Notes under the pieces: model-generated
Seen by the model: only the letters and a program-made list of their open reading frames with translations
Database searches by the model: none
Told to the model about the DNA's origin: nothing
Program-made: the position numbers and the translations under genes
From: an uncultured Bacteroidales bacterium
GTDB taxonomy: Bacteria > Bacteroidota > Bacteroidia > Bacteroidales > JAEINX01
Reading direction: 5' to 3'
NCBI GenBank assembly: GCA_964462015.1
Contig: CAYWXI010000010.1
Coordinates: 19,819-83,818, forward strand
DNA length: 64,000 nucleotides
Shown here: piece after piece, positions 1 to 64,000 of the stretch
Layout: each line of letters begins with the position of its first letter
How positions within the stretch are numbered: position 1 is the first letter of the stretch

Positions 1-1
1 T

Positions 2-1264
2 AAAACACAAATTGGTGTCCCGTCCGAACAAGTATTGAATAATTCAATTCAGGCCCTGGAATTCAATATTGCAAGCACAATTAAAAAATTAAGCAAAACA
101 CAAAAACCTAAAATTGCATTTATCGAAGGGCATGGAGAATTAGATAATAAAGAAACTTTTGATATTAATATTGCACTTTCAAATTACTATACTATCGAAA
201 GAGTGGAAATTGACGGTCAATTAAGTAGCCTTACCGAGAGATCAATGCCCGACTCAACAAAGATTACAATAAAAAACAAATTTGATGCAATTATTATAGC
301 TAAACCCGACTCCGTTTTCTCAGATAAAGACAAATTTATTATTGATCAATTTATTATGAGAGGCGGGAAAGTTTTATGGGTGATTGATCCGGTTTTTGCA
401 AGTTTAGATAGCTTGCAAAAAGCTGAATCAACATATGGAATTTCCAATAATTTAAATCTTGAAGACATATTATTTAAGTATGGAGTTCGTCTTAATAATG
501 ATTTAATAATGGATTTGCATGCCCTTCCGATACCTATGCGAACCGGACAAATCGGCAACCAACCCCAAATTGACTTTTTTCCATGGTATTATTTCCCAAT
601 TATTACTCCATTAATAAAACATCCGATCGTTAATAATTTAAATGCTATTAAAACCGAATTTGTTAGTAGTATTGACACTGTTAATGTTCCTGGAATTGAT
701 AAAACCGTTTTATTAACTACTTCGCAATATTCCAGAACATTAAACACTCCTGTTCTAATTGATGTAAGCATATTACAGGAACAACCTGATGAACGTTTTT
801 ACAGAAAAAAATTCGTTCCTATTGCCGTTTTACTTGAAGGAAGTTTCGAATCGGTTTTTAACAATCGTATTCCACCCGCAATCGCCAATGATTCAAAAAT
901 TGGATTTATTAATGAAAGCCTTCCAACTAAAATGATAGTTATTTCTGATGGAGATATTATTAAAAATCAATTTCATATTCCGCAAGGTTATCCACTCCCC
1001 CTGGGTTATGATCAATTTACAAGAGAAACATTTGGCAATAAAGAATTAATTTTGAATGCAATGAATTATTTGATTGATGATTCGGGATTAATTTCAATAA
1101 GATCAAGAGAACTAAAACTCCGTTTGCTTGACAAAACAGAAATAAGCAAATCTAAATTATTTTGGCAATTGCTTAATACATTAGGACCAATCATTCTAAT
1201 AGTGATTTTCGGTATTCTTCAAACCTATTTCAGAAGAAAAAAATACACAAAAAACTGGAATTAA
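2..1264 (+). CDS. gldG: GldG-like gliding-motility ABC-transporter auxiliary protein, 5'-truncated by the window edge
   Basis: The reading frame is open back to position 2, so the annotated start at 35 is probably internal. 'IAFIEGHGE' motif. C-terminal TM helix plus basic tail 'FRRKKYTKN'. A DUF4340-like gene follows, as in gldG loci. Confidence 0.7.
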   Translation, partial: KTQIGVPSEQVLNNSIQALEFNIASTIKKLSKTQKPKIAFIEGHGELDNKETFDINIALSNYYTIERVEIDGQLSSLTERSMPDSTKITIKNKFDAIIIAKPDSVFSDKDKFIIDQFIMRGGKVLWVIDPVFASLDSLQKAESTYGISNNLNLEDILFKYGVRLNNDLIMDLHALPIPMRTGQIGNQPQIDFFPWYYFPIITPLIKHPIVNNLNAIKTEFVSSIDTVNVPGIDKTVLLTTSQYSRTLNTPVLIDVSILQEQPDERFYRKKFVPIAVLLEGSFESVFNNRIPPAIANDSKIGFINESLPTKMIVISDGDIIKNQFHIPQGYPLPLGYDQFTRETFGNKELILNAMNYLIDDSGLISIRSRELKLRLLDKTEISKSKLFWQLLNTLGPIILIVIFGILQTYFRRKKYTKNWN

Positions 1265-1285
1265 AATATTAAACACACGATAAAT

Positions 1286-2329
1286 ATGAAAAAAAACAAA
1301 AAGATAATATTTGCCATAATTGTTCTCGCGATAATTGCCGCCATGTTTATATTTACACGCTCGAACAGTACTCTGAATAAAGATTATAAAGATTTTGCAA
1401 TTGCAGATACTTCTCTTATAACAAAAATTTATTTGGCTGATAAAAATAATAACAGTATCACTTTAAAGAAAAATTCACCCGGTGATTGGATTGTTAATGA
1501 GGGCCATAAAGCCCGGAACTCAGGTATCGAAACGATTTTGAATACCATGCAAAAAATCAGGGTCCGACAACCTGTCTCTAAAGCTGCTCATAATAGTGTT
1601 GTCAGAAGATTGTCATCTTCTTCAATAAAAGTCGAAATTTACCAAATGGCATATCGTATTAATTTATTTGGCCTAGTCAATTGGTTTCCTCACGAAAAAC
1701 TCGTAAAAACATATTATGTCGGTGGTGCAACTCGAAATAATATGGGGACATATATGTTGATTGAAGGTTCGCCTGAACCATTTGTTGTTCATATTCCAAG
1801 ATTCAGGGGGTTTGTAGCAACCAGATATTCGGTAAATCTTGAAGACTGGAGAGATTTTTCAATTTTCAAACAACATCCCTCGGAAATCGAATCTGTTAGT
1901 ATTGAGTTTCCTGAAGAACCTGAATTATCATATAAAATTATCACTAAAAACAATAATACTTTTGATGTTGTTTCATTATCAAATAATCAGGCACTTCAGG
2001 AATATGATACTTTAAAAGTGTTAAATTTCCTCTCATCTTTTAAAAACATTAATTTCGAAGCACTATTAAATGACAAAAAACCTGAATTCATTGATTCGGT
2101 TACTTCATACACTCCATTTCACATTATTACATTAAATGAAAAATCGGGAGGAAGCACAAAGGTTAAAACATTTCACAAAGGTGCTTATATCAAAGATGAT
2201 GATGAAAATCCCGCAAATGATATTGATCGTTTTTTTGCTTTGGTTAATGATGAAAAAGATTTTGTTCTTATCCAGTTTTACACTTTTGATAAAATTACAA
2301 GGCCGATAAACTATTTTAAAAAAGAATAA
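1286..2329 (+). CDS. DUF4340-like membrane-anchored protein (usual gldG neighbour)
   Basis: N-terminal TM anchor 'IIFAIIVLAIIAAMFIF'. Sits 21 nt downstream of gldG. Size and context fit the DUF4340 family. Confidence 0.5.
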   Translation: MKKNKKIIFAIIVLAIIAAMFIFTRSNSTLNKDYKDFAIADTSLITKIYLADKNNNSITLKKNSPGDWIVNEGHKARNSGIETILNTMQKIRVRQPVSKAAHNSVVRRLSSSSIKVEIYQMAYRINLFGLVNWFPHEKLVKTYYVGGATRNNMGTYMLIEGSPEPFVVHIPRFRGFVATRYSVNLEDWRDFSIFKQHPSEIESVSIEFPEEPELSYKIITKNNNTFDVVSLSNNQALQEYDTLKVLNFLSSFKNINFEALLNDKKPEFIDSVTSYTPFHIITLNEKSGGSTKVKTFHKGAYIKDDDENPANDIDRFFALVNDEKDFVLIQFYTFDKITRPINYFKKE

Positions 2330-2376
2330 TTAGTATGCTTCTGTGATAAAATTTTCTATTTGAAAATTAAAAATTA

Positions 2377-3651
2377 ATGTTTTCAAAGATATTAAAATCT
2401 GAGTTTGTAAGGAATGTCCTTACATTAATGACAGGTACTGCTATTGCCCAGGCAATACAGCTTTTAATATCCCCGGTTTTAACAAGATTATACACTCCTG
2501 AAGATTTTGGTGTTTTAGCATTATTTATGTCTTTTGTAGTAATAATCGGTACCATTTCTACTGCCCGCTATGAATTAGCCATAATGCTTCCCAAACATAA
2601 GCGTGACGCAGTAAATATATTAGCCCTATCATTGATAATCTGTACCATAACATCATTGCTTTCGCTAATAATTATTTTGATTTTTAAGAATCAAATTATT
2701 TTGCTTTTAGGTTTTGAGGAATTGAGAATATGGTTATATTTTGCTCCGATTACAATATTTTTTATGGGTGTTTATCAGGCATTCAATTATTGGTCAACCA
2801 GGAATAAAACTTTTACAAAGAATGCAATAAGCAGGGTTGCACAATCCTCAACAGTTGCAGCTACAAACATTTCTGTGGGTTTTGTTAACACCGGTCCGGT
2901 AGGTTTAATCTTAGGAGCAATTTTAGGCCAAATTATCGGAGCATTGGTTCTTTCATGGAAAACACTTGTTAATTTCAATAATTTTCGAAAACAATTATCA
3001 TTTAAGTTAATTAAAATTAATGCCAAAAAATACAGTAACTTTCTGAAAATTAACACCCCGCATACCTTTGTTAATTCATTGCAAGATAATGGCATTGTAT
3101 ATGTCATTATATATTTCTTCTCCAAAATTGTTCTTGGTTCATATTCTTTTGCATTCAGAATACTTAAGGCACCTGTTGGATTAATAGGAGGGGCAATGAG
3201 CCAGGTATTCTATCAAAAAGCTTCCAAAGCATATCATGATAAAGAAAACATACAGCCATTGATATTAAAAATGTATAAAAATCTTTTTTTGATTGGGTTT
3301 CCGTTGTTTTTAATTCTGTTTTTGTTTACACCTGATATTTTCTCATTCGTATTTAGTGAGAAATGGAGAATGGCAGGGAAAATAGCTCAAATTATTATTC
3401 CCTGGATTTTTTTAAATTTTTTAGCTTCCCCGGTTTCAAGCATAGCAATAATTATGAACAAGCAAAAAGAAGCTATGTTTATTACCTTTGCAGATATATC
3501 ACTCAGAATAGTAGCATTATTAATCGGGGGATATTATAATGATTATAAATTGTCTTTTATTTTAATGAGTATAACTTGCAGCATGTTATTGATTTATGCA
3601 TTATTTTGGTACTACCGAATTGCTAAAACAAAAACCTCTGATGCATATTAA
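2377..3651 (+). CDS. Wzx-like oligosaccharide/polysaccharide flippase (MOP superfamily)
   Basis: 424 aa and hydrophobic throughout, with many predicted TM helices. First gene of the glycosyltransferase cluster. Confidence 0.65.
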   Translation: MFSKILKSEFVRNVLTLMTGTAIAQAIQLLISPVLTRLYTPEDFGVLALFMSFVVIIGTISTARYELAIMLPKHKRDAVNILALSLIICTITSLLSLIIILIFKNQIILLLGFEELRIWLYFAPITIFFMGVYQAFNYWSTRNKTFTKNAISRVAQSSTVAATNISVGFVNTGPVGLILGAILGQIIGALVLSWKTLVNFNNFRKQLSFKLIKINAKKYSNFLKINTPHTFVNSLQDNGIVYVIIYFFSKIVLGSYSFAFRILKAPVGLIGGAMSQVFYQKASKAYHDKENIQPLILKMYKNLFLIGFPLFLILFLFTPDIFSFVFSEKWRMAGKIAQIIIPWIFLNFLASPVSSIAIIMNKQKEAMFITFADISLRIVALLIGGYYNDYKLSFILMSITCSMLLIYALFWYYRIAKTKTSDAY

Positions 3652-3681
3652 CTATATTAGTAATTAATTAAATATGGCATT

Positions 3682-4254
3682 ATGTTCAAATCTTGGATCA
3701 GACGAAAATTTGTTTACATTACAAAACCCAGAATGATCTGGGGTTATAAAAGACATGATGGAGTTTACTTAAAAAATACAAGAATCAGTAATACAAGCTT
3801 CATTGATAATCCAGAAAATTTAGATATTGAAGAAAACGTGTTTATCGGCCATTATAATTATGTTGAAGCAAGTAATGGAATTACTATAAAAGAAGGATGC
3901 CAGATAACTAACTTTGCTTCTATCACATCGCATTCAAGTCATGTTTCAATCAGGTTATATGGTAAAAGATATCGGGATTTTAAAAATCATTCAGGATATG
4001 AAAAAGGCTCCGTTTTTATTGGAAAATATTCATTTGTCGGGCCTCATTCTGTTATAATGCCAAACACTTCTATCGGTAAAGGGTCAATAGTGGGAGCCTA
4101 TAGTTATGTTCAGGGCAATTTTCCTGATTTCTCTATTATTAAAGGAAATCCTGCAAAAGTTGTTGGTGATACACGTAATTTGGATTCAAAATTTCTGAAG
4201 GAAAATCCTGAACTTGAAGAGTTTTATAATGAATGGGCATTTTGCCAAAAATAG
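3682..4254 (+). CDS. hexapeptide-repeat (left-handed beta-helix) acyl/acetyltransferase
   Basis: Hexapeptide-like repeats such as 'IGKGSIVGAYSYVQG' and 'IIKGNPAKVVG'. Sugar O-acetyltransferase context. Confidence 0.7.
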   Translation: MFKSWIRRKFVYITKPRMIWGYKRHDGVYLKNTRISNTSFIDNPENLDIEENVFIGHYNYVEASNGITIKEGCQITNFASITSHSSHVSIRLYGKRYRDFKNHSGYEKGSVFIGKYSFVGPHSVIMPNTSIGKGSIVGAYSYVQGNFPDFSIIKGNPAKVVGDTRNLDSKFLKENPELEEFYNEWAFCQK

Positions 4255-4271
4255 AACAAAGAATTATATTT

Positions 4272-5315
4272 ATGAAATTGTTAACTGTAGGCTCAAATGT
4301 TATTCATCTGAAAAATTATCATAATCTTATATCGGATAATGATTATGAGATAATGTTTATTACTGACAGGTTGAATGAGAAATTTAGTTACGATAATTTA
4401 AAACTTGTTCCATTCTCAATCAAAAATCCTCTTCAAATAAAGAAATCCATTAACCAAATTAAGCAAATTGTCATGAATTTCCGACCTGATATTATTCATA
4501 TTCATCAAGCCGGAACAAATGCATATCTTACTCTGAAAGCCTCCAAAACATTTAATATACCTAAAATCGTGACAGCATGGGGAAGCGATATTCTTGTTAA
4601 TCCACACAAAGGCCGGCTTTATAAAAAGATGACAAAATATATCCTGAAAAATTCTGATTATTTCACTTCCGATTCTTTATTTATGGCTTCTAAAATGCAA
4701 GAGTTAGCTTCGCCACGGGAACTTGATATTACGATTGCAAATTTTGGAATAAATATTGAAAAATCAGATTTGCCAAAAGAGAATATTATCTATTCAAACA
4801 GACTCCATAAAAAACTGTATAGACTGGATAAAATGATAAAAGCTTATCATAAGTTCATAACAAACAGAAAACATGAGAAATGGAAATTAGTAATTGCAGG
4901 TGAGGGAGAAGAAACCGATAACTTAAAAAAATTAGTATCGGAATTATCTTTAACTGATAAAGTAGATTTTGTTGGATGGATTAAAAATGAAGAAAATTCC
5001 AATTATTATAATCGTTCAAAGATTTTTATTTCAATTCCCGAATCGGATGCTACGGCCATTAGTTTGCTCGAAGCAATGTCGGCAGATTGTATTCCTGTTT
5101 TATCCAATTTACCTGCTAATACCGAATGGGTAATTGACGGATTAAATGGAATAATTGCTGATAACCTGAAAGAGAATTTTATTGAACGGGCATTGGATTT
5201 AGACATTAAAAAAGTTAAAGAAATAAATTCATATATCATTGATAAAAAAGCAACAAAAGATGCAAACAGAAGAAAATTTATTGATTTGTATAACAAAGCA
5301 TTAGGAAATGCATAA
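4272..5315 (+). CDS. glycosyltransferase, GT-B fold (GT4/group 1)
   Basis: The ATG at 4272 (MKLLTVGSN) is preferred over the ORF-track start at 4233. C-terminal E-x7-E region 'ESDATAISLLEAMSADCIPVLS'. Confidence 0.75.
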   Translation: MKLLTVGSNVIHLKNYHNLISDNDYEIMFITDRLNEKFSYDNLKLVPFSIKNPLQIKKSINQIKQIVMNFRPDIIHIHQAGTNAYLTLKASKTFNIPKIVTAWGSDILVNPHKGRLYKKMTKYILKNSDYFTSDSLFMASKMQELASPRELDITIANFGINIEKSDLPKENIIYSNRLHKKLYRLDKMIKAYHKFITNRKHEKWKLVIAGEGEETDNLKKLVSELSLTDKVDFVGWIKNEENSNYYNRSKIFISIPESDATAISLLEAMSADCIPVLSNLPANTEWVIDGLNGIIADNLKENFIERALDLDIKKVKEINSYIIDKKATKDANRRKFIDLYNKALGNA

Positions 5316-5345
5316 AAATTTTCAAACATCTAACATATCATTAAA

Positions 5346-6455
5346 ATGAAAGTTTGCCATCTTACATCAGTACATCATCGGAATGATACACGTATCTTTT
5401 ATAAGGAATTGCCTGCACTGGCAGAAGCAGGTTTCAATGTTAGTGTTATAGTAGCTGACGGAAAAGGTAACGAGCAAAGGCCGGGATATTTTATCTATGA
5501 TGCAGGGAATTCCACAAACAGGCTGCAAAGATTGATCCTGACTACTAAAAAAGTTTTCAAAAAGGCATTAGAACTTGATGCAGATATTTATCATTTTCAC
5601 GATCCGGAATTATTATTGACCGGGAAAAAACTGAAAATAAAGGGAAAAAAAGTAATCTATGATGCCCATGAAGATGTTCCTCGCCAGATTTTAAGTAAAT
5701 ACTGGATTAATAAAAACATTCGTAAAATTATTTCTTTTGCTACCGAACGTTTTGAAAATTCCGTTTGCAAAAAACTTGATTTTATAATAACTGCCACACC
5801 GTTTATCCGTGAACGTTTTTTAAAGATCAATCCAAATGTACTTGATATTAACAATTTCCCAGTGTTGGATTTTGAAAAAGAATCGCCGGATTGGAGTAAT
5901 AGAGAAAATAAAGTTTGTTATATCGGAAGCCTGACAAAGGTGAGAGGAATAACAGAATTGGTAAAATCTTTATCTTATAATGAAGGGATCACTTTGGAAC
6001 TTGGTGGCACTTTTTCACCTGAAGAATATAGAAATGAAATAATTAAAACCGAAGGATGGAATAGAGTGACTGAATACGGGTTCGTTAACAGAGAAACTGC
6101 CAATATAATTATGGCTAGTTCAATTGCTGGAATTGTTACTTTGCACCCAATTATTAATTATACAGATTCTTTTCCGGTTAAAATGTTTGAATATATGGCA
6201 GCCGGAATTCCGGTAATTGCTTCAGATTTCCCGTTGTGGAAAGAAATTGTAGAGGATAATAATTGCGGGATTTGTGTAAATCCTTTGGATCCTGTACAGA
6301 TTGCAGATGCAATCAATTATATTAATAAAAATCCACAACAAGCTGAAAAAATGGGACGGAATGGATTGAAAATGGTTGAGGAAAAATATAACTGGGAAAT
6401 TGAAAAAAAGAAATTAATTTCAATTTACTCAAAATTACTTTTACATATCAAATGA
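5346..6455 (+). CDS. glycosyltransferase, GT-B fold (GT4/group 1)
   Basis: N-terminus 'MKVCHLTSVHHRNDTRIF' is typical of this family. 'FPVKMFEYMAAGIPVIAS' E-x7-E region. Confidence 0.75.
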   Translation: MKVCHLTSVHHRNDTRIFYKELPALAEAGFNVSVIVADGKGNEQRPGYFIYDAGNSTNRLQRLILTTKKVFKKALELDADIYHFHDPELLLTGKKLKIKGKKVIYDAHEDVPRQILSKYWINKNIRKIISFATERFENSVCKKLDFIITATPFIRERFLKINPNVLDINNFPVLDFEKESPDWSNRENKVCYIGSLTKVRGITELVKSLSYNEGITLELGGTFSPEEYRNEIIKTEGWNRVTEYGFVNRETANIIMASSIAGIVTLHPIINYTDSFPVKMFEYMAAGIPVIASDFPLWKEIVEDNNCGICVNPLDPVQIADAINYINKNPQQAEKMGRNGLKMVEEKYNWEIEKKKLISIYSKLLLHIK

Positions 6456-7204
6456 TGGAATTAGTTTCAATTATAACTACAGTTTACAATTCGGAAAAAT
6501 ATATTTCTGAAACTATTGAGTCTGTCCTAGCACAAACTTACACATATTGGGAAATGATTATTGTTGATGATTATTCTGCTGATAAAAGCAGGGAAATTGT
6601 CAAAGATTTCTTAAATAAAGATAACAGAATCAGGTTAATTGAATTGAAAGAAAATTCAGGAACAGGAAAAGCCAGGAATGTTGCATTGAAAAATGCAAAA
6701 GGAAGATTTGTTGCTTTTTTAGATAGCGATGATACCTGGTTACCTGAAAAACTTGAAAAACAAATCAGGTTTATGCTTGATAACGAATATCCAATCAGCT
6801 ATACTTCTTATAAATTAATTGATCATAAAGGCAATGATTTAAACAGGATAATTAAAGCAATTAACAATGTAAACATGCATAAATACCTGAAAAATACCAT
6901 TATCGGCCATTCAAGTTCGATGATAGATTTAAAAAAAACAGGTGTTTTCAAAATTGCGGATATTCGAATACGGGTTGATACGCAAACTTGGATTAATTTG
7001 TTGAAAAAAGGCTTTGTTGCCTATGGCCTTGATGAAGTATTAATGATCTATCGTGTTCATAATAAATCTATATCATCAAACAAATTATTTGCTGCAAAAA
7101 AAACATGGAATTTATATTACAACATTGAAAAACTCGGGTTTTTTAAATCAATGTTTTATTTTGGTAATTATGCATTCAATGCATTTAAAAAGCATTATTT
7201 ATGA
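6452..7204 (+). CDS. glycosyltransferase family 2
   Basis: 'VSIITTVYNSEKYISETIESVLAQTY', 'IIVDDYSAD' and the 'FLDSDD' DxD motif. 4-nt overlap with the upstream GT. Confidence 0.85.
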   Translation: MMELVSIITTVYNSEKYISETIESVLAQTYTYWEMIIVDDYSADKSREIVKDFLNKDNRIRLIELKENSGTGKARNVALKNAKGRFVAFLDSDDTWLPEKLEKQIRFMLDNEYPISYTSYKLIDHKGNDLNRIIKAINNVNMHKYLKNTIIGHSSSMIDLKKTGVFKIADIRIRVDTQTWINLLKKGFVAYGLDEVLMIYRVHNKSISSNKLFAAKKTWNLYYNIEKLGFFKSMFYFGNYAFNAFKKHYL

Positions 7205-7297
7205 TGAGTGAATTAAAAAAATCTTTATGTTTGTTAATGCTGTTTTTCCTTTTTTCAGGACATATATAAATACAGCAATAAATATTTAGGGATCAGT

Positions 7298-8569
7298 ATG
7301 TTTAATCCGAAAACACATAATCAGATTTATTTCTTTCTGTTTCTGGCATTGGCTTTCAGTATTCCTTTGCATGAGAAATTGACACCACCCATAATTGCAC
7401 TCATAGGCTTAAACTGGCTCCTCGAAGCGAATTTTATTAAAAAAGCAAAAGAAGTCCTACACAATCGAAAGCGTTCATTTTTATTTTTGTTTTCGCTATT
7501 ATATTTTTTCTATTTGTTTGGGCTTTTGTATTCACAAAACTTGGATTATGCATTATTCGATATTCAAATGAAGTTATCATTATTGATTTTTCCTTTGATC
7601 TTTTCTACACTGGATTTTAACTTTTTCAATAAAGAAAAAATAAATAAAATACTTTGGGCCTTTGTTTTTGGTTCGCTTACGATTTCTGTTTCATGTTTAA
7701 TATCATCATTTTTTGAATACCAAAAAACTTCCTTGCTCCAAGATTTTTATTACATCCGATTATCTGATATTAGGTTATTTGGCTTCAAGTTAATATCGAA
7801 GCATCCATCATATTTTGCAATGTCCCTGAATTTTTCATCCGGAATAATATTAATTAAATTAATTGAGAATCTAAAAAAACATTCTTTATTAATTAATTTT
7901 TTATTAATAATTACAATATTGTTTTTCTTTATTTTTATTTTCTTATTAAGCTCAAAAGCAGGAATTAGTAGTTTTGTTTTAGTCTCATGCAGTATTATTG
8001 TCTATCTGATTATTTATAAAAAACAATATTTTATCAGTCTAATAATGGTGGTGGTTATTCCGATAATTTTCTTTTTTTCTATTGAACTTTTCCCACATTC
8101 ATTTGATAGAATTGTTGAAGCAACTGAAATAGTTAACAAAAGTGAAGAAATAAATAAAAATACAATAGATGGTACTGCCGAGAGAATTTTAATTTGGCAT
8201 TCAGCATTAGAGATCATCAAAAAGAATTTTCTTTTTGGTGTTGGAACCGGTGATGTTAAAGATATTTTAATGAAAGAATATAAAAAAGAACATATTACCG
8301 AAGCTTACAAGCAAAAACTAAATGCACATAACCAATATCTTCAAACCAGCCTTTCGATAGGTTTTTTTGGTTTAATAGTTTTATTAATAAGCCTTTTATT
8401 ACCTTTTGTCGATTCGTTTAAAAATGGCAACTTTCTTTTTATTATTTTTTTGCTGATAATTTCTTTTAATTTCTTATTCGAGTCGATGCTTGAAAGGCAA
8501 TCGGGAGTTGTATTTTATGCATTCTTCAACTCTTTTTTATTCTTTTCGAAAAAGGATTATGAAAGTTGA
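7298..8569 (+). CDS. O-antigen polymerase/ligase-like (Wzy-type) membrane protein
   Basis: Polytopic membrane protein. A large loop is followed by 'AHNQYLQT', typical of the Wzy_C/O-antigen ligase domain. Last gene of the glycan cluster. Confidence 0.6.
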   Translation: MFNPKTHNQIYFFLFLALAFSIPLHEKLTPPIIALIGLNWLLEANFIKKAKEVLHNRKRSFLFLFSLLYFFYLFGLLYSQNLDYALFDIQMKLSLLIFPLIFSTLDFNFFNKEKINKILWAFVFGSLTISVSCLISSFFEYQKTSLLQDFYYIRLSDIRLFGFKLISKHPSYFAMSLNFSSGIILIKLIENLKKHSLLINFLLIITILFFFIFIFLLSSKAGISSFVLVSCSIIVYLIIYKKQYFISLIMVVVIPIIFFFSIELFPHSFDRIVEATEIVNKSEEINKNTIDGTAERILIWHSALEIIKKNFLFGVGTGDVKDILMKEYKKEHITEAYKQKLNAHNQYLQTSLSIGFFGLIVLLISLLLPFVDSFKNGNFLFIIFLLIISFNFLFESMLERQSGVVFYAFFNSFLFFSKKDYES

Positions 8570-8832
8570 TAATTGTTAAATGGCTAAATTGTTACATTGT
8601 TTTTGTTTAATCTTAAATCCGCAATTCAAGGTTTGACCTCTTTAATAATAAGCTTTATACTAAAACAAATCGCAGCTTCGCTGTAAACAAAAAATATGAC
8701 ACTGATTTATTATGATAATTATGATGTTACTGATTTTTTAATGTATGTAATTATAATATCTGTTATTTTTTTACAACATAAACTTTGCTAAAAAAACAAA
8801 GTTTTATACGAAAATATTTTTTCTTGTATTTG

Positions 8833-8885
8833 CCCAACTCCAACACTCCATCTCTCCATCACTCCCTCTCTCAGTCTCTCCTCTT
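8833..8885. repeat. pyrimidine-rich degenerate repeat (CACTCCATC-type) abutting the polA stop codon
   Basis: 'ccaactccaacactccatctctccatcactccctctctcagtctctcctcttt'. Contains the 12-mer ctccatcactcc (8854-8865), which recurs at 61986-61997. Confidence 0.6.
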
Positions 8886-11675
8886 TCAATGAGCTTCAAG
8901 CCAATTATTACCTGTATTAATATCTATTTCGATAGGAACGGTTAATTTAATTGCATTTTTCATTTTATCTGAAATGATAGGTTTTACTACCTCCAATTCA
9001 CTTTTATAAGTGTCAAATACTAATTCATCGTGAACCTGAAGTATCATTTTTGATTTTAAATTTTGCTTTTCAAATTCATTAAAAATATCAATCATTGCAA
9101 TTTTAATCATATCGGCTGAGGAACCCTGAATTGGGGCATTAATTGCATTTCGTTCGGCAAATCCTCTCACAACGGCATTATTAGAGTTGATATCACGCAA
9201 ATAGCGACGTCGACCCATTATTGTTTCAACATATCCGTTTTTTCTGGCAAATTCTTTGATTTTTTCCATATAATTTTTCAAATCCGGATATTTCATAAAA
9301 TATTGTTTAATAATCTCGGAGGCTTCTTTTCTGGAAATATTCAATTGCTCGGAAAGTCCGAAAGCCGAAATTCCATAAATTATTCCAAAATTAACCGATT
9401 TGGCATTTCGCCGCATATCTGAAGTAACTTCATCAATTGCTACACCATAAACTTTAGCTGCGGTCGAAGTATGAATGTCAATACCTGATTTGAAGGCTTC
9501 AAGCATGCCGTTGTCTTTGCTGAGTTCGGCTATTATACGCAATTCAATCTGAGAGTAATCGGCGGCAAGTAAAATGTAATTTTCATTTCTTGGAACAAAG
9601 GCTTTTCGTATTTCACGACCTTTTTCGGTTCGAATTGGAATATTTTGCAGATTCGGATTATTTGAGCTTAAACGACCCGTGGACGTAACGGCCTGGTTAT
9701 ACGAAGTGTGTATCCTTCCATCGCGTTTGCTAACCAGATTTGGTAATGCATCAACATAGGTTGATTTCAGTTTTGTCAACGAACGATAATCAAGAATGCT
9801 CTGAATTATAGGATGCTTATTTATAAGTTTTTTAAGCACTTCTTCACCTGTGGAATATTGTTTGGTTTTTGTTAGTTTAGGTTTGTCGCTTACTTTAAGT
9901 TTCTCGAATAATATTTCACCTAATTGTTTTGGTGATGAAATGTTAAACTCAGAATGCGAAAGTTCATAAATTTTGTTTCGTATTTCAAAGATTTGTTCCT
10001 GCAATTCTTTCGAGAATGTATTCAAAGCTTTGGTGTCAAGTTTTACACCTTCTGCCTCCATTGATGACAAGACTTTTATTAAAGGTGTCTCAACTTCATT
10101 AAAAAGTTTTGTATTATTTGTTTCGAGAAGAATTGGTTCAAAAACATTTTTTAGCTGAAGAGTAATATCAGCATCCTCACATGCATAATCTTTAATAGTT
10201 TCAATATTTACTGATCGCATGCTTCGTTGATTCTTTCCTTTTTTTCCAATTAAAGTTTCGGTTGATACCGGTGAATAATTTAAGTAGGTTTCGGCGAGTA
10301 CATCCATATTATGTCGCTGATCAGGCTGAATAAGATAATGGGCAAGCATAGTATCGAAGAATTTACCCTTAACGTCAATATCGTACCATCGGAGCATTGA
10401 AATGTCGAATTTCAGGTTTTGCCCTATTTTTTCAATTTTTGGTCTTTCCAAAATTGATTTGAATTCTTTAACAATTTCATAGCAATCATTATAGTTTTCA
10501 GGCAAAGGAATATAAAATGCCTCATCAGGTTGATAGGAAAATGATAATCCAACCAACTCAGCATTATTTGTATCTGTTCCGGTTGTTTCCGTATCAAAAC
10601 AAAAATATTGTTGTTTGGATAATGTTTTGATAAGTTCGCTTCTCTTTTCTTTATCATCAACCAAAATATAATTATGATTGGTGTTAAGAATCGTTTTCAA
10701 GGTATTTTCCCGGGTTTCTTCAAATTCGGAATTTCCAGCAAACAGGTCAGCTTGAAGCTCTGCTGATTTAAAGTTATCTTTGTTATTCTCAAGCGAAAAG
10801 TCAGCAAAAATCCTTTTTGCCAAGGCCCTAAATTCAAGTTCATCAAATAATTGCTTTAAAGCATTAAAATCGGGGCTACTTTTTTCAAGTTGTTTCTCAT
10901 CAAATTCAATAGGGACATCAAGGATTATGGTTGCAAGCTTTTTAGACATCAAAGCCTGATCGGCAAATCTTTCAATATTTTCTTTTTGTTTTCCTTTCAG
11001 GCTTTCAGTGTTTTGTAAAAGGTTTTCGATACTATCGAATTCATTGATCAAAATTGAAGCTCTTTTTTCACCAACTCCGGGCACTCCGGGAATATTATCA
11101 GAAACATCGCCCCAAAGACCGAGAATATCTATTAATTGTTCGGGACGTTTTATTCCATATTTATTACAAATTTCTTCAACACCGATTTTTTCGGCCATTT
11201 TTCCCATGCGAGCAGGTTTGTACATGAAAATATTTTTAGAAACAAGTTGTCCAAAATCTTTGTCGGGAGTCATCATATAAACATCAAATCCTTCTTTTTC
11301 TGCTTCCTTAGATAAAGTTCCTATCACATCATCAGCCTCGTAACCATCTACAAATAAAATCGGGATATTCATTATCTCAATCAGTTGCTTAATAACAGGA
11401 ATTGAAATTGCAATATCTTCGGGCATTCTTTCACGTGTAGCCTTATATTCCGTAAACTCTTCATGCCTGACAGTCGGAGCAATAGTATCGAAAGCAACAC
11501 CGATATGAGTAGGTTTTTCTTTTTTTATAACTTCAAATAAAGTATTTGCAAAACCAAGAATTGCTGAGGTGTTCATACCTTTTGAGTTTATTCTCGGATT
11601 TTTATTTAATGCAAAATAAGCTCTGTAGATCAAAGCCATTGCATCAAGAAGAAAAAGCTTTTTTGTTTCGGGCAT
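8886..11675 (-). CDS. polA: DNA polymerase I
   Basis: 5'-nuclease, 3'-5' exonuclease and polymerase domains. Motif A 'DYSQIELR', motif B 'RRNAKSVNFGIIYG', motif C 'QVHDEL'. ATG at 11675 is preferred over the TTG at 11693, which overlaps the promoter box. Confidence 0.97.
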   Translation of the reverse strand: MPETKKLFLLDAMALIYRAYFALNKNPRINSKGMNTSAILGFANTLFEVIKKEKPTHIGVAFDTIAPTVRHEEFTEYKATRERMPEDIAISIPVIKQLIEIMNIPILFVDGYEADDVIGTLSKEAEKEGFDVYMMTPDKDFGQLVSKNIFMYKPARMGKMAEKIGVEEICNKYGIKRPEQLIDILGLWGDVSDNIPGVPGVGEKRASILINEFDSIENLLQNTESLKGKQKENIERFADQALMSKKLATIILDVPIEFDEKQLEKSSPDFNALKQLFDELEFRALAKRIFADFSLENNKDNFKSAELQADLFAGNSEFEETRENTLKTILNTNHNYILVDDKEKRSELIKTLSKQQYFCFDTETTGTDTNNAELVGLSFSYQPDEAFYIPLPENYNDCYEIVKEFKSILERPKIEKIGQNLKFDISMLRWYDIDVKGKFFDTMLAHYLIQPDQRHNMDVLAETYLNYSPVSTETLIGKKGKNQRSMRSVNIETIKDYACEDADITLQLKNVFEPILLETNNTKLFNEVETPLIKVLSSMEAEGVKLDTKALNTFSKELQEQIFEIRNKIYELSHSEFNISSPKQLGEILFEKLKVSDKPKLTKTKQYSTGEEVLKKLINKHPIIQSILDYRSLTKLKSTYVDALPNLVSKRDGRIHTSYNQAVTSTGRLSSNNPNLQNIPIRTEKGREIRKAFVPRNENYILLAADYSQIELRIIAELSKDNGMLEAFKSGIDIHTSTAAKVYGVAIDEVTSDMRRNAKSVNFGIIYGISAFGLSEQLNISRKEASEIIKQYFMKYPDLKNYMEKIKEFARKNGYVETIMGRRRYLRDINSNNAVVRGFAERNAINAPIQGSSADMIKIAMIDIFNEFEKQNLKSKMILQVHDELVFDTYKSELEVVKPIISDKMKNAIKLTVPIEIDINTGNNWLEAH

Positions 11676-11690
11676 AAAAAAATATTTTGC

Positions 11691-11698
11691 CAAAAATA
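11691..11698 (-). promoter_or_regulatory. candidate Bacteroidota -7 box (TATTTTTG) for polA
   Basis: Plus strand reads CAAAAATA, giving TAnnTTTG on the minus strand. Lies 16 nt upstream of the ATG at 11675. Confidence 0.4.
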
Positions 11699-11718
11699 CT
11701 GATTAATTCCGAATCAGA

Positions 11719-11739
11719 GAATGAGTGAATGAGTGAATG
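11719..11739. repeat. tandem GAATGAGT repeat (about 2.6 copies)
   Basis: 'gaatgagtgaatgagtgaatg' within the purine-rich tract 11711-11740, upstream of polA. Confidence 0.6.
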
Positions 11740-11842
11740 CTTTAATGTTTTAAGAGAATTAACAGAAAATTAAAGGTCCATTAAATGTTGAATGAATAAA
11801 ATATTATATAGATTTGTATGAAAAAACTATGAATATTTTTCT

Positions 11843-11871
11843 AAAAAAACCCCCCGCAAATATGCGAGGGG
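11843..11871 (-). terminator. intrinsic terminator on the minus strand with no upstream ORF
   Basis: Minus strand: GC stem ccctcgc/gcgggg (7 bp, one bulge, 6-nt loop) followed by 7 T. GC-rich hairpin in an AT-rich spacer. Confidence 0.55.
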
Positions 11872-11948
11872 CCTAACCAAATGAATTATGAAAAGAAGTT
11901 ATTTTTAACTGGCTTCAATAACCAGTATCTTAAGTTTCTTTTTTAATT
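11843..11948 (-). ncRNA. candidate small RNA of about 100 nt, family not recognised
   Basis: Bounded by a TACATTTG -7 box (11955-11962) and the terminator at 11843-11871. Internal hairpins actgg/ccagt and agtta/taact. No ATG within the unit. Confidence 0.3.
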
Positions 11949-11954
11949 ATTATA

Positions 11955-11962
11955 CAAATGTA
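11955..11962 (-). promoter_or_regulatory. candidate -7 box (TACATTTG) driving the putative sRNA
   Basis: Plus strand reads CAAATGTA. No protein gene lies downstream on this strand before the terminator. Confidence 0.35.
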
Positions 11963-12008
11963 TGCTTATATATTGAACAATATTGTTAAGGGTTTGTTAA
12001 AAAATGTT

Positions 12009-12016
12009 TATCTTTG
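12009..12016 (+). promoter_or_regulatory. candidate -7 box (TATCTTTG) for the response regulator
   Basis: Matches TAnnTTTG about 90 nt upstream of the ATG at 12108. Confidence 0.35.
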
Positions 12017-12107
12017 CTACTAAATTTAAAATTATCAACTATAATGACAATGTATTTTCTTTTAGATTCATAATGCAAATAATAGCGAGAAACATAAAAC
12101 TAATTAA

Positions 12108-12851
12108 ATGGAAGGTAGTAAAGGATTAGAAAACAATAAATTGCCAGAAGGAACAGCATTCAATGAAATTTCAATTCTAGTCGTTGAAGATAATCCTAAT
12201 ATAAATATTTTATTGCAAAAATATCTTGAAAAACTTTCTTTTAATGTTGTGATATGTATTGATGGTGAACAGGGATTCAAATACTTCAAAGAATCACATT
12301 TCGACCTTTGTATTATAGATATTATGATACCCAAAATGGATGGATTTAACCTGGTAAAGAAAATTAGGGCAATTGATGAAAATATCCCTATAATTTTTCT
12401 TACCGCAAAAACTTTTATTGAAGACAGAATAAAAGGATTTGAAGTAGGATGTGATGATTATATGACAAAACCGTTTAGCACACGCGAACTTGGTTTACGT
12501 ATAAATGCAATTCTAAAACGTTCTTTGGTAAACAAAAATGGAAATAAAGGAATTGTTTATCAAATTGGAAGATATGTTTTTGATTATAGCGATATGTCAT
12601 TAATATTGGATGGATCAAAACAGATACTTACAAGAAAGGAAGCTGCACTGTTAAAATTATTTTGTGAAAATAAAAACAGATTGATTCAGCGTAAGGAAGC
12701 AATGATAGCAATATGGGGTAAAGAAGATTATTTCATCGGTAGAAGTATGGATGTTTTTATTACAAAAATAAGAAAACACTTAAAAGCCGATTCCAATATT
12801 TCAATTACCAATGTTCATGGTTCTGGATTTAAACTTGAAGAAAACATATAG
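12108..12851 (+). CDS. OmpR/PhoB-family response regulator (receiver plus winged-helix DNA-binding domain)
   Basis: 'ILVVEDNP', 'DLCIIDIMIPKMDG' and 'FLTAK' receiver motifs. C-terminal trans_reg_C-like 'LTRKEAALLKLF...VFITKIRKHL'. Confidence 0.9.
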   Translation: MEGSKGLENNKLPEGTAFNEISILVVEDNPNINILLQKYLEKLSFNVVICIDGEQGFKYFKESHFDLCIIDIMIPKMDGFNLVKKIRAIDENIPIIFLTAKTFIEDRIKGFEVGCDDYMTKPFSTRELGLRINAILKRSLVNKNGNKGIVYQIGRYVFDYSDMSLILDGSKQILTRKEAALLKLFCENKNRLIQRKEAMIAIWGKEDYFIGRSMDVFITKIRKHLKADSNISITNVHGSGFKLEENI

Positions 12852-12923
12852 CAAGAAGCAAGTTTATTTATATTAAAGCTTTTAAAAAAGCGAAATATAT
12901 AATCGTTTCAAAATATTCAATTA

Positions 12924-12978
12924 CTGAAACTTGAAATTTGGTTTATCAACTAAAGTTTTACCAAATTTCAAATTTCAG
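12924..12978. terminator. AT-rich hairpin between convergent genes (possible bidirectional terminator)
   Basis: 19-nt arms ctgaaacttgaaatttggt / accaaatttcaaatttcag with one mismatch and a 17-nt loop. No clear T-run. Confidence 0.35.
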
Positions 12979-13048
12979 ATTAAGGTGTTAGAATAAGGAG
13001 ATCAAATGAGTCAATTATTTTAGTTGATTATGAAAAATAAAATTCGTT

Positions 13049-14707
13049 CTAATCAATAATAGATATTTTCCGTGTTACTACCTTTTCTCCAATCGATATT
13101 CTCAGAAAATATACTCCGGAGATCAAATTCTCACGGTCAATTTTTATTTTATGATTACCTGCTTCGAGTTTACCTTCATCTATTTTATAGACTAATTCAC
13201 CAATAATATTAAAAACACCCAAAGAAACATCTTGTTCTTTTGATAAAACAAAATTGACCTCAGTTGATTCGTTGAAAGGATTTGGAAATATATTCAGGCA
13301 TTCGGTATCAATCAAATTTTCAATACCAACACCACTTTCAGTCTTAAATTGAATAGATTTATATGACTCAAATCCCATCCATTGTGCAATGTATGTATTT
13401 GTACCATAATATAGTACAGCCATTCCAGGTGTCGTAAGGCCATCACCTCCGGCATCATACAGATTAAATTTATAACATTCGGACGAATTAAGATTAAATA
13501 CCTCCTGTATCACCTGGCTTGATTGAGAATACGGTCCACCTGAATAAACAATCTCATTATTATTATCAAGAATTTCCCATGTTGTTTCTTCAGGATTTAC
13601 ATCAGTCCTAAGAAATAATTTTACTTCAGCGGGAGTTTCCTCTGCTTCGGGAATTAATGCTGTTTGAGTATCATTATCGGGATATTGGTCAACATTCCCG
13701 TTTGGATTAGATGTAGTAACTGTCAGAACATTTGAAAGTTCAACTGAAAAATCAATTTGAGGAAGAGTAAAAGTTGCAGTTTCAAGATAGGCTAAATTAC
13801 CTGTCCAGGCAAAAATTTCATTCCCTCCATTGTTTACATTATATTCAATATCAACATTTGTTAAATCATCACTTCCAGTGTTTCGAATAGTAACTTCAGG
13901 TTCTAATAATCCATCACAAATTGCTTCAGGTAACATCGAAATTTTTGTTATTGATGCATCATATTGATTTGTAGTACCAAATTCCGAAATATTCACTTTT
14001 TTGCCTTGTAAAATTTCCTTAGAAGTAGTGTTTTGAATAAACAAGACCAATTCACAATGCTCATAATTCCAATCCGAATCTTTGTTGAATTGCAATGAAA
14101 TTTCCTGTGTATTGCTTTGGGAAAAATCAAGAGTTGTACCAAATTGATTAGGTATCATTAATCTTTCAACAAAATTTAGCTCCGGTAGTCCCTGCCAAAA
14201 TTCCTCAATATGTGATTCGGTAAGAACAGCATGTAACACAAGATTATTGCCGGTGTATGCTGCAACTTTTTCAATAGTTACATTCACATTATATTCTTCA
14301 AGGCCGGTGTTAGTTCCCTCAACAGCAACTGTAAACGATGAAAGGACAGCTTTTCTTTGATTATATTTCGGTAAATACGAAGAATATAAACTTTGTGTTG
14401 AACTTCCACCGGATACTGTAAGTATTCCGTCAAATTTTGAAGTCGGATAACCTGTAACTCCATAGTAATTTATTCTTGATACTGAATAAGAATTTTGGTA
14501 ATCATCTCCGCCGTGATATTCAACTACAGCAACATCATGGCCGTTTTCAATTAAGTCATCCGCACCCATAGCTGCACCCGGGCAATATTGGCACCAGGTA
14601 CCTGTGACAATCTCTAAAATCACCATCTCTCTTTCAACTTGTTGGGCAGTTATAAAATTACCAGTAATAATGATAATGGCAAAGCATAAAATTAATATCT
14701 TTTTCAT
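13049..14707 (-). CDS. secreted thioredoxin-like (Omp28-related type) protein with T9SS type-A C-terminal sorting domain
   Basis: Signal peptide. 'VTGTWCQYCPGAAMG' CxxC motif. C-terminal 'LNIFPNPFNESTEV...GVYFLRISIGEKVVTRKISI', typical of a T9SS CTD. Confidence 0.65.
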   Translation of the reverse strand: MKKILILCFAIIIITGNFITAQQVEREMVILEIVTGTWCQYCPGAAMGADDLIENGHDVAVVEYHGGDDYQNSYSVSRINYYGVTGYPTSKFDGILTVSGGSSTQSLYSSYLPKYNQRKAVLSSFTVAVEGTNTGLEEYNVNVTIEKVAAYTGNNLVLHAVLTESHIEEFWQGLPELNFVERLMIPNQFGTTLDFSQSNTQEISLQFNKDSDWNYEHCELVLFIQNTTSKEILQGKKVNISEFGTTNQYDASITKISMLPEAICDGLLEPEVTIRNTGSDDLTNVDIEYNVNNGGNEIFAWTGNLAYLETATFTLPQIDFSVELSNVLTVTTSNPNGNVDQYPDNDTQTALIPEAEETPAEVKLFLRTDVNPEETTWEILDNNNEIVYSGGPYSQSSQVIQEVFNLNSSECYKFNLYDAGGDGLTTPGMAVLYYGTNTYIAQWMGFESYKSIQFKTESGVGIENLIDTECLNIFPNPFNESTEVNFVLSKEQDVSLGVFNIIGELVYKIDEGKLEAGNHKIKIDRENLISGVYFLRISIGEKVVTRKISIID

Positions 14708-14745
14708 AATTTGTATAATTAAATATATTTAAACTTATAAGTTTG

Positions 14746-14753
14746 CAAATCTA
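14746..14753 (-). promoter_or_regulatory. candidate -7 box (TAGATTTG) for the 13049-14707 gene
   Basis: Plus strand reads CAAATCTA, 39 nt upstream of the ATG at 14707. Confidence 0.35.
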
Positions 14754-14813
14754 TGCTCTTTTTTAAAAGTAGAAATATTTTTTAACTTTTTTTTGTGAAA
14801 AATAAAATATCCG

Positions 14814-14821
14814 TATTTTTG
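14814..14821 (+). promoter_or_regulatory. candidate -7 box (TATTTTTG) for paralog copy 1
   Basis: Matches TAnnTTTG about 125 nt upstream of the ATG at 14946. Confidence 0.3.
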
Positions 14822-14945
14822 TAAACAATTATACAAAAAGATATATATCTATACTATAATGTATAATTTTCGTTCTTATAAAGAAACATTGTCATGTTCT
14901 ATAAGATTTATTAAAATAAAATATTAATTACAAAATTTTAAACCA

Positions 14946-15911
14946 ATGAAAAAAAACTTATTATTCACATTGATTGCCTGCTTATTTATTCTAACAGGCT
15001 TTTCACAAAGTCTTACTCTACAAACTACTGAAGGAGTTAATATTGAAAATGGTGGTGAAATAACTGTTTACGGTGAAGAAACTGCCGTAGAAATTATTAG
15101 TCATCTTCATGTAACAAATACTAGTGCGTCAGCTATTAATGTATCCGTACACAGAAATCAAATTTATATGGTTGATAATACATTTAGTATGTTTTGTTGG
15201 GGTATATGTTATGGCCCTGATGTTAATCAATCAGCATTTCCAATTGAAATAGCTGCCGGAGCTACAAATGAGGATGATTTTTCAGGGCATTATCATCCTG
15301 AAGGAAATATTGGTACTTCAATAGTTTCTTATACTTTTTATGATGAGAGCAATTCCAATGATTCAATTATGGTCATTATTAATTATGCTGCAGGAATAGA
15401 AGGCCAGGCTATTGCAGTTGAGCCAGGATTCCAATTTGTGTCAAGCAGAATTAATCCAACAAACCCTGACCTGATGGTAGTTGCCATGGATATTATAAAT
15501 GATGATCTTGATTATATAAGAAACTCGGAAGGAGCTATGCTAAGAAAAATCGGGCCAAACTGGGTTAATGGTATTGGTGATTGGGTCGGTACAGAAGGGT
15601 ATTTGGTTAAAACTAACGGAACCGGACAATTCAGTGTTGAAGGTACAGTAATACCCGTTGATACACCAATTAATGTAGAAGCAGGCTTTCAATTTGTAAG
15701 CTATTTACCGGACTTTGGAATGGATGCATTACTTGCTTTTGAAACTATCATTGGAGATAACCTGGTATATATTAGAGATTCCGAAGGTTCCATGTTACGA
15801 AAAATCGGACCGAACTGGGTTAACGGTATAGGAGATTGTGCACCTACTGAAGGTTATTTAGTAAAAATGTCAGGAGATGCTGTCCTGGTTTATCCCGGAT
15901 TTGATAAATAA
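14946..15911 (+). CDS. secreted protein of unknown family, tandem paralog 1
   Basis: Signal peptide 'MKKNLLFTLIACLFILTGFSQS'. N-terminal domain with 'FCWGICY'. Two internal ~72-aa repeats containing 'MLRKIGPNWVNGIGD'. Confidence 0.8.
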   Translation: MKKNLLFTLIACLFILTGFSQSLTLQTTEGVNIENGGEITVYGEETAVEIISHLHVTNTSASAINVSVHRNQIYMVDNTFSMFCWGICYGPDVNQSAFPIEIAAGATNEDDFSGHYHPEGNIGTSIVSYTFYDESNSNDSIMVIINYAAGIEGQAIAVEPGFQFVSSRINPTNPDLMVVAMDIINDDLDYIRNSEGAMLRKIGPNWVNGIGDWVGTEGYLVKTNGTGQFSVEGTVIPVDTPINVEAGFQFVSYLPDFGMDALLAFETIIGDNLVYIRDSEGSMLRKIGPNWVNGIGDCAPTEGYLVKMSGDAVLVYPGFDK

Positions 15912-15992
15912 TCTATAAGAATGCTTAAAGAATATTAGCATCAATTATTAATTGAACGAAGTTCTCAAAAAATAATCTTTAGTTCAAAAAAC

Positions 15993-16033
15993 AAAAACCA
16001 CCAGAACATTTAAAAATGTTTTGGTGGTTTTTT
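15993..16033 (+). terminator. intrinsic terminator after paralog 1
   Basis: Arms aaccaccagaacatt / aatgttttggtggtt (one G-U position), loop taaa, then a T-run. Confidence 0.75.
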
Positions 16034-16311
16034 CTATTTAAGGTTTTCCCATTTTGTATTGTGAAACCAAACGATTTCATTTTCCAATATAAAGTCTATC
16101 ATTTGCATTTATTGAGAAATATCTGTTTTTCAACAAAAAGAAAGATTACAAAAACAGATATGAGGATGTTTTGTATTTAACAAATTATAATTTGAATTCT
16201 AATAATGTATGCAACCTTATTATTAAACATTTGTCTATTTATAATATATAACCGTTGTATTAAGAATGCAACATTGAAAATAGATAAATTAAATACTAAA
16301 TCTTTAAGCCC

Positions 16312-17277
16312 ATGAAAAAAAACTTATTATTCGCATTGATTGCCTGTTTATTTATGCTGACAGGCTTTTCACAAAGTCTTACAATACAAACTCCTGAGGG
16401 AGTTAATATTCCAAATGGTGGCGAAATAACAATTTACGGTGAAGAGACTGAATTCGAAATTATTTGTCATCTTTATGTAACAAATATTAGTGCATCAGCT
16501 ATTAATGTTTCAGTACAAAGAAATCATATTTATATGGTAAGTGGTTCAAATAGCTTGTTTTGTTGGGGTATGTGTTATGATACAATTGTTAACCAATCGG
16601 CATTTCCAATTGGAATAGATGCCGGTGCTACTAATGAAGAAGATTTTGCAGGGCATTATCGCCCATGTGGAAATGTAGGAACTTCAAGGATTTCATACAA
16701 ATTTTATGACGACAATAATGCCAATGATTCAATAATGGTTATTGTTAATTATGCTGCAGGAATAGAAGGCCAGGCTATTGCAGTTGAGCCCGGATTCCAA
16801 TTTGTTTCAAGCAGAATAAATCCAACGGATCCTGATTTGATGGTAGTTGCGAACGATATTATTAATGATGACCTTAATTATATAAGAAATTCAGAAGGAG
16901 CTATGTTAAGAAAAATCGGGCCAAATTGGGTTAATGGAATTGGTAATTGGGTAGGTACTGAGGGGTATTTGGTTAAAACCAGCGGAACCGGACAATTCAG
17001 TGTTGAAGGCTCAGTAATACCCGTTGATACACCAATCAATGTAGAAGCAGGCTTTCAATTTGTAAGCTATCTACCTGACTATGGAATGGATGCCATGCTT
17101 GCCTTTGAATCTATTATTGGGGATAACCTAATATATATTAGAGACTCCGAAGGTTCCATGTTAAGAAAAATCGGACCTAACTGGGTTAATGGTATCGGAG
17201 ATTGTGCACCTACTGAAGGTTATTTAGTAAAAATGTCAGGAGATGCTGTCCTGGTTTATCCCGGATTTGATAAATAA
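16312..17277 (+). CDS. secreted protein of unknown family, tandem paralog 2
   Basis: Same architecture as copy 1. The C-terminal half is nearly identical; the N-terminal ~147 aa is clearly diverged. Confidence 0.8.
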   Translation: MKKNLLFALIACLFMLTGFSQSLTIQTPEGVNIPNGGEITIYGEETEFEIICHLYVTNISASAINVSVQRNHIYMVSGSNSLFCWGMCYDTIVNQSAFPIGIDAGATNEEDFAGHYRPCGNVGTSRISYKFYDDNNANDSIMVIVNYAAGIEGQAIAVEPGFQFVSSRINPTDPDLMVVANDIINDDLNYIRNSEGAMLRKIGPNWVNGIGNWVGTEGYLVKTSGTGQFSVEGSVIPVDTPINVEAGFQFVSYLPDYGMDAMLAFESIIGDNLIYIRDSEGSMLRKIGPNWVNGIGDCAPTEGYLVKMSGDAVLVYPGFDK

Positions 17278-17356
17278 TTTATAAGAATGCTTAAAGAATA
17301 TTAGTGTCAATTACTTATTGAACGAAGTTCTCAAAAAATAATCTAATTCAAAAAAC

Positions 17357-17397
17357 AAAAACCACCAAACCAATTTATATTGTTTTGGTGGTTTTTT
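17357..17397 (+). terminator. intrinsic terminator after paralog 2
   Basis: Arms aaccaccaaaccaat / attgttttggtggtt with one mismatch, loop ttat, then a T-run. Confidence 0.75.
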
Positions 17398-17682
17398 CTA
17401 TTTAAGGTTTTCACATTTCGTATTGTGAAACCAAACGACTTCATTTCCCGATATAAAGCCTGTCATTTGAATTTGTTTAGAAGCATTAGTTTTTCACCTG
17501 AAAAGAAGATTGCAAAAACAAATATTAGGATGTTTTATGTTTAGCAAATTATAATTTTAATTCTAACAATGTATGCAACCTAATTATTAAACATTTGTCT
17601 ATTTATAATATATAATCATTATGTTAAGAATGTAACATTGAAGATAGATGAATAAAAAATCAAATATGAAATCTTTAAGCCC

Positions 17683-18651
17683 GTGAAAAAAAAATTATTA
17701 TTCGCATTGATTGCCTGTACATTTATGCTGACAGGCTTATCGCAAAGTCTTACACTACAAACTCCTGAAGGAGTTAATGTTCCAAATGGTGGCGAAATAA
17801 CAATTTACGGTGAAGAAACTGTATACGAAATCATTAGTCATCTTTTTGTAACAAATATTAGTTCAACAGCTATTAATGTTTCAGTTCAAAGACATCAAAT
17901 TTATCTGGTAGAAGGTTCAGGTAACTTGCTTTGTTGGATGATGTGTTTTGATTCTACCGTTAACGTTTCATTATTTCCACTTGAAATAGCTGCCGGAGCT
18001 ACAAATGAAGAAGATTTTTCAGGGCATTATCGTCCGTGGGGAAATGTAGGAATTTCAAGGATTGCATACACTTTTTATGACGACAACAACCCAAATGATT
18101 CTATAATGGCTATTATTAATTATGCTGCAGGTATTTCATCAAGTCAAACTATTGCAATTGAACCCGGATTCCAATTTGTGTCAAGCAGAATTAATCCAAC
18201 TGACCCTGATATGATGGCAGTTGCTATGGACATTATAAATGATGATCTTGTGTATATTAGAAATTCAGAAGGATCTATGTTAAGAAAAATCGGGCCAAAC
18301 TGGGTTAATGGTATAGGTGATTGGGTTGGTACCGAAGGGTATTTGGTGAAAACTAACGGAACCGGACAATTCAGTGTTGAAGGCTCAGTAATACCCGTTG
18401 ACACACCAATTAATGTAGAAGCAGGCTTTCAATTTGTAAGCTATCTACCTGACTATGGAATGGATGCCATGCTTGCCTTTGAATCTATTATTGGGGATAA
18501 CCTAATATATATTAGAGGCTCCGAAGGTTCCATGTTAAGAAAAATCGGACCAAACTGGGTTAATGGTATCGGAGATTGTACTCCTACTCAAGGATATTTA
18601 GTAAAAATGTCAGGAGATGCTATCCTTGTTTACCCCGACTTTGGTAAATAA
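17683..18651 (+). CDS. secreted protein of unknown family, tandem paralog 3
   Basis: GTG start in the ORF track. Same architecture as copies 1 and 2. The motif variant is 'LCWMMCF'. Confidence 0.8.
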   Translation: MKKKLLFALIACTFMLTGLSQSLTLQTPEGVNVPNGGEITIYGEETVYEIISHLFVTNISSTAINVSVQRHQIYLVEGSGNLLCWMMCFDSTVNVSLFPLEIAAGATNEEDFSGHYRPWGNVGISRIAYTFYDDNNPNDSIMAIINYAAGISSSQTIAIEPGFQFVSSRINPTDPDMMAVAMDIINDDLVYIRNSEGSMLRKIGPNWVNGIGDWVGTEGYLVKTNGTGQFSVEGSVIPVDTPINVEAGFQFVSYLPDYGMDAMLAFESIIGDNLIYIRGSEGSMLRKIGPNWVNGIGDCTPTQGYLVKMSGDAILVYPDFGK

Positions 18652-18734
18652 TCTTAAAAAATACTTGAATCAAATTAGTTTCAATTACTAATTAAACAAG
18701 GTTCAAAAAAAAATAGTTTTTAGCTCAAAATACA

Positions 18735-18775
18735 AAAGCCACCGGTACATCAAATAATGTTCCGGTGGCTTTTAT
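18735..18775 (+). terminator. intrinsic terminator after paralog 3
   Basis: Arms aaagccaccggtacat / atgttccggtggcttt with one mismatch, 6-nt loop, T-rich tail. Confidence 0.7.
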
Positions 18776-18994
18776 TTATTTTTATCATTACTTTTACTTC
18801 AACTGATAATCTTAAACGATAGCTCATTTTTTTTGCGGATCTCTTGATAGAAATGAGTTCCAGCTTAGGACTTACGCTGTAAAAGAAGTTAACAAACGAA
18901 TTCCGGAGAAAAGAAATCAAAAAAAAAATAAAAATATCTTACCAAATTGTCACAAAAGCTTCGTTAATTTATACTTAATAATATACGAACTTAT

Positions 18995-19459
18995 ATGATA
19001 GTTTTTACTAAAATATATCAGCAGAATTATAAAATGGTCTTCCGTTTGGCATATAAATTCTTGAATAACAAGGAAAATGCAGCAGATATTAGCCAGGAAG
19101 TATTTATTAGTTTATATCATCAATTAAAACAAAAAAAAGAAATTCATAACATAAGTTCGTGGTTATATAAAGTTACCAGCAATCAATGCATGAGTTTCTA
19201 CAATAAAAATAAAATAATTACAGGAAAACTTAATGATGAAGAAATAAGTGTTGAAACTCAAAAGGAAAAGAATCCGGAAATTTCTGAGGCCGTTAAAAAA
19301 ATGAAACCACAAGACAATATTCTTCTGACACTTTACAGCGAAGACTTTTCATACAAAGAAATGGCAGAGATAACGGGTATAAAATTTTCATCTATTGGAA
19401 AAACACTCTCACGAGCATTAAACAAACTGAAAAATGAAATCGAATCAGAAAAAAAATGA
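18995..19459 (+). CDS. ECF-type RNA polymerase sigma-70 family factor
   Basis: Region 2 'AADISQEVFISLY' and region 4 HTH 'FSYKEMAEITGIKFSSIGKTLSRALNKL'. Overlaps the downstream anti-sigma gene. Confidence 0.85.
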   Translation: MIVFTKIYQQNYKMVFRLAYKFLNNKENAADISQEVFISLYHQLKQKKEIHNISSWLYKVTSNQCMSFYNKNKIITGKLNDEEISVETQKEKNPEISEAVKKMKPQDNILLTLYSEDFSYKEMAEITGIKFSSIGKTLSRALNKLKNEIESEKK

Positions 19460-19886
19460 TTGTATTAAGGATGCAAGCTTGCAGATGTACATCGACAAAG
19501 AACTGCCTGTTGAGGCCGTCATTTCTGTTGAACAGCATTTGAAAATATGCAAAAACTGTAGACAGAGATTTGAAGATAAAAAGAAATTCATTGAAGACTT
19601 CAAGAATTCATGGCCTTCAATACAGGAAAATAATATTGAAATCGCTTCTTTTCGCAATGATATTAAAAGCAAACACTCTCCAATTCTGCATTATTTAGAA
19701 CAATGGAAATGGGCTGCTGCGGCCATACTTATCATTGGTTTGTTCGCTATATTTCAAAAATCATCCAAACAATCTCAAACTGAAACACAATATATGATTT
19801 ATGATTCACAAATGGAAATAGATGCCAACAAACCCTGGCATGAACAGGAAATGGAAGTATATTTTATTGAAGAAAAAGATAATTAA
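19434..19886 (+). CDS. anti-sigma factor (zf-HC2 type, single-pass membrane)
   Basis: 'EQHLKICKNCRQRF' H-x3-C-x2-C motif. TM helix 'WAAAAILIIGLFAIF'. 26-nt overlap with the sigma gene. Alternative start at 19485. Confidence 0.7.
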   Translation: MKSNQKKNDCIKDASLQMYIDKELPVEAVISVEQHLKICKNCRQRFEDKKKFIEDFKNSWPSIQENNIEIASFRNDIKSKHSPILHYLEQWKWAAAAILIIGLFAIFQKSSKQSQTETQYMIYDSQMEIDANKPWHEQEMEVYFIEEKDN

Positions 19887-19908
19887 CAATTAATCAAAAC
19901 CTATATTT

Positions 19909-21180
19909 ATGAAAACATTAAAATTAATAGCAATCTTAATAATGCTGACCGGAAGTACTAAAGCACAAAACCTGATAAATATTTATAAAAGCGGAAATGT
20001 AAAACTTGTTGCTGAATCCGGTTTCGGGAAATCAAACGATTGGAATTCGGTTTTTAGTACTTATAAAGATACTATATATCAAAAGCATGTTGGAGCAAGA
20101 AAATCACTGGTTCTTTTGCCGGATGGATCGGTTATTGTTAACAATACTTACAGGGATTTCTTTACCCTATTCAAACCGGATGGAAGTTTTTATAAAAACT
20201 TTAGCATAAGAAATTCATCAGATATTATACTCTCAACTCCCGCTATCAAAGGTGTTCTTGATAATGAAATATTATTTACCGGTGTTACTAATTACGGAAA
20301 AATGTTTTGTTGTGATTTTAGTGGTAAGCTAATCAAAACTTTGAATGTTGATTATATGACAGGCGACATCATTCCTCTGCCAGGCCGAAAACTTGCCATT
20401 GTTGGTTGGGCAATTTGGGATACAAAGTTCCGCGACTTTTTGGCCATCAAGGATTATGAAACGGGAGAAGAAAAAATTATCTGGAGTCATTTCACCGACA
20501 GGTCAAAAGATCAGAGTATCTCGGTTGAAGTCACACAAAAAAACAATAAAACAAGTATTATGACTCTTCCTTCTTTGGGTGGAAATCTGGGAATACGACC
20601 CAGACCTATGGTAAGACTTACAAAAGACAATGAAATAATGCTTGCTATCCCGCCAACCGGCGAATTAATATTCTTTGATCTGAATGGTAAAGAACTGCAA
20701 TCGACCTATGTGAGCTGGGAAAATGAACAAACTTCAATAGAAGAACAGCAAAAACTTTACTCAAAAAGGATGGAAAAATACAAACAAATTTCTGAAAACA
20801 AACAATATATTGAACGATTTGGCAGTGAAGAAGCAAGCAGAATATCACAAGAACTGCTTGACAAACTCAAAAAAGAAAAAGAACTTTATATGAAATCCGA
20901 AGAACTACCCTTTATCTCAACCATTCTTCAGGATTCCGACAATAATTTATTGTTTTTTGAATACCCAAAAGAAAAAGGTTCAAACCAATTTAATGTATAT
21001 GCTTTCAATCATGGAGGAAAATTTGTTTGCAAATCATCATTTGTATGCGATAATTACGATTTGATTATTAACTCAGAGCGTTTGAAATTTTTCAATGGAT
21101 GCCTCTATGGAATACAAAAACTGAAATCCTATAAAGGGGTCCCGATAAGATTGGTTAAATTTAACCTGGAGACTGAGTAA
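19909..21180 (+). CDS. secreted protein of unknown function (third gene of the ECF module)
   Basis: Signal peptide 'MKTLKLIAILIMLTGSTKAQ'. Internal Lys/Glu-rich predicted coiled coil. No family recognised. Confidence 0.6.
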   Translation: MKTLKLIAILIMLTGSTKAQNLINIYKSGNVKLVAESGFGKSNDWNSVFSTYKDTIYQKHVGARKSLVLLPDGSVIVNNTYRDFFTLFKPDGSFYKNFSIRNSSDIILSTPAIKGVLDNEILFTGVTNYGKMFCCDFSGKLIKTLNVDYMTGDIIPLPGRKLAIVGWAIWDTKFRDFLAIKDYETGEEKIIWSHFTDRSKDQSISVEVTQKNNKTSIMTLPSLGGNLGIRPRPMVRLTKDNEIMLAIPPTGELIFFDLNGKELQSTYVSWENEQTSIEEQQKLYSKRMEKYKQISENKQYIERFGSEEASRISQELLDKLKKEKELYMKSEELPFISTILQDSDNNLLFFEYPKEKGSNQFNVYAFNHGGKFVCKSSFVCDNYDLIINSERLKFFNGCLYGIQKLKSYKGVPIRLVKFNLETE

Positions 21181-21275
21181 AAACCATTTTTTAATAAAAA
21201 GAAGCTGGTAAATTTGGAATTAACATGTGTAGTTAAGTTCGCCACAGATTTATGAAAACAGTATACAAAATTGAA

Positions 21276-22121
21276 TTAATAAATTTCAAACTCATTATTC
21301 TCCATTGCTTCACGAAAAGTTTTTTCTTTTAAATCATTAACCAATTTTACTTTACGCTGATTAACAATATAATTAATAATATTTTCTCGTTCGAAACTTA
21401 ATGGAGAAATTCCATCTTTAATTTCAAAATCATCGAAGTATGCAATATAATAATAGGGATTGTCTCTGATCTCAACATATCGGTTGTTTTTCAAAAATAC
21501 CTCATAATTATAGGTACTAATTGGTATTTCTTTAATTAATTCATCAAACAAAATCCATGACTCGTTGTCAAGAAAATATTTTGTTGCATATTGGCTACAA
21601 TATTTTTCCAGGGAATCTCTGAATTGCAAGGAATCGGAATTTATAAAAAAACGAATTTTATCAATTTCGGGCGAATCAACATGAATTTTAACATAGGAAA
21701 CCTTAACAATATTATCCTTTAATTCGAAATTCTTCTTGTTTTTATTATAATACTCTTCGATTTCTTCCTCAGTAATAATAGTATCCAACCTTTGTTCAAT
21801 CAATAATGTTTCGTACTTATAAATAATAAGCGAATTACGATAATCGTCTAATTCTCTGGAAAAATCTTTTTGATCGTAAGTAAGATTTTTTTCGGCATGC
21901 TTGAGAAGCAACTTTTGCCGTATCCAGTTATTAATGAAATTTTGAGATAAAATTAAACTATCCTTGGCCGAAACACCGGGAATTATAATTCCATCCAATT
22001 CGGATGCATAAAGATATTCATCACCTACACGGGCAAGAATTTCTTCGGAATCGTTTCTTAAACCCGCTTGACAAGCAATTAAAAATAATAAACCAAAAAA
22101 TAATAATTTTCTCAAGATCAA
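21276..22121 (-). CDS. SurA-N-like chaperone lipoprotein (no parvulin domain seen)
   Basis: Lipoprotein signal 'LLFLIAC'. Sits directly downstream of the parvulin PPIase gene with a 1-nt gap. Confidence 0.45.
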   Translation of the reverse strand: MILRKLLFFGLLFLIACQAGLRNDSEEILARVGDEYLYASELDGIIIPGVSAKDSLILSQNFINNWIRQKLLLKHAEKNLTYDQKDFSRELDDYRNSLIIYKYETLLIEQRLDTIITEEEIEEYYNKNKKNFELKDNIVKVSYVKIHVDSPEIDKIRFFINSDSLQFRDSLEKYCSQYATKYFLDNESWILFDELIKEIPISTYNYEVFLKNNRYVEIRDNPYYYIAYFDDFEIKDGISPLSFERENIINYIVNQRKVKLVNDLKEKTFREAMENNEFEIY

Positions 22122-22122
22122 A

Positions 22123-24141
22123 CTATTCTAAATTCGAAAGAACTTTTTTATTAATCTTTACATTATATTTTTCTTTTAATAATTTTATCCATTCAGCCTC
22201 AAGATAGTTTTGATAATCGGCAATTATTAAACCCCTTGCTTCATTCATTTCTTTAATCTGGGGTGGCAATATGTCACGCACAAGCACAAAACTTATTTCT
22301 TCATCAGTAATAATATCTTTTGAATTACCAACCTTCCATTTTATAGAATCAATTATTTTATTATCTCCTCTCAGAAATTTATCAGAAAGAATAGCAACAT
22401 TTGTTATTGAATCATTATTGTATAAAAGTAAAATTTCGTTGTCCGAAACACCTTCGTTTACTTTTGCCTGTACATCATCAACAATTTCTGAGTCTCTGAT
22501 TGTATAAACTGAGGCATCCAGCCTTTCGTCCCAGATATAATTATTTTTATTATTGTTATAGAATTCTTTTAAGCCCGTAGTGTCTTTAATGGCTTTCGAC
22601 CAGACTTTCTCATCAGTTAATTCAAACAATAAAATTCCATCACGATATTCTTTCATCAAAATATCAAATTCAGGATAAATTTCTTCAAGGTTAGAATCAA
22701 AATAATCAAGACAAATTTCATTAACAAATTTATCATATTCTTTATTAACGTAAATATCAGTTGCAATACGTGTTTGATTTTTTTGATTAGAAAACAAATA
22801 GTCAGCAAAATCTTTCTGTGAATATTTTTTATCACCAATTTTGAAAAGAACTTTTTCAAGGCCGTCGGCATTAGATATTTCCCATTTTCCAATTAAAATT
22901 GAAGAGTCAACAACTGTGTAGAAACTATTTTTTGCTTTGGAATATTCTTTGAATTTAAAATCCCTTTTTATTTTCTCAACAATGATGTCTTTGCTTTTTT
23001 CGGCGCGTGAATCTTTCAGTACTTTTTTCTTTAGTTCATCCTTAATTTCATCATAAGTTTTAATAGGCTTTTTGCCTTTAAGCTGAACGATGTGCCATCC
23101 GTATGCTGTTAATAATGGCTTTGCAATATCGCCACTATCGTTTAATTGATAAACAATTTCTATGAATTCAGGAACCATACGATTTACACCAAACCATGGT
23201 AATATTCCGCCTGTTTTTGCCGATCCTTTATCTTCTGAATATTCTGCAACAGCATCATTATAAGCTTTGCCGTCAAGGATTTCCTGATAAACTTTATTAG
23301 CTTTTTTTTCAACTCTTGCAGAATCGGCTGCAGTTGCACTTGGTGGGATCATAAAATAAATGTGTGCAACCTGAGCTTGTCCCATTGCACTTTTCTTATC
23401 GGTTAATTTAATCAGATGGTAACCAAATTGCGTCCGAACCGGCATAGTAATATCACCTATTTCAGAATTATAAGCGCCACTTTCAAAAGGATAAACCATA
23501 TCGAAAACAGAAAAATAACCTAAATCACCTTTGTTACCACGCATAAACGGCCTTCTTCCTGTAGCTTCACGATCTCTTGCTGAAGGATCTTCAGAAGTTT
23601 CAACAGCTACATCCCCGAAATCTTCGCCATTCATGATTCTTTTGCGAATATCCATTAATTTATTATAGGCAATTAATGTGTCTTCGGCTGAGGCATTTTC
23701 ATCAATTCTAATCAAAATATGGCTTGCCCTTACGTCTTTTTGCTTCCTGTCCCAGGCTTCGGCAAAAAGGTCTTCGTTAATGCTTTCATCAACAAAATAT
23801 GGTTTTGCAAGTTGTTCACGATAACCTCCCAATTCACTGATAAATGCAGAGTTTGTATCCATGCGAAGATCCAAGGCTTCTTTTACTTTTAATTTGAAAT
23901 TAATGTAAAGATCAAGGTATTCTTCCATTGATTTTTTATCAATTACATCACCCTGAGAATTACTTTTTTCATATACATTTTTAAATTCTCCTACTTTGAC
24001 ATCCTCATCACCAATGCTTAGTAAAACTTTTTTATTTTGAGCTAATGAACTATTAGAAATTAGCATGCTTATTGAAAGCAATAAAACCAGGATTAAAGAA
24101 CTTTTTAATGATTTTAAAGTACTTTTAAAAATTTGAAACAT
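22123..24141 (-). CDS. peptidyl-prolyl cis-trans isomerase, SurA/PpiD-like with two parvulin domains
   Basis: 'VRASHILIR...FGYHLIKL' and 'AQVAHIYF...YGWHIVQLKG' parvulin signatures. N-terminal signal/anchor. Confidence 0.85.
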   Translation of the reverse strand: MFQIFKSTLKSLKSSLILVLLLSISMLISNSSLAQNKKVLLSIGDEDVKVGEFKNVYEKSNSQGDVIDKKSMEEYLDLYINFKLKVKEALDLRMDTNSAFISELGGYREQLAKPYFVDESINEDLFAEAWDRKQKDVRASHILIRIDENASAEDTLIAYNKLMDIRKRIMNGEDFGDVAVETSEDPSARDREATGRRPFMRGNKGDLGYFSVFDMVYPFESGAYNSEIGDITMPVRTQFGYHLIKLTDKKSAMGQAQVAHIYFMIPPSATAADSARVEKKANKVYQEILDGKAYNDAVAEYSEDKGSAKTGGILPWFGVNRMVPEFIEIVYQLNDSGDIAKPLLTAYGWHIVQLKGKKPIKTYDEIKDELKKKVLKDSRAEKSKDIIVEKIKRDFKFKEYSKAKNSFYTVVDSSILIGKWEISNADGLEKVLFKIGDKKYSQKDFADYLFSNQKNQTRIATDIYVNKEYDKFVNEICLDYFDSNLEEIYPEFDILMKEYRDGILLFELTDEKVWSKAIKDTTGLKEFYNNNKNNYIWDERLDASVYTIRDSEIVDDVQAKVNEGVSDNEILLLYNNDSITNVAILSDKFLRGDNKIIDSIKWKVGNSKDIITDEEISFVLVRDILPPQIKEMNEARGLIIADYQNYLEAEWIKLLKEKYNVKINKKVLSNLE

Positions 24142-24200
24142 ACGTCAGATTATTTAATTAAAGTTAATATTATTATGAAATTTCTGAGAAGACTTAAACA

Positions 24201-25673
24201 TTATCTTGATGAATAATTTGGAGCTTCTCTTGTTATTGAAATATCGTGAGGATGACTTTCTGTCATTCCTGCCGATGTAATTTTTATAAATTTTGCTTTT
24301 TGCAGGTTTTCAATGTCTTGAGCACCAGCATAACCCATTCCTGCCCTTAAACCACCAATCATTTGATGAATTACTTCTGATAATGTTCCTTTATATGGAA
24401 CTCTCCCAACAATACCTTCGGGAACCAATTTACTAATATCGTCTTCAACATCCTGAAAATACCGATCTTTAGAACCTTTTTGCATAGCTTCAATTGAACC
24501 CATTCCACGATATGTTTTAAACTTACGGCCTTCGAAAATTATTGTTTCTCCCGGCGATTCTTCAACACCTGCAAACAGAGAACCGGCCATAATAGTATTT
24601 GCACCTGCGGCAATAGCTTTTACAATATCGCCCGTAAATCTTATTCCTCCGTCGGCAATTACCGGAATTCCACTACCTTTCAAAGCATTTGAAACATTAT
24701 AAATTGCTGTAAGTTGCGGAACACCTATGCCTGCAATTATTCGTGTTGTGCAAATTGATCCCGGGCCTATTCCAACTTTCACGGCATCAGCTCCGATTTT
24801 TGCCAAATCTAAAGCTGCGTGTGCGGTAGCAATATTTCCTATAATTAATTCGACATTGGGATAGCTTTTTTTAATTTTTTTTGAAATCTCGATAACGCTT
24901 TTAGTATGTCCGTGAGCAGTATCAACCACTAAAGCATCAACCCCGGCTTTAACAAGTGCATCAACTCTTTCCATTGTGTTTTCGGCAATCCCCACAGCTG
25001 ATGCAACACGAAGCCTGCCACGACTATCTTTCTCGGCATTAGGCCTGGCAAGGATTTTAATTATATCCTTATAAGTAATTAACCCGATGAGTTTATTTTT
25101 TTCATCAACAACGGGAAGTTTTTCAATACGATATTTTTGTAAAATCTCCGCAGCTTTTTCAAAATCGGTAAACTCGGTTGTTGTAACAAGATTTTCTTTA
25201 GTCATAACCTCATCAATCGGGAGGCTGATATTTTTCTCAAATCGCAAATCACGATTTGTCACTATCCCAACAAGTTCGTTTTCGTTATTTACAACCGGAA
25301 TACCTCCGATATTATATTCCTTCATAATTTCGAAAGCATCTTCAACTCTGCTGTCTTTATGCAAAGTAATCGGGTCAAGTATCATTCCGTTTTCGGCACG
25401 TTTCACTTTTTTAACCTCGTTTGCCTGTTCGGCAATTGTCATATTTTTATGGATAACCCCGATACCACCCTCCTGAGCAATAGCAATTGCCATAGTTGAA
25501 TCAGTCACCGTATCCATTGCAGCCGAAACTATAGGGATATTAACTTTAATCTTTCTTGTAAACTGTGAAGATATATCAACATCGCGCGGTAATACCTGCG
25601 AAAATGCTGGTTCAATTAATACATCATCATAAGTTAAACCTTCACCCGAAAATTTTTCTTTATCCAAAAGCAT
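24201..25673 (-). CDS. guaB: IMP dehydrogenase
   Basis: Catalytic loop '[11 protein letters not shown]', inserted CBS pair, '[12 protein letters not shown]'. Confidence 0.97.
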
Positions 25674-25693
25674 GAATGTATTTTTTTTAGCTG

Positions 25694-25701
25694 CAAATGT
25701 A
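25694..25701 (-). promoter_or_regulatory. candidate -7 box (TACATTTG) for guaB
   Basis: Plus strand reads CAAATGTA, about 21 nt upstream of the ATG at 25673. Confidence 0.45.
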
Positions 25702-25836
25702 TAAAAATTTAACTTTAGTTTTTATTAAAAATTGTTAAAGTGAAAAATGGATGAAAGAATTCTGTTTATTAATCCATTGCAATCTCTGGATTTTGGGTAT
25801 TGATTATAAAAACGGTATAGGGAAAATATGGGTATA

Positions 25837-25866
25837 ATGGAAATTGATGGTAATTGATGGAAATTC
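25837..25866. repeat. 3 x 10-bp tandem direct repeat ATGG(A/T)AATT(G/C)
   Basis: 'atggaaattg atggtaattg atggaaattc'. A further ATGG lies 9 nt upstream. Located 37 nt beyond the stop of the 213-aa gene. Confidence 0.8.
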
Positions 25867-25902
25867 TTTGAAAACTCTTTCTCGTTTTTTATCGGGATGG
25901 AT

Positions 25903-26544
25903 TTATAAGTTGGAGGGATTTATTAATAACATTACAGATTCAGATAAATGATAAAAAGCAATTGTATCTTTCGGTATTTCTCTTTTAGGGTTATAAATTA
26001 TTTTAATATCATTTTCCATAACTGAAATTAAACCAATATTATCTTGTCTAAATAAATCAATATCTACATTTTTTATATATTTTGCAGAAACTGCCAAATA
26101 ACTTTTATGTGAAAAACACTTATACCTAAGAGCCTGATAATAACCCTCTTTCCATTTACTTAACTTTGCTTCTATTGAAATAATATTTTTTATTGGAGAC
26201 TTATACAGTCTTTCAACAATATAACAACCTTCTCGTTCTGACACATAACCACCATCTAGTAATTTAGTTATTAAACTTAAAAATGTCTTAGAATTAAGAT
26301 TCTTATTAGACACAAGTTTTTCAGGATGAATTACTTTACCTTTTCGATTTAAAAAATTGATAAGGTAATACATCTCACTATAATTATTAATTGAAACAGA
26401 TGGCTTTTCATCATTTGGAGTTGCTACAGTCAGGTCAGATATTCCGTTACCTGAATTAAATTCACGTATGAATTTAGCGTTATCAAATTTCTGATAAAAC
26501 GCTTGTTCAATTACTGGTAACATCTCGTTCTCGAATCTAAACAT
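25903..26544 (-). CDS. 213-aa protein with a winged-helix segment and an ExK nuclease-like motif (possible PD-(D/E)xK fold); kinase partner
   Basis: 'GISDLTV' (D37) and 'IISIEAKLSKW' (E125/K127) flank a helix-rich wHTH-like segment, 'SEMYYLINFLNRKGKVIHPEKL...LITKLLDGGYVSEREGCYIVERL'. Its ATG lies inside the last codons of the kinase gene. Confidence 0.45.
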   Translation of the reverse strand: MFRFENEMLPVIEQAFYQKFDNAKFIREFNSGNGISDLTVATPNDEKPSVSINNYSEMYYLINFLNRKGKVIHPEKLVSNKNLNSKTFLSLITKLLDGGYVSEREGCYIVERLYKSPIKNIISIEAKLSKWKEGYYQALRYKCFSHKSYLAVSAKYIKNVDIDLFRQDNIGLISVMENDIKIIYNPKREIPKDTIAFYHLSESVMLLINPSNL

Positions 26545-28582
26545 ATTGCTCCTTTATTTTAGAAAAAACATTTTTCCATCGCTCCAAATGTCTGTAATCA
26601 TTAGGCTTAAATACCATAGATAATTTCTTGTAATTATCTATCGACTGATTAACTCTACCAATAAAATATTCAATTCTTTCCACAGAATCTAAACTTAATA
26701 TTTCATCAATTTCTTTATGAATTAATTCTAAGTAATGAAGTTTTGTACTTCTTGATGGTTTAATCAAATCAGGAACAGGTTTTCCAGTACAATAACGACA
26801 ATTACAATCACCTAATACATTTACAATCTGTTGTAATCTAATAGGGTCTTTTCTTGTTATGGAAATTGTTCCTAATAATTCTGGAAAATAATATCGTTCG
26901 TACATATTGAATGCGTCTGAAGCTTCTTTATAAAGGTCTTCATAGAAACTCTCAAATCTAGCAGCACCTGATGTAAATCCAGTAATACCAGCACAAATTA
27001 GACCCAAACCTAAAGTATCTAAACGACCAGCTATTACAGGTTTTTGAGTATATTTCTGTAATTCGGCTAATGTTGTAATATAATGATAAAGTGTTGCTTC
27101 TGTTGTGTCTTTATTAATACCATCAGCATAAATAACAAAACCATCACAACCAATTGCAGCATATGTATTTAGCAATTCTGATTTATATTGAGAATCTGTT
27201 AATCCTAAAGCATTTATACAAATTCCTGCAAACAGAGGTTTATCTTGCAAACTCTCATTGTTATTCCTGTAATCCAAAGATTCTTTTAAAAGTTTAATAT
27301 CTAAATCAAACCACTCCTCTACAGGATTTCGCTTTGCCGTTGGTAATATATTAGTGTTATGTGAATAATGATAGGGAGAAGTCAATATATCCGCTTGAAG
27401 CTTTACTTGTTCGTCTATAACTAATTTTACGTACTGTCTCTGCTTTTTGTGTGAAGATAGATAAGCAGGATTAATAACTGAATAATCTTGAGGGCAATAT
27501 GTGAGTTGCAGAAGACCTTTTACATCTGAATAAGTATCATAAGCCAATCTAATAGTTGCAGGGTCAAACAAAGTTGTATACTCGTTTTTTTGAACAAGCT
27601 CTAATAATCCCTTTTGCCTAAATTGATGATTGACTGGATAGTTAATATGTAAATGTTTATTCGGGTTATCCTTTTTGAATTGCTTTAGTACTGATAAGTC
27701 ATCGTATGTTCTTAAAATAAATCTTGGTGTTAAATCTGATTGAATTTGTCTTGATGATACACTTGCCTGATAAAATTCCAATATTAATTCTTCAATATCA
27801 ACATATCTTTTATATGGTTGTTTTTCAAGAAGCTTTAATACAATATTTTCATGATGATTTGAAATTGACCTATCCCATTTCCGAGGAGGTGTTGGCGGTT
27901 CATTATTTATTTTATCAATAAACTCAGGTACTAATCTGGCACTATATGGAAGACGACCAGTTAGAATTTCATAAAAAATCATTCCAAGTGAATACAAATC
28001 ACTTCTATAATCTATATGCTTACTATCTGTAATTTGTTCAGGCGACATATAAGCAAATGTACCCAGTATGTTGCCAGTACTCGTAATGCTTGTGTAATCA
28101 AGCAATTTAGATAATCCAAAATCTAAAACTTTGATACCACCATTTGACTGAATTATGATATTTTCAGGTTTTAAATCTCTGTGAAGAATATTTGAACTAT
28201 GTAATGCTTTTAAACCTTCCGAAATATTTAAAAATAGCTTCTCCTTTTCAGAGATATTTTCAGATTGTATTAGTTTTCTTAGAGTTTGTCCTTCAATGTA
28301 CTCCATTACTAGAAAAACATGTTGGATATTAAGAACCTCAAGAAAAAAATGTTCAATATAATCAACAAGAAAAGGATGATTGACATTTTGCATTACTTCA
28401 ATCTCACGAGTAATCCGATTATCCTTACCTTTTTTATACTCAGCCAAAATATAAGCTTCTCTAAAAATTTTTATTGCAAACTTTTCTCCTGATTTTTCTG
28501 TAAGATATACCGAACCAAACCCGCCTTCTCCAATAAAATCAAGGAACTTATATCCATTTATATTTTGTCCGATTAGTTCCAT
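26537..28582 (-). CDS. Hanks-type Ser/Thr protein kinase fused to a ~400-aa uncharacterised C-terminal domain with a CxCxxC...H cluster
   Basis: Residue numbers follow the ORF track (TTG start at 28603); the ATG at 28582 is the likelier start. G-loop 'GEGGFGSV', 'FAIK' K45, 'HRDLKPEN' D143, 'DFG' D161, 'YMSPE'. C-terminal 'CNCRYC' at C600/C602/C605, then H623/H629. Confidence 0.9.
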   Translation of the reverse strand: MELIGQNINGYKFLDFIGEGGFGSVYLTEKSGEKFAIKIFREAYILAEYKKGKDNRITREIEVMQNVNHPFLVDYIEHFFLEVLNIQHVFLVMEYIEGQTLRKLIQSENISEKEKLFLNISEGLKALHSSNILHRDLKPENIIIQSNGGIKVLDFGLSKLLDYTSITSTGNILGTFAYMSPEQITDSKHIDYRSDLYSLGMIFYEILTGRLPYSARLVPEFIDKINNEPPTPPRKWDRSISNHHENIVLKLLEKQPYKRYVDIEELILEFYQASVSSRQIQSDLTPRFILRTYDDLSVLKQFKKDNPNKHLHINYPVNHQFRQKGLLELVQKNEYTTLFDPATIRLAYDTYSDVKGLLQLTYCPQDYSVINPAYLSSHKKQRQYVKLVIDEQVKLQADILTSPYHYSHNTNILPTAKRNPVEEWFDLDIKLLKESLDYRNNNESLQDKPLFAGICINALGLTDSQYKSELLNTYAAIGCDGFVIYADGINKDTTEATLYHYITTLAELQKYTQKPVIAGRLDTLGLGLICAGITGFTSGAARFESFYEDLYKEASDAFNMYERYYFPELLGTISITRKDPIRLQQIVNVLGDCNCRYCTGKPVPDLIKPSRSTKLHYLELIHKEIDEILSLDSVERIEYFIGRVNQSIDNYKKLSMVFKPNDYRHLERWKNVFSKIKEQYV

Positions 28583-28607
28583 GCTAGATATTTTTATGAA
28601 CAAATAA

Positions 28608-28615
28608 CAAATTTA
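28608..28615 (-). promoter_or_regulatory. candidate -7 box (TAAATTTG) for the kinase operon
   Basis: Plus strand reads CAAATTTA, 26 nt upstream of the ATG at 28582. Confidence 0.4.
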
Positions 28616-28711
28616 ATAATAATTTTTTAATTGCTCAATTTCTTCTTGCTTCAAAATACTACTGTCTTTTTTTTTAGGTTTTTTCAATCTATTAGTTTTG
28701 TAATTTCAATA

Positions 28712-28719
28712 CAAAAGTA
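28712..28719 (-). promoter_or_regulatory. second candidate -7 box (TACTTTTG) upstream of the kinase operon
   Basis: Plus strand reads CAAAAGTA, about 130 nt upstream of the ATG at 28582. Confidence 0.3.
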
Positions 28720-28815
28720 AATTTTATTTCTTTTAAACTGCCTTGCTATTTTACAATCTTTTACACATGTGTCAAACAATCATAGTAATACATCTATGAA
28801 TAATAAATGTACTTC

Positions 28816-31167
28816 CTACTCATATTTAATAGCATCCACCGGTTTTTTAACAGCTGACCTAATTGATTGATAACTTACTGTCATTAATGCGATAACAAGT
28901 GATATTAGTAAAGAATAAATAAAAACATCCGGTCTAAGGTCAGTATGATAAGTATAGGAATCCAGCCAGTCGCGCATTGCAAACCAGGCTACCGGCCAGG
29001 CAATTATATTGGAGATAATAACCCATTTCAAGAATTCCCGTGAAGTAAGTGAAACAATGCCCGAAACTGACGCTCCCAGGACTTTTCTAATACCGATTTC
29101 TTTTGTTCTTTGTTCTGCCATATAAGCTGCAAGCGCAAATAAACCGAGACAGGAAATAAAAATTGCCAGGATAGCAAAGTAACTAATAATTTTTATCAGG
29201 GTTGCCTCATCAGTATAGGCCCGGTTATAAATATCTTTTAAATAATTGGGTTCAAAAGGATAACCCGGAAAAACTTTTTCCCATTCAGTTTTTACCTGTT
29301 CATTAATTGTTTCTCTGTCAGTTGAGCTGGTTTTAACTAGTACACGCCTACATCTTTCCGGATTATAAATTAATACTAAGGGATCAATTTCATATTGCAT
29401 CGGTAAATGATGAAAATCTTCTACAAGCCCTATTATTCTATATTTGGTTTCATCTCCCCACTTTATCCATTTGCCCACCGGATTCTGCATATTAAAAGCT
29501 TTTGCTGCTTTTTCATTAATTACAAAAGTAGCTGTATCAGATTGTATGTCTTTAGAATAATAACGACCGGACAATAGTTTCATGCCCATAGTTTTAGTAT
29601 AATCAACATCGGTGTTTCCCATTCCTACCAGAATATCCTCATCCGTATCCTTGCCTTCCCATTCAATTCCACCGCTATTACTTCCAATATAAAATGGAAT
29701 AGAATTTGCCCTGGTAACACTTAGAATGTTCGGGTTATTAAGCAATTCTGTTTTAAAAACTTCATATTTTTCCATAGATTCGCCACGCATCGATAAATAC
29801 ATTACATTATCCAGATCCATTCCGAGTTTATTATTTTGCAGGTATGATAATTGCCTTATTACCACCAAAGTACAAATTATCAAACCTACCGATAATGTAA
29901 ACTGAAATACTACAAGAATTCTTCTGAAATAAAAATTGCCTTTTCCCTTTGTTACCCCTCCTTTCATTGCTTTTATCGGATTAAATGAAGACAAATAAAA
30001 AGCCGGGTAACTTCCTGCAAGTAATCCTACAAGAACTGTAATCCCGATAATTGCAAACCAGAAATGAATGTTTGCAAGATCAAACTGCATTTCCTTTTCA
30101 AGCAATTGATTAAAAGAAGGCAGCAACAAATAAACGAGTCCAATAGCCAATATCATTGCAATAAATGAAATAAACATTGATTCGCTAAGAAATTGATTTA
30201 TAAGATTTCCACGATGAGCTCCAACAGTTTTTCTGATTGAAATCTCGCGTGCACGCTTTGCCGACCTGGCAGTTGCAAGATTCATGAAATTAATACAGGC
30301 AATGAGCAAAATAAAAATTGCAATTGCCGAGAAAATATAAATGTATTGAATATCACCGCGTGCTCCCCGCACCGAATGCAAATGAATTTTTTTCAATGGA
30401 AACAAAAACAAATCAATGTCGCTATCATCTTCCGGATCATCTTTTTTTTCAATAATATAATTCTTGATTTTATTATTTAATTGTTTATAATCAATGCCAT
30501 CGACCAATTCAACATACACAAAAAATGAATTCCATCCATATCTATCCAAATTCCATCCTAAATTATTTAAAAACTCAAAAGGAATACACAAATCAAAACG
30601 GAAAGAAGAATTTTCAGGTGTCTCTTTAATTATTCCTGTAACCTTAAAACTGTGTTCGTTATTATATTTAATTATTTTACCCATTGGGTCTTCGTCCTCA
30701 AATAATTTCGTAGCCATTTTATCAGATAAAACAACCGAATTAATATCATCGAAAACATGATTGGGATCACCTCGCAGAAACTCAAAATCGAACATTTCGA
30801 AAAGTTGGGGGTCTGATAAACGAACATCCTCGGTGTAAAGTTTATCATTATAAGAAATAGTTGCCCCTAATTCATAATACATAAAAGAGTTTTTTATTTC
30901 CGGAATATCATTTCTGATATCTTTGGCAATTGGCCCCGGCATACAAACAGTTGTTAATGGACCTGATGTATAATGTTGAGTTTGAACAAGACGATATAAA
31001 TTATCGACTTTTTGATTGAATTTATCATAACTAAGCTCATTAGTAACCCAAATATATATCAGAATAGCAATTGCCATACCTATTGTAAGACCTAAAATAT
31101 TAATAATTGAGAAACCTTTTTGTCGTATAAGGTTTCTGATCATGGAGATTAGATAATTTCTGAACAT
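28816..31167 (-). CDS. FtsX/MacB-type ABC transporter permease (duplicated FtsX domains)
   Basis: 783 aa. N-terminal TM helix, large periplasmic domain, then 4-TM FtsX-like blocks twice. No adjacent ATPase gene. Confidence 0.8.
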   Translation of the reverse strand: MFRNYLISMIRNLIRQKGFSIINILGLTIGMAIAILIYIWVTNELSYDKFNQKVDNLYRLVQTQHYTSGPLTTVCMPGPIAKDIRNDIPEIKNSFMYYELGATISYNDKLYTEDVRLSDPQLFEMFDFEFLRGDPNHVFDDINSVVLSDKMATKLFEDEDPMGKIIKYNNEHSFKVTGIIKETPENSSFRFDLCIPFEFLNNLGWNLDRYGWNSFFVYVELVDGIDYKQLNNKIKNYIIEKKDDPEDDSDIDLFLFPLKKIHLHSVRGARGDIQYIYIFSAIAIFILLIACINFMNLATARSAKRAREISIRKTVGAHRGNLINQFLSESMFISFIAMILAIGLVYLLLPSFNQLLEKEMQFDLANIHFWFAIIGITVLVGLLAGSYPAFYLSSFNPIKAMKGGVTKGKGNFYFRRILVVFQFTLSVGLIICTLVVIRQLSYLQNNKLGMDLDNVMYLSMRGESMEKYEVFKTELLNNPNILSVTRANSIPFYIGSNSGGIEWEGKDTDEDILVGMGNTDVDYTKTMGMKLLSGRYYSKDIQSDTATFVINEKAAKAFNMQNPVGKWIKWGDETKYRIIGLVEDFHHLPMQYEIDPLVLIYNPERCRRVLVKTSSTDRETINEQVKTEWEKVFPGYPFEPNYLKDIYNRAYTDEATLIKIISYFAILAIFISCLGLFALAAYMAEQRTKEIGIRKVLGASVSGIVSLTSREFLKWVIISNIIAWPVAWFAMRDWLDSYTYHTDLRPDVFIYSLLISLVIALMTVSYQSIRSAVKKPVDAIKYE

Positions 31168-31362
31168 TGTATAAATTTTTATTTATAAAATAAGACTGTT
31201 GACTTTGATTAATGTTACAGAACATTTGTCTTTAAATATCAATTGTATGGAAGTCAAAATAATAAACGCTTAGAAAACCCAAAGGATATTAACTTGTAGA
31301 GAGATTACAACTTCAGGTGTTTTATCAGTTCTAAACATAAGGCACTTATTTATGGCAAGAAA

Positions 31363-32535
31363 CTACTGATGTGTTGCTTTTCGAATTAACATTACACTTC
31401 CTTTATTCAACACATTATTATCTTTTTCGGAAGAAAGAACTATCCAGACATAAACCCCTTCAGGACAGGGTTCTGATTTATACGTTCCGTCCCAGCCTTC
31501 TTCAATATCGTTAGTTTCAAAAATCATTTGCCCCCAACGATTATAAATTTTCATTTTAAATTGTCCTTCCGGTAAATTTTCGGCAATCAATCGGAATTTA
31601 TCATTTAAACCATCATTATTGGGTGAAAAAGCATTAGGAGTCGGGATTACTTTTATTGTAAATTTTTCTTCAAAAACCTGATTGCCACAAAGTGACGCAA
31701 CTGCGGTGTAAACAGTATTTTCGTTAGGAGAAACAGTAATACTGTTTCCGGTTCCAATTTCATAACTGCTTCTTTCTTCAAACCATAAGATTTCCTTTGC
31801 CAGAATTTCTGGAGAAAATGCTATAGAGTCAATTTCATAAGTTCCATCAGGCTGAGGAACATATCTGTAGCTTTCCGATTCAGCTATCCAGGAAGTTGAA
31901 TTTCTTTCATCAACCGCAAAACCAATTGTTCCCGTTGAATTTTGAATTCCCTGAGTTGCTTCATTTTTAAACAAGCTAGGACAAGATGGTTTTTTAATTA
32001 AATGATTTTCGATTGAATAATCTTCTTTCAATACAATTTGAAAACTACCGAGTGAATCGTAACAATCGAAAAGAGAAATATCGCACCAACTGATGATAAG
32101 TTTTCTGTTTGGAGAATCGCCAATACTTTTATAGAAAATATAGGAAGCATCATTATAAGAAGGATCCCAATCTTGGAAAGGGCCTAAAATACAATTTTGG
32201 GGAATACTTATTTCAGCATTGGGAATAGAAAAAGGCTGACGACGACCACCTCCCAAATCATCCTCACCAAAAGCAATATATCCGTTAGCACCGATATAAA
32301 ATTCAGAATAATTTTCTTTGAAATATACAAAATCAAAACCAATTTCAAAAGGGCCAACCACATTGTCGTCTTTAACCTCAACAGGAACTCCTCTATCCTG
32401 AATACTTGTTGTAAGAACCACAGAAAAGCCAGCATTAATTACAATCTCATTATTAATGATCTGACTTTTAGATACCATTGCTGATAAAAAAAAGAATAAA
32501 AAAATAATTATTTTATTTCTTCCGTTCATTTTCAC
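31363..32535 (-). CDS. secreted protein with gliding-motility-associated (T9SS type-B, CHU_C-like) C-terminal domain
   Basis: Signal peptide. C-terminal 'PNAFSPNNDGLNDKFRL...GWDGTYKSEPCPEGVYVWIV'. Confidence 0.7.
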   Translation of the reverse strand: MKMNGRNKIIIFLFFFLSAMVSKSQIINNEIVINAGFSVVLTTSIQDRGVPVEVKDDNVVGPFEIGFDFVYFKENYSEFYIGANGYIAFGEDDLGGGRRQPFSIPNAEISIPQNCILGPFQDWDPSYNDASYIFYKSIGDSPNRKLIISWCDISLFDCYDSLGSFQIVLKEDYSIENHLIKKPSCPSLFKNEATQGIQNSTGTIGFAVDERNSTSWIAESESYRYVPQPDGTYEIDSIAFSPEILAKEILWFEERSSYEIGTGNSITVSPNENTVYTAVASLCGNQVFEEKFTIKVIPTPNAFSPNNDGLNDKFRLIAENLPEGQFKMKIYNRWGQMIFETNDIEEGWDGTYKSEPCPEGVYVWIVLSSEKDNNVLNKGSVMLIRKATHQ

Positions 32536-32644
32536 AGGTTTGGATTAAAACGAAAAATAATGCAGTAAATTTTATGTTAGAAATGAAACATTGTGGGTAA
32601 CAAAATTCGATATAGCACAAATAGTTTTCACGGATGTAAATCTA

Positions 32645-33880
32645 TTACCATTCAATACTTAAAAACTCCCTCAAATGTAAATGTTTGATCCCATGATACG
32701 TATTTCCCTGAAATTCATCCATCGAAACCACGAATTTCGGGTAATTGTCCTTTATTTTTAAAAGATTTCCGTATTCTCTTTGGATGGTATTTTCATTAGT
32801 AATTAAATAAGCCACCTGTACATACATTGTTTCATTTTGTTTTTGGCAAACAAAGTCAATTTCATTTTCGTCCAATATTCCAATACTTACCTGAAAACCA
32901 TTTATCATAAGATGCAAAAAAACGGCATTTTCAATCAGTTTACCAATATCGGCAGGTTTATTTTTTGCAATAGAGTTTCGTAAGCCCCAGTCTTCAAAAT
33001 AATATTTTTCATTGGTTTCAAAGATTTTTTTTCCTTGAATATCCTGCCTGAGAACTTTATAAATCAGCATAGCCTCTGTTACGTAAGTCAGGTAATTCAG
33101 TACAATTTGTGTTGACATATTTACCCTTTGCGATTTTAAGTATTTGCTAATTTTGTTAGCTGAAACCAAACTCCCGATATTATCGGCAAGAAACCTGACC
33201 AGTCCCTCCAGAAAGTTAACATTCCGTATATTATGCCTTCTTACTACATCTTTAAACAATACGGTTGCATAAACATTTTTCAGATATTCATAAACAACTG
33301 TTTCATTAAGATCAAGATGTTTCAGATATGGCAATCCACCATAGGTCATATACTTTTTCAGTGACTCATTGTTGTTTTCTAATTGATGAAATTGTAGAAA
33401 CTCTGGAAACGTTAAGCTGAAAATTTTTATTTCGATATACCTTCCGCTTAAATGCCCGGCAATATCGCCCGAAAGAAGTTGTGAGTTGCTCCCTGTACAA
33501 TAAATATCATACTTCCCGGAGGCAAGTAAACTTCTCAACGATTTCTCAAAATTCAAAATATCCTGAACCTCATCAATGAATAAATAATTTTTACCAGGCA
33601 AAGTTAGAGTTTCAATAAACTTATTCAAATCGTTATTATCAGTAATAAAGTCGAAATCGGAAAGTTCTTTGTTGATATAAATGAAATTGCTTTTAGCGTT
33701 ATTTTCGGCGATGTAATCCATTAGCTGGTACATAATGTAGCTTTTACCTACTCTTCGTTGCCCAATAAATACTTTTATGATCTCTTTATCAATAAAAGGT
33801 AATATCTTTTTAAAATATGTTTCACGCGGAATATACTCTTTGATATATTCACTATAATGATATTTCTTTATGTCATTCAT
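32645..33880 (-). CDS. AAA+ ATPase of the COG1373 type with DUF4143-like C-terminal domain
   Basis: Walker A 'GQRRVGKS', Walker B 'LFIDEVQ'. C-terminal 'EIDFVCQK...YVQVAY' block. Confidence 0.8.
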   Translation of the reverse strand: MNDIKKYHYSEYIKEYIPRETYFKKILPFIDKEIIKVFIGQRRVGKSYIMYQLMDYIAENNAKSNFIYINKELSDFDFITDNNDLNKFIETLTLPGKNYLFIDEVQDILNFEKSLRSLLASGKYDIYCTGSNSQLLSGDIAGHLSGRYIEIKIFSLTFPEFLQFHQLENNNESLKKYMTYGGLPYLKHLDLNETVVYEYLKNVYATVLFKDVVRRHNIRNVNFLEGLVRFLADNIGSLVSANKISKYLKSQRVNMSTQIVLNYLTYVTEAMLIYKVLRQDIQGKKIFETNEKYYFEDWGLRNSIAKNKPADIGKLIENAVFLHLMINGFQVSIGILDENEIDFVCQKQNETMYVQVAYLITNENTIQREYGNLLKIKDNYPKFVVSMDEFQGNTYHGIKHLHLREFLSIEW

Positions 33881-33895
33881 AAATGATATTTTTCA

Positions 33896-33903
33896 CAAAA
33901 ATA
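33896..33903 (-). promoter_or_regulatory. candidate -7 box (TATTTTTG) for the ATPase gene
   Basis: Plus strand reads CAAAAATA, 16 nt upstream of the ATG at 33880. Confidence 0.4.
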
Positions 33904-34165
33904 CAATTTATTTTAATCATACATTACAAAAATAACTTTTAATATAATTTTGTCATGTATAAATGACATTCATAAACCTAAAACGCCACTATTCTCACTT
34001 CGCTTTTCACTAAATTAACAGAGAAAAAGAATGTTGAAACCATAACATTCTTAAAATGAAGCAATGATTGAAATAATTCAAAAAAATGATAAGAAGATTT
34101 TTCGGCAGTATATTTATTTCCTACTTTTCCCCAACTTACTCAAAAGGCAAGCTGTTGACAATGGA

Positions 34166-35443
34166 TTATTTCCCAACAAGCAATTCAATCATTGTGTCTT
34201 CGGTAAAATATTTTTGTGCAAGATTTAATAAATTATCTGAAGTAATGTTTTTTATTGTCTCAATTAATTTTGAATAATATCCGAAATCTAAATTATATTC
34301 CAAAACGCTTCTATATTTTTCTGCCAAAGGAAAAGGCCCGTCAATACTCCGCATGAAAGATCCAAGCATATAATTTCTAACCAAATTCAGTTCATCCTCC
34401 GGAATTTTTTCGTTAGCAAGTTTTCGAAGTTCATTATAAATTTCATTTATGGCATCTTTTGATACACCTGCTCCAACTTCAGAAGTAATAAATAAGTATC
34501 CCGAATTATGTAGCGACACAAGTCCGGAACCAATTCCGTAAGTATAACCTTTGTCTTCGCGAATATTCATCATCAACCTCGACCCGAAATATCCACCCAA
34601 AACTGTATTCAGAACTGTTAAACCCATGAAATCGGGATGAGTTTTATTGAGTAATATTTTCCCGATTCTTATTGCCGATTGCATTGCATTTTCCTTGAAA
34701 ATAAAATTTTTACGGTCAATGCTTGCAGGTATTTCAATATTAACATTATCTGTTTTGAAATTTGTATCTGCTTTAAAACTTCCAAGATTCAAATTTAATA
34801 AACCGAAAATATCATCTTTAATTTTACCTGAAATTATAATTTTACAATTAGCCGCATTATAAAATCTTTTATGAAAATTTCTCAGGTCAATTGAACTCAA
34901 TTCATCAAAATCATTTAATTTAAAAATACGTCCATAAGGATTGTTCTTACCAAAAATCAATTGATTAAAATTTTGCATAGCCAAATATTTGACTTTTTCG
35001 ATATTAACCAGATACTCCTGTCTTTGTTTTTGAATAAAAACGTCAAATTCTTTTTCCGGGTAGTTTGGATTAAAACAAATATCAGCTAAAAGCTGTAAAA
35101 GTTTTTCAAGATGTTTGTTTAATGAATAAAGTGAAACGATCGTGAGGTCTTTTTGATTAATAGTTTCAATATAGGCCCCGTGATAATCAAGCATCTCAGC
35201 AATTTGAGATGAAGAATATTTCGATGAACCCTCCTTTAGCATCATATTTGTCGAGAAAGCAACCAGAGGCTTAAGTTGCCTGACCGAACCTGCTTCAAAA
35301 ATCAGATCAATTTTCACGACATCCTGAGTACCTGAATTTATCGAAAAAACAGGAATTCCATTATTCAAACAAAATTTTTCGGGTTCGTTAAATTTAATTT
35401 TTTCAATTTGCTTTATATCAGGTTGAATTTTTCTCATTTTCAT
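34166..35443 (-). CDS. M16-family peptidase-like protein lacking the HxxEH motif (non-catalytic partner)
   Basis: Insulinase-fold length and pattern. No HxxEH seen by eye. Directly downstream of the active M16 gene. Confidence 0.75.
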   Translation of the reverse strand: MKMRKIQPDIKQIEKIKFNEPEKFCLNNGIPVFSINSGTQDVVKIDLIFEAGSVRQLKPLVAFSTNMMLKEGSSKYSSSQIAEMLDYHGAYIETINQKDLTIVSLYSLNKHLEKLLQLLADICFNPNYPEKEFDVFIQKQRQEYLVNIEKVKYLAMQNFNQLIFGKNNPYGRIFKLNDFDELSSIDLRNFHKRFYNAANCKIIISGKIKDDIFGLLNLNLGSFKADTNFKTDNVNIEIPASIDRKNFIFKENAMQSAIRIGKILLNKTHPDFMGLTVLNTVLGGYFGSRLMMNIREDKGYTYGIGSGLVSLHNSGYLFITSEVGAGVSKDAINEIYNELRKLANEKIPEDELNLVRNYMLGSFMRSIDGPFPLAEKYRSVLEYNLDFGYYSKLIETIKNITSDNLLNLAQKYFTEDTMIELLVGK

Positions 35444-35464
35444 TTTTTTAATAAAATAATCGGG

Positions 35465-36709
35465 TTAATCTTGATTTTTTGCCAAATAGTGCAAAGTCGA
35501 GCAATTAGAAGGCTTAAAAATATTTTTCGCCTGTTCAATGATTTGCTCTTTTGTAACACTCAAATATTTATTAGTTTCTTCATTAATTTGAGCAGCATCG
35601 CCAAGCAACTCGAAATATGACAAAGTCATTGCTTTATTTAGAATATTCATCTCGGCAAATATTAAATTCGACTCGACTTTGTTTTTTACTTTTTGCAATT
35701 CTTCATCATCAATCAAACCATCACAAATTTTATTTAATTCATTCAAAATTGCATTTTCGGCTTTTTCCATTGAAATACCTTTTATTAATTTACCTTCAAC
35801 AATTAATAAACCTTCATCTATGTCACCTGAAATATATGCGTTTATCTCACTAAATAATTGCTGTTTTTTATATAATTCCTGATAAAGCCTCGATGAATGT
35901 CCATTCGACAAAATGTCAGACAAAAGGTCAATTGCATGATAAGCTTTATCGGTTCGGGAACAAATATGAAAGACCTTCATAATTGAATCAAATGGAACGT
36001 CCCGTTTGACGGTTAACTCTCGGGCTGCCTCCTGAGCAGGTTCCTTATGCAAATCACGAACGAAGATATTTTGATTTTCAATTGTCCCAAACCATTTCTG
36101 AGCCAAAGTTTTTACTTCATCGGATTCAACATTCCCGGCTACTGTTAAAATTGCATTATTAGGATTGTAAAATTTATTATAAAAATCTTTTACATCCTTC
36201 ATTACAGCATTTTCAATATGAGCGATATTTTTACCGATAGTTGGCCATTGATAAGGATGGACCTTATAAGCTAGAGGCTTTATTAATAGCCATATATCAC
36301 CATAGGGTTGATTTAAATAAGACTGCTTGAACTCTTCTACAACGACATTTTTTTGAACTTCCAGACTTTTTGCTGAAAAAGCAAGCGACAACATCCTGTC
36401 GGATTCAAGCCAAAAAGCAGTTTCAAGATTTTGTTTAGGAATAGACAAATAGTAATTTGTTATATCGTTATTTGTGAATGCATTATTCTCGCCACCTACT
36501 TGTTCAAGAGGTTTATCGAAACGGGGAATATTCACCGAACCTCCAAACATCAAATGCTCAAACAAATGAGCAAATCCGGTTTTTTCGGGATTCTCATCTT
36601 TTGCGCCAACATTATATAAAACGTTTACAGCAACAATTGGTGTTGATTTATCTTGATGAACAATAACTTTCAGACCATTATCTAAAATAAAATTATCGAA
36701 TTTTATCAT
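35465..36709 (-). CDS. M16-family (pitrilysin/insulinase) zinc peptidase
   Basis: 'GFAHLFEHLMFGG' HxxEH zinc-binding motif. Confidence 0.88.
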   Translation of the reverse strand: MIKFDNFILDNGLKVIVHQDKSTPIVAVNVLYNVGAKDENPEKTGFAHLFEHLMFGGSVNIPRFDKPLEQVGGENNAFTNNDITNYYLSIPKQNLETAFWLESDRMLSLAFSAKSLEVQKNVVVEEFKQSYLNQPYGDIWLLIKPLAYKVHPYQWPTIGKNIAHIENAVMKDVKDFYNKFYNPNNAILTVAGNVESDEVKTLAQKWFGTIENQNIFVRDLHKEPAQEAARELTVKRDVPFDSIMKVFHICSRTDKAYHAIDLLSDILSNGHSSRLYQELYKKQQLFSEINAYISGDIDEGLLIVEGKLIKGISMEKAENAILNELNKICDGLIDDEELQKVKNKVESNLIFAEMNILNKAMTLSYFELLGDAAQINEETNKYLSVTKEQIIEQAKNIFKPSNCSTLHYLAKNQD

Positions 36710-36741
36710 TTTAATATTTTGACTCGTGAAAAATAAAAATG

Positions 36742-36749
36742 CAAAAGTA
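36742..36749 (-). promoter_or_regulatory. candidate -7 box (TACTTTTG) for the M16 operon
   Basis: Plus strand reads CAAAAGTA, 33 nt upstream of the ATG at 36709. Confidence 0.45.
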
Positions 36750-36807
36750 GAAATTTTCTTGCTCAGGACTTCATTATAATAATAACTTTGAAAATAAATT
36801 CGTATAG

Positions 36808-37512
36808 GTGAAAAATTTAATTATCGTTGATAAAAAACTTCCCGAGCAAGCAAAATTAAACCTTAAACAATTTGGAGTTGTAATTGAATTATTTACTCAA
36901 TCAATAACTTATGAAGCTATTTCTGGGCACCCTGACATTTTTATCTGTCAATTACCTGATAAAATAATTCTTGCACCAAATTTGCCTTTTAAATTTTTCA
37001 AAATTATTAAAGATGAGAATATTCATTTTAATATAGGAAAGCAAAATGTTGGACTGAAATATCCTGAAACCGCTATTTATAATACTGTTGTTACAGAAAA
37101 TTATTTTATTTATAAGAAAGATATTCCTGACAAGGAAATAATTCATAACCTGTATTCCCAGAAATCTATTTCAATTTCGCAAGGATATTGTCGATGTAAT
37201 TTGCTCCCATTAAAAGATGATAGTTTTATTACTTCCGATAATAATATTTATCAAACCCTTACAAAAGAGAAGTTAAATGTTTTATACGTTGATCCGAAGC
37301 AAATTTTTCTTCCGGAATTTAAACACGGGTTTTTTGGAGGAACAGCAGGAGTTATAGACAAAAACGTACTTCTTTCAGGTAGTCTAAAATATTTTTCTGA
37401 CGGAGAAAAGGTAAAAAGTTTTTTACAAAATCTAAATTATTCTATCATTGAACTTTACAATGGTCCTCTTTTTGACGGGGGAAGTATCTTTTGCTTATCT
37501 CCGAGTTTTTAA
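36808..37512 (+). CDS. hypothetical protein; possibly a guanidino-modifying-enzyme-fold (DUF6873-like) protein
   Basis: GTG start. 'ISGHPDIF', 'QGYCRCN' and 'FFGGTAG' blocks recall that family, but only from memory. Confidence 0.3.
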   Translation: MKNLIIVDKKLPEQAKLNLKQFGVVIELFTQSITYEAISGHPDIFICQLPDKIILAPNLPFKFFKIIKDENIHFNIGKQNVGLKYPETAIYNTVVTENYFIYKKDIPDKEIIHNLYSQKSISISQGYCRCNLLPLKDDSFITSDNNIYQTLTKEKLNVLYVDPKQIFLPEFKHGFFGGTAGVIDKNVLLSGSLKYFSDGEKVKSFLQNLNYSIIELYNGPLFDGGSIFCLSPSF

Positions 37513-37810
37513 TATTTCAATTAAAATTCTCGTAAAGATTCGTGAACTCCTTTATGAATTTCATCATAAAAACTCAAAGATGCCTGTTTCTTTTCTTTTT
37601 CAAATAATTTAATCCATTATCATATTTTAATGTTTTTTTTACACAATAAAAATTCCAGCGTTGCGTCATTTCTATTAAATTATTTTGAAACATTTATATT
37701 TATAAAGTTTTTTTTTGTTTATTATGCAACCATTTGCTATATATTGATGTCTTGATATTTACAGAAAAAGGAATGTAATTTGTTTAATTTTTAATATCAT
37801 CTTTATTTAT

Positions 37811-38488
37811 ATGGTTTTAAAAAGATTCTTAATTGTGATTGTTATGATAATTCCTTTTGGATTTAGTCATGCACAAACAATGGAGAAAATTTATTTATTT
37901 GATGACATTATAATTAATAATGTCAAAGGTTATGATCATATAAAATTTGAAAACACTATAGTTAGAGGTAAAATTGGCGAACCTTCGCTTCCTTATTTTC
38001 CTGTTTCTCTATTACTTCCACCTGGACATATTGCAGAATCCATTGAAATAATTTACGAAGAAAAATTTGATTTCCCGAATAATTTTAATATTTATCCATA
38101 TCAGCTTTCAAAATCCACAACTGAGGATGATTCTGGCAATTTTGTAAAAAATAATGATATATACAATTCAAACAATGTTTTCCCTGCAGTTTCCACTAAT
38201 AAATTATCTACAGAATTCATAAATGGCTATTCAATTGCAACAACAACTTTTACACCCGTAAAATACTATCCTGCAAGCGGAAAATTATCATACTTTAAAA
38301 AGATCATCATAAGAATAAAAACCAAAGAAACCTCTTCGGCAGCTTTCGAATTACAAAACCTCGACTCTTCGGCGAATGTAATACATAAGATTATGAATAT
38401 TTCGCAAAATCCTGAAATTTTGCCTCAGTATAAAAATCTAAAATACGATAAAGATGCTTATCAGATGCTAATTAATAATCATAATTAA
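37811..38488 (+). pseudogene. 5' fragment of a C25 (gingipain-like) peptidase: signal peptide plus propeptide domain only
   Basis: 'GEPSLPYFPVSLLLPPG...FTPVKYYPASGKLSYFKKIIIRIK' resembles Propeptide_C25. The ORF stops at 'AYQMLINNHN*', where the catalytic domain normally begins. The convergent buk gene ends 27 nt later. Confidence 0.45.
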
Positions 38489-38514
38489 CAATTATTCAGA
38501 AGTTAATTTATTTA

Positions 38515-39591
38515 TTATCTGTAAACTTTAGCTTTCATTTCTCCTTTAACTACTCTTAATCCATTCATAGCAAGAGCCAGCATTTCATCTTCACCCGGAT
38601 AAATATGTATAGGAGAAATATAAGATATCCGTTGAACAATTTGGTTTACAAACCATTTATCGTAAGCGATACCCCCTGTAATAAGTATAGAATCGGCTTT
38701 ACCTTTTAAAACCGTGCACATTGCACCTACCAATTTTGCAACCTGATAGGCCATAGCAGTATAAATAAGAATTGCTTTCTCATCACCTTCCATAACACGC
38801 TTTTCAACTTCCATTGCATCATTGGTACCTAAATAAGCCACCAAACCTCCTTCGCCAACAATCATTTTCATCATTTGGTTTTCGGTATATTTTCCACTGA
38901 AACAAACACGAATCAAATCACCAACCGGTAAAGTTCCGGATCTCTCGGGAGAAAAAGGGCCTTCCCCGTCAATACCTTGGTTTACATCAATTACTTTCCC
39001 TTTATTGTGAGCACCAACCGTTATTCCTCCACCAAGATGAACAACAATTAAGTTTAAATTCTCATATTTTTTATTAATTGATTCAGCATAATTCCGGGCA
39101 ACTATTTTTTGATTTAGGGCGTGAAAAACCGACTTTCTTTTAAATAAAGGATGCCCTGATATACGGGCAATATCTTGAAGCTCATCAACAACTACAGGAT
39201 CAACAATATATGCTTTGGCATTTGGTAATGATTTTGCAATATCAAAAGCAATTAAACCTCCTAGATTACTTGCATGTTCGCCAAACGGACTGTGTTTTAA
39301 ATCATAAATCATCTTGTCATTGACAAAATAAACACCAGATTCGATTGGCTTCATTAAACCTCCACGGCCAACTACTGCTCGCACAAGAGAAGTATTAATA
39401 TCCGCCTTATCTAATTCTTGCTGTACAAGCTGCTTCCGAAAATTAAATTGATCGTAAATGCTTTTTAATTGCTCAAGTTCTTCAACACTATGCCTGATTG
39501 TTTTTAGAAATATTGGTGAATTATTTTGAAAAATAGCAATTTTTGTTGAAGTCGATCCGGGATTGATTGCAATAATTATAACATCGTCCAT
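38515..39591 (-). CDS. buk: butyrate kinase
   Basis: 358 aa. 'IIAINPGSTSTKIAIF' ASKHA N-terminal motif. Located downstream of ptb. Confidence 0.9.
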   Translation of the reverse strand: MDDVIIIAINPGSTSTKIAIFQNNSPIFLKTIRHSVEELEQLKSIYDQFNFRKQLVQQELDKADINTSLVRAVVGRGGLMKPIESGVYFVNDKMIYDLKHSPFGEHASNLGGLIAFDIAKSLPNAKAYIVDPVVVDELQDIARISGHPLFKRKSVFHALNQKIVARNYAESINKKYENLNLIVVHLGGGITVGAHNKGKVIDVNQGIDGEGPFSPERSGTLPVGDLIRVCFSGKYTENQMMKMIVGEGGLVAYLGTNDAMEVEKRVMEGDEKAILIYTAMAYQVAKLVGAMCTVLKGKADSILITGGIAYDKWFVNQIVQRISYISPIHIYPGEDEMLALAMNGLRVVKGEMKAKVYR

Positions 39592-39823
39592 CTGTTTAAA
39601 TATAATGGTTCTACTACTATTTTATATGGTAACCGTATTTTACGGTTCTACTAATAAATTTATTTATAATGATAAAATGCTACAATGCTTAAATATTTCA
39701 TAACAATCAAATCTTTGATAATAAATTGCCTGAATATTACTTTATTAGGTTTTTTCATTTTATATATTATTTATATTCTCGCATTTTAGCATTTGTCTGG
39801 TTCCACTAAATTTGTAATAATAC

Positions 39824-40717
39824 TTAGATAGCCGCAAGTACAATGCTATCTAATTTTGATCGTTCGGAATCAGCTCGAGATGGCAATACAATTGGAGCTG
39901 AGGCGCCTAAAACGACTCCGGCAACTTTTGCATCGGCAAAAAACACAAACGATTTATATAAAATATTACCTGCTTCGATGTCGGGCATCAACAATAAGTC
40001 GGCATCGCCGGCGACATCGCTAATAATTCCCTTGTAGTGTGCACTTCTTTCACTAATTGCAATATCGAAGGATAAAGGCCCGTCAACAATACAATTTTCA
40101 ATTTGACCCCGTTGTGCCATTTTTGATAATAAAGCAGCATCGATCGTAGCAGGCATCATTTCGTTAACCAATTCAACTGCACCAATTGCCGCAACTTTCG
40201 GCCTTTCTATTCCTAATAAATTAAGTCCCTCAACCGCATTTTTCAAAATATTTATTTTGTCTTTCAAATTCGGAGCAATATTCATAGCCACATCAGTAAC
40301 TGTAATAAGTTTATGGTGATAAGCTTTAACTTCGAATAACGCAAAATGTGATAATACCGGATTTTTTCTTAAACCCCATTCTTTATTCAAAACTCCCTTT
40401 AACAAAGTTGCCGTTCCTATTCCGCCTTTCATCAGGATACCTGCATCCTTATCATGAACAAGCCTGACTGCTTTTTCAACAGCCTCTGCATTATTCGGGA
40501 TATTAAATATTTCCATAGAAGAAATGTCAAGCTTGTTGTCATAAGCAACTCTTTTTATTTTCTCTTCATTCCCAACAAGAATTGCATCAACAAAACCTCT
40601 TTCTACTGCATGAGTAATTGCCTGTAACGCAAGTTCATCATGAGCAGCTGCCAAAGCAACTGTTTTCTTCTCCGATTTATTTACCAAACCGTACAGATCA
40701 GACATTCTTTTTAACAT
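39824..40717 (-). CDS. ptb: phosphate butyryltransferase
   Basis: 297 aa of the phosphate acetyl/butyryl transferase family, paired with buk. Confidence 0.85.
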   Translation of the reverse strand: MLKRMSDLYGLVNKSEKKTVALAAAHDELALQAITHAVERGFVDAILVGNEEKIKRVAYDNKLDISSMEIFNIPNNAEAVEKAVRLVHDKDAGILMKGGIGTATLLKGVLNKEWGLRKNPVLSHFALFEVKAYHHKLITVTDVAMNIAPNLKDKINILKNAVEGLNLLGIERPKVAAIGAVELVNEMMPATIDAALLSKMAQRGQIENCIVDGPLSFDIAISERSAHYKGIISDVAGDADLLLMPDIEAGNILYKSFVFFADAKVAGVVLGASAPIVLPSRADSERSKLDSIVLAAI

Positions 40718-40910
40718 CTTTATCTTATTTTTTAATTTTTATACAATGATATTTTGTTATCTTATAGTTTTCATTTTTTTAATTAACAATGCCAATAAAA
40801 TATAAAGATACACATTTTTATTTCAAAAACCTCTCTTAAAAAATTTTGTTTTTCTTTATTATTTTATTCTCTATTAAACCATTATTAATTACAATTTAAA
40901 TATTTCTATT

Positions 40911-40926
40911 TGTGAAAACTTTCACA
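40911..40926. promoter_or_regulatory. exact CRP/FNR-type palindrome TGTGA-N6-TCACA
   Basis: 'tgtgaaaactttcaca' (7+2+7 perfect inverted repeat). Lies 2 nt downstream of the TACTTTTG box on the ptb strand. Confidence 0.5.
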
Positions 40927-40928
40927 GG

Positions 40929-40936
40929 CAAAAGTA
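40929..40936 (-). promoter_or_regulatory. candidate -7 box (TACTTTTG) for ptb-buk
   Basis: Plus strand reads CAAAAGTA, about 210 nt upstream of the ptb ATG at 40717. Confidence 0.4.
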
Positions 40937-41185
40937 GAAATAAATAATGTATTGGTATTTTTTTCTTTTAAATATTTTTAAAGTGATTTTATCGGATAAT
41001 TATGTTACTGCTAACCACGAATTTAGCAGAACATTGACAAATGAAATAATGATTGAATGCATAAATGCGACAATAATAATATTATCTCAAATGTGAAAAA
41101 CAGATATTATTATACATGTCTTTTATTATCAATTATTTAATTGACATAAAACATTTAAGCATTGTTGCATTAGATCAATTATGCA

Positions 41186-42460
41186 TTAATCAGCAGTATA
41201 AAAATTAATCATATTAATTATGGATTCATCGCAGGCACCACAAAATTTATTTCCTTTGAAAGAATTCATTAAACAATCATAGGCAGGACGATAAACACCT
41301 TTTGCAGAGTACCCCCCACCCTCAAAAACACCTAATCTTTTAAGGTATTTTTTATTATCGATTGGCGTAGGAATTTTAGTGTTTCTCTTTAGCAGATGTT
41401 TCCATTTTTTATCAAAATCAACTAAAGTTGTCAGGTTAGGTTCCCAGGGTTCAACATCGAGAGGATAAAAATCATTATAGGCTACTTTTGAAGAATAATA
41501 TTCATCCCCCAATCCGGCAAAGCCATGGCCAAATTCGTGAATTAGTATTTTATCTTTATAGGAATTAGAGTTTCCGTAAACCGAATAGAAATTATAAATT
41601 GCCCCTCCCCCGTATTTTTTGGTGTTTATCATAATAAATATTTGATCGTAAGGGGCATTAGCAGCAAGGTCCCTCACACTAAAGAAATCTGATGTCATGC
41701 AGTATCTTTCTAAATCGAAAGTATAAAATCTTGAATTCATAATTGTGTTTTTCCACACCGAGTCTGCCGGAATATCACTACCCGAATCTTCAGACGGAGC
41801 CAGAACCCCTCTGAAATTGAATTTGTCTTTATTTTTGGAATAAGGTGAAAATGAAAAGAAATCATCAACAAAAACCTTACAGTCATCAATAAATTCACCC
41901 ATTTCTTCTTTTGTGTATCCTTCAGGTAATATTACAATATCAACTTTACCAGATGGGTCTCCTGAAATAAAAATATCAAACATCGGATACTTCGCTCTTT
42001 GCTTTGGAGAGATAAAATAATCATCAGTATCAACAAGATATTCAAATTTCTTCTTGAAAACTCCTTTTTTATCTCTACTATAAAACTCAACTCTTACATC
42101 ATTTTTCGGATAGGGAATAACAACTGATTCTCGAAAGCTTCGATTGGTCATTTTTGCTTCATTTGTTGTTTGCCATTCGCTGAAAAGAGTTGAATACCCT
42201 CTGGAGTAGATCAGGATATCATTTTCAATATCAAAAACTTTAACATAATAACTTCCGAATTCAAAAGTGTCAAGTAAGTTAATTTTTGATCCACCCCAAT
42301 AGGGTTCTTCAATTAATTCATCAATAGTGTAAAACTCCGATTCATTATTTCCCGAATGAAAATAATCGATTCGCAATGTTTTATCATGAAAAAATTTACT
42401 GAATTGAGCATTTGCAGTAAAAGATATTAAAAAAATACTAATAAATAAACAATATTTCAT
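41186..42460 (-). CDS. M64-family (IgA-peptidase-like) zinc metallopeptidase
   Basis: Signal peptide. 'ILIHEFGHGFAGLGDEY' HExxH block. Confidence 0.85.
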   Translation of the reverse strand: MKYCLFISIFLISFTANAQFSKFFHDKTLRIDYFHSGNNESEFYTIDELIEEPYWGGSKINLLDTFEFGSYYVKVFDIENDILIYSRGYSTLFSEWQTTNEAKMTNRSFRESVVIPYPKNDVRVEFYSRDKKGVFKKKFEYLVDTDDYFISPKQRAKYPMFDIFISGDPSGKVDIVILPEGYTKEEMGEFIDDCKVFVDDFFSFSPYSKNKDKFNFRGVLAPSEDSGSDIPADSVWKNTIMNSRFYTFDLERYCMTSDFFSVRDLAANAPYDQIFIMINTKKYGGGAIYNFYSVYGNSNSYKDKILIHEFGHGFAGLGDEYYSSKVAYNDFYPLDVEPWEPNLTTLVDFDKKWKHLLKRNTKIPTPIDNKKYLKRLGVFEGGGYSAKGVYRPAYDCLMNSFKGNKFCGACDESIINMINFYTAD

Positions 42461-42575
42461 TTGTGTGTGTTTTAATCATTAAGGCAAATATAATAATTTT
42501 ATCACCAAATAGAATAATAGATTATTTATTCCATTTACTAAAAAAAACTTTATTAGGTATATTATTTATTTTTTT

Positions 42576-42583
42576 TAATTTTG
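42576..42583 (+). promoter_or_regulatory. candidate -7 box (TAATTTTG) for the tryptophanase-family gene
   Basis: Matches TAnnTTTG about 180 nt upstream of the ATG at 42764. Confidence 0.3.
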
Positions 42584-42763
42584 GGTCAAAATCAAAACAC
42601 AAAGTATTTTGGTTCGACTTGCTCAAATACAAAAAGATAAAAATTACCTTAATCTAAAAGACAGGGATAGGTTTTTTGGTAAATAATTTTTTTCGCTTGT
42701 TTCAAACAGAAATAAGCATTCAATTTTCTATTTTATTTATTATTAATTTATAAAACTTAAAAA

Positions 42764-44146
42764 ATGAATTTACCATTTGCTGAATCATTTAAAACCAAAG
42801 TGGTTGAGCCAATAAGAAAAAGCACACGTGAAGAACGCGAAAAATGGATAAAAGAAGCCAATTATAATTTATTCAATCTGAAAAGCGAGCAGGTTTTTAT
42901 TGATTTGCTAACCGACTCCGGAACAGGAGCAATGAGCGACCGTCAATGGTCGGAAATAATGCTTGGCGATGAAAGTTATGCCGGAGCTTCATCATATTAC
43001 AAATTAAAAAATGCTATTAAAGATATAAACGGTTTTGATTATTTTTTACCAACACATCAGGGTCGGGCTGCCGAAAATGTTCTTTTTTCCGTATTAGTCA
43101 AAGATGGTGACCTGGTTCCCGGAAATTCTCATTTCGATACAACAAAAGGCCACATTGAATTCCGAAAAGCTACTGCAGTTGATTGTACCATTGACGAGGC
43201 GTTTGACACAATAATAGACCATCCTTTCAAAGGAAATCTTGATCTTTATAAGTTAGAAACCGTACTTAAAAATAATCCGAAAAATAAAATTCCTTTAATA
43301 ATAGTAACCATAACATGCAATTCATCAGGCGGACAACCGGTTTCAATGCAAAACCTTAAAGAGGTTAAAACTCTGGCTGATAAATATGGAATTAAAGTTT
43401 TTTTTGATTCAGCTCGCTTTGCGGAAAATGCTTATTTTATTAAAAAAAGAGAAAAAGGATTTGAAGACAAAACCATAAAAGAAATTGTAAAAGAAATGTT
43501 TTCTTACTCCGATGGCATGACAATGAGCAGTAAAAAAGACGCCATCGTTAACATGGGAGGTTTTATAGGTTTTCGTGACGAGGAATTATTTAAACAGGCA
43601 AGTGTTTTTAATATCATGTTCGAGGGCTTTATCACTTATGGTGGGATGTCGGGTAGAGATATGAATGCACTGGCTCAAGGCTTGTATGAAGGCACTGAAT
43701 TTGATTATCTTGAAACAAGAATTGAACAAGTTGCATATCTCGGAAAAAAACTTGATGAATATGGTATTTCCGTTTTAAAACCTTATGGCGGCCATGCTAT
43801 TTTTATTGATGCCAAACGCTTTTTGCCTCACATCCCTAAAGAAGAGTTTATTGCCCAAACCCTTGCTATTGAATTGTATATTGAAAGTGGAATAAGAGCG
43901 GTTGAAATAGGTGCAATGATGGCCGATCGAGACCCTGTTACCAGGGAAAACCGTTTTCCTGAACTGGAACTAGTAAGGATGGCTATCCCGAGACGTGTTT
44001 ATTCCAATAATCACATGGATTATGTTGCAGCTACTTGTGCTAATGTTTTGAACAGATCAACTGAGATAAAAAATGGTGTAAAAATTTTGAAGGAATCTCC
44101 AATATTGAGGCATTTTACGGTTGAGCTTGAGAGAATTGCTGATTGA
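42764..44146 (+). CDS. tnaA: beta-eliminating lyase of the tryptophanase / tyrosine phenol-lyase family (probably tryptophanase)
   Basis: 'IDLLTDSGTGAMS', 'PTHQGRAAE', the PLP-lysine block 'MSSKKDAIVNMGG', and 'LRHFT' near the C-terminus. I cannot separate TnaA from TPL by eye. Confidence 0.8.
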   Translation: MNLPFAESFKTKVVEPIRKSTREEREKWIKEANYNLFNLKSEQVFIDLLTDSGTGAMSDRQWSEIMLGDESYAGASSYYKLKNAIKDINGFDYFLPTHQGRAAENVLFSVLVKDGDLVPGNSHFDTTKGHIEFRKATAVDCTIDEAFDTIIDHPFKGNLDLYKLETVLKNNPKNKIPLIIVTITCNSSGGQPVSMQNLKEVKTLADKYGIKVFFDSARFAENAYFIKKREKGFEDKTIKEIVKEMFSYSDGMTMSSKKDAIVNMGGFIGFRDEELFKQASVFNIMFEGFITYGGMSGRDMNALAQGLYEGTEFDYLETRIEQVAYLGKKLDEYGISVLKPYGGHAIFIDAKRFLPHIPKEEFIAQTLAIELYIESGIRAVEIGAMMADRDPVTRENRFPELELVRMAIPRRVYSNNHMDYVAATCANVLNRSTEIKNGVKILKESPILRHFTVELERIAD

Positions 44147-44192
44147 GAATTTGGTTTGTTATCACATTATTAATATAGAGGCCTGAAGAAAA

Positions 44193-44227
44193 GCCACTGC
44201 CCTAATAGTAAATATGGAGGCAGTGGC
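44193..44227 (+). terminator. hairpin downstream of tnaA (possible terminator)
   Basis: Perfect 9-bp GC-rich stem gccactgcc / ggcagtggc with a 17-nt loop. Weak T tail. Confidence 0.45.
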
Positions 44228-44299
44228 AATTTGATCACTCACTATAATTACCGGGTAAATTTTTTCAAACGGTTTTATTACTTTTGAAAAAAAGTTTAT

Positions 44300-45544
44300 A
44301 TGGCAGGTGATTTTGTAAAAGATCTTCAGTATTACAAATTTTGCTTTTATGGTTTGTTAAAAAATCTGCGGTTTTTTGAAGCTTTTCTGATTTTGTTTTT
44401 TCTTGATAAAGGATTAACATTTCTCGAAATAGGAATTTTATATTCAATTCGTGAAATCATGATCAATATCACCGAAATCCCAACGGGAATTATTTCCGAT
44501 TCTATTGGCCGCCGCAGAACCATGATTTTTGCCTTCGTTTTTTATATTATTTCATTTACTGTGTTCTATTTGAGTGGAACTTATGCCCTCTTTGTAATTG
44601 CAATGATAGTTTATTCCTTTGGCGATGGAATGAGAAGCGGAAACCATAAGGCAATGGTTTTAGAGTATATTTCGTTTAAAGGTTGGAAAGATCAAAAAAT
44701 TCATTATTACGGACATACACGCTCATGGTCGCAGGCCGGGTCGGCAATTGCAGCTCTTTTTGGCGCCCTGATTGTTTTTATTACCGGGAATTATTCGCAA
44801 CTCTTTTTGTTTTCAATAATCCCTTACATTCTTGATCTTATAAATGTAATATCCTATCCAATATTTCTGGATGGTAATATAAAAAAATTTGATTTTGTAA
44901 AAATGAGAGATAATTTTAAAACCGTCTTCAAAGAAATAATTTTTTCATTTCGGAAAATCTATATTTTGAAAGCTGTTGCAAACTATTCGTTTTACAGCGG
45001 ATATTATAAAGTTATAAAAGACTATTTACAAGTTGTTTTGCAGACTTTGGCACTTTCATTGCCGGTTTTATTGAATTTTAACGACATAGAAAAAACCTCA
45101 ATATGTATAGGGTTGGCTTTTTTTATCATTTATTTTATTAATTCTATTGCCTCAAAAATGTCGGGAAAAATAGCTGACAGGTTTACCAATATCTATAAAC
45201 CTTTAAATTTATCATTGACAATTGGATATCTAGTTGGTTTACTAGGAGGTATTTTTTACTATCAAAACCTTGTTTTTATTTCAGTATTTTGTTATATTGT
45301 AATTTTAATAATAGAAAATATTAGGAAACCAATGGCGGTCTCATTTATTTCTTCTATGTTAGATAAAAAGATTTACGCCAGTACCTTCTCAATCAATTCG
45401 CAAATTCAGACAATAGTTGCCGCTGTTTTAGCACCATTGTTAGGCTTTTTTGCAGATGAATTTGGTATTGGGATGGCTTTAATGATCATATCTTTTATAA
45501 TGATTCTTTTCTTTCCGATTTATTTTATAAAAGCTGAAAAATAA
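44300..45544 (+). CDS. MFS transporter
   Basis: About 12 TM helices. 'SDSIGRRRTMIF' loop 2-3 motif. Confidence 0.65.
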   Translation: MAGDFVKDLQYYKFCFYGLLKNLRFFEAFLILFFLDKGLTFLEIGILYSIREIMINITEIPTGIISDSIGRRRTMIFAFVFYIISFTVFYLSGTYALFVIAMIVYSFGDGMRSGNHKAMVLEYISFKGWKDQKIHYYGHTRSWSQAGSAIAALFGALIVFITGNYSQLFLFSIIPYILDLINVISYPIFLDGNIKKFDFVKMRDNFKTVFKEIIFSFRKIYILKAVANYSFYSGYYKVIKDYLQVVLQTLALSLPVLLNFNDIEKTSICIGLAFFIIYFINSIASKMSGKIADRFTNIYKPLNLSLTIGYLVGLLGGIFYYQNLVFISVFCYIVILIIENIRKPMAVSFISSMLDKKIYASTFSINSQIQTIVAAVLAPLLGFFADEFGIGMALMIISFIMILFFPIYFIKAEK

Positions 45545-45564
45545 TAATTTTGCAAAAAGTATTT

Positions 45565-46029
45565 ATGAATATGAACAAGTCAAAAAAGCAAAAGCGCTAC
45601 CAAAGATTATATTTACAATTGGAAAAATTATTGGAAAAAAGCAATAATCCCATCGCCAATATGGCGACAATTGTAGCAGTTTTACATAATAAGATGGAAT
45701 ATTTTTTCTGGACAGGTTTTTATCTTCTTGATGATTCGGAACTTATTGTTGGTCCTTATCAGGGTTCGCTGGCATGTGTTAAACTCAAAAAAGATATTGG
45801 TGTTTGTTGGGCAGGAATAAATCAACAGAAGACAATTATTGTTGACAATGTTGAAACTTTTCCTGGGCATATTGCCTGTGATTCGCGTTCAAAATCTGAA
45901 ATTGTTGTTCCGTTAAAAAATCCTAACGGTGATATAGTTGGAATTTTGGATGTTGATAGCAAAGTTACAGAATCATTTAATGAGACTGATGCTGAAGGAC
46001 TTGAAAAAATTATTAAATTAATTTTCTGA
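45565..46029 (+). CDS. GAF-domain protein, free methionine-(R)-sulfoxide reductase-like
   Basis: 'WTGFYLL...LIVGPYQGSLACVKL...GVCW...TFPGHIACDSRSKSEIVVPL'. ATG at 45565 preferred over TTG at 45550. Confidence 0.8.
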   Translation: MNMNKSKKQKRYQRLYLQLEKLLEKSNNPIANMATIVAVLHNKMEYFFWTGFYLLDDSELIVGPYQGSLACVKLKKDIGVCWAGINQQKTIIVDNVETFPGHIACDSRSKSEIVVPLKNPNGDIVGILDVDSKVTESFNETDAEGLEKIIKLIF

Positions 46030-46097
46030 GAAAGAATTTATGTTTAAAAAGAAGATTAATAAAACTTTTTTATCTAAACTAATAAATCAATAATATT

Positions 46098-46646
46098 TTG
46101 AGTACACTTGAAATAATCATAATTGCAATTGGCCTGGCGATGGATTCGTTTGCTGTTTCACTTGTATGCGGCATACAAAATTGCGTTAATTGGAAAGAAA
46201 TTTTAAAAATAGCATTTTTCTTTTCTCTTTTTCAAGGAGTAATGCCTTTTTTTGGTTGGTTGCTTGGCGGTGCATTCTTGCAAAATTTTCAATCCTACAA
46301 TAATTATATTGCCTTTTCAATATTTTTTCTTATCGGTATTAAAATGATTTATGACTCATTTAAAGATACATCAAAAAACAGAATTTTTTTAATCGACAAT
46401 CTTCGTGTAATAATTGGTTTATCAATAGCAACCAGTCTTGATGCCTTAATAGTTGGCATGAGTTTTGGTTTTTTAAATATTAATATAATTAAAACTATGT
46501 TAATAATTTTTGTTATAACATTTATATTTTCAGTAATCGGTGTCCGGATTGGGAAAAAATACGGACATTTGCTACTTGGAAAAAAAGCAGAATTTGTTGG
46601 TGGATTAATTTTGATAGGGATCGGAATTACACAATTAGTTAATTAA
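46098..46646 (+). CDS. mntP: manganese efflux pump MntP
   Basis: 'IAIGLAMDSFAVS' and the second 'ATSLDALIVG' half-repeat. 182 aa, 6 TM. TTG start. Confidence 0.85.
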   Translation: MSTLEIIIIAIGLAMDSFAVSLVCGIQNCVNWKEILKIAFFFSLFQGVMPFFGWLLGGAFLQNFQSYNNYIAFSIFFLIGIKMIYDSFKDTSKNRIFLIDNLRVIIGLSIATSLDALIVGMSFGFLNINIIKTMLIIFVITFIFSVIGVRIGKKYGHLLLGKKAEFVGGLILIGIGITQLVN

Positions 46647-46692
46647 CATATCTTGTTTCACAACAATTCATTAAATATTGAAATTAGAAAAA

Positions 46693-47715
46693 ATGAAAAA
46701 ATTATTTTTATTAATAACGATACTTACTCTTGGTAATCTTAGTTTCAGTCAGATCCCGTCGGGATATTACGATGGAACAGAAGGATTAAATGGATTGCAA
46801 TTGAAGTCGGTTCTTCATAATATAATAGATGAGCATTGGGAATATTCATACAATGATTTACGGGATTTCATTTTAAAGGAAACTGATGAGGACCCAAATA
46901 ACTCAAATAATGTAATTCTATTATACACAGGTCGTTCACAAGCTAAATCAACTTTTGGAGGAGGTGCAAATAACTGGAATAGAGAACATGTTTGGGCAAA
47001 ATCGCATGGGAATTTTGGTAATAATCCACCTTGTGGAACCGATGCTCATCATATTCGCCCCACAGATGTCTCTGTAAATAGTGATAGAGGACACCTTGAT
47101 TTTAACAATGGTGGTACAGCAATTTATGATATGGGGTATCTTGCCGGTTATAGAATTAATAATGTGTCGTGGGAACCAACAGATGAGGTTAAAGGTGATG
47201 TTGCAAGAATGATTTTTTATATGGCTGTACGATATGAGGGTGACAATGGAGAACCGGATTTGGAAGTTGTTGATTATGTAAACACCTATCCCAATCCAAA
47301 ACATGGAAAACTCTCAACTCTTTTGGAATGGAACATTGCAGATCCTCCCGATGATTTTGAAAAAAACAGAAATGAAATAGTTTATGATTATCAGGAAAAT
47401 AGAAATCCATTCATTGACCACCCTGAGTTTGCAACCCTGATATGGGATCCATTTTCTTCGGTCGATGAATTTCCTACTGATAATAAAAAAATTTTTTTAT
47501 ATCCTTCGCCGGCACAACACTATTGCTATATAAATGTATCTACTTCGCTCAATGAAATCCAAAGTAGTTTTACTGTTTTTGATGTTTCGGGTAAAACATT
47601 AGATATTCCTTATACAAACGAAGGAAATAAATTACGACTTGATATTTCGAATATTTCAAAAGGCATTTATTTTGTTAAAATTGGTTCAACAACAATTTTA
47701 AAACTTGTTAAATAA
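46693..47715 (+). CDS. secreted endonuclease I-family nuclease with T9SS C-terminal sorting domain
   Basis: 'NREHVWAKSHG', 'DAHHIRPTD', 'NRNPFIDHPE'. C-terminal 'LYPSPAQHYCYINV...GIYFVKIGSTTILKLVK'. ATG at 46693 gives a clean signal peptide. Confidence 0.8.
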   Translation: MKKLFLLITILTLGNLSFSQIPSGYYDGTEGLNGLQLKSVLHNIIDEHWEYSYNDLRDFILKETDEDPNNSNNVILLYTGRSQAKSTFGGGANNWNREHVWAKSHGNFGNNPPCGTDAHHIRPTDVSVNSDRGHLDFNNGGTAIYDMGYLAGYRINNVSWEPTDEVKGDVARMIFYMAVRYEGDNGEPDLEVVDYVNTYPNPKHGKLSTLLEWNIADPPDDFEKNRNEIVYDYQENRNPFIDHPEFATLIWDPFSSVDEFPTDNKKIFLYPSPAQHYCYINVSTSLNEIQSSFTVFDVSGKTLDIPYTNEGNKLRLDISNISKGIYFVKIGSTTILKLVK

Positions 47716-47721
47716 TTTTTT

Positions 47722-48171
47722 ATGAACACTGTTAGGATAACAAAAGAATTCGATTTTGAAATGGCTCATGCCCTACTTGGCTACGATGGGCCATGTAAAA
47801 ATATTCATGGACACTCTTACAACCTTTCGGTTACAATTATTGGTAAACCATTAGAGGATGAAAAATCCTCAAAATTCGGAATGCTTTTAGACTTTAAATT
47901 ATTAAAGAAAATTGTGAAAGATTGTATTATTAATAAATTCGATCATGCATTAATTCTTTACAAAAATCATCCGAAAGAACTTTTAACGGAAATAAATAAA
48001 AATTTCGAGAAAATAATTATTGCAGATTATCAGCCTACGAGTGAGAATATAATTATTGACTTTGCAAACCGAATAAAGGAAAAATTACCTGAAAATATTG
48101 AATTGTTCAGTTTAAAATTACACGAAACAGCTACTTCTTTCTCTGAATGGTATAAAGAGGATAACATATAA
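47722..48171 (+). CDS. queD: 6-carboxy-5,6,7,8-tetrahydropterin synthase (PTPS family)
   Basis: 'ITKEFDFEMAHAL...CKNIHGHSY' Cys/His-x-His active-site pattern. 149 aa. Confidence 0.85.
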   Translation: MNTVRITKEFDFEMAHALLGYDGPCKNIHGHSYNLSVTIIGKPLEDEKSSKFGMLLDFKLLKKIVKDCIINKFDHALILYKNHPKELLTEINKNFEKIIIADYQPTSENIIIDFANRIKEKLPENIELFSLKLHETATSFSEWYKEDNI

Positions 48172-48334
48172 AATATTTCGGAAGCATTCACTGTTTAAGA
48201 TAAACTGTATAGAAAGCTGAATGGCTAAATTATTTAAACAATACCAAAGCTACGAACTAACAATTTATCAATATTACTTTTTAATAATCATTTGGATTAT
48301 AATGATTTAAAGCAGTGTATGCACGCTTACAGTA

Positions 48335-49951
48335 TTACTTGATTCGTATGAATTTCCTTTGAATTTTTCTTCCGCTTTCTGTTGAAATTATTAAGGAATA
48401 CAAACCATTTTGTAAATCAGAAACATTTATAGTAAGAGCTTGTTTTCCTGCTGATAAAAATTCTTGATTACTATAAACAACTTGTCCTAAATGATTTATT
48501 ATTGAATATTTAATATCGGAACTTTTATCTAAACTAATTACAATTTTTGCATCATTAATAATAGGATTTGGGTAAATTTCACCAACAGTAATTAATTCAA
48601 TATTATCTAATTCACTAATATACACGCTACCATTTGTAAAATCAATTATTATCACTAAATCATTACAATTAGGATTCTCAGCACTAAGAATTACTTGTTG
48701 AGGACTTGATTGGATACCGGCTACCTCAGCAAATATTTTATAAGTACCAAAAGCCAGACTATTAAAACAGAAATCCCCCTCTCCAAAAGAATGACAATAT
48801 GATAATGAATTATTATTTTCATCTAATATTAATAATTCAATATTATTGATGCATTCACCTGTTTCATAATTTTCAACAATTCCATTAATACCTCCCGGGC
48901 CTGATGAATAACCGGGTGTTTGGTCAAGATGAATATCATTATCGAAGGATGTTTGATAAAAGTGAATTATTTCAGCATTTACCCAATTAATTTCATCACC
49001 AACATAGCCGGGAAAATATTCGTTATAATAAATTGATTGCAAGTCCAGATCGGTTTTCACAATATATTCTCCACCAATTATTTGATAAAACCAAAAGCTA
49101 CCAACTTCGTCAAACTCTATTGTATCAATTGGAACAACAACTTCACCTTCTTCTATTTTATATAAATATCCAATACCAATATCAATTGGATATATTCCGG
49201 CAAAAACTTGGCCCCCCATATTAAAATAATCACGATAACCTACTTTGAGATGTTTTGTAAGGGAAGTCGAAATATATTCACCGTTTGTCTGGTCATAAGA
49301 AACAATTGTCAATTTCACTTTATATACTCTGTTTTCAGAATAGATGTGTTCGGGATTTTGAGCCGATGAAAAATTTCCATCTCCAAAATTCCATTCCCAT
49401 GAAATTATTCCAGTACATGGCGAATAATCCAAAAAGGATACTTTGTATTTATTTATTGTGTCAAAATCAAATTTAAAATCAGGGTAACATTTAGTAACTG
49501 TGGTTGTATCATTTATTTTAAAGTTTGCTATGAAATTATTTGAATTATCCCAGATAAATCTGCAATATAAAGTCGTATCGTAACATTCATTTTTATAATC
49601 AAAGGTTTCAATTATGAAAGAGCCTTTAGGTAAGGTAGTATTAATCGTATCATAGAAAAATCCTAATGAATCAGTTAAAACACTATTATTATAAGTCAAT
49701 CCGGGTTTATAAGTGGAATCACCAATTATATTTACTGATTGATTAATCAGCGGAGCATTATGTTCAATACTTAAAACTTGTCCCGAAATAAAAATTTTAT
49801 TTTCAAGCGCCTGAACCTGAGCAAAACTAAAGTTACTCACCAATAATAAAACAATGATTGACATAAGGGCTGTAAGCTGTGAATTACAAGCCATCTTATA
49901 AAACACGAAACGTTTTATTCTGTTACAACTTATATTATTAATACTTTTCAT
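48335..49951 (-). CDS. PKD-domain protein with T9SS type-A C-terminal sorting domain
   Basis: 'WEWNFGDGNFSSAQNPEHIYSENRVYKVKLTI' PKD signature. C-terminal 'IYPNPIINDAKIV...GLYSLIISTESGRKIQRKFIRIK'. Confidence 0.75.
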   Translation of the reverse strand: MKSINNISCNRIKRFVFYKMACNSQLTALMSIIVLLLVSNFSFAQVQALENKIFISGQVLSIEHNAPLINQSVNIIGDSTYKPGLTYNNSVLTDSLGFFYDTINTTLPKGSFIIETFDYKNECYDTTLYCRFIWDNSNNFIANFKINDTTTVTKCYPDFKFDFDTINKYKVSFLDYSPCTGIISWEWNFGDGNFSSAQNPEHIYSENRVYKVKLTIVSYDQTNGEYISTSLTKHLKVGYRDYFNMGGQVFAGIYPIDIGIGYLYKIEEGEVVVPIDTIEFDEVGSFWFYQIIGGEYIVKTDLDLQSIYYNEYFPGYVGDEINWVNAEIIHFYQTSFDNDIHLDQTPGYSSGPGGINGIVENYETGECINNIELLILDENNNSLSYCHSFGEGDFCFNSLAFGTYKIFAEVAGIQSSPQQVILSAENPNCNDLVIIIDFTNGSVYISELDNIELITVGEIYPNPIINDAKIVISLDKSSDIKYSIINHLGQVVYSNQEFLSAGKQALTINVSDLQNGLYSLIISTESGRKIQRKFIRIK

Positions 49952-49958
49952 TACTTAA

Positions 49959-51449
49959 TTAAAACTTATAAATTAAACCTGTCCTCACTCCAAGCGAATA
50001 AGGATGTTTAGTTGAAATAATGTTGTTATCATTATTATAAACAGATCTCAAATAATACCTGAAAGTAGGCTCAATAGAAATATTTAAATGATTTGATAAT
50101 TTATACGCAAATCCAACATTTATTGCAAATTGCCAGTTAGTATTTATTCGAGTTGGAATGTTCTTGTCTATTTTTATAGGATTAATTTTACCTTCAGGAA
50201 GAACAGCGTTCGGAATATTTTTATTTATCATAAATGACATAATGGGTCCACCTTTCAGTGAATAGGAGATTCTCTGATTACTTTTTACAAATCCAAATAA
50301 TAAAGGAATTTGTAAATATGTATAGCTATTTTTTGATGGTGAAATTGATACTTTGCTGACCGAATCGTAAACATCAACTGTAGTTGTATGGAAAATGGGG
50401 GTTACTGTTGGCCCCGTTGTATCGAAAGTTATGCTTAACAAATCTTCATAAGAACCAAGATATTCCTCGTAATCAATTTTATAATTACCATTATCTTCAG
50501 AAAAACTAACACCTAATCCACTCTCAATTATGAATCCGTTATAATTTAAATTTAGTCCTAAACCCAGCGTATTTGCGTTTTTATTAACATCAGCATCTGA
50601 GGGATAGAAAATAATTTCAGGTGTAAAATAAGCTCCAAGAGAAATCTCAGGCTTAATACGATGTTTTATGATTAATTCTTCTTCAATAACATCTTGTTGT
50701 TGAATATCATTAATATTTCCTTCCAATAATTCAGTATTATCTTTTTCAATATTAATATCTGACTTATTATTAATATTTTGACCTAACTCTTCATTAAATG
50801 ATATATCTTCCTGCGATATAATCGCAGTATTGAAGCTATCAAGTGTTATAGTTTCATCACCGAGAATGATATCATTCTCATCAGATGAGGCAAGTTGAAT
50901 TTCTTCAGAATTTGAATAAACAGGTTCTTCTTTTATTTCATCAATTGCTTTTTCTATTAATTCTTCTTCTTTTTTCTGTTCAGTGTATATAACTTTAGGT
51001 GCTAATAATTCTTTTTCTGTTATTGTCTCTATTTCAGGCTTTTCAATTTCAGGTTCAATATCTGTTCTAATGTTTGTTTCAGTTTCTTTTTCTACTTTAC
51101 GATTTTCACTTAATAACTCTATAGTTTCAGCATTTTCATAATTTTTTACTGAAACCTGGTCAATGTTTTCTTTATTTTGAATTGAATTCTCAGAAATAAT
51201 ATTAATAGGTTCAGAGGCTACAGGGTCATTTTTTTCTCCATCAAAAATAAAGTATGAGGTAATAAGTGCAACAGTAACAACTGAAATTATGATTGAAATT
51301 ATTCGGTTTCCACCAAAATTACCTGATTTAGTATTAGAATCGGAGAAATTCTGCTTAATATTTTCCCATACCATTTCAGGTGGATCAACTTCGAAATCTC
51401 GAAATTTATCCTTAAATAATTCATCAATATTATTATATGTCTTTTTCAC
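49959..51449 (-). CDS. membrane-anchored protein downstream of the ECF sigma: short cytoplasmic N-terminus, one TM, acidic low-complexity linker, beta-barrel-like C-terminus
   Basis: TM 'IISIIISVVTVALITSYFIF' (residues 49-69). Glu/Ile/Asp-rich region at about residues 75-270. C-terminal alternating beta pattern ending in 'GLIYKF'. 4-nt overlap with the sigma gene. Confidence 0.45.
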   Translation of the reverse strand: MKKTYNNIDELFKDKFRDFEVDPPEMVWENIKQNFSDSNTKSGNFGGNRIISIIISVVTVALITSYFIFDGEKNDPVASEPINIISENSIQNKENIDQVSVKNYENAETIELLSENRKVEKETETNIRTDIEPEIEKPEIETITEKELLAPKVIYTEQKKEEELIEKAIDEIKEEPVYSNSEEIQLASSDENDIILGDETITLDSFNTAIISQEDISFNEELGQNINNKSDINIEKDNTELLEGNINDIQQQDVIEEELIIKHRIKPEISLGAYFTPEIIFYPSDADVNKNANTLGLGLNLNYNGFIIESGLGVSFSEDNGNYKIDYEEYLGSYEDLLSITFDTTGPTVTPIFHTTTVDVYDSVSKVSISPSKNSYTYLQIPLLFGFVKSNQRISYSLKGGPIMSFMINKNIPNAVLPEGKINPIKIDKNIPTRINTNWQFAINVGFAYKLSNHLNISIEPTFRYYLRSVYNNDNNIISTKHPYSLGVRTGLIYKF

Positions 51450-51988
51450 AAACCAACGTTTATCAAATTAACAACTTTCTTCTGCAAAATTGCTCTTGCT
51501 CTCGACAATTGCGATTTTGAAGTATTTTCAGAAATACTGAGTTTTTTTCCAATTTCTTTATGTGTATATCCTTCAATAACATTTAAATTAAATACTGTTC
51601 TATATCCATCAGGCAGTGTTTGAATTAATTTTAACAATTCATTTACAGAGATCTTATCAAGGACGCTCTCATTTTCGACTTTAGTCGTTCTTATATCTTC
51701 AATATCAACCTCTACAAATCGACGAGACTTTTTCTTAAAATAATTAATTGCAGTATTAATTATTGTACGCCTAATCCATCCTTCAAATGATCCTTCGTGC
51801 CTAAAGTTTTTTAAGTTTGCAAATATTTTTATAAAACCCTCCTGAAGAATTTCTTCTGCCTCCATTTTATTTTTGGCGAAACGCAAGCAAACACCGAACA
51901 TTTTCGGCGCATAACGTCTATACATCGCCTCCTGCGATTTAGCATCGTTATTTATGCAACGTTCTATAAAATCTCTTTCAGAATGCAT
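51446..51988 (-). CDS. ECF-type RNA polymerase sigma-70 family factor
   Basis: Region 2 'EAEEILQEGFIKIF' and region 4 'GYTHKEIGKKLSISENTSKSQLSRARAIL'. Confidence 0.88.
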   Translation of the reverse strand: MHSERDFIERCINNDAKSQEAMYRRYAPKMFGVCLRFAKNKMEAEEILQEGFIKIFANLKNFRHEGSFEGWIRRTIINTAINYFKKKSRRFVEVDIEDIRTTKVENESVLDKISVNELLKLIQTLPDGYRTVFNLNVIEGYTHKEIGKKLSISENTSKSQLSRARAILQKKVVNLINVGL

Positions 51989-52278
51989 TTACCTGCTTTA
52001 ACCCCTTACAAACCATATCAAAACCACTCTCGGTTAATTTATGTTAAATGATAAATTTAACCTTCAAGGCGTAAAACTACATAAATTATTTTTACACAGG
52101 CAAAAAAAAGAGTTATTTTTTCGTTATTTTTTATTGCAAACCGTAAAAACTTTCTAACCCAATATGTATAAGTACTTTCTTAATATTTTTTTAATACCTT
52201 TTAGACAAGGAAATAAATAAAATGGTTGCATTAAAAACATTAATTTTCCTATAGATTTTTCTTTAAAGTAGGATTCAA

Positions 52279-52316
52279 CTTTTTTTAAACTTGTAGAAAA
52301 CAAGTTTAAAAAAAAG
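52279..52316. terminator. A/T-rich perfect hairpin downstream of ctp (possible bidirectional terminator)
   Basis: ctttttttaaacttg / caagtttaaaaaaa(a)g, stem of about 15 bp, 7-nt loop. Confidence 0.45.
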
Positions 52317-52447
52317 TACATTTATAAATTGTTGAATATCTATATAATTAGAATCTATGTTGTTTACAAAACTTGTCCACCAGTATGGATGAATAAATTT
52401 GATTTCACCATATGTAACAACTTCTGCTTAATAGAGCTATTATAGAA

Positions 52448-54094
52448 TTATTCAATACCTGTTAAAATATTAAGGGCTTTTAGAAATGTACTGTCGGTTT
52501 TATGATAAATCGGATAAAAGCCTTCATTATCAAATATTTCACGACCAATTAATGCTTTCAACATCAATAAAATTCTTTCTTTTGACTTATCTATCAATGC
52601 TTTATTATATTCAACGCCTTTACTCTCTGCATATTCTATGAAATTCTGAAATTCAGTGTCATTAATTTCAAAATGATCATTATAATCTTCAAAACCCTGA
52701 TATTGATCTAATTTATGTCTGTTCTTATCGGAATATTCAAAAACAAATTGAAAAATAGAACCTTTATCAACTACTTCATTATAAAATTTCAGATCGGGAT
52801 TAGTCGGGATTGGAACAAAAATATCAGGCATTATTCCTCCACCTCCATAAACAGTTTTTCCTTTTGGGGTTGTAAATTTCAATGAATCATTAAAATGCAC
52901 ACTATCTACTGAAAGCATTTCACCATTTAAATATCGTTCATAAGACTCATAATAATAATTTTCAATTCCGTCCTCATAGGGTTTTTGAATACATCTTCCG
53001 GTTGGTGTGTAATATCTTGCAACAGTCAGTCTGATAGCTGAACCATCAGGTAAATTCATTTGTTCCTGAACAAGGCCTTTTCCAAATGATCTTCTTCCTA
53101 TTATTAAAGCACGGTCGTTATCCTGAATTGCTCCAGCAACTATTTCGCTTGCAGAGGCTGACTGATCGTCAATTAACACGATTAATTCATTATCTTCGAA
53201 AACTCCTTTTGATGTTGCATAAGCATAAGATGTCGGACGATTATTTCCTTTCGTATATACTATGAGTTTTTCCTTTATTAAGAATTCATCGGCAAGTTGA
53301 ATTGCAGCCTGAAGATAGCCACCAACATTCCCACGTAAGTCTAAAATAAGTTTTTCTAATCCCTGATTTAACAGATTTTTAAGAGCATCACTAAATTCCT
53401 GAAATGTTGTTGCAGAGAATTTACTCAGTTTAATATAACCAATTGAATCATTAACCATATATGCTATGTCAAGGCTATATGTTGGAATTACATCTCTTGT
53501 TATCGTAAAATCAAGTAATTCGGGAATTCCTCTTCTAAAAACACTTAAATTAACTTCAGTTTCTCGCTTACCTTTTAGCCTTTTCATTGCACCTGAATTC
53601 GAAATTCCGGTACCGGCAACATTTTCCCCATCAATTTTCACAATACGATCACCTGCTTTAATTCCAACCTTCTTTGAAGGCCCGCCTTGTATGGGGTGTA
53701 TAACTTTAATAGTATCTTTTTCGATGCGAAATTGAACTCCAATTCCTTCAAAATTACCGGTAAGACTGGAGTTTATCTCAGCAAATTCTTCAGAACTAAT
53801 GTATCTTGAATGAGGATCTAAAGTTGATAAAATACCATCAATAGCTTCACTGTTTATTTTCTCACGATTTACTGAGTCAACGTAATCGGATTCAATATAA
53901 TTAACTACATCATTTAATTTATCATAATTTTCAACCGAAAGAGAAAACAAATTATTTTGAAGAGAAGAAACTGAAACAATTTTTGTTCCAATATATATTC
54001 CAATTATCAGGATTATTGCAAAATAAATCGGGAGGTAGGGGGAGTATTTTTTTGATGACATAAGTTTAAAATAAATAAAAGCTTCCTTATGCAA
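52448..54094 (-). CDS. ctp: S41-family C-terminal processing peptidase (PDZ domain)
   Basis: PDZ 'GGPSKKVGIKAGDRIVKIDG'. 'RGNVGGYL', catalytic-Ser block 'DQSASASEI', 'SFGKGLVQ'. The true start may be the internal M12. Confidence 0.9.
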   Translation of the reverse strand: MHKEAFIYFKLMSSKKYSPYLPIYFAIILIIGIYIGTKIVSVSSLQNNLFSLSVENYDKLNDVVNYIESDYVDSVNREKINSEAIDGILSTLDPHSRYISSEEFAEINSSLTGNFEGIGVQFRIEKDTIKVIHPIQGGPSKKVGIKAGDRIVKIDGENVAGTGISNSGAMKRLKGKRETEVNLSVFRRGIPELLDFTITRDVIPTYSLDIAYMVNDSIGYIKLSKFSATTFQEFSDALKNLLNQGLEKLILDLRGNVGGYLQAAIQLADEFLIKEKLIVYTKGNNRPTSYAYATSKGVFEDNELIVLIDDQSASASEIVAGAIQDNDRALIIGRRSFGKGLVQEQMNLPDGSAIRLTVARYYTPTGRCIQKPYEDGIENYYYESYERYLNGEMLSVDSVHFNDSLKFTTPKGKTVYGGGGIMPDIFVPIPTNPDLKFYNEVVDKGSIFQFVFEYSDKNRHKLDQYQGFEDYNDHFEINDTEFQNFIEYAESKGVEYNKALIDKSKERILLMLKALIGREIFDNEGFYPIYHKTDSTFLKALNILTGIE

Positions 54095-54122
54095 AAGAAA
54101 GCTTTACATTTTTGTTTGATTT

Positions 54123-54209
54123 TTGGTACCCGGGGCCGGGGTCGAACCGGCACGAGAATTACCTCATTGGTGTTTGAGACCAACGCGTCTACCAATTCCG
54201 CCACCCGGG
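54123..54209 (-). tRNA. tRNA-Leu (anticodon CAA), 87 nt, long variable arm, CCA encoded
   Basis: The reverse complement folds as a cloverleaf. Acceptor GCCCGGG/CCCGGGT (G1-U72). D region 'GGCGGAATTGGTAGACGC'. Anticodon loop CTCAAAC. T arm GCCGG-TTCGACC-CCGGC. 3' ACCA. Confidence 0.93.
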
Positions 54210-54314
54210 CTTTTCACTTTATCAACCGCAAAATTATTCAAATATTTCAAATAACAAAGAATATTTTTCAAAAGTACAGTTAAATTATTCCTTGTTATAC
54301 GGAAAAATATTTAC

Positions 54315-54322
54315 TACTTTTG
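54315..54322 (+). promoter_or_regulatory. candidate -7 box (TACTTTTG) for prs
   Basis: Matches TAnnTTTG 33 nt upstream of the ATG at 54355. Confidence 0.45.
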
Positions 54323-54354
54323 CCGACCAAAAAAACGAAAAAATTTTTATTAAA

Positions 54355-55293
54355 ATGGCGAAAAAATTAGTTACAATATTAGCAGGTAGGGCTTCAAGTA
54401 AATTAGCCGAAGAAATTGCTGACAGCTATGGTGTTAGCTTAGGGAAAGTTGTTGTTACTGATTTTTCTGATGGAGAATTTCAACCCAGTTTCGAAGATAA
54501 TGTCAGAGGAAGAGACGTGTTTATTGTGCAATCGACTTTTGCACCAAGCGACAATCTGTTAGAATTACTTCTTATGATTGATGCTGCCAGAAGATCATCG
54601 GCCAGACAAATAATTGCTGTTATTCCGTATTTTGGATTTGCACGTCAGGATCGTAAGGATAAACCAAGAGTTTCGATTGCTGCAAAGCTGGTTGCCAACC
54701 TATTATCAGCTTCTGGTGTTAACAGAATTATCACTATTGACCTTCATGCCGATCAAATTCAAGGTTTTTTCGATATTCCTGTTGATCATGTTTATGCTTC
54801 ATCTATTTTTATTAATTTTCTAAAAAGACTTAATCTTCCGAACATTACCATGGCATCACCTGATACAGGTGGTACAAGAAGAGCAGGTGCTTATGCAAAA
54901 ATGCTTAACACTGATCTCGTTATTTGCTATAAACAAAGATCAAAACCTAATGAGGTTGAAAAGATGTCATTAGTTGGTGATGTGAATGGAAAAAATATAA
55001 TTCTCATTGATGATATTATCGACACTGCCGGCTCAATTACCAAAGCTTCTCAACTTATGATGGACAATGGAGCAACAAGTGTTCGTGTAATATGTACTCA
55101 CCCTGTTTTTTCAGGGCAGGCCTACGAACGAATTGAAAACTCTCCCATTACTGAAGTTATTGTTACAGACACACTTCCTTTGAAAAAAGATTGTGATAAA
55201 ATTAAGGTGCTATCAACCGCCGATATTTTTGCAGAAGTAATAAAAAGGGTTGTAAACTATAAATCAATAAGTTCATTATTCGATCTTAAATAA
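54355..55293 (+). CDS. prs: ribose-phosphate pyrophosphokinase
   Basis: 'DLHADQIQGFF' and the PRPP-binding 'ILIDDIIDTAGS'. The ATG at 54355 (MAKKLVTIL) is preferred over the ORF-track start at 54292. Confidence 0.95.
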   Translation: MAKKLVTILAGRASSKLAEEIADSYGVSLGKVVVTDFSDGEFQPSFEDNVRGRDVFIVQSTFAPSDNLLELLLMIDAARRSSARQIIAVIPYFGFARQDRKDKPRVSIAAKLVANLLSASGVNRIITIDLHADQIQGFFDIPVDHVYASSIFINFLKRLNLPNITMASPDTGGTRRAGAYAKMLNTDLVICYKQRSKPNEVEKMSLVGDVNGKNIILIDDIIDTAGSITKASQLMMDNGATSVRVICTHPVFSGQAYERIENSPITEVIVTDTLPLKKDCDKIKVLSTADIFAEVIKRVVNYKSISSLFDLK

Positions 55294-55320
55294 TAATTTT
55301 AAATTAATTTAATTAACATT

Positions 55321-55935
55321 ATGAAAACAGTATCTATTAGCGGTTCTCTAAGAGAGAACGTAGGGAAAAAAGATGCAAAAAAGAATCGTAAACTTGGAAA
55401 AATTCCATGTGTCGTTTACGGTGGAAAAGAACAAATTCATTTTACAGTAGATGAAATTAGTTTTTCGAAATTGATTTTTACTCCGGAAGTTTTTATCATC
55501 AAAATTGATTTAGACGGAAAAGAATACACTTCAATTCTTCAGGACATTCAATATCACCCTGTTACCGACAAAGTTATACACGTTGATTTTCTTGAGGTTA
55601 TCCCCGGGCATCCCATCGTTATTAGTATTCCGGTTAAACTTGAAGGAAGCTCACAGGGAGTTCTTAAGGGAGGTATGTTTATTCAAAAGCTTAGAAAATT
55701 AAAAACTAAGGCTCTTTCAAAACATCTTCCTGATAACATTGTTATTGATATTTCCGATCTTGAGATTGGTGATTTTACTCGTGTTAAAGATATTAAACAA
55801 GAAAACCTTGAACTTCTTGATGTTCCAAATGCAATTATCGTAGGTGTTAAAACTGCTCGTGGAATAGAAGAAGAGGAAACCGAAGAGGAAGCTGAAGGTG
55901 AAGAAAAGCCCGACGAGGCAGCTGAAAAAGAATAA
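55321..55935 (+). CDS. rplY: 50S ribosomal protein L25 / general stress protein Ctc form
   Basis: 'GKIPCVVYGG' N-terminal motif and acidic C-terminal tail. prs-L25-pth synteny. Confidence 0.9.
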   Translation: MKTVSISGSLRENVGKKDAKKNRKLGKIPCVVYGGKEQIHFTVDEISFSKLIFTPEVFIIKIDLDGKEYTSILQDIQYHPVTDKVIHVDFLEVIPGHPIVISIPVKLEGSSQGVLKGGMFIQKLRKLKTKALSKHLPDNIVIDISDLEIGDFTRVKDIKQENLELLDVPNAIIVGVKTARGIEEEETEEEAEGEEKPDEAAEKE

Positions 55936-55960
55936 TATAAATACTTAAATCTTTTTTAAT

Positions 55961-56004
55961 AAAGGTATAAAGGAAATTTTTAAACTTTATACCTTTATTT
56001 TTTT
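55961..56004 (+). terminator. intrinsic terminator after rplY
   Basis: Perfect 12-bp stem aaaggtataaag / ctttataccttt with a 12-nt loop, followed by a T-run. Confidence 0.8.
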
Positions 56005-56014
56005 GCTAATTTAT

Positions 56015-56022
56015 TAATTTTG
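56015..56022 (+). promoter_or_regulatory. candidate -7 box (TAATTTTG) for pth
   Basis: Matches TAnnTTTG 48 nt upstream of the ATG at 56070. Confidence 0.4.
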
Positions 56023-56069
56023 AAAATGAAAAATTCATTATTCTATTTTTATTTGAGAAATTTTATCAG

Positions 56070-56633
56070 ATGAAATATTTAATTGCAGGCTTGGGAAACA
56101 TTGGAGAAGAATATGCCAATACAAGACATAATATTGGTTTTGTAGTTGTGGATGCATTTGCCTTGTCTTGTAAAAACACATTTTCTTCTGCACGATACGC
56201 TTCTGTTTCAAAATGTAAATTTAAAGGACGAATTTTTGTTTTAATAAAACCATCTACTTATATGAATTTAAGTGGTAAAGCAATTAAATATTGGTTAGAA
56301 AAAGAAAAAATTCCTTTAGAAAACCTTCTTGTAGTCATGGATGATATTGCCCTTCCTTTAGGAACATTAAGAATGAAAATGAAAGGTGGAGATGGCAGTC
56401 ATAACGGATTAATTAGCATCATAGAAAATATAAATACAAGTAATTTCTCAAGATTGCGAATTGGTATTGGTGATGATTTTCCGCGAGGTTACCAGTCGGA
56501 ATATGTCTTAGGAAAATGGTCACGATCGGAAGAAGAAATTCTGATCCCAAGAGTAGAAATTGCAGTTGATATTATTAAAAGTTTTGCAACAATTGGTGTT
56601 GAACGTACAATGACAATGTATAATAATAAATAG
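56070..56633 (+). CDS. pth: peptidyl-tRNA hydrolase
   Basis: 'LIAGLGNIGEEYANTRHNIGF', 'LVVMDDIALPLG', 'GSHNGL'. Confidence 0.95.
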   Translation: MKYLIAGLGNIGEEYANTRHNIGFVVVDAFALSCKNTFSSARYASVSKCKFKGRIFVLIKPSTYMNLSGKAIKYWLEKEKIPLENLLVVMDDIALPLGTLRMKMKGGDGSHNGLISIIENINTSNFSRLRIGIGDDFPRGYQSEYVLGKWSRSEEEILIPRVEIAVDIIKSFATIGVERTMTMYNNK

Positions 56634-56754
56634 CAGATTAAACTTTTAATTGTTTTTTTAGCTTCTACTTTACTCTATATACGCCCTTTAGATCCTTAAT
56701 AAAAATTTTAATGAAAAAAAATGAAAATAAACTTGTGAATTAAATTCTTTATTG

Positions 56755-56762
56755 TAATTTTG
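56755..56762 (+). promoter_or_regulatory. candidate -7 box (TAATTTTG) for the TetR/efflux operon
   Basis: Matches TAnnTTTG 56 nt upstream of the ATG at 56818. Confidence 0.4.
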
Positions 56763-56817
56763 ACCACTTGGTTAAACTTATTAGATAAACCAATAAATTA
56801 AATTGCTTGATTAAAAT

Positions 56818-57429
56818 ATGACAAAAGAAAATCAAGGTACAGAAGAAAGAATATTTGAAGCTGCGAAAAATGTTTTTGTTAAAAAGGGTTTAAACAACAG
56901 CCGTATGCAGGAAATTGCCCAGGAAGCAGGAATGAACAAAGCCTTATTACATTATTATTATCGAAGCAAAGAAAAATTGTTTGAGGCGGTTTTTAACAGC
57001 ATTATAAAAAAAGTAATACCACCTATTGCTGAAATGCTTGAAAACGAAATACCACTTTTTGAAAAAATCGAATTTATTGTCGATCGTTATATTAACAGTT
57101 TGATCTCTAATCCTCATATACCTGTGTTTTTCATTCAGGAAATACAGCGTAATCCACAACGAATTGTTGAAATCATAAAAAAGTATGGCCTGAGACCTGA
57201 AGTTTTTTTCCAACAAATTGAAGATGAAATAAAAGCCGGAAATATTATTGACATTAAACCTCAACAATTAATAGTTAATTTATTAAGTATGTGCGTTTTC
57301 CCATTCGCTGCAAGGCCTGTTGTCCAGGGTATGATCTTCGACAATGATAAAAAAAAATACGATCAGTTTTTAATTGAAAGAAAAAAAGAAGTGTCAAAAT
57401 TTATTATTAATTCTATCAGGAAAAAGTAA
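56818..57429 (+). CDS. TetR/AcrR-family transcriptional regulator
   Basis: N-terminal HTH 'RIFEAAKNVFVKKGLNNSRMQEIAQEAGMNKALLHYYYRSKEKLF'. Confidence 0.88.
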   Translation: MTKENQGTEERIFEAAKNVFVKKGLNNSRMQEIAQEAGMNKALLHYYYRSKEKLFEAVFNSIIKKVIPPIAEMLENEIPLFEKIEFIVDRYINSLISNPHIPVFFIQEIQRNPQRIVEIIKKYGLRPEVFFQQIEDEIKAGNIIDIKPQQLIVNLLSMCVFPFAARPVVQGMIFDNDKKKYDQFLIERKKEVSKFIINSIRKK

Positions 57430-57433
57430 ACAA

Positions 57434-58702
57434 ATGAAAATTTTACTTATAATAACCGGACTAATTCTGTTCAATATTTCATTTTCACAAAATCCGGAGA
57501 CTTTAAGCCTTGAAAATTGCTATAATGAAGCGATAAAAAATTATCCTTTGTCAAAACAATTTGAATTACATTCATCATCTTCCGATATAGAATATGAAAA
57601 TATTAAAAAAAATTATTTTCCAAATTTCGAGATAAACGGACAGGTTTCATATCAATCCGAAGTCACAGAAATTCCAATAAATATTCCAGGAGTGAATATT
57701 CCAGGCCTTAATAAAGATTGGTATAAAATTACAATGGATTTCAATCAGGTTATATATGATGCCAATATGACAAAAATCCAAAAAGAAATTAACCGGAAAG
57801 ATTTGTTAATCAACAAACAAAATATTGAAATCGAACTCTATAAACTAAAAGAAAGAATAAACAATGTGTTTTTTAGCATTATTTTACTAAAAGAGAAATT
57901 AAAGCTTCTTAATGTTTTTTATGATGAAATTCAAGAAAAGCTATCTAATGTTCAATCAGGTGTAAAAAACGGAGTTTTACTTTCTTCTGACGAAAATGTA
58001 TTAAAAGCCGAATTGATAAAAGTTGACCAGAAAAAAACTGAAGTTGAGACGTCCATAAGTTCATCCGTGAAAATTTTAAACCAATTAACTTCAATAGACA
58101 TTTCAATCAACACAGAATTAACCTTACCACAAATACAAATTACTCCCGATCTGCTTTTCAATAACAGGCTTGAATACAAGTTATTGGACTTGCAAAAGAA
58201 TAAAATAATCTCCTTGAAAGAAATGTTGAATGTTAACACCTTACCAAAAATATTTGGGTTCGGGCAATTTGGTTATGGAAGGCCCGGTTTGAATCTATTA
58301 TCAAACGATTTCGATACCTATTATATAATAGGTGCAAAATTATGCTGGAAACCATGGGATTGGAATAAATCAGAAAATCAAAATAAAATTCTTGATATAC
58401 AGTCTGGTATCATAGATACACAAAAAGAAACTTTTAATAAAAATTTCAGAATTTCACTTGAAACTGCAATGGCAGAAATAGGGAAATTTAAAATATTAAT
58501 TCAAAAAGATCATGAAATCATTGAATTAAGAAAACAAATCTCAAAAACGGCTTCTGCACGCTTCGACAATGGAGTAATTTCCTCAACCAGCTTAATTACC
58601 GAATTAAATGCTGAAACTCAGGCAAGATTAAATTTACAAACACATATTTTGCAATTGATTCAAGCGAAGATAAATGTATTAGCAATTATAGGTCAACTTT
58701 AA
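57434..58702 (+). CDS. TolC-family outer-membrane efflux protein
   Basis: The ATG at 57434 gives the signal peptide MKILLIITGLILFNISFSQ. Duplicated coiled-coil/beta pattern. Efflux operon context. Confidence 0.8.
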   Translation: MKILLIITGLILFNISFSQNPETLSLENCYNEAIKNYPLSKQFELHSSSSDIEYENIKKNYFPNFEINGQVSYQSEVTEIPINIPGVNIPGLNKDWYKITMDFNQVIYDANMTKIQKEINRKDLLINKQNIEIELYKLKERINNVFFSIILLKEKLKLLNVFYDEIQEKLSNVQSGVKNGVLLSSDENVLKAELIKVDQKKTEVETSISSSVKILNQLTSIDISINTELTLPQIQITPDLLFNNRLEYKLLDLQKNKIISLKEMLNVNTLPKIFGFGQFGYGRPGLNLLSNDFDTYYIIGAKLCWKPWDWNKSENQNKILDIQSGIIDTQKETFNKNFRISLETAMAEIGKFKILIQKDHEIIELRKQISKTASARFDNGVISSTSLITELNAETQARLNLQTHILQLIQAKINVLAIIGQL

Positions 58703-58714
58703 ATAATTAGAAAA

Positions 58715-59602
58715 ATGAAAACCAAATACTTATTCTTAATTATAGCATTAATAATTTCAGCTTGCTCTAACAATAACAACAAATCTGATGCTTATGGAAA
58801 TTTTGAAGCAACCGAAATTTTGGTTTCTTCAGAAGCAAACGGAAAAATACTTTCTTTTAAGGTTGAAGAAGGCCAAATATTAAAAGCTGAAGAAATTGTT
58901 GGGTTGATTGATACAGTAAAATTATATTTGCAAAAACAGCAGCTAATAGATACCCAAAAAGCGATAGCATCGAAATTGGAAATAATTTCCGCACAGATTG
59001 AGGTGCAAAAACAACAAAAAGCTAATTTGTTAATTGATAAAAACAGATTAGAAAAATTATTAAAAGACGGAGCGGCAACTCAACAACAAATGGATAACAT
59101 AAGCGGTTCACTTGATCTGGTAGAAAAACAAGTTTTATCAATAAAAACCCAAAAAGCAGGTGTTTTTGATGAGATAAAAGCTGTTGGTAAGCAAATTGAA
59201 CAAGTGGAAGAATCATTAAAAAATTGTTATATTAAAAATCCTGTTAATGGAACAGTGCTTTCAAAATTTATTGAACAGGGTGAAATAACAATCTTTGGAA
59301 AACCTTTATATAAAATTGCGGATTTAACCGAATTAAAATTAAAAGTTTATGTTAGCGGTGCACAACTCCCGAATATTAAAATCGGACAAAAAGTTGAAGT
59401 TTTGATTGATAAAAATGAAAACTCCTATCGAAAACTGATAGGTGAAATTTGCTGGATTTCAACATCAGCCGAATTTACTCCTAAAACTATTCAAACAAAG
59501 AAAGAGAGAGTAAATTTAGTATATGCAATTAAAGTCAGAGTGAAAAACGACGGTTCCTTAAAAATCGGGATGCCGGGAGAAATTAACTTTCCTAAGAAGT
59601 GA
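58715..59602 (+). CDS. HlyD-family membrane-fusion (periplasmic adaptor) protein
   Basis: Lipoprotein signal 'LIISAC'. Long coiled-coil hairpin. C-terminal beta-barrel 'GMPGEINF'. Confidence 0.8.
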   Translation: MKTKYLFLIIALIISACSNNNNKSDAYGNFEATEILVSSEANGKILSFKVEEGQILKAEEIVGLIDTVKLYLQKQQLIDTQKAIASKLEIISAQIEVQKQQKANLLIDKNRLEKLLKDGAATQQQMDNISGSLDLVEKQVLSIKTQKAGVFDEIKAVGKQIEQVEESLKNCYIKNPVNGTVLSKFIEQGEITIFGKPLYKIADLTELKLKVYVSGAQLPNIKIGQKVEVLIDKNENSYRKLIGEICWISTSAEFTPKTIQTKKERVNLVYAIKVRVKNDGSLKIGMPGEINFPKK

Positions 59603-59663
59603 TTGCTCCTTCCGGCGGAGGTTAATGAATGAATAAAAAATAATTAATCATAAAAAAACGAAA

Positions 59664-60113
59664 ATGAAAAAATTAGTAATTGTAATTATCGCCATTATCT
59701 CATCTTGCAGCCTGGCATTTTCTCAGGATTATAAAGCAAGTGATATTGAAGGCATTTGGTTGAACGAAGATGAAGATGCTAAAATTGAAATAACAAAAAA
59801 AGGGGGTAAATATTTTGGAAAAATTATTTGGATTAAAGATCCGATTGATGAAGAAACAGGAAAACCCAAAAAAGACAAACACAATCCTGATGAAAAATTA
59901 AGAGACAGGCCTTCTTTAGGATTGGAGATTTTAACAAATTTTAAATACGATGGTGATGATGAATGGGACGATGGAAAAATATATGATCCAAAAACCGGCA
60001 AAACATATAGTTGTTACATGCGAATGCAAAATAAGGATAAAGTAAAAATCAGAGGTTATATTGGAATTTCACTGCTCGGACGAACAACTTATTGGAAAAG
60101 AACAACTATCTAA
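59664..60113 (+). CDS. DUF2147-domain secreted protein
   Basis: 'GIWLNEDEDAKIEI...GKIIWIKDP...GKIYDPKTGKTYSCYM...IRGYIGISLLGRTTYWKR'. Confidence 0.7.
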   Translation: MKKLVIVIIAIISSCSLAFSQDYKASDIEGIWLNEDEDAKIEITKKGGKYFGKIIWIKDPIDEETGKPKKDKHNPDEKLRDRPSLGLEILTNFKYDGDDEWDDGKIYDPKTGKTYSCYMRMQNKDKVKIRGYIGISLLGRTTYWKRTTI

Positions 60114-60177
60114 ACTATTTTTAGTATAGTGATTTAAATCAGTATGTGAACTCTTACACTTATTATTAAATACATAA

Positions 60178-61086
60178 ATGATCTCGGTTCAAATTAGCGA
60201 ATTAATTAAATCATACGGAAAAACAACTGCCCTTGATAATATTTCAGTTTCTATAAACAAAGGTGAGTTGTTTGGCTTTATTGGCCCTGACGGAGCCGGG
60301 AAGACAACATTATTTCGCATACTGACATCATTATTAATTCCTGATCAGGGTTTTGCAAAAGTTGAAAACTTAGATGTCGTAAAAGATTATAAACAAATAA
60401 GAAAGATTGTCGGATATATGCCGGGACGATTTTCATTATATCAAGACCTTTCTGTTGAAGAAAATTTGCAGTTTTTTGCCAGCGTTTTTGGAACCACAAT
60501 TGAAGAAAATTATCATCTCATCGAAGATATTTATGTTCAAATTGAACCTTTTAAAAAACGCCTTGCCGGAAAACTTTCGGGCGGAATGAAACAAAAACTC
60601 GCTTTGTCGTGTGCTTTAATTCATAAACCGGAAGTATTATTTTTGGACGAACCTACTACCGGTGTTGATGCAGTTTCGAGAAAAGAGTTTTGGGAAATGC
60701 TCAAAAAACTTAAATCTTTTGGAATTACAATAATTGTTTCAACACCTTATATGGATGAAGCCGCCCTTTGCGACAGAATTGCATTGATACAAAATGGTAA
60801 AATCCTAAGTGTTCAAAGTCCTAAAAAAATTATTTGCGAATATAAATTGCCGATAATTGGAATTCGTTCTGACGACATGTATTTATTAGTTAAAGATTTA
60901 AATAAGTTCGATCAAACCAATTCAATTTTTCTATTTGGAGATTATGCTCATTATACTTCAAAATCTTCAAAAATAAATACTGAAGAAATTGAATCCTTTT
61001 TATTATCGAAAGGCCATACAAATATTGAGTTTAAAAGTATTAAGCCTGATATCGAAGATTGTTTTATGGCTTTGATGAATATATGA
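60178..61086 (+). CDS. ABC transporter ATP-binding protein
   Basis: Walker A 'GPDGAGKTT', signature 'LSGGMKQK', Walker B 'LFLDEPTTG'. Confidence 0.92.
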   Translation: MISVQISELIKSYGKTTALDNISVSINKGELFGFIGPDGAGKTTLFRILTSLLIPDQGFAKVENLDVVKDYKQIRKIVGYMPGRFSLYQDLSVEENLQFFASVFGTTIEENYHLIEDIYVQIEPFKKRLAGKLSGGMKQKLALSCALIHKPEVLFLDEPTTGVDAVSRKEFWEMLKKLKSFGITIIVSTPYMDEAALCDRIALIQNGKILSVQSPKKIICEYKLPIIGIRSDDMYLLVKDLNKFDQTNSIFLFGDYAHYTSKSSKINTEEIESFLLSKGHTNIEFKSIKPDIEDCFMALMNI

Positions 61087-61179
61087 TAAAATGAATGATA
61101 GAATGATTAAATTAATGAGGTTTTCTAGCATTCCATTATTGAAAAAAAATGAACAAAATATTTATATGATATAAAATCA

Positions 61180-61911
61180 ATGAGTCAATCTGAAAATATT
61201 ATATCTGTTAAAAATATGGTTAAAAAATTCGGAAGTTTTGTGGCTAACGATAATCTTTGTTTCCAGATTAAAAAAGGTGAGATTTTTGGTTTTCTTGGCG
61301 CAAATGGAGCAGGAAAAACTACTGCAATAAAAATTTTATGCGGATTATCAGCACCAACATCGGGTGAAATTGAAGTTGCCGGTTATGATGTTTATACTCA
61401 AACCGATTTAATTAAAAAAAACATTGGTTATATGAGCCAAAAATTTTCACTTTATGAAGATATCACTGTAAAGGAAAATTTCAGGTTTTATGGCGGAATC
61501 TACGGACTAAGTAAAAATAGAATTAATGAACGTATAACATTCTTTCTAAAGGAATTAAAGCTTGAAAAAGCAAAAGATGAATTAATTAGTTCATTACCGT
61601 TGGGATGGAAACAAAAAATTTCCTTTTCAGTAGCAATTATGCACGATCCGAAGATTGTTTTCCTCGATGAACCGACCGGCGGAGTTGATCCGGTAACAAG
61701 AAGACAATTCTGGGAAATGATTTATGAGGCATCACACAATGGAATAACAGTTTTCGTAACAACACATTATATGGATGAGGCTGAATATTGCAATCGGGTT
61801 TCTATAATGGTTGATGGAAGAATTGATGCTTTAAATACACCCGAAAATTTGAAAAAACAATTTAATGTAAATTCAATGAATGATGTGTTTTTGAAATTGG
61901 CAAGAAAGTAG
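61180..61911 (+). CDS. ABC transporter ATP-binding protein (second ATPase)
   Basis: Walker A 'GANGAGKTT', signature-like 'LPLGWKQK', Walker B 'VFLDEPTGG'. Confidence 0.92.
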   Translation: MSQSENIISVKNMVKKFGSFVANDNLCFQIKKGEIFGFLGANGAGKTTAIKILCGLSAPTSGEIEVAGYDVYTQTDLIKKNIGYMSQKFSLYEDITVKENFRFYGGIYGLSKNRINERITFFLKELKLEKAKDELISSLPLGWKQKISFSVAIMHDPKIVFLDEPTGGVDPVTRRQFWEMIYEASHNGITVFVTTHYMDEAEYCNRVSIMVDGRIDALNTPENLKKQFNVNSMNDVFLKLARK

Positions 61912-62006
61912 GAATGGAGAAGTGGAGTAATGAAGTGATGAATTAATGGAAAGAAACCCCAATTGATTTGCAGAACTTTCCAATACTCCATCACTCCAAC
62001 ATTCCA
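61911..62006. repeat. imperfect 96-nt inverted repeat built from ATGGAGTG-type motifs
   Basis: Left arm 'ggaatggagaagtggagtaatgaagtgatg...'. Right arm 'ccaatactccatcactccaacattcc'. The ends ggaatg/cattcc pair. The right arm carries the 12-mer ctccatcactcc also found at 8854-8865. Confidence 0.6.
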
Positions 62007-62024
62007 TAATTAAAAAATGATTTT

Positions 62025-63131
62025 ATGAACCGTTTTTGGGCTTTTATTAAAAAAGAATTTATTCATATTTTTAGAGATCCGCGAACAATTTTGATTCTGT
62101 TTGGTATGCCAATTGCCCAGATTATGATTTTTGGTTATGTTGTAAAAAACGATATCAAAGATGTTAAAATTGCTGTTTATGATAAATCAAAAGACAATGT
62201 TACTAGAGAAATTACAAACAAAATTTTGTCCTCAGGATATTTTCTCCTCTCTGAAAAAATTGATTCTAATAATGAACTTGAAAGAATTTTTCAAAAGGGT
62301 GAAGTAAAAGAAATTATAGTTTTTGAGCCTGAATTTGCCAAAAAACTCGAGAATACTAACACTGCAAATATTCAATTGATTGCAGATGCTTCCGATGCTA
62401 ACACAGCTAACCTGATTACAAATTACACTAAAGCAATTATATATGAATATGTTAAAGATTCAAACATCAACAATTCCTTAGCTGTTCAAATTGTACCTGA
62501 GCCAAGAATGGTATTTAACGAAGAGATGAAAAGTGTTTATATGTTCGTACCAGGAACTATGGCATTGATCCTGCTCCTGATCTCAGCAATGATGACTTCA
62601 ATTTCAATTGCAAGAGAAAAAGAATTGGGAACAATGGAAATTCTTTTGGTATCACCACTAAGGCCTTTTCAAATTATAATGGGAAAAGTAATGCCGTATA
62701 TAGTATTGTCTTTGGTTAATTCCATAAGTATAATTCTTCTTGGATATTTTGTTTTTACTGTACCCATCAACGGAAGTATTATTTTGTTAATGTTTGAAAC
62801 CATGCTATTTATTTTTCTTGCTTTATCAATTGGAATATTTATTTCAACCATTTCAAAAAGTCAGCAGACTGCGATGTTTATTTCAATTTTTTCGTTGATG
62901 CTGCCAACAATTTTACTTTCCGGATTTATTTTTCCAATTAAAAACATGCCACTGGTTTTACAATGGTTCTGTAATGTTGTGCCGCCAAAATGGTTTATTA
63001 TTATAATAAAAAATATAATGTTGAAAGGAACAGGTTTGACTTTTATATGGAAAGAAACATTAATACTTGTTGGAATGATAATATTCTTTATTAGTTTGAG
63101 TGTTAAAAAATTTAAAGTACGATTAGAGTAA
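62025..63131 (+). CDS. ABC-2 type transporter permease
   Basis: N-terminal TM, large extracytoplasmic loop, then a 5-TM ABC-2 membrane block with 'REKELGTME'. Confidence 0.85.
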   Translation: MNRFWAFIKKEFIHIFRDPRTILILFGMPIAQIMIFGYVVKNDIKDVKIAVYDKSKDNVTREITNKILSSGYFLLSEKIDSNNELERIFQKGEVKEIIVFEPEFAKKLENTNTANIQLIADASDANTANLITNYTKAIIYEYVKDSNINNSLAVQIVPEPRMVFNEEMKSVYMFVPGTMALILLLISAMMTSISIAREKELGTMEILLVSPLRPFQIIMGKVMPYIVLSLVNSISIILLGYFVFTVPINGSIILLMFETMLFIFLALSIGIFISTISKSQQTAMFISIFSLMLPTILLSGFIFPIKNMPLVLQWFCNVVPPKWFIIIIKNIMLKGTGLTFIWKETLILVGMIIFFISLSVKKFKVRLE

Positions 63132-63132
63132 A

Positions 63133-64000
63133 ATGCGAACAATTTTATTTTTATTACAAAAAGAATTTATTCAAATTTTCAGGAACAAAACAATGCTCCC
63201 GATAATTTTCATTTTACCAATTGTTCAATTGATAATTCTGGTTAATGCAGCAACACTTGAAATGAAAAATATAAATATGGTTGTTGTTGATAATGACTTG
63301 TCGTCGAGTTCACGAAAATTAATCGGGAAATTTGAAGGATCAAAATTTTTCATTGTAAGTGAATTCACTTTTTCAATTGAAAAGGCAAAACAAAAGTTAT
63401 TAAAAGATGAAGCTGATATAATAATAAATATTCCGCAGGGTTTTGAGAAGGATTTATTTAGAAATGAGCAGGCCAAACTACAACTTTTAATAAATGCAAT
63501 TAATTCAACTTCCGGCGGGCTGACAAATGTTTATGCAACAATGGTGATTGCTGATTTCAATAAAAATATTATTCTTGAAAACATAAATATTTTACCCCAA
63601 ATAAATCGAAAAAACATCAACGTAACACCTTCATTTTGGTATAATCCTGAATTGAATTATAAAATTTATATGCTACCCGGAATTCTGGTTATTTTGATAA
63701 CCGTAATCGGTATGTTTCTTTCGTCATTAAATCTTGTGAGAGAAAAAGAAATGGGAACTATTGAACAAATAAATGTTACGCCTATCAAAAAGTATCAATT
63801 TATTGCAGGAAAATTAATTCCTTTTTGGGTGATTGCACTTTTTGAGCTTGCTTTTGGCCTGATTATCGGAAAATTTATATTTCACTTACCGATCCTTGGT
63901 AATTTATTCCTTCTATTCGGGTTTGCTTCGGTTTATTTGATAGTTATGCTCGGAATAGGTTTGTTTATTTCCACAATTGCTGAAAACCAACAACAAGTAT
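63133..64000 (+). CDS. ABC-2 type transporter permease (second copy), 3'-truncated by the window edge
   Basis: Absent from the ORF track because it has no stop. ATG at 63133, 1 nt after the previous stop. My translation reads MRTILFLLQKEFIQIFRNK...REKEMGTIEQ..., parallel to the upstream permease. Open to position 64000. Confidence 0.8.
   Translation, partial: MRTILFLLQKEFIQIFRNKTMLPIIFILPIVQLIILVNAATLEMKNINMVVVDNDLSSSSRKLIGKFEGSKFFIVSEFTFSIEKAKQKLLKDEADIIINIPQGFEKDLFRNEQAKLQLLINAINSTSGGLTNVYATMVIADFNKNIILENINILPQINRKNINVTPSFWYNPELNYKIYMLPGILVILITVIGMFLSSLNLVREKEMGTIEQINVTPIKKYQFIAGKLIPFWVIALFELAFGLIIGKFIFHLPILGNLFLLFGFASVYLIVMLGIGLFISTIAENQQQV

Follow-up and report, generated by a model that had tools for sequence, protein, structure and literature searches.

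The 64,000-nucleotide window analyzed here, a stretch of one contig from an uncultured Bacteroidales bacterium, harbors three intact open reading frames (ORFs) arranged head to tail on the forward strand: copy 1 (14946 to 15911, 321 aa), copy 2 (16312 to 17277, 321 aa), and copy 3 (17683 to 18651, 322 aa, with a GTG start). ORF calls and a direct-repeat scan both bore out the triplication, at start spacings of 1366 and 1371 nt, that had been proposed in a first-pass annotation of the sequence; the direct-repeat families share 78 to 90% identity over 300-nt blocks at spacings of 1366 and 1371 to 1374 nt, far above chance. The signal peptide that had been reported for each copy, also called here by reading the sequence, is MKKNLLFTLIACLFILTGFS with QS following the cleavage point. 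In the public annotation of copy 3 (P0011, 308 aa), the start is placed 14 codons later and the signal peptide is lost. In copy 1, the signal peptide (14946 to 15008) is followed by an N-terminal head (15009 to 15395) and a C-terminal module (15396 to 15908), neither of which was found in the 64-kb window outside the three copies. The cysteine motif (FCWGICY, FCWGMCY, and LCWMMCF) and the GHY(H/R)P block pointed out earlier are kept across the copies. The three proteins carry neither a type IX secretion (T9SS) C-terminal sorting domain nor a lipobox, and they may stay periplasmic.

The repeated unit comprises the gene, a terminator, and approximately 280 nt of conserved sequence. The two forward-strand inter-copy spacers (15912 to 16311 and 17278 to 17682) align end to end, as had been noted, with 86% identity over 405 nt. 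A spacer of approximately 400 nt had been ascribed to every copy; two full, similar spacers do exist (n = 2, not 3), but the third is absent, with spacer homology downstream of copy 3 continuing only through the terminator (approximately 125 nt). Homologous intrinsic terminator hairpins, each with a T-run, lie on the forward strand behind each gene, at 15993 to 16032 (an 18-pair stem; −22.6 kcal/mol, z −5.3), 17357 to 17396 (−18.9 kcal/mol, z −4.5), and 18734 to 18773 (−25.3 kcal/mol, z −8.1), the last marking the array end, shortly after which spacer homology stops. A simple terminator scan returned hairpin 1 only; the folding energies and z-scores support all three, in agreement with the one terminator per copy originally described. 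Upstream of copy 1, the shared divergent promoter region (14708 to 14945) is 80 to 87% identical to the sequence that precedes the first (or sole) copy in relatives, and it shows no homology to the inter-copy spacers. It contains a predicted promoter motif, TATTTTTG, at 14814, which fits the Bacteroidetes −7 consensus, TAnnTTTG. Spacer 1 had no Rfam match and no exact TAnnTTTG, and a motif scan identified no promoter for copies 2 and 3. The promoter or leader of copy 2 is expected within the conserved 280 nt or so of spacer 1. Copy 1 would be transcribed from the conserved divergent promoter region and copies 2 and 3 presumably from a promoter within the conserved spacer, with each gene ending at its own terminator.

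No family had been recognized in the first pass for either half of the protein. This holds for the C-terminal half, but structure prediction and homolog searching, as had been suggested there, led from the head to PorA. The AlphaFold2 model of the head of copy 1 (pLDDT 98.3), a beta-barrel with a conserved cysteine pair (C84/C88), had as its top Foldseek match the PorA structure 6KJK (E 3.3e-8, TM 0.79/0.77, root mean square deviation 2.9 Å), followed by the lectin domains of FimH and FmlH (TM about 0.6). A profile of the head family also matched 6KJK (E 5.3e-7), aligning FCWGlC with LCFGQC of PorA. From model and profile together, the head is confidently predicted to be a homolog of the FimH-like N-terminal domain of PorA, with CxGxC in common. 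PorA of Porphyromonas gingivalis (PGN_0123) shares with the window proteins the barrel fold of the heads (profile E 5e-7), a small size, and a Sec signal peptide (PMC7712824), its C92/C96 corresponding to C84/C88 here. However, the heads share only about 20% identity with PorA-N, PorA is single copy whereas the array has three copies, and the C terminus of PorA is a type A sorting domain of the T9SS, serving export and PorY activation (PMC12152298), where the window proteins have the module. The lectin domains of FimH and FmlH, from chaperone-usher pili, have a beta-barrel of like topology (Foldseek E 5e-7 to 1e-5, TM 0.57 to 0.61) and, if the roles proposed below for the window proteins are correct, a similar division into a binding head and a distinct anchoring part; identity to them is only 9 to 14%, and the window has no pilin domain, usher, or chaperone genes.

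The PorA-N-like head family has no Pfam or NCBIfam model. An exhaustive HMMER search with the head identified 1176 cluster representatives, typically with one to three heads and a T9SS C-terminal sorting domain, which normally lies C-terminal to the head and is replaced by the module in the window copies. These cargo proteins (about 240, 370, or 510 aa) carry heads 35 to 49% identical to those of the window, with N37, C63, C67, and G102 (domain numbering) invariant and a similar type of signal peptide. Some multiply heads inside one polypeptide, whereas multiplication in the window is at the gene level and involves a lineage-specific module.

The C-terminal half proved to be an internal duplication of two repeats of approximately 85 aa, which the first-pass annotation had overlooked. 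In copy 1, the twin repeats span 15402 to 15899 on the forward strand (repeat 1, 15402 to 15656; repeat 2, 15657 to 15899), each with a LRKIGPNWVNGIGD ... EGYLVK motif, and are 61 to 63% identical in protein sequence; each gene holds a 121-nt unit twice at an interval of 255 nt, giving six in the array. The module was modeled as an all-beta tandem repeat (pLDDT about 85 to 90), with no relative in Pfam, NCBIfam, PDB, or BFVD. It was found in all 120 matches listed, in varying positions: behind the signal peptide, in the middle of the protein, or C-terminal. Its partners among the matches listed included Fib_succ_major (46 proteins), the T9SS C-terminal sorting domain (25 proteins), PAD (arginine/agmatine deiminase family), FGE-sulfatase, G8, PKD, BNR, NPCBM, and PCMD, and every module protein inspected had a Sec type I signal peptide. 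One related genome (MAG15) has at least 58 distinct modules on secreted proteins, and another has 44 or more, with a median pairwise identity of 59% and a minimum of 46% over more than 100 paralogs. Outside one uncultured Bacteroidales lineage, the module is nearly absent. By sequence, it appears to be an undescribed, lineage-restricted domain present on dozens of other secreted proteins of these genomes.

One conserved module on dozens of otherwise unrelated secreted proteins per genome recalls the T9SS C-terminal sorting domain, dockerin, and the S-layer homology (SLH) domain, and the internal duplication resembles that of dockerin. Unlike these, the module has no family match, is not limited to the C terminus, and is nearly confined to one Bacteroidales lineage; it also occurs beside the T9SS C-terminal sorting domain in 25 proteins among the matches listed. 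The module may serve as a common docking or anchoring element that attaches the heads to a shared envelope partner. It could instead be a substrate-binding domain of the carbohydrate-binding-module type, bringing many enzymes and lectins to one polymer. The enzyme- or lectin-like nature of several partners (PAD, FGE-sulfatase, BNR, NPCBM, and Fib_succ_major), the freedom of position within proteins, and the all-beta tandem repeat would all suit such a role; however, the module has no likeness to a known carbohydrate-binding family in Pfam or PDB, and a median identity of 59% over more than 100 paralogs is unusual for such modules, and we consider this role rather unlikely. The present evidence does not separate the docking and substrate-binding readings of the module.

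Two neighbors of the array are conserved. An OmpR-type response regulator gene (12108 to 12851, forward strand; Response_reg and Trans_reg_C matches) keeps its position in all related contigs, and an Omp28-like T9SS protein gene (13049 to 14707, reverse strand; Omp28, E 5e-11; Por_Secre_tail, E 6e-12; Omp28_seleno, E 1.5e-21) lies head to head with the cassette in every related contig. The Omp28-like protein is thioredoxin-like (GTWCQYCPG) and bears a C-terminal sorting domain of T9SS type A. In 6 of 12 long relatives (P0184, P0239, P0203, P0211, P0252, and P0262), an Omp28 domain is joined to a PorA-N-like domain and lies N-terminal of it. The two are also fused in L091, one 1860-aa protein of which combines Omp28, head, module, and T9SS C-terminal sorting domain. 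These fusions appear to link the head with the Omp28-like protein encoded divergently beside the array, with which the whole set may work.

The homology of the head to PorA-N raises the possibility that the proteins act as PorA-like signaling ligands, reporting secretion status to the OmpR-type regulator, two genes upstream and conserved in all relatives, or to the ECF sigma/anti-sigma pair directly downstream of the array in the window. However, it is the T9SS C-terminal sorting domain of PorA that binds PorY and carries the signaling activity, for which neither the FimH-like site nor the N-domain cysteine residues are needed (PMC12152298), and this domain is absent from the window proteins. 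In relatives, moreover, the sigma/anti-sigma block is not adjacent to the cassette, and in the window the array has no neighboring sensor kinase. A signaling role of this kind is therefore unlikely.

Substitutions and synonymous and nonsynonymous rates (dS and dN) were computed between copies. Copies 1 and 2 differ at 36 positions in residues 1 to 150 (2 in the signal peptide and 34 in residues 22 to 150) and at 10 in residues 151 to 321, close to the roughly 35 and 10 counted by hand in the first pass, and the mosaic divergence along the cassette is real. Between window copies, dS was 0.25 to 0.48 and equal in the head and module halves (0.31 to 0.42 for the module), with dN/dS of 0.08 to 0.18 for the module versus 0.33 to 0.58 for the head (means over 11 sequences of 0.14 and 0.27). 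As dS is equal in both halves, most of the asymmetry of 34 versus 10 amino acids is attributable to the module being under stronger purifying selection rather than recently homogenized.

One alternative offered earlier for the asymmetry was that the gene had duplicated recently and that diversifying selection acted on its N-terminal domain, as a surface-exposed or ligand-binding end. The head has indeed accumulated three to four times the amino acid changes of the module, focused at a few residues (69, 76 to 80, 90 to 93, and 119) mostly in or beside predicted loops, with up to seven residue kinds among the 11 sequences, and some single 30-codon windows between copies 2 and 3 have dN exceeding dS (e.g., codons 51 to 80, with dS of 0.06 and dN of 0.19). 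However, these windows coincide with a low-dS tract of copies 2 and 3, which inflates the ratio; in the same pair, dS is about 0 at codons 251 to 280. The dN/dS of the head lies well below 1, a value reached by no head sub-region across the 11 sequences (highest, 0.44), and positive selection was not found. Neither do the dS values between copies fit a recent duplication. Head types are also common to several genomes, and the spacer is ancestral: the inter-copy spacers of the window match that of the two-copy relative L086 with 76 to 77% identity over approximately 340 nt (77% over 351 nt for spacer 1) and are partly shared with L005. Recent duplication with positive selection is thus very unlikely.

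Comparison across related metagenome-assembled genomes, in which copy number had been proposed for survey, identified 1, 2, or 3 copies at the syntenic site, where a count of 1 may be too low, because tandem copies can be merged in short-read assemblies; in L008, a run of Ns spans a second copy. The tree of modules grouped sequences by genome (bootstrap of 100% for the two L086 copies and 88 to 93% for the three window copies), whereas the tree of heads grouped them by paralog type across genomes (96 to 98%), with the head type of copy 1 joining JGI5b (82%) and that of copy 2 joining copy 3 and L086b (96%). Quartet-informative sites favored genome over type by 35:1 in the module and type over genome by 16:8 in the head core, and runs of shared polymorphic sites exceeded the permutation expectation (p = 0.0003 and 0.0006). 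Because the module clusters by genome, the head by type, and the spacer is common to lineages, the duplication is likely to be old, with the module homogenized by conversion. Conversion between tandem copies, homogenizing chiefly the module and less so the 5′ end, has qualified support: the discordant trees, quartets, and permutation results agree with the C-terminal conversion posited in the first pass, but the modules within the window were not recently homogenized. Supported with similar qualifications is the proposal that the head core (codons about 60 to 150) comprises paralog-specific lineages predating the split of these genomes; copies 2 and 3 probably arose by a later duplication of one head type.

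If the module tree instead gave the true history, duplications would have occurred independently in each lineage, and the by-type grouping of heads would reflect convergence or head exchange between lineages. The bootstrap values of the module tree are compatible with this, as is the weaker by-type signal at third codon positions, where head bootstraps fall to 32 to 66% and JGI5a pairs with JGI5b (66%), so that part of the signal could be parallel amino acid change. Head dS between genomes is also oddly lower than module dS (e.g., 0.36 to 0.52 versus 0.70 to 0.82 against MAG15), which simple concerted evolution does not predict. Against independent duplications, the homology of the inter-copy spacers between lineages would be unexpected, dS between the two L086 copies is 0.96 in the head versus 0.44 in the module, and third-position quartets still favor type over genome in the core of the head (8 to 4) and genome over type in the module (21 to 1). 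We therefore regard independent duplication as improbable, and an old duplication with conversion of the module as the preferred history.

The pattern had also been called typical of contingency or variable surface-protein loci. A locus at which copies are switched on and off or recombined to vary a surface antigen would suit the tandem variable secreted-protein genes and their differing number between related genomes. The only candidate tracts, A8 to A9 runs at codons 2 to 4 of each gene, were rejected, being ordinary Lys-Lys codons of the signal-peptide n-region in a 31% GC genome. No simple-sequence repeat arrays were found at the locus, the only inverted repeats were terminator hairpins and short chance matches, none of them flanking a promoter, and no recombinase gene adjoins the array. 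With the three ORFs all intact and evolving under purifying selection as well, phase variation is highly improbable. The array resembles tandem arrays of bacterial surface-protein genes whose concerted evolution is restricted to certain domains, the conserved ends being homogenized and a central region remaining distinct. Those arrays likewise combine tandem direct repeats with conversion tracts, a conserved part grouping by genome, a variable part grouping by type, and varying copy number; unlike them, the window has no sign of antigenic or phase variation, and its variable part is under purifying selection.

Taken together, the reading we consider reasonably probable is that of an old tandem family of two-part secreted proteins, in which constraint and conversion act on the module while the heads keep separate histories. 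Each protein, a PorA-N-like head on a twin-repeat module (2 × 85 aa), would be exported by Sec, and stronger purifying selection on the module together with conversion between copies would keep the tails alike and the heads distinct. The heads may be ligand-binding domains with loop sequences that differ between copies, so that the set would present variable heads on a common docking module. As gene-family evolution, the array is of an ordinary kind; what sets it apart is the unusual, unannotated domain from which it is built.

Three tandem genes on the forward strand, all with intact open reading frames, make up the array: copy 1 at 14946-15911 (+; 321 aa), copy 2 at 16312-17277 (+; 321 aa), and copy 3 at 17683-18651 (+; 322 aa). 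A repeat finder recovered them as three-copy families with a spacing of 1366 and 1371-1374 nt and 78-90% identity. Both inter-copy spacers could be aligned end to end, with 86% identity, and each copy was followed by a hairpin and T-run. The three terminators are mutually homologous, with folding energies of -22.6, -18.9, and -25.3 kcal/mol, and in no case did a dinucleotide shuffle equal the native energy. Spacing, spacers, and terminators thus confirm the tandem three-copy array described in the first-pass annotation. Its count of substitutions between copies 1 and 2 was also correct (36 within residues 1-150 and 10 within the final 171), as was its claim that all copies keep a Cys pair and the GHY(H/R)P block. 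Three features had been missed: the GTG start of copy 3, the end of spacer homology shortly beyond the terminator downstream of copy 3, and a 255-nt periodicity inside the C-terminal half (aa 151-321, here termed the module), which consists of two 85-aa repeats per gene. An assembly artefact was ruled out as the source of the copies, as they differ from each other in 10-25% of nucleotides. No further copies of the module or of the N-terminal half (aa 22-150, the head) were found elsewhere in the 64-kb window.

In the public annotation of copy 3 (P0011, 308 aa) a later Met was taken as the start, with loss of the signal peptide (window 17683-17727), and the annotation of the second copy at the related locus L005 (P0006, 340 aa) adds an upstream extension. 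Lipoprotein anchoring via Cys12 (LIAC) was ruled out, as this residue lies within the hydrophobic core of a type I signal peptide ending ...GFS|Q. An Rfam scan of the array and its spacers gave no match near threshold. A putative -7 box, an exact TAnnTTTG of the Bacteroidetes type, occurs in front of copy 1 but of neither other copy. Transcription of copies 2 and 3 would have to start from a promoter in the conserved spacer that escaped recognition, or else reach them by read-through of the terminators.

Two explanations had been offered for the uneven divergence of the two halves: recent duplication with diversifying selection on the N-terminal domain, or gene conversion homogenising the C-terminal half. 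Using Nei-Gojobori estimates, it was found that dS between the window copies was 0.25-0.48 in the head and 0.31-0.42 in the module, with dN/dS of 0.33-0.58 and 0.08-0.18, respectively. Within the window the halves are equal in synonymous and unequal in non-synonymous divergence; therefore, the amino acid asymmetry is mainly the result of stronger purifying selection on the module. With dS values in this range the duplication is not recent. Across 11 sequences, dN/dS averaged 0.27 in the head and 0.14 in the module, and dN/dS above 1 was not seen in any head sub-region, the highest value being 0.44, which argues against diversifying selection at the sub-region level. The further proposal, that this is a contingency or variable surface-protein locus, was likewise not borne out, as no dN/dS above 1 and no switching device was found: the array has no simple-sequence repeat arrays and no suitable inverted repeats flanking a promoter, and there is no recombinase among the neighbouring genes. 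The sole switching candidates are A-runs at codons 2 to 4 (Lys-Lys), namely, A8 at 14949-14956, A8 at 16315-16322, and A9 at 17686-17694. These are long enough for slippage in principle, and are most simply attributed to AAA Lys codons in a genome of 31% GC.

Gene conversion of the C-terminal half was supported by discordant trees, quartet sites, and a run test. The syntenic site, comprising a response regulator, an Omp28-like gene, and the cassette, carries one copy at the related loci L001, L002-4, and L084, two at L005 and L086/L008, and three in the window. Short-read assemblies handle tandem copies poorly, and the one-copy counts may be too low; at L008 (CAZBSL010000172.1) an N-run at 2595-2775 hides the 5' part of the second copy, with an intact two-copy version present on L086. 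Bootstrapped neighbour-joining trees were built for each half. In the module tree, sequences grouped by genome: the two copies on L086 (L086a and L086b) with 100% bootstrap support and the three window copies with 88-93%. In the head tree they grouped by type: the ERZ_L002 copy with L086a (98%), L086b with copies 2 and 3 (96%), and copy 1 with a related copy, JGI5b (82%). For the quartet of copy 1, copy 2, L086a, and L086b, informative sites supporting grouping by genome versus by type were 35:1 in the module and 8:16 in the head core (codons 60-150), and at third positions alone 21:1 and 4:8, respectively. Between L086a and L086b, dS was 0.96 +/- 0.20 in the head and 0.44 +/- 0.08 in the module. 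The window inter-copy spacer is homologous to that of L086 (76-77% over approximately 340 nt) and partly also to the L005 spacer, and the sequence preceding copy 1 has its counterpart ahead of the first, or sole, copy in relatives. A Sawyer-type run test (our own implementation, permuting runs of shared polymorphic sites across only three sequences) supported conversion tracts between copies 2 and 3 (P = 0.0003; copy 1 coordinates 15705-15765) and between copies 1 and 2 in the terminator region (P = 0.0006); between copies 2 and 3, dS is approximately 0 across codons 251-280.

Taken together, the trees, quartet sites, L086 dS values, and common spacer indicate that the tandem pair is older than the divergence of the compared genomes, that gene conversion has homogenised the module within genomes and, less strongly, the 5' end as well, and that copies 2 and 3 derive from a later duplication of one head type. 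The array has the features of a tandem paralogue array under concerted evolution, with one part grouping by genome and another by type, a duplication preceding divergence, and supported conversion tracts. Concerted evolution of all modules genome-wide was considered and rejected, as 56 of 102 modules did not have their closest relative in their own genome (median best between-genome match, 81%); homogenisation thus acts on copies that lie in tandem or next to each other. One observation is not predicted by simple concerted evolution of the module: between the window copies and L001, a locus in the related metagenome-assembled genome MAG15, dS is 0.36-0.52 in the head, below the 0.70-0.82 of the module. 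Possible causes are a lost or divergent conversion donor, exchange of heads between lineages, or a difference in rate. Overall, we consider this evolutionary account likely to be correct. The pattern itself, domain-restricted conversion with unequal constraint in tandem paralogues, is a textbook one and will not surprise specialists.

None of the three array proteins matched a Pfam or NCBIfam model, and a word-index protein search using the head alone as a query returned no matches. An exhaustive HMMER search with the head (residues 22-150) identified 1176 cluster representatives (clustered at 50% identity) at E <= 0.001; a metagenome scan with the head gave only five loci, one of which had already been found. 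[quoted passage not shown] The AlphaFold2 model of the head, built from an alignment of 73 family members, had a pLDDT of 98.3, and its best PDB match using Foldseek was 6KJK, the N-terminal domain of Porphyromonas gingivalis PorA (E = 3.3e-8; TM scores, 0.79/0.77; rmsd, 2.9 A). The next matches were the FimH and FmlH lectin domains, with TM scores of approximately 0.6, a likeness that rests on overall fold. The head-family profile also matches the 6KJK sequence (E = 5.3e-7), placing the family FCWGlC motif opposite LCFGQC of PorA, the Cys pair of which is Cys92 and Cys96 (PMC12152298).

PorA (PGN_0123) is a 246-aa protein consisting of a signal peptide, the N-domain, and a T9SS C-terminal sorting domain, and according to its discoverers its BLAST homologues are restricted to Porphyromonas (PMC7712824). 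It activates PorXY-SigP through binding of its sorting domain to PorY, so that signalling is seated in that domain and not in the N-domain (PMC12152298). PorA and the array proteins have the FimH-like N-terminal beta-barrel in common, whereas in the array proteins the twin-repeat module stands in place of the sorting domain: neither type A nor type B C-terminal sorting domains of T9SS cargo were found in them, with no match to PF18962 or TIGR04183 (type A) in copies 1 to 3 at E <= 1. As the defining domain was searched for and is absent, the array proteins are PorA-N-domain proteins and not PorA orthologues. No Pfam or NCBIfam model exists for the PorA N-terminal domain family (window 15009-15395; proteins P0121-P0269).

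The module (residues 151-321) shows 55-70% identity in all 120 listed homologues, where it is attached to otherwise unrelated domains: Fib_succ_major in 46 proteins and a T9SS C-terminal sorting domain in 25, with others including PAD (arginine/agmatine deiminase family), FGE-sulfatase, Chlam_PMP, PCMD, BNR, PKD, G8, CUB, and NPCBM. It was found only as a complete repeat pair, positioned directly behind the signal peptide, mid-protein, or at the extreme C terminus. In all N termini inspected, the signal peptides of module proteins are type I and end ...F(P/S)|Q (...AFP|Q or ...GFS|Q), with Gln after the cleavage site, presumably the Bacteroidota "Q" signal-peptide pattern. Searching one genome per species across 185,579 species gave 172 confirmed matches; the 77 loci listed from these are spread over three metagenome-assembled genomes of Bacteroidales (MAG15, 41; a second, 35; and a third, 1). 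Pairwise identity among modules ranges down to 46%, with a median of 59%, and at 22 of the fetched loci (from L007-L083 of the MAG15 and CAZBSL genomes) two or three module genes occur together.

At L090:192-6896 (contig Ga0075111_1000438), a 2234-aa T9SS protein contains a PorA-N-like domain and, behind it, a very divergent module (25% identity; tblastn E = 5e-7) with the motifs "EGWNSMSSYLTP ... SGYVLKV" and "GWYYMPVL ... PGMAYAIKV"; no Pfam model covers it. The module therefore has distant relatives outside the lineage, which suggests that it is one specialised offshoot of a broader beta domain that lacks annotation. A profile of the single repeat returned only fragments from the same lineage, and Foldseek comparison of the full-length model with PDB and BFVD gave no match at E < 0.01. 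In a comparison of the module profile with PDB sequences, the only matches were to alphaRep/HEAT designs, which were dismissed as spurious, with per-repeat scores of no more than 4 bits. The module has no Pfam match to dockerin or cohesin and has in common with them only the logic of one module on many secreted proteins.

The cassette is always arranged head-to-head with a 552-aa gene whose product combines an Omp28 domain and a thioredoxin-like WCxxC motif with a T9SS C-terminal sorting domain. In the window this neighbour lies at 13049-14707 (-) and, unlike the array proteins, has the sorting domain (E = 6e-12). Its thioredoxin-type motif is GTWCQYCPG, and it partly matches the NCBIfam model "Omp28-related selenoprotein" below cut-off (E = 1.5e-21). 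A head domain within this neighbour was ruled out, as profile-profile comparison with the head family matched only the sorting domain. Beyond the array, 6 of 12 scanned long multidomain members of the head family carry Omp28 upstream of the head in one polypeptide (P0184, P0239, P0203, P0211, P0252, and P0262), and one other carries an AhpC/TSA thioredoxin-like domain. The head domain repeatedly fused to Omp28-like domains contains an invariant CxGxC, and a redox relationship between this motif and the Omp28-like protein is conceivable. At L091:2802-8384 (contig Ga0207996_1001522), a single 1860-aa T9SS protein contains an Omp28-like thioredoxin-like part, fn3/DUF4082 repeats, a PorA-N-like domain, GEVED, the twin-repeat module (59% identical to that of copy 1), and a T9SS C-terminal sorting domain. 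It is a fusion of all the parts that separate neighbouring genes encode in the window, and as such is evidence that the three components of the locus may work jointly.

Between the array and a 281-aa gene, the window contains at 18995-21180 an ECF sigma factor, a zf-HC2 anti-sigma factor, and a 423-aa secreted protein. At L001 and L002 the counterpart of the 281-aa gene directly follows the cassette (gene order, with lengths of 279-281, 669-672, and 490 aa), which makes the block look like a genome-specific insertion or rearrangement.

From the anatomy of these proteins we infer a model in which the heads would be binding domains differing in loop sequence, carried by a common docking or anchoring module and acting together with the T9SS-secreted Omp28-like partner; as a whole the model is tentative, and we consider it somewhat more likely to be wrong than right. 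A more specific version, which we regard as improbable, is that the module is an undescribed docking or sorting domain that attaches secreted proteins without sorting domains to T9SS-delivered surface proteins such as the Omp28-like neighbour, or moves them with these. Conversion between tandem copies would then preserve the fit between the module and a receptor particular to each genome, even as the PorA-like heads diversify.

The interest of the locus lies in its parts, a wide unannotated PorA-N-like family tied to Omp28-like domains and an orphan module. The PorA-N domain belongs to a large unannotated family of T9SS cargo repeatedly fused to Omp28-like thioredoxin-like domains, and these fusions offer a testable lead on the function of the PorA-N domain. 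The C-terminal half is an undescribed module of very high conservation, carried in one uncultured lineage by approximately 60 secreted proteins per genome; within the fetched flanks, at least 58 distinct modules were counted for MAG15 and at least 44 for the second of the genomes. Similarly distributed modules, namely, the T9SS C-terminal sorting domain, dockerin, and the S-layer homology domain, each proved to be markers of sorting or assembly systems. If the module likewise marks a sorting or assembly system, that system would be new.

Follow-up and report, generated by a model that had tools for sequence, protein, structure and literature searches.

A probable undescribed defence cassette built on a tRNA-guanine transglycosylase-like barrel and a winged-helix PD-(D/E)xK nuclease-fold protein

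The window analysed here is a stretch of 64,000 nucleotides from an uncultured Bacteroidales bacterium (GCA_964462015.1, CAYWXI010000010.1:19819-83818). It carries two overlapping minus-strand genes which, as the initial annotation had it, lie between guaB and a gene for a permease, of the MacB/FtsX type. The larger gene encodes a kinase fused to a barrel resembling tRNA-guanine transglycosylase (TGT), and the smaller one encodes what is referred to below as the partner. The features of the pair and its flanks are listed here; residue numbers of the kinase fusion protein follow the 688-residue ORF throughout.

25674..25902, minus strand: downstream intergenic region, with a 3 x 10-bp repeat and guaB's own box
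25694-25701: guaB's own TACATTTG box, promoter-type (from sequence)
25837-25866: 3 x 10-bp repeat, ATGGWAATTG three times, in the guaB upstream region
25903..26544, minus strand: partner gene, 213 aa; predicted PD-(D/E)xK nuclease fold with winged-helix insert
26122..26175, minus strand: catalytic-type motifs of the partner, I-E125-A-K127 and Q137-A-L-R-Y141 (invariant in 89 sequences)
26209..26382, minus strand: predicted winged-helix insert, partner residues ~55-112 (AF2, Foldseek)
26537-26544, minus strand: 8-nt overlap ATGTTTAG of kinase gene stop and partner start (from sequence)
26537..28582, minus strand: kinase/TGT-like fusion gene, 681 aa from ATG 28582; stop codon 26537-26539
26537..28603, minus strand: maximal ORF of the kinase fusion gene, 688 aa; TTG start at 28603
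26540..27736, minus strand: predicted TGT-like (beta/alpha)8 barrel with C-terminal zinc subdomain, ORF residues 290-688 (AF2, Foldseek)
26735..26806, minus strand: putative zinc-site motif C600-x-C602-x-x-C605...H623 (conservation, weak profile alignment)
26912..26980, minus strand: GFTSG (542-546, end of beta-8), then AARFESFYEDLYKEASDA (547-564) (conservation, manual register)
27554..27565, minus strand: D347-P-A-T350 motif, end of beta-3 (conservation, manual register)
27803..28552, minus strand: Hanks-type Ser/Thr kinase domain, ORF residues 18-267 (Pfam PF00069)
28583..28815, minus strand: upstream intergenic region, with two TAnnTTTG boxes, a sigma70-like site and a palindrome
28608-28615 and 28712-28719: TAnnTTTG boxes upstream of the kinase gene (from sequence)
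28775-28748, minus strand: sigma70-like site upstream of the kinase gene
28759-28776: palindrome ACACATGTGT upstream of the kinase gene

The 688-residue reading of the kinase fusion gene holds as the longest ORF; the true start is probably the ATG at 28582, because homologues begin at the position of M8 (MELIGQ) and a public protein collection contains the exact 681-residue form, the 688-residue form being absent from it. The octamer shared by the kinase stop and the partner ATG was recovered as described earlier, and at homologous loci the end of the kinase gene's tblastn match ranges from 5 nt within the partner match to ~28 nt short of its start. The TAnnTTTG boxes proposed as the pair's own do lie upstream, but the motif is not enriched (99 occurrences in the window vs 114 +/- 11 expected by shuffling), and for this reason its presence alone is no evidence; a promoter role is suggested by position only. 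The threefold repeat past the 3' end of the partner was likewise found, and the downstream intergenic region yielded no terminator-like hairpin. The pair does not stand out in GC content, and no insertion scars were found flanking it.

The N-terminal domain of the fusion protein matches PF00069 (E 1.2e-53, 182.6 bits vs a cut-off of 31.7) and, in PDB profile searches, PknB and StkP (E 1e-45 to 1e-48). Recomputing the positions returned every catalytic motif of the initial annotation: the G-loop GEGGFGSV (residues 25-32), K45 in the FAIK motif, HRDLKPEN (141-148, including D143 and N148), DFG (161-163, with D161) and SPE (187-189). Across 76 homologues each catalytic residue is conserved to 90% or more and, with all motifs kept, this Hanks kinase looks active from its sequence.

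Residues 290-688 matched no model in Pfam, NCBIfam, PADLOC or PHROG, in keeping with the earlier remark that this region could not be placed in a known family. The fold tentatively assigned to it, that of TGT and the DNA-modifying DpdA, was supported by structure comparison. With the AF2 model (pLDDT 90.4, pTM 0.90) as query, Foldseek places bacterial TGTs at ranks 1-4 and 7 of the PDB matches (E 1e-5 to 5e-4, TM 0.54-0.58, TMq 0.50-0.54, ~400-420 aligned columns), while other barrels reach a TM of only ~0.33. Judged by this model, the nearest structural relatives of the zinc-binding-type barrel are tRNA-guanine transglycosylases (PF01702); with these and DpdA, the best structural match over ~400 columns, it shares eight beta/alpha units in order, a beta-hairpin, a C-terminal CxCxxC...H zinc subdomain and, where beta-3 ends, an invariant Asp. 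The likeness suggested by the model is one of structure, without sequence-profile support. PF01702 was not detected in 26 members of the barrel family at E up to 10, hhalign of the barrel profile against E. coli Tgt gave a probability of 2.4% and global hhalign gave nothing, and the barrel superfamily profile had no PDB match.

The proposed TGT-type zinc site comprises CNCRYC (residues 600-605, nt 26789-26806) and, at +18, H623 in KLHYLE, all at the positions first reported. C600, C602, C605 and H623 are invariant in alignments A1 and A3, and when the alignment is widened to the superfamily, C600, C605 and H623 are still conserved to 90% or more. The motif aligns weakly (profile E 1.7) to C279/C281/C284...H of the archaeosine TGT 1iq8, and the four residues are putative zinc ligands of the TGT type.

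DpdA and TGT depend on three Asp residues, found invariantly in both families, which serve as acid/base, in base recognition and as nucleophile; base exchange is abolished by mutation of the acid/base or the nucleophile (PMC10164549). In a manual register, which sets the AF2 strands of the barrel against the E. coli Tgt sequence and is not a computed structural alignment, one of the three appears to be kept. This is D347, which would occupy the general acid/base position; the D347-P-A-T350 motif is invariant in A1 and A3, and D-P-x-T is the hallmark of the whole barrel superfamily, being at least 90% conserved even with stand-alone relatives included. The nucleophile Asp appears to be replaced by S/T, as GFTSG falls against GIDMFDCV, in agreement with the initial annotation, which saw no counterpart of this residue; the base-recognition Asp appears lost, FDEC corresponding to SPYH. 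The Gly-rich block spans residues 526-550. The loop after GFTSG is highly conserved, yet left unplaced by AF2 (pLDDT ~35, domain residues 258-275), and the conserved acidic E551 within it could still take part in catalysis.

The partner had been described as nuclease-like with a winged-helix-like insert, and both descriptions agree with its AF2 model (pLDDT 95.2). Strands 24-30, 35-43 (with D37) and 118-127 (with E125 and K127), helix 131-143 and strand 147-153 match the alpha-beta-beta-beta-alpha-beta core of the PD-(D/E)xK superfamily, in which beta-2 bears the Asp and beta-3 the (D/E)xK. D37 (in ISDLTV) and E125/K127 (in IEAKLSKW), correctly located at the outset, are among the residues invariant in 89 partner sequences, together with E28, F29, G32, Q137, R140 and Y141. 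Partner homologues from kinase-less loci keep IEAK/VEVK and Q-A-x-R-Y/H, Tyr being replaced by His in L128. The insert sits between the D37 strand and the E125-x-K127 strand and consists in the model of helices 55-65, 74-81 and 85-97 and strands 101-104 and 107-110; its Foldseek matches are the DNA-binding domains of GntR, FadR, MarR and CodY, with weak profile matches to SarR and SarZ. No Mrr_cat or other Pfam match was obtained for the partner. On the evidence of the model, the partner adopts the PD-(D/E)xK nuclease fold, interrupted by a winged helix, and is a predicted nuclease; its top Foldseek match (E 2e-4) is 3dnx, a PD-(D/E)XK structure (PMC3045609).

Database searches returned 327 relatives of the kinase-barrel protein and 90 of the partner, and the motifs of both ORFs are more than chance because they are invariant or nearly so across these relatives. 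The adjacency of the two genes proved general: the kinase-barrel gene is immediately upstream of the partner in 31/31 GTDB-representative loci, counting only genome loci with enough upstream DNA. The linkage is also seen in the isolates Sulfurospirillum barnesii SES-3 and Marivirga aurantiaca, and on a Priestia megaterium mobilizable plasmid the genes are still linked in convergent orientation. In L034, L040 and L128 a partner homologue comes before a stand-alone barrel, which has no kinase. In each of the six PIN-type loci, PIN_3 and a convergent gene of 220-236 aa come after a stand-alone barrel; this gene is a partner homologue in both of the loci checked (2/6). Since both the TGT-like protein and this nuclease persist in kinase-less relatives, the constant core of the superfamily is the TGT-like barrel plus the winged-helix PD-(D/E)xK nuclease-fold protein; the third module is exchangeable, being a fused kinase, a separate PIN nuclease or none. 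The original view of a kinase-coupled sensor/effector pair thus stands as regards the domains and gives way as regards the kinase, which is not the organising part and occupies a slot filled by a PIN nuclease in other loci. Each computational check suggested along with that view gave a favourable result, and of the computable outcomes that were to speak against it (placement in a well-characterised metabolic or signalling family, a conserved core gene pair, genes that do not co-occur), none was found.

The pair is spread patchily over Bacteroidota, Campylobacterota, Bacillota and several other phyla known from MAGs. Binning errors may underlie several of the taxonomic assignments, which are based on short MAG contigs. 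Six loci have the pair within a type I R-M operon, where hsdM lies on one side and hsdS/hsdR on the other and a PD-Lambda-3_A-like gene accompanies it. Other neighbours of the defence or toxin-antitoxin (TA) type are Mrr, AbiEii, Eco57I/MmeI-type R-M, NERD and MNT/HepT, and a Bil cluster, a SIR2-like gene and integrases were also seen. One stand-alone barrel relative lies beside holin, lysin-type and recombinase genes, one cassette lies inside a ribosomal protein cluster, and many neighbours across loci are ordinary housekeeping genes. The pair shows the generic marks of a defence system, namely patchy spread, variable location and defence or mobile genes close by, the last recorded as plain occurrences. 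For the scan of neighbours, the two genes nearest the pair on each side were taken at 30 loci (82 proteins); no preQ0/queuosine synthesis gene and no DpdB-like ATPase were among the 25 families listed of 82 matched. No annotation or paper describing the cassette was found.

Comparison with known systems yields partial likenesses. The barrel differs from TGT and DpdA in being kinase-fused here and always paired with a small nuclease, and the pair differs from Dpd in the absence of preQ0 and DpdB genes from the neighbour families listed. Staphylococcal Stk2 and PD-T4-6 of E. coli share a Hanks-type Ser/Thr kinase with complete catalytic motifs. In PADLOC, the kinase domain matches PD-T4-6 models at E 9e-67 (positions 7-282 of a 292-position model) and Stk2 at 3e-29; of the 450-550-position PD-T4-6 models only the kinase part is matched, their C-terminal parts having no match in the fusion protein. 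PD-T4-6 is modelled as a single-gene system, whereas the kinase here is an add-on to a barrel and nuclease core also found without it. With PglW of type 2 BREX and Mad6 of MADS, too, a Hanks kinase goes together with a module of the DNA-modification type and with nucleases in the setting of defence, and mad6 models match the kinase domain at E 4e-65 (PADLOC) and 1.5e-37 (NCBIfam). The scores fall far short of the NCBIfam equivalog cut-offs, however (MAD6 129.4 vs 460 bits, PglW 58.8 vs 990), no PglZ was among the families listed for the nearest neighbours of 30 loci (two genes each side), and the pair, unlike BREX and MADS, is a two-gene cassette. Three neighbour proteins were matched by mad2 models; the same proteins match generic DNA methyltransferase models. 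The position between hsdM and hsdS/hsdR in six loci recalls PrrC/RloC, PrrC sitting inside EcoprrI (the prr locus), a type I R-M locus; the proteins are unrelated, the pair having no ABC-ATPase or anticodon-nuclease domain, and unlike PrrC most copies, including that of the window, lie outside R-M operons. Mrr-type and other winged-helix type IV restriction enzymes share with the partner a winged helix and a PD-(D/E)xK core with D...ExK, but the partner carries its winged helix within the nuclease core, after beta-2 and before beta-3, and not at the N-terminus, and the partner depends on a TGT-like protein. CapK-CapS-VapC is alike by analogy only, in that a kinase cued by nucleic acid controls nuclease effectors, PIN or other, in immunity or TA; CapK belongs to the GHKL anti-sigma-factor type and CapS is a STAS-domain repressor, so that the kinase is not of the Hanks type, and there is no TIM barrel (PMC13373217).

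Gene context makes it probable that the cassette is an undescribed defence system. The fuller reading, to which we give about even confidence, is that the pair is a self-contained, horizontally mobile conflict cassette, most likely a sensor-plus-effector defence against phages or plasmids. Because the nucleophile and base-recognition Asp are absent in the manual register, we infer that the barrel has lost TGT-type base exchange. It would then act as a nucleic-acid- or base-recognising sensor and specificity module, its cue being foreign or modified DNA, or altered tRNA. Engagement of the cue would release or activate the partner endonuclease, held on DNA by its winged helix. In the kinase-fused clade it would also switch on the kinase, which may phosphorylate the partner or host and phage proteins, so that infection is stopped or the infected cell killed. 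Counted against the defence cassette are the many housekeeping neighbours, the non-deviant GC content, the lack of insertion scars and a TGT likeness based on structure only. A bolder extension, which we regard as possible yet doubtful, is that recruitment of the TGT fold has given rise to a new class of immune receptor, in which a non-exchanging, base-flipping barrel senses a nucleic-acid state characteristic of infection, or excises the base at fault, and then licenses exchangeable effectors. If so, candidate cues are 7-deazaguanine or other hypermodified phage DNA and an altered tRNA anticodon loop, and the effectors are the winged-helix PD-(D/E)xK endonuclease, the PIN RNase and the fused Hanks kinase.

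The best-surviving alternative, though an unlikely one, is a minimal R-M-like pair, in which a barrel active in base exchange or base modification marks host DNA, much as DpdA does with preQ0, the winged-helix nuclease cuts unmarked DNA, and the kinase or PIN protein is a regulatory or back-up layer. Type II R-M pairs show variable gene orders, and the obligate linkage of an enzyme-like protein with a nuclease in tandem and convergent orders would suit such a pair. So would the invariant D347 at the acid/base position, the many further invariant polar residues of barrels in the kinase-fused clade, as in an enzyme, the company that Hanks kinases keep with DNA-modification enzymes in BREX type 2 (PglW) and MADS (Mad6), and the good mad6 scores. 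Against it stand the retention of one of the three Asp residues needed by DpdA and TGT (manual register; PMC10164549), the lack of preQ0/queuosine and DpdB-like genes among the neighbour families listed (82 neighbours) and the lack of a sequence-level relationship to PF01702. The frameshifted copies of L032, where both genes have decayed together, also count against it, though they fit a dispensable cassette as well as anything else.

That the nearest folds of the barrel are tRNA enzymes points instead to a tRNA-directed abortive-infection or toxin module, in which the barrel grips the anticodon loop and presents it to, or guards it from, the PD-(D/E)xK or PIN nuclease, shutting down translation on infection in a manner resembling PrrC. 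VapC-type PIN toxins commonly cut tRNA or rRNA, which accords with the PIN_3 partners of the kinase-less branch, and the hsdM-hsdS/hsdR embedding mirrors the prr locus. We consider this quite unlikely: the ever-present partner has a GntR/MarR-type winged helix of the kind that binds dsDNA, its QxxxY motif is characteristic of RecB-type DNA nucleases, and the residues with which TGT reads guanine 34 are not conserved in the barrel (manual register).

Very unlikely, in our opinion, is a selfish cassette of the TA or addiction type, whose sole effect would be to stabilise the mobile DNA on which it travels, with no anti-phage role. The tight two-gene operon with overlapping reading frames, the plasmid and phage-like or integrase-linked neighbourhoods, the nearby TA pairs (MNT/HepT and AbiEii) and the copy within a cluster of ribosomal protein genes, where a selfish insertion might also sit, are what such a cassette would show. 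A component of 681 aa with an elaborate sensor-like domain is unlike simple antitoxins, and the R-M embedding with Bil, SIR2-like, NERD and R-M genes nearby is a defence-island pattern; moreover, TA and abortive-infection roles may coexist and are not mutually exclusive.

A housekeeping pair of the ordinary kind, serving signalling or repair (a Ser/Thr kinase with a barrel that senses a purine or queuine metabolite and works with guaB, say, or an accessory DNA-repair nuclease), would suit the window, where guaB lies directly downstream on the same strand and all surroundings are housekeeping genes, and would suit the plain NCBI name of the fusion protein, 'serine/threonine protein kinase', and the best fold match of the partner, 3dnx, whose family is linked to DNA repair, but it is extremely improbable given that guaB has its own promoter-type box, the residues of TGT guanine recognition are not kept, the pair is patchy across phyla and occurs in plasmid and phage-like neighbourhoods, no IMPDH gene is among the families listed for the 82 neighbours elsewhere, and the pair lies upstream of guaB in 0/80 related loci, though downstream synteny is conserved. 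The syntenic-core alternative raised by the initial annotation is answered by the same comparison of 80 guaB loci, in which the adjacency to guaB is seen in this window only; the closest relative of the pair, at L001, has different downstream neighbours.

Two ORFs on the minus strand constitute the gene pair, and recomputation leaves both as the initial annotation had given them:

26537..28603, minus strand, maximal ORF of the kinase-barrel gene (688 aa), which encodes a kinase fused to a C-terminal domain resembling tRNA-guanine transglycosylase (TGT)
25903..26544, minus strand, ORF of the partner gene (213 aa), which encodes a winged-helix nuclease-like protein

The stop codon of the former and the ATG of the latter overlap in ATGTTTAG (26537-26544), and the pair is indeed flanked by guaB downstream (IMPDH, E 8e-160) and a MacB_PCD/FtsX permease gene upstream. 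The TTG at 28603, taken at first as the start, opens the longest ORF only. Homologues begin at a Met that matches M8, and the form present in the public protein collection is the 681-aa one from the ATG at 28582; residues are numbered here according to the 688-aa form.

The N-terminal part of the fusion belongs to the Hanks kinase family, and its motifs lie where they had been read (GEGGFGSV, 25-32; K45 in FAIK; HRDLKPEN, 141-148; DFG, 161-163; SPE, 187-189). Judged by sequence, the kinase looks active, because residues 18-267 score 182.6 bits with Pfam Pkinase (E 1.2e-53; cut-off, 31.7 bits), the PknB and StkP structures are matched by the family profile at E about 1e-45 or better, and the conservation of the catalytic residues among 76 homologues is 90% or higher. 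In a second clade of fusions of about 680 aa (proteins P0263, P0292, P0301, P0313, P0317, P0333, P0355, and P0358), HRD and DFG are replaced by HQD(I)KPxN and DLG, and the Gly-rich loop is missing. By these motifs, the kinase-like domain that its members combine with the same C-terminal domain appears to be of an atypical or non-RD type.

The C-terminal domain (residues 290-688) could not at first be placed in a known family, and neither the window protein nor 25 relatives match any entry of Pfam, NCBIfam, PADLOC, or PHROGs over this region. The AlphaFold2 model (77 sequences; pLDDT 90.4, pTM 0.90) is a barrel of eight beta/alpha units with a beta-hairpin and a helical C-terminal part. The tentative assignment of a TGT-like fold is supported by a Foldseek search of the PDB with this model, in which bacterial TGTs occupy ranks 1-4 and 7 (E 1.1e-5 to 5e-4, TM 0.50-0.58, about 400-420 aligned columns); for other TIM barrels, the TM on the query is only about 0.33. 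The zinc-type motif CNCRYC (600-605; nt 26789-26806), followed by His623 at +18, and the Gly-rich block (526-550) are at the positions noted initially, and C600, C602, C605, and H623 are invariant across homologues. TGT was not reached by a Pfam scan of 26 members of the barrel family, by hhalign against E. coli Tgt in local or global mode, or by the family profile against PDB sequences, except that the domain profile aligns CxCxxC and His with the zinc motif of archaeosine TGT at E 1.7, a value insignificant by itself. Archaeosine TGT is the only biologically sensible PDB sequence match of that profile.

TGT and its DNA-modifying relative DpdA have in common three invariant active-site Asp residues, which serve in acid/base catalysis, in base recognition, and as the nucleophile, and mutation of the acid/base or nucleophile Asp abolishes exchange (PMC10164549). 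The AlphaFold2-predicted strands of the barrel were aligned by hand, not by computed superposition, with the E. coli Tgt sequence. In this register, TLFD347PAT aligns with ILTD89SGG, so the acid/base Asp may be kept as D347; D-P-x-T is a hallmark of the whole barrel superfamily. The base-recognition Asp appears to be lost, since ILTSPYHY stands at IVMIFDEC. The nucleophile would be replaced by Ser/Thr, since GITGFTSG stands at GIDMFDCV, in keeping with the earlier remark that this Asp has no obvious counterpart. The loop with AARFESFYEDLYKE (residues 547-560, the loop as a whole being 547-564; nt 26912-26965), directly after beta-8 and beyond the nucleophile position, is among the most conserved segments of the kinase-fused clade, with Ser and Tyr among its conserved residues. 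No other segment of the barrel is left unplaced by AlphaFold2 (pLDDT about 35), and the acidic residue at position 551 is retained in most stand-alone relatives too. By its sequence and predicted catalytic residues, the barrel seems to lie outside TGT/DpdA, having only the fold and the zinc site in common with them, and it is probably not a transglycosylase.

The partner is predicted to be built on a PD-(D/E)xK core that accommodates an extra domain between beta-2 and beta-3. In its AlphaFold2 model (pLDDT 95.2), strands 24-30 and 35-43 precede a helical and hairpin insert (55-110), which is followed by strand 118-127, helix 131-143 with Q137-x-x-x-Y141, and strand 147-153. D37 of ISDLTV lies in the second strand, and E125 and K127 of IEAKLSKW in the third, both motifs being as first read. 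Among 89 sequences, E28, F29, G32, D37, E125, K127, Q137, R140, and Y141 are invariant. The top Foldseek match is 3dnx (E 2e-4), termed a PD-(D/E)XK structure by Laganeckas et al. (PMC3045609); the remaining matches are winged-helix domains of GntR, FadR, MarR, and CodY that span the insert. These matches bear out the proposed nuclease-like fold with a winged-helix insert and point to membership in the PD-(D/E)xK superfamily. Among the partners, no phospho-acceptor residue set the kinase-linked ones apart: S123 and an SHKS motif are restricted to one clade, in an inconsistent pattern.

The linkage of the two genes is strict. A pattern scan with the partner alignment, with one genome per species, returned 33 loci from Bacteroidota, Calditrichota, Ignavibacteriae, Phycisphaerae, Patescibacteria, and MAGs; labels among the MAGs include Hyphomicrobiales, Marinobacterium, Peptostreptococcaceae, and an archaeon, and short contigs among them may be mis-binned. 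The kinase-barrel gene lies directly upstream of the partner gene in 31 of the 31 loci with upstream DNA, the end of its tblastn match ranging from 5 nt within the partner match to about 28 nt short of it. The same linkage is found in two isolates, Sulfurospirillum barnesii SES-3 (8-nt overlap, with a NERD/Zn-ribbon gene adjoining) and Marivirga aurantiaca (flanked by an HsdM remnant and, at the opposite end, by an MNT/HepT pair). On the chromosome of Paraflavitalea speifideaquila (locus L032, 7947-10598), both genes are split into several frames, i.e., the copy is decayed; the barrel region of locus L020 is interrupted by a single frame break, perhaps an error of long-read assembly.

The surroundings of the pair differ between loci, and many neighbors are housekeeping genes. 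In a comparison of 80 metagenome loci whose guaB is 67-78% identical to that of the window, the downstream order guaB, PPIase, 281-aa gene is kept in most, and the kinase, partner, and permease genes are absent upstream of guaB in all 80. Therefore, the pair is an accessory insertion at a synteny break rather than a conserved core gene pair. That guaB lies next to it is incidental; a tie to guaB or purine metabolism was rejected on the strength of this comparison and of the neighbor survey. Defence genes are frequent neighbors. At six loci (L017, L020, L025, L027, L028, and L029), the pair is embedded in a type I R-M operon that reads hsdM, kinase-barrel, partner, hsdS, hsdR (e.g., L025, 2477-11535), with a 161-aa PD-Lambda-3_A-like gene between partner and hsdS in all but L020. 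Further neighbors include Mrr_cat, AbiEii, Eco57I, N6_N4 methylase, and ResIII genes and an integrase gene.

Relatives of the barrel also occur without the kinase. When 1.8 billion cluster representatives were scanned in full with HMMER, a domain-only profile built from 3 sequences yielded 195 barrel relatives. Among the best 150 of them, 34 are long and 59 are stand-alone proteins (360-450 aa); the latter have neither names nor a Pfam domain, and none of them (0/59) contains a kinase motif. In one arrangement, a 226-238-aa gene precedes the stand-alone barrel gene, overlapping it in loci L034-L036 and L040 and lying 14 nt upstream in L128. By hhalign, this small gene is homologous to the partner gene of the window (99.5%, E 1.6e-22; 97.7% for L128). 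The L034 pair adjoins holin, lysin-type, YolD, and recombinase genes. A tblastn search of the phage collection with a stand-alone relative whose neighborhood is phage-like gave no match. In another arrangement (6/6 such loci), the barrel gene overlaps a PIN_3 gene at its downstream end, and next comes a convergent 220-236-aa gene, a partner homologue in the two loci tested (99.6%). One such set (L126, 5001-7302) lies between rpsJ (S10) and rplC (L3) in a ribosomal protein cluster. Kinase-less cassettes also adjoin an integrase with a type III-like R-M system, a SIR2-like gene, a Bil cluster, and an MmeI-type R-M system with Fic. On the mobilizable plasmid p6_CACC119 of Priestia megaterium (L125, 5984-8653), a kinase-barrel gene and a partner homologue (99.75%) converge, with an overlap of about 36 nt, and adjoin YolD-like and UmuC-type damage-repair genes, a YolD gene being present near the L034 pair as well.

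The kinase-less arrangements and the plasmid pair define the invariant core as the TGT-like barrel and the winged-helix nuclease, which remain linked in three gene orders. The third module is exchangeable: the window's kinase fills a slot held elsewhere by a PIN nuclease or left empty. Thus, the initial interpretation of a kinase-coupled sensor/effector pair is largely borne out, except that the kinase is an accessory to this core rather than its organizing part.

The distribution of the pair is patchy and mobile, and defence genes are often close. In our opinion, the pair is likely to be a conflict or defence cassette. The barrel would act as the recognition module, the winged-helix nuclease as a DNA-directed effector controlled or targeted by the barrel, and the kinase as a second output or switch activated when the barrel binds its cue. 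The chances of this statement as a whole, including the sensor role of the barrel, are about even. The main alternative is an R-M-like pair whose barrel still modifies nucleic acid; the strict linkage in variable gene orders and D347 would suit this reading, the apparent loss of the other two Asp residues would not, and we regard it as unlikely. Given the resemblance to TGT, a tRNA-directed module must also be weighed against the winged-helix insert of the nuclease, and is decidedly improbable. A purely selfish TA cassette is slightly less probable still, and a housekeeping role is very improbable.

The defence cassette would work most like modular sensor-effector defence cassettes, and several known systems echo its themes: Stk2 and PD-T4-6 are kinase defences, PglW and Mad6 are kinases beside DNA-modification enzymes, and PrrC, encoded inside a type I R-M locus, is a restriction-linked counterpart of the R-M-embedded pairs. 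CapK-CapS-VapC (PMC13373217) embodies the idea of a kinase controlling a nuclease; it is not the same system, because CapK is a GHKL kinase. The kinase-barrel protein falls short of the Mad6 and PglW thresholds. The PADLOC PD-T4-6 models match its kinase domain alone, so automated tools may label the gene PD-T4-6. Neither papers nor library entries were found that describe the barrel family or the partner family, the association of the two, or the architecture. The cassette is presented as a candidate defence cassette around an undescribed domain family. If it protects against phage, a TGT-shaped zinc barrel absent from the four libraries searched would be a new domain family tied to immunity, and the cassette would offer a compact, genetically tractable case for the role of Hanks kinases in defence, alongside Stk2, PD-T4-6, PglW, and Mad6. 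The natural series of barrel and nuclease, barrel with nuclease and PIN, and kinase-barrel with nuclease would then lend itself to dissecting sensor and effectors. Should the barrel have retained activity on bases, it might represent a new enzyme of nucleic-acid modification or base recognition.

Several minor features of the window should be noted. No terminator-like hairpin was found, and the pair has neither flanking direct repeats or insertion scars nor a GC anomaly. Two TAnnTTTG boxes do lie upstream of the pair (28608-28615 and 28712-28719), and guaB has its own (25694-25701); they were dropped as promoter evidence because the motif is not enriched in the window (99 observed versus 114 +/- 11 in shuffles). 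The threefold 10-bp repeat past the partner gene is confirmed as ATGGWAATTG, head-to-tail at 25837-25866, at distances of 37 nt from the partner stop and about 165 nt from the guaB start, within the same upstream region as the guaB box. The intergenic DNA upstream of the kinase gene contains a palindrome, TTTTACACATGTGTCAAA (28759-28776), which may serve as an operator; it shares positions with the best sigma70-like hexamer pair (28775-28748). An AAA_14/DUF4143 ATPase gene (32645-33880, minus strand) lies two genes upstream of the permease, with no link to the pair seen. Finally, three tandem paralogous ORFs on the plus strand (14946-15911, 16312-17277, and 17683-18651; 321-322 aa, 79-86% identical), which have no Pfam match, each encode a signal-peptide-like N-terminus and an internal duplication (GFQFVS...IRxSEGxMLRKIGPNWVNGIGD).
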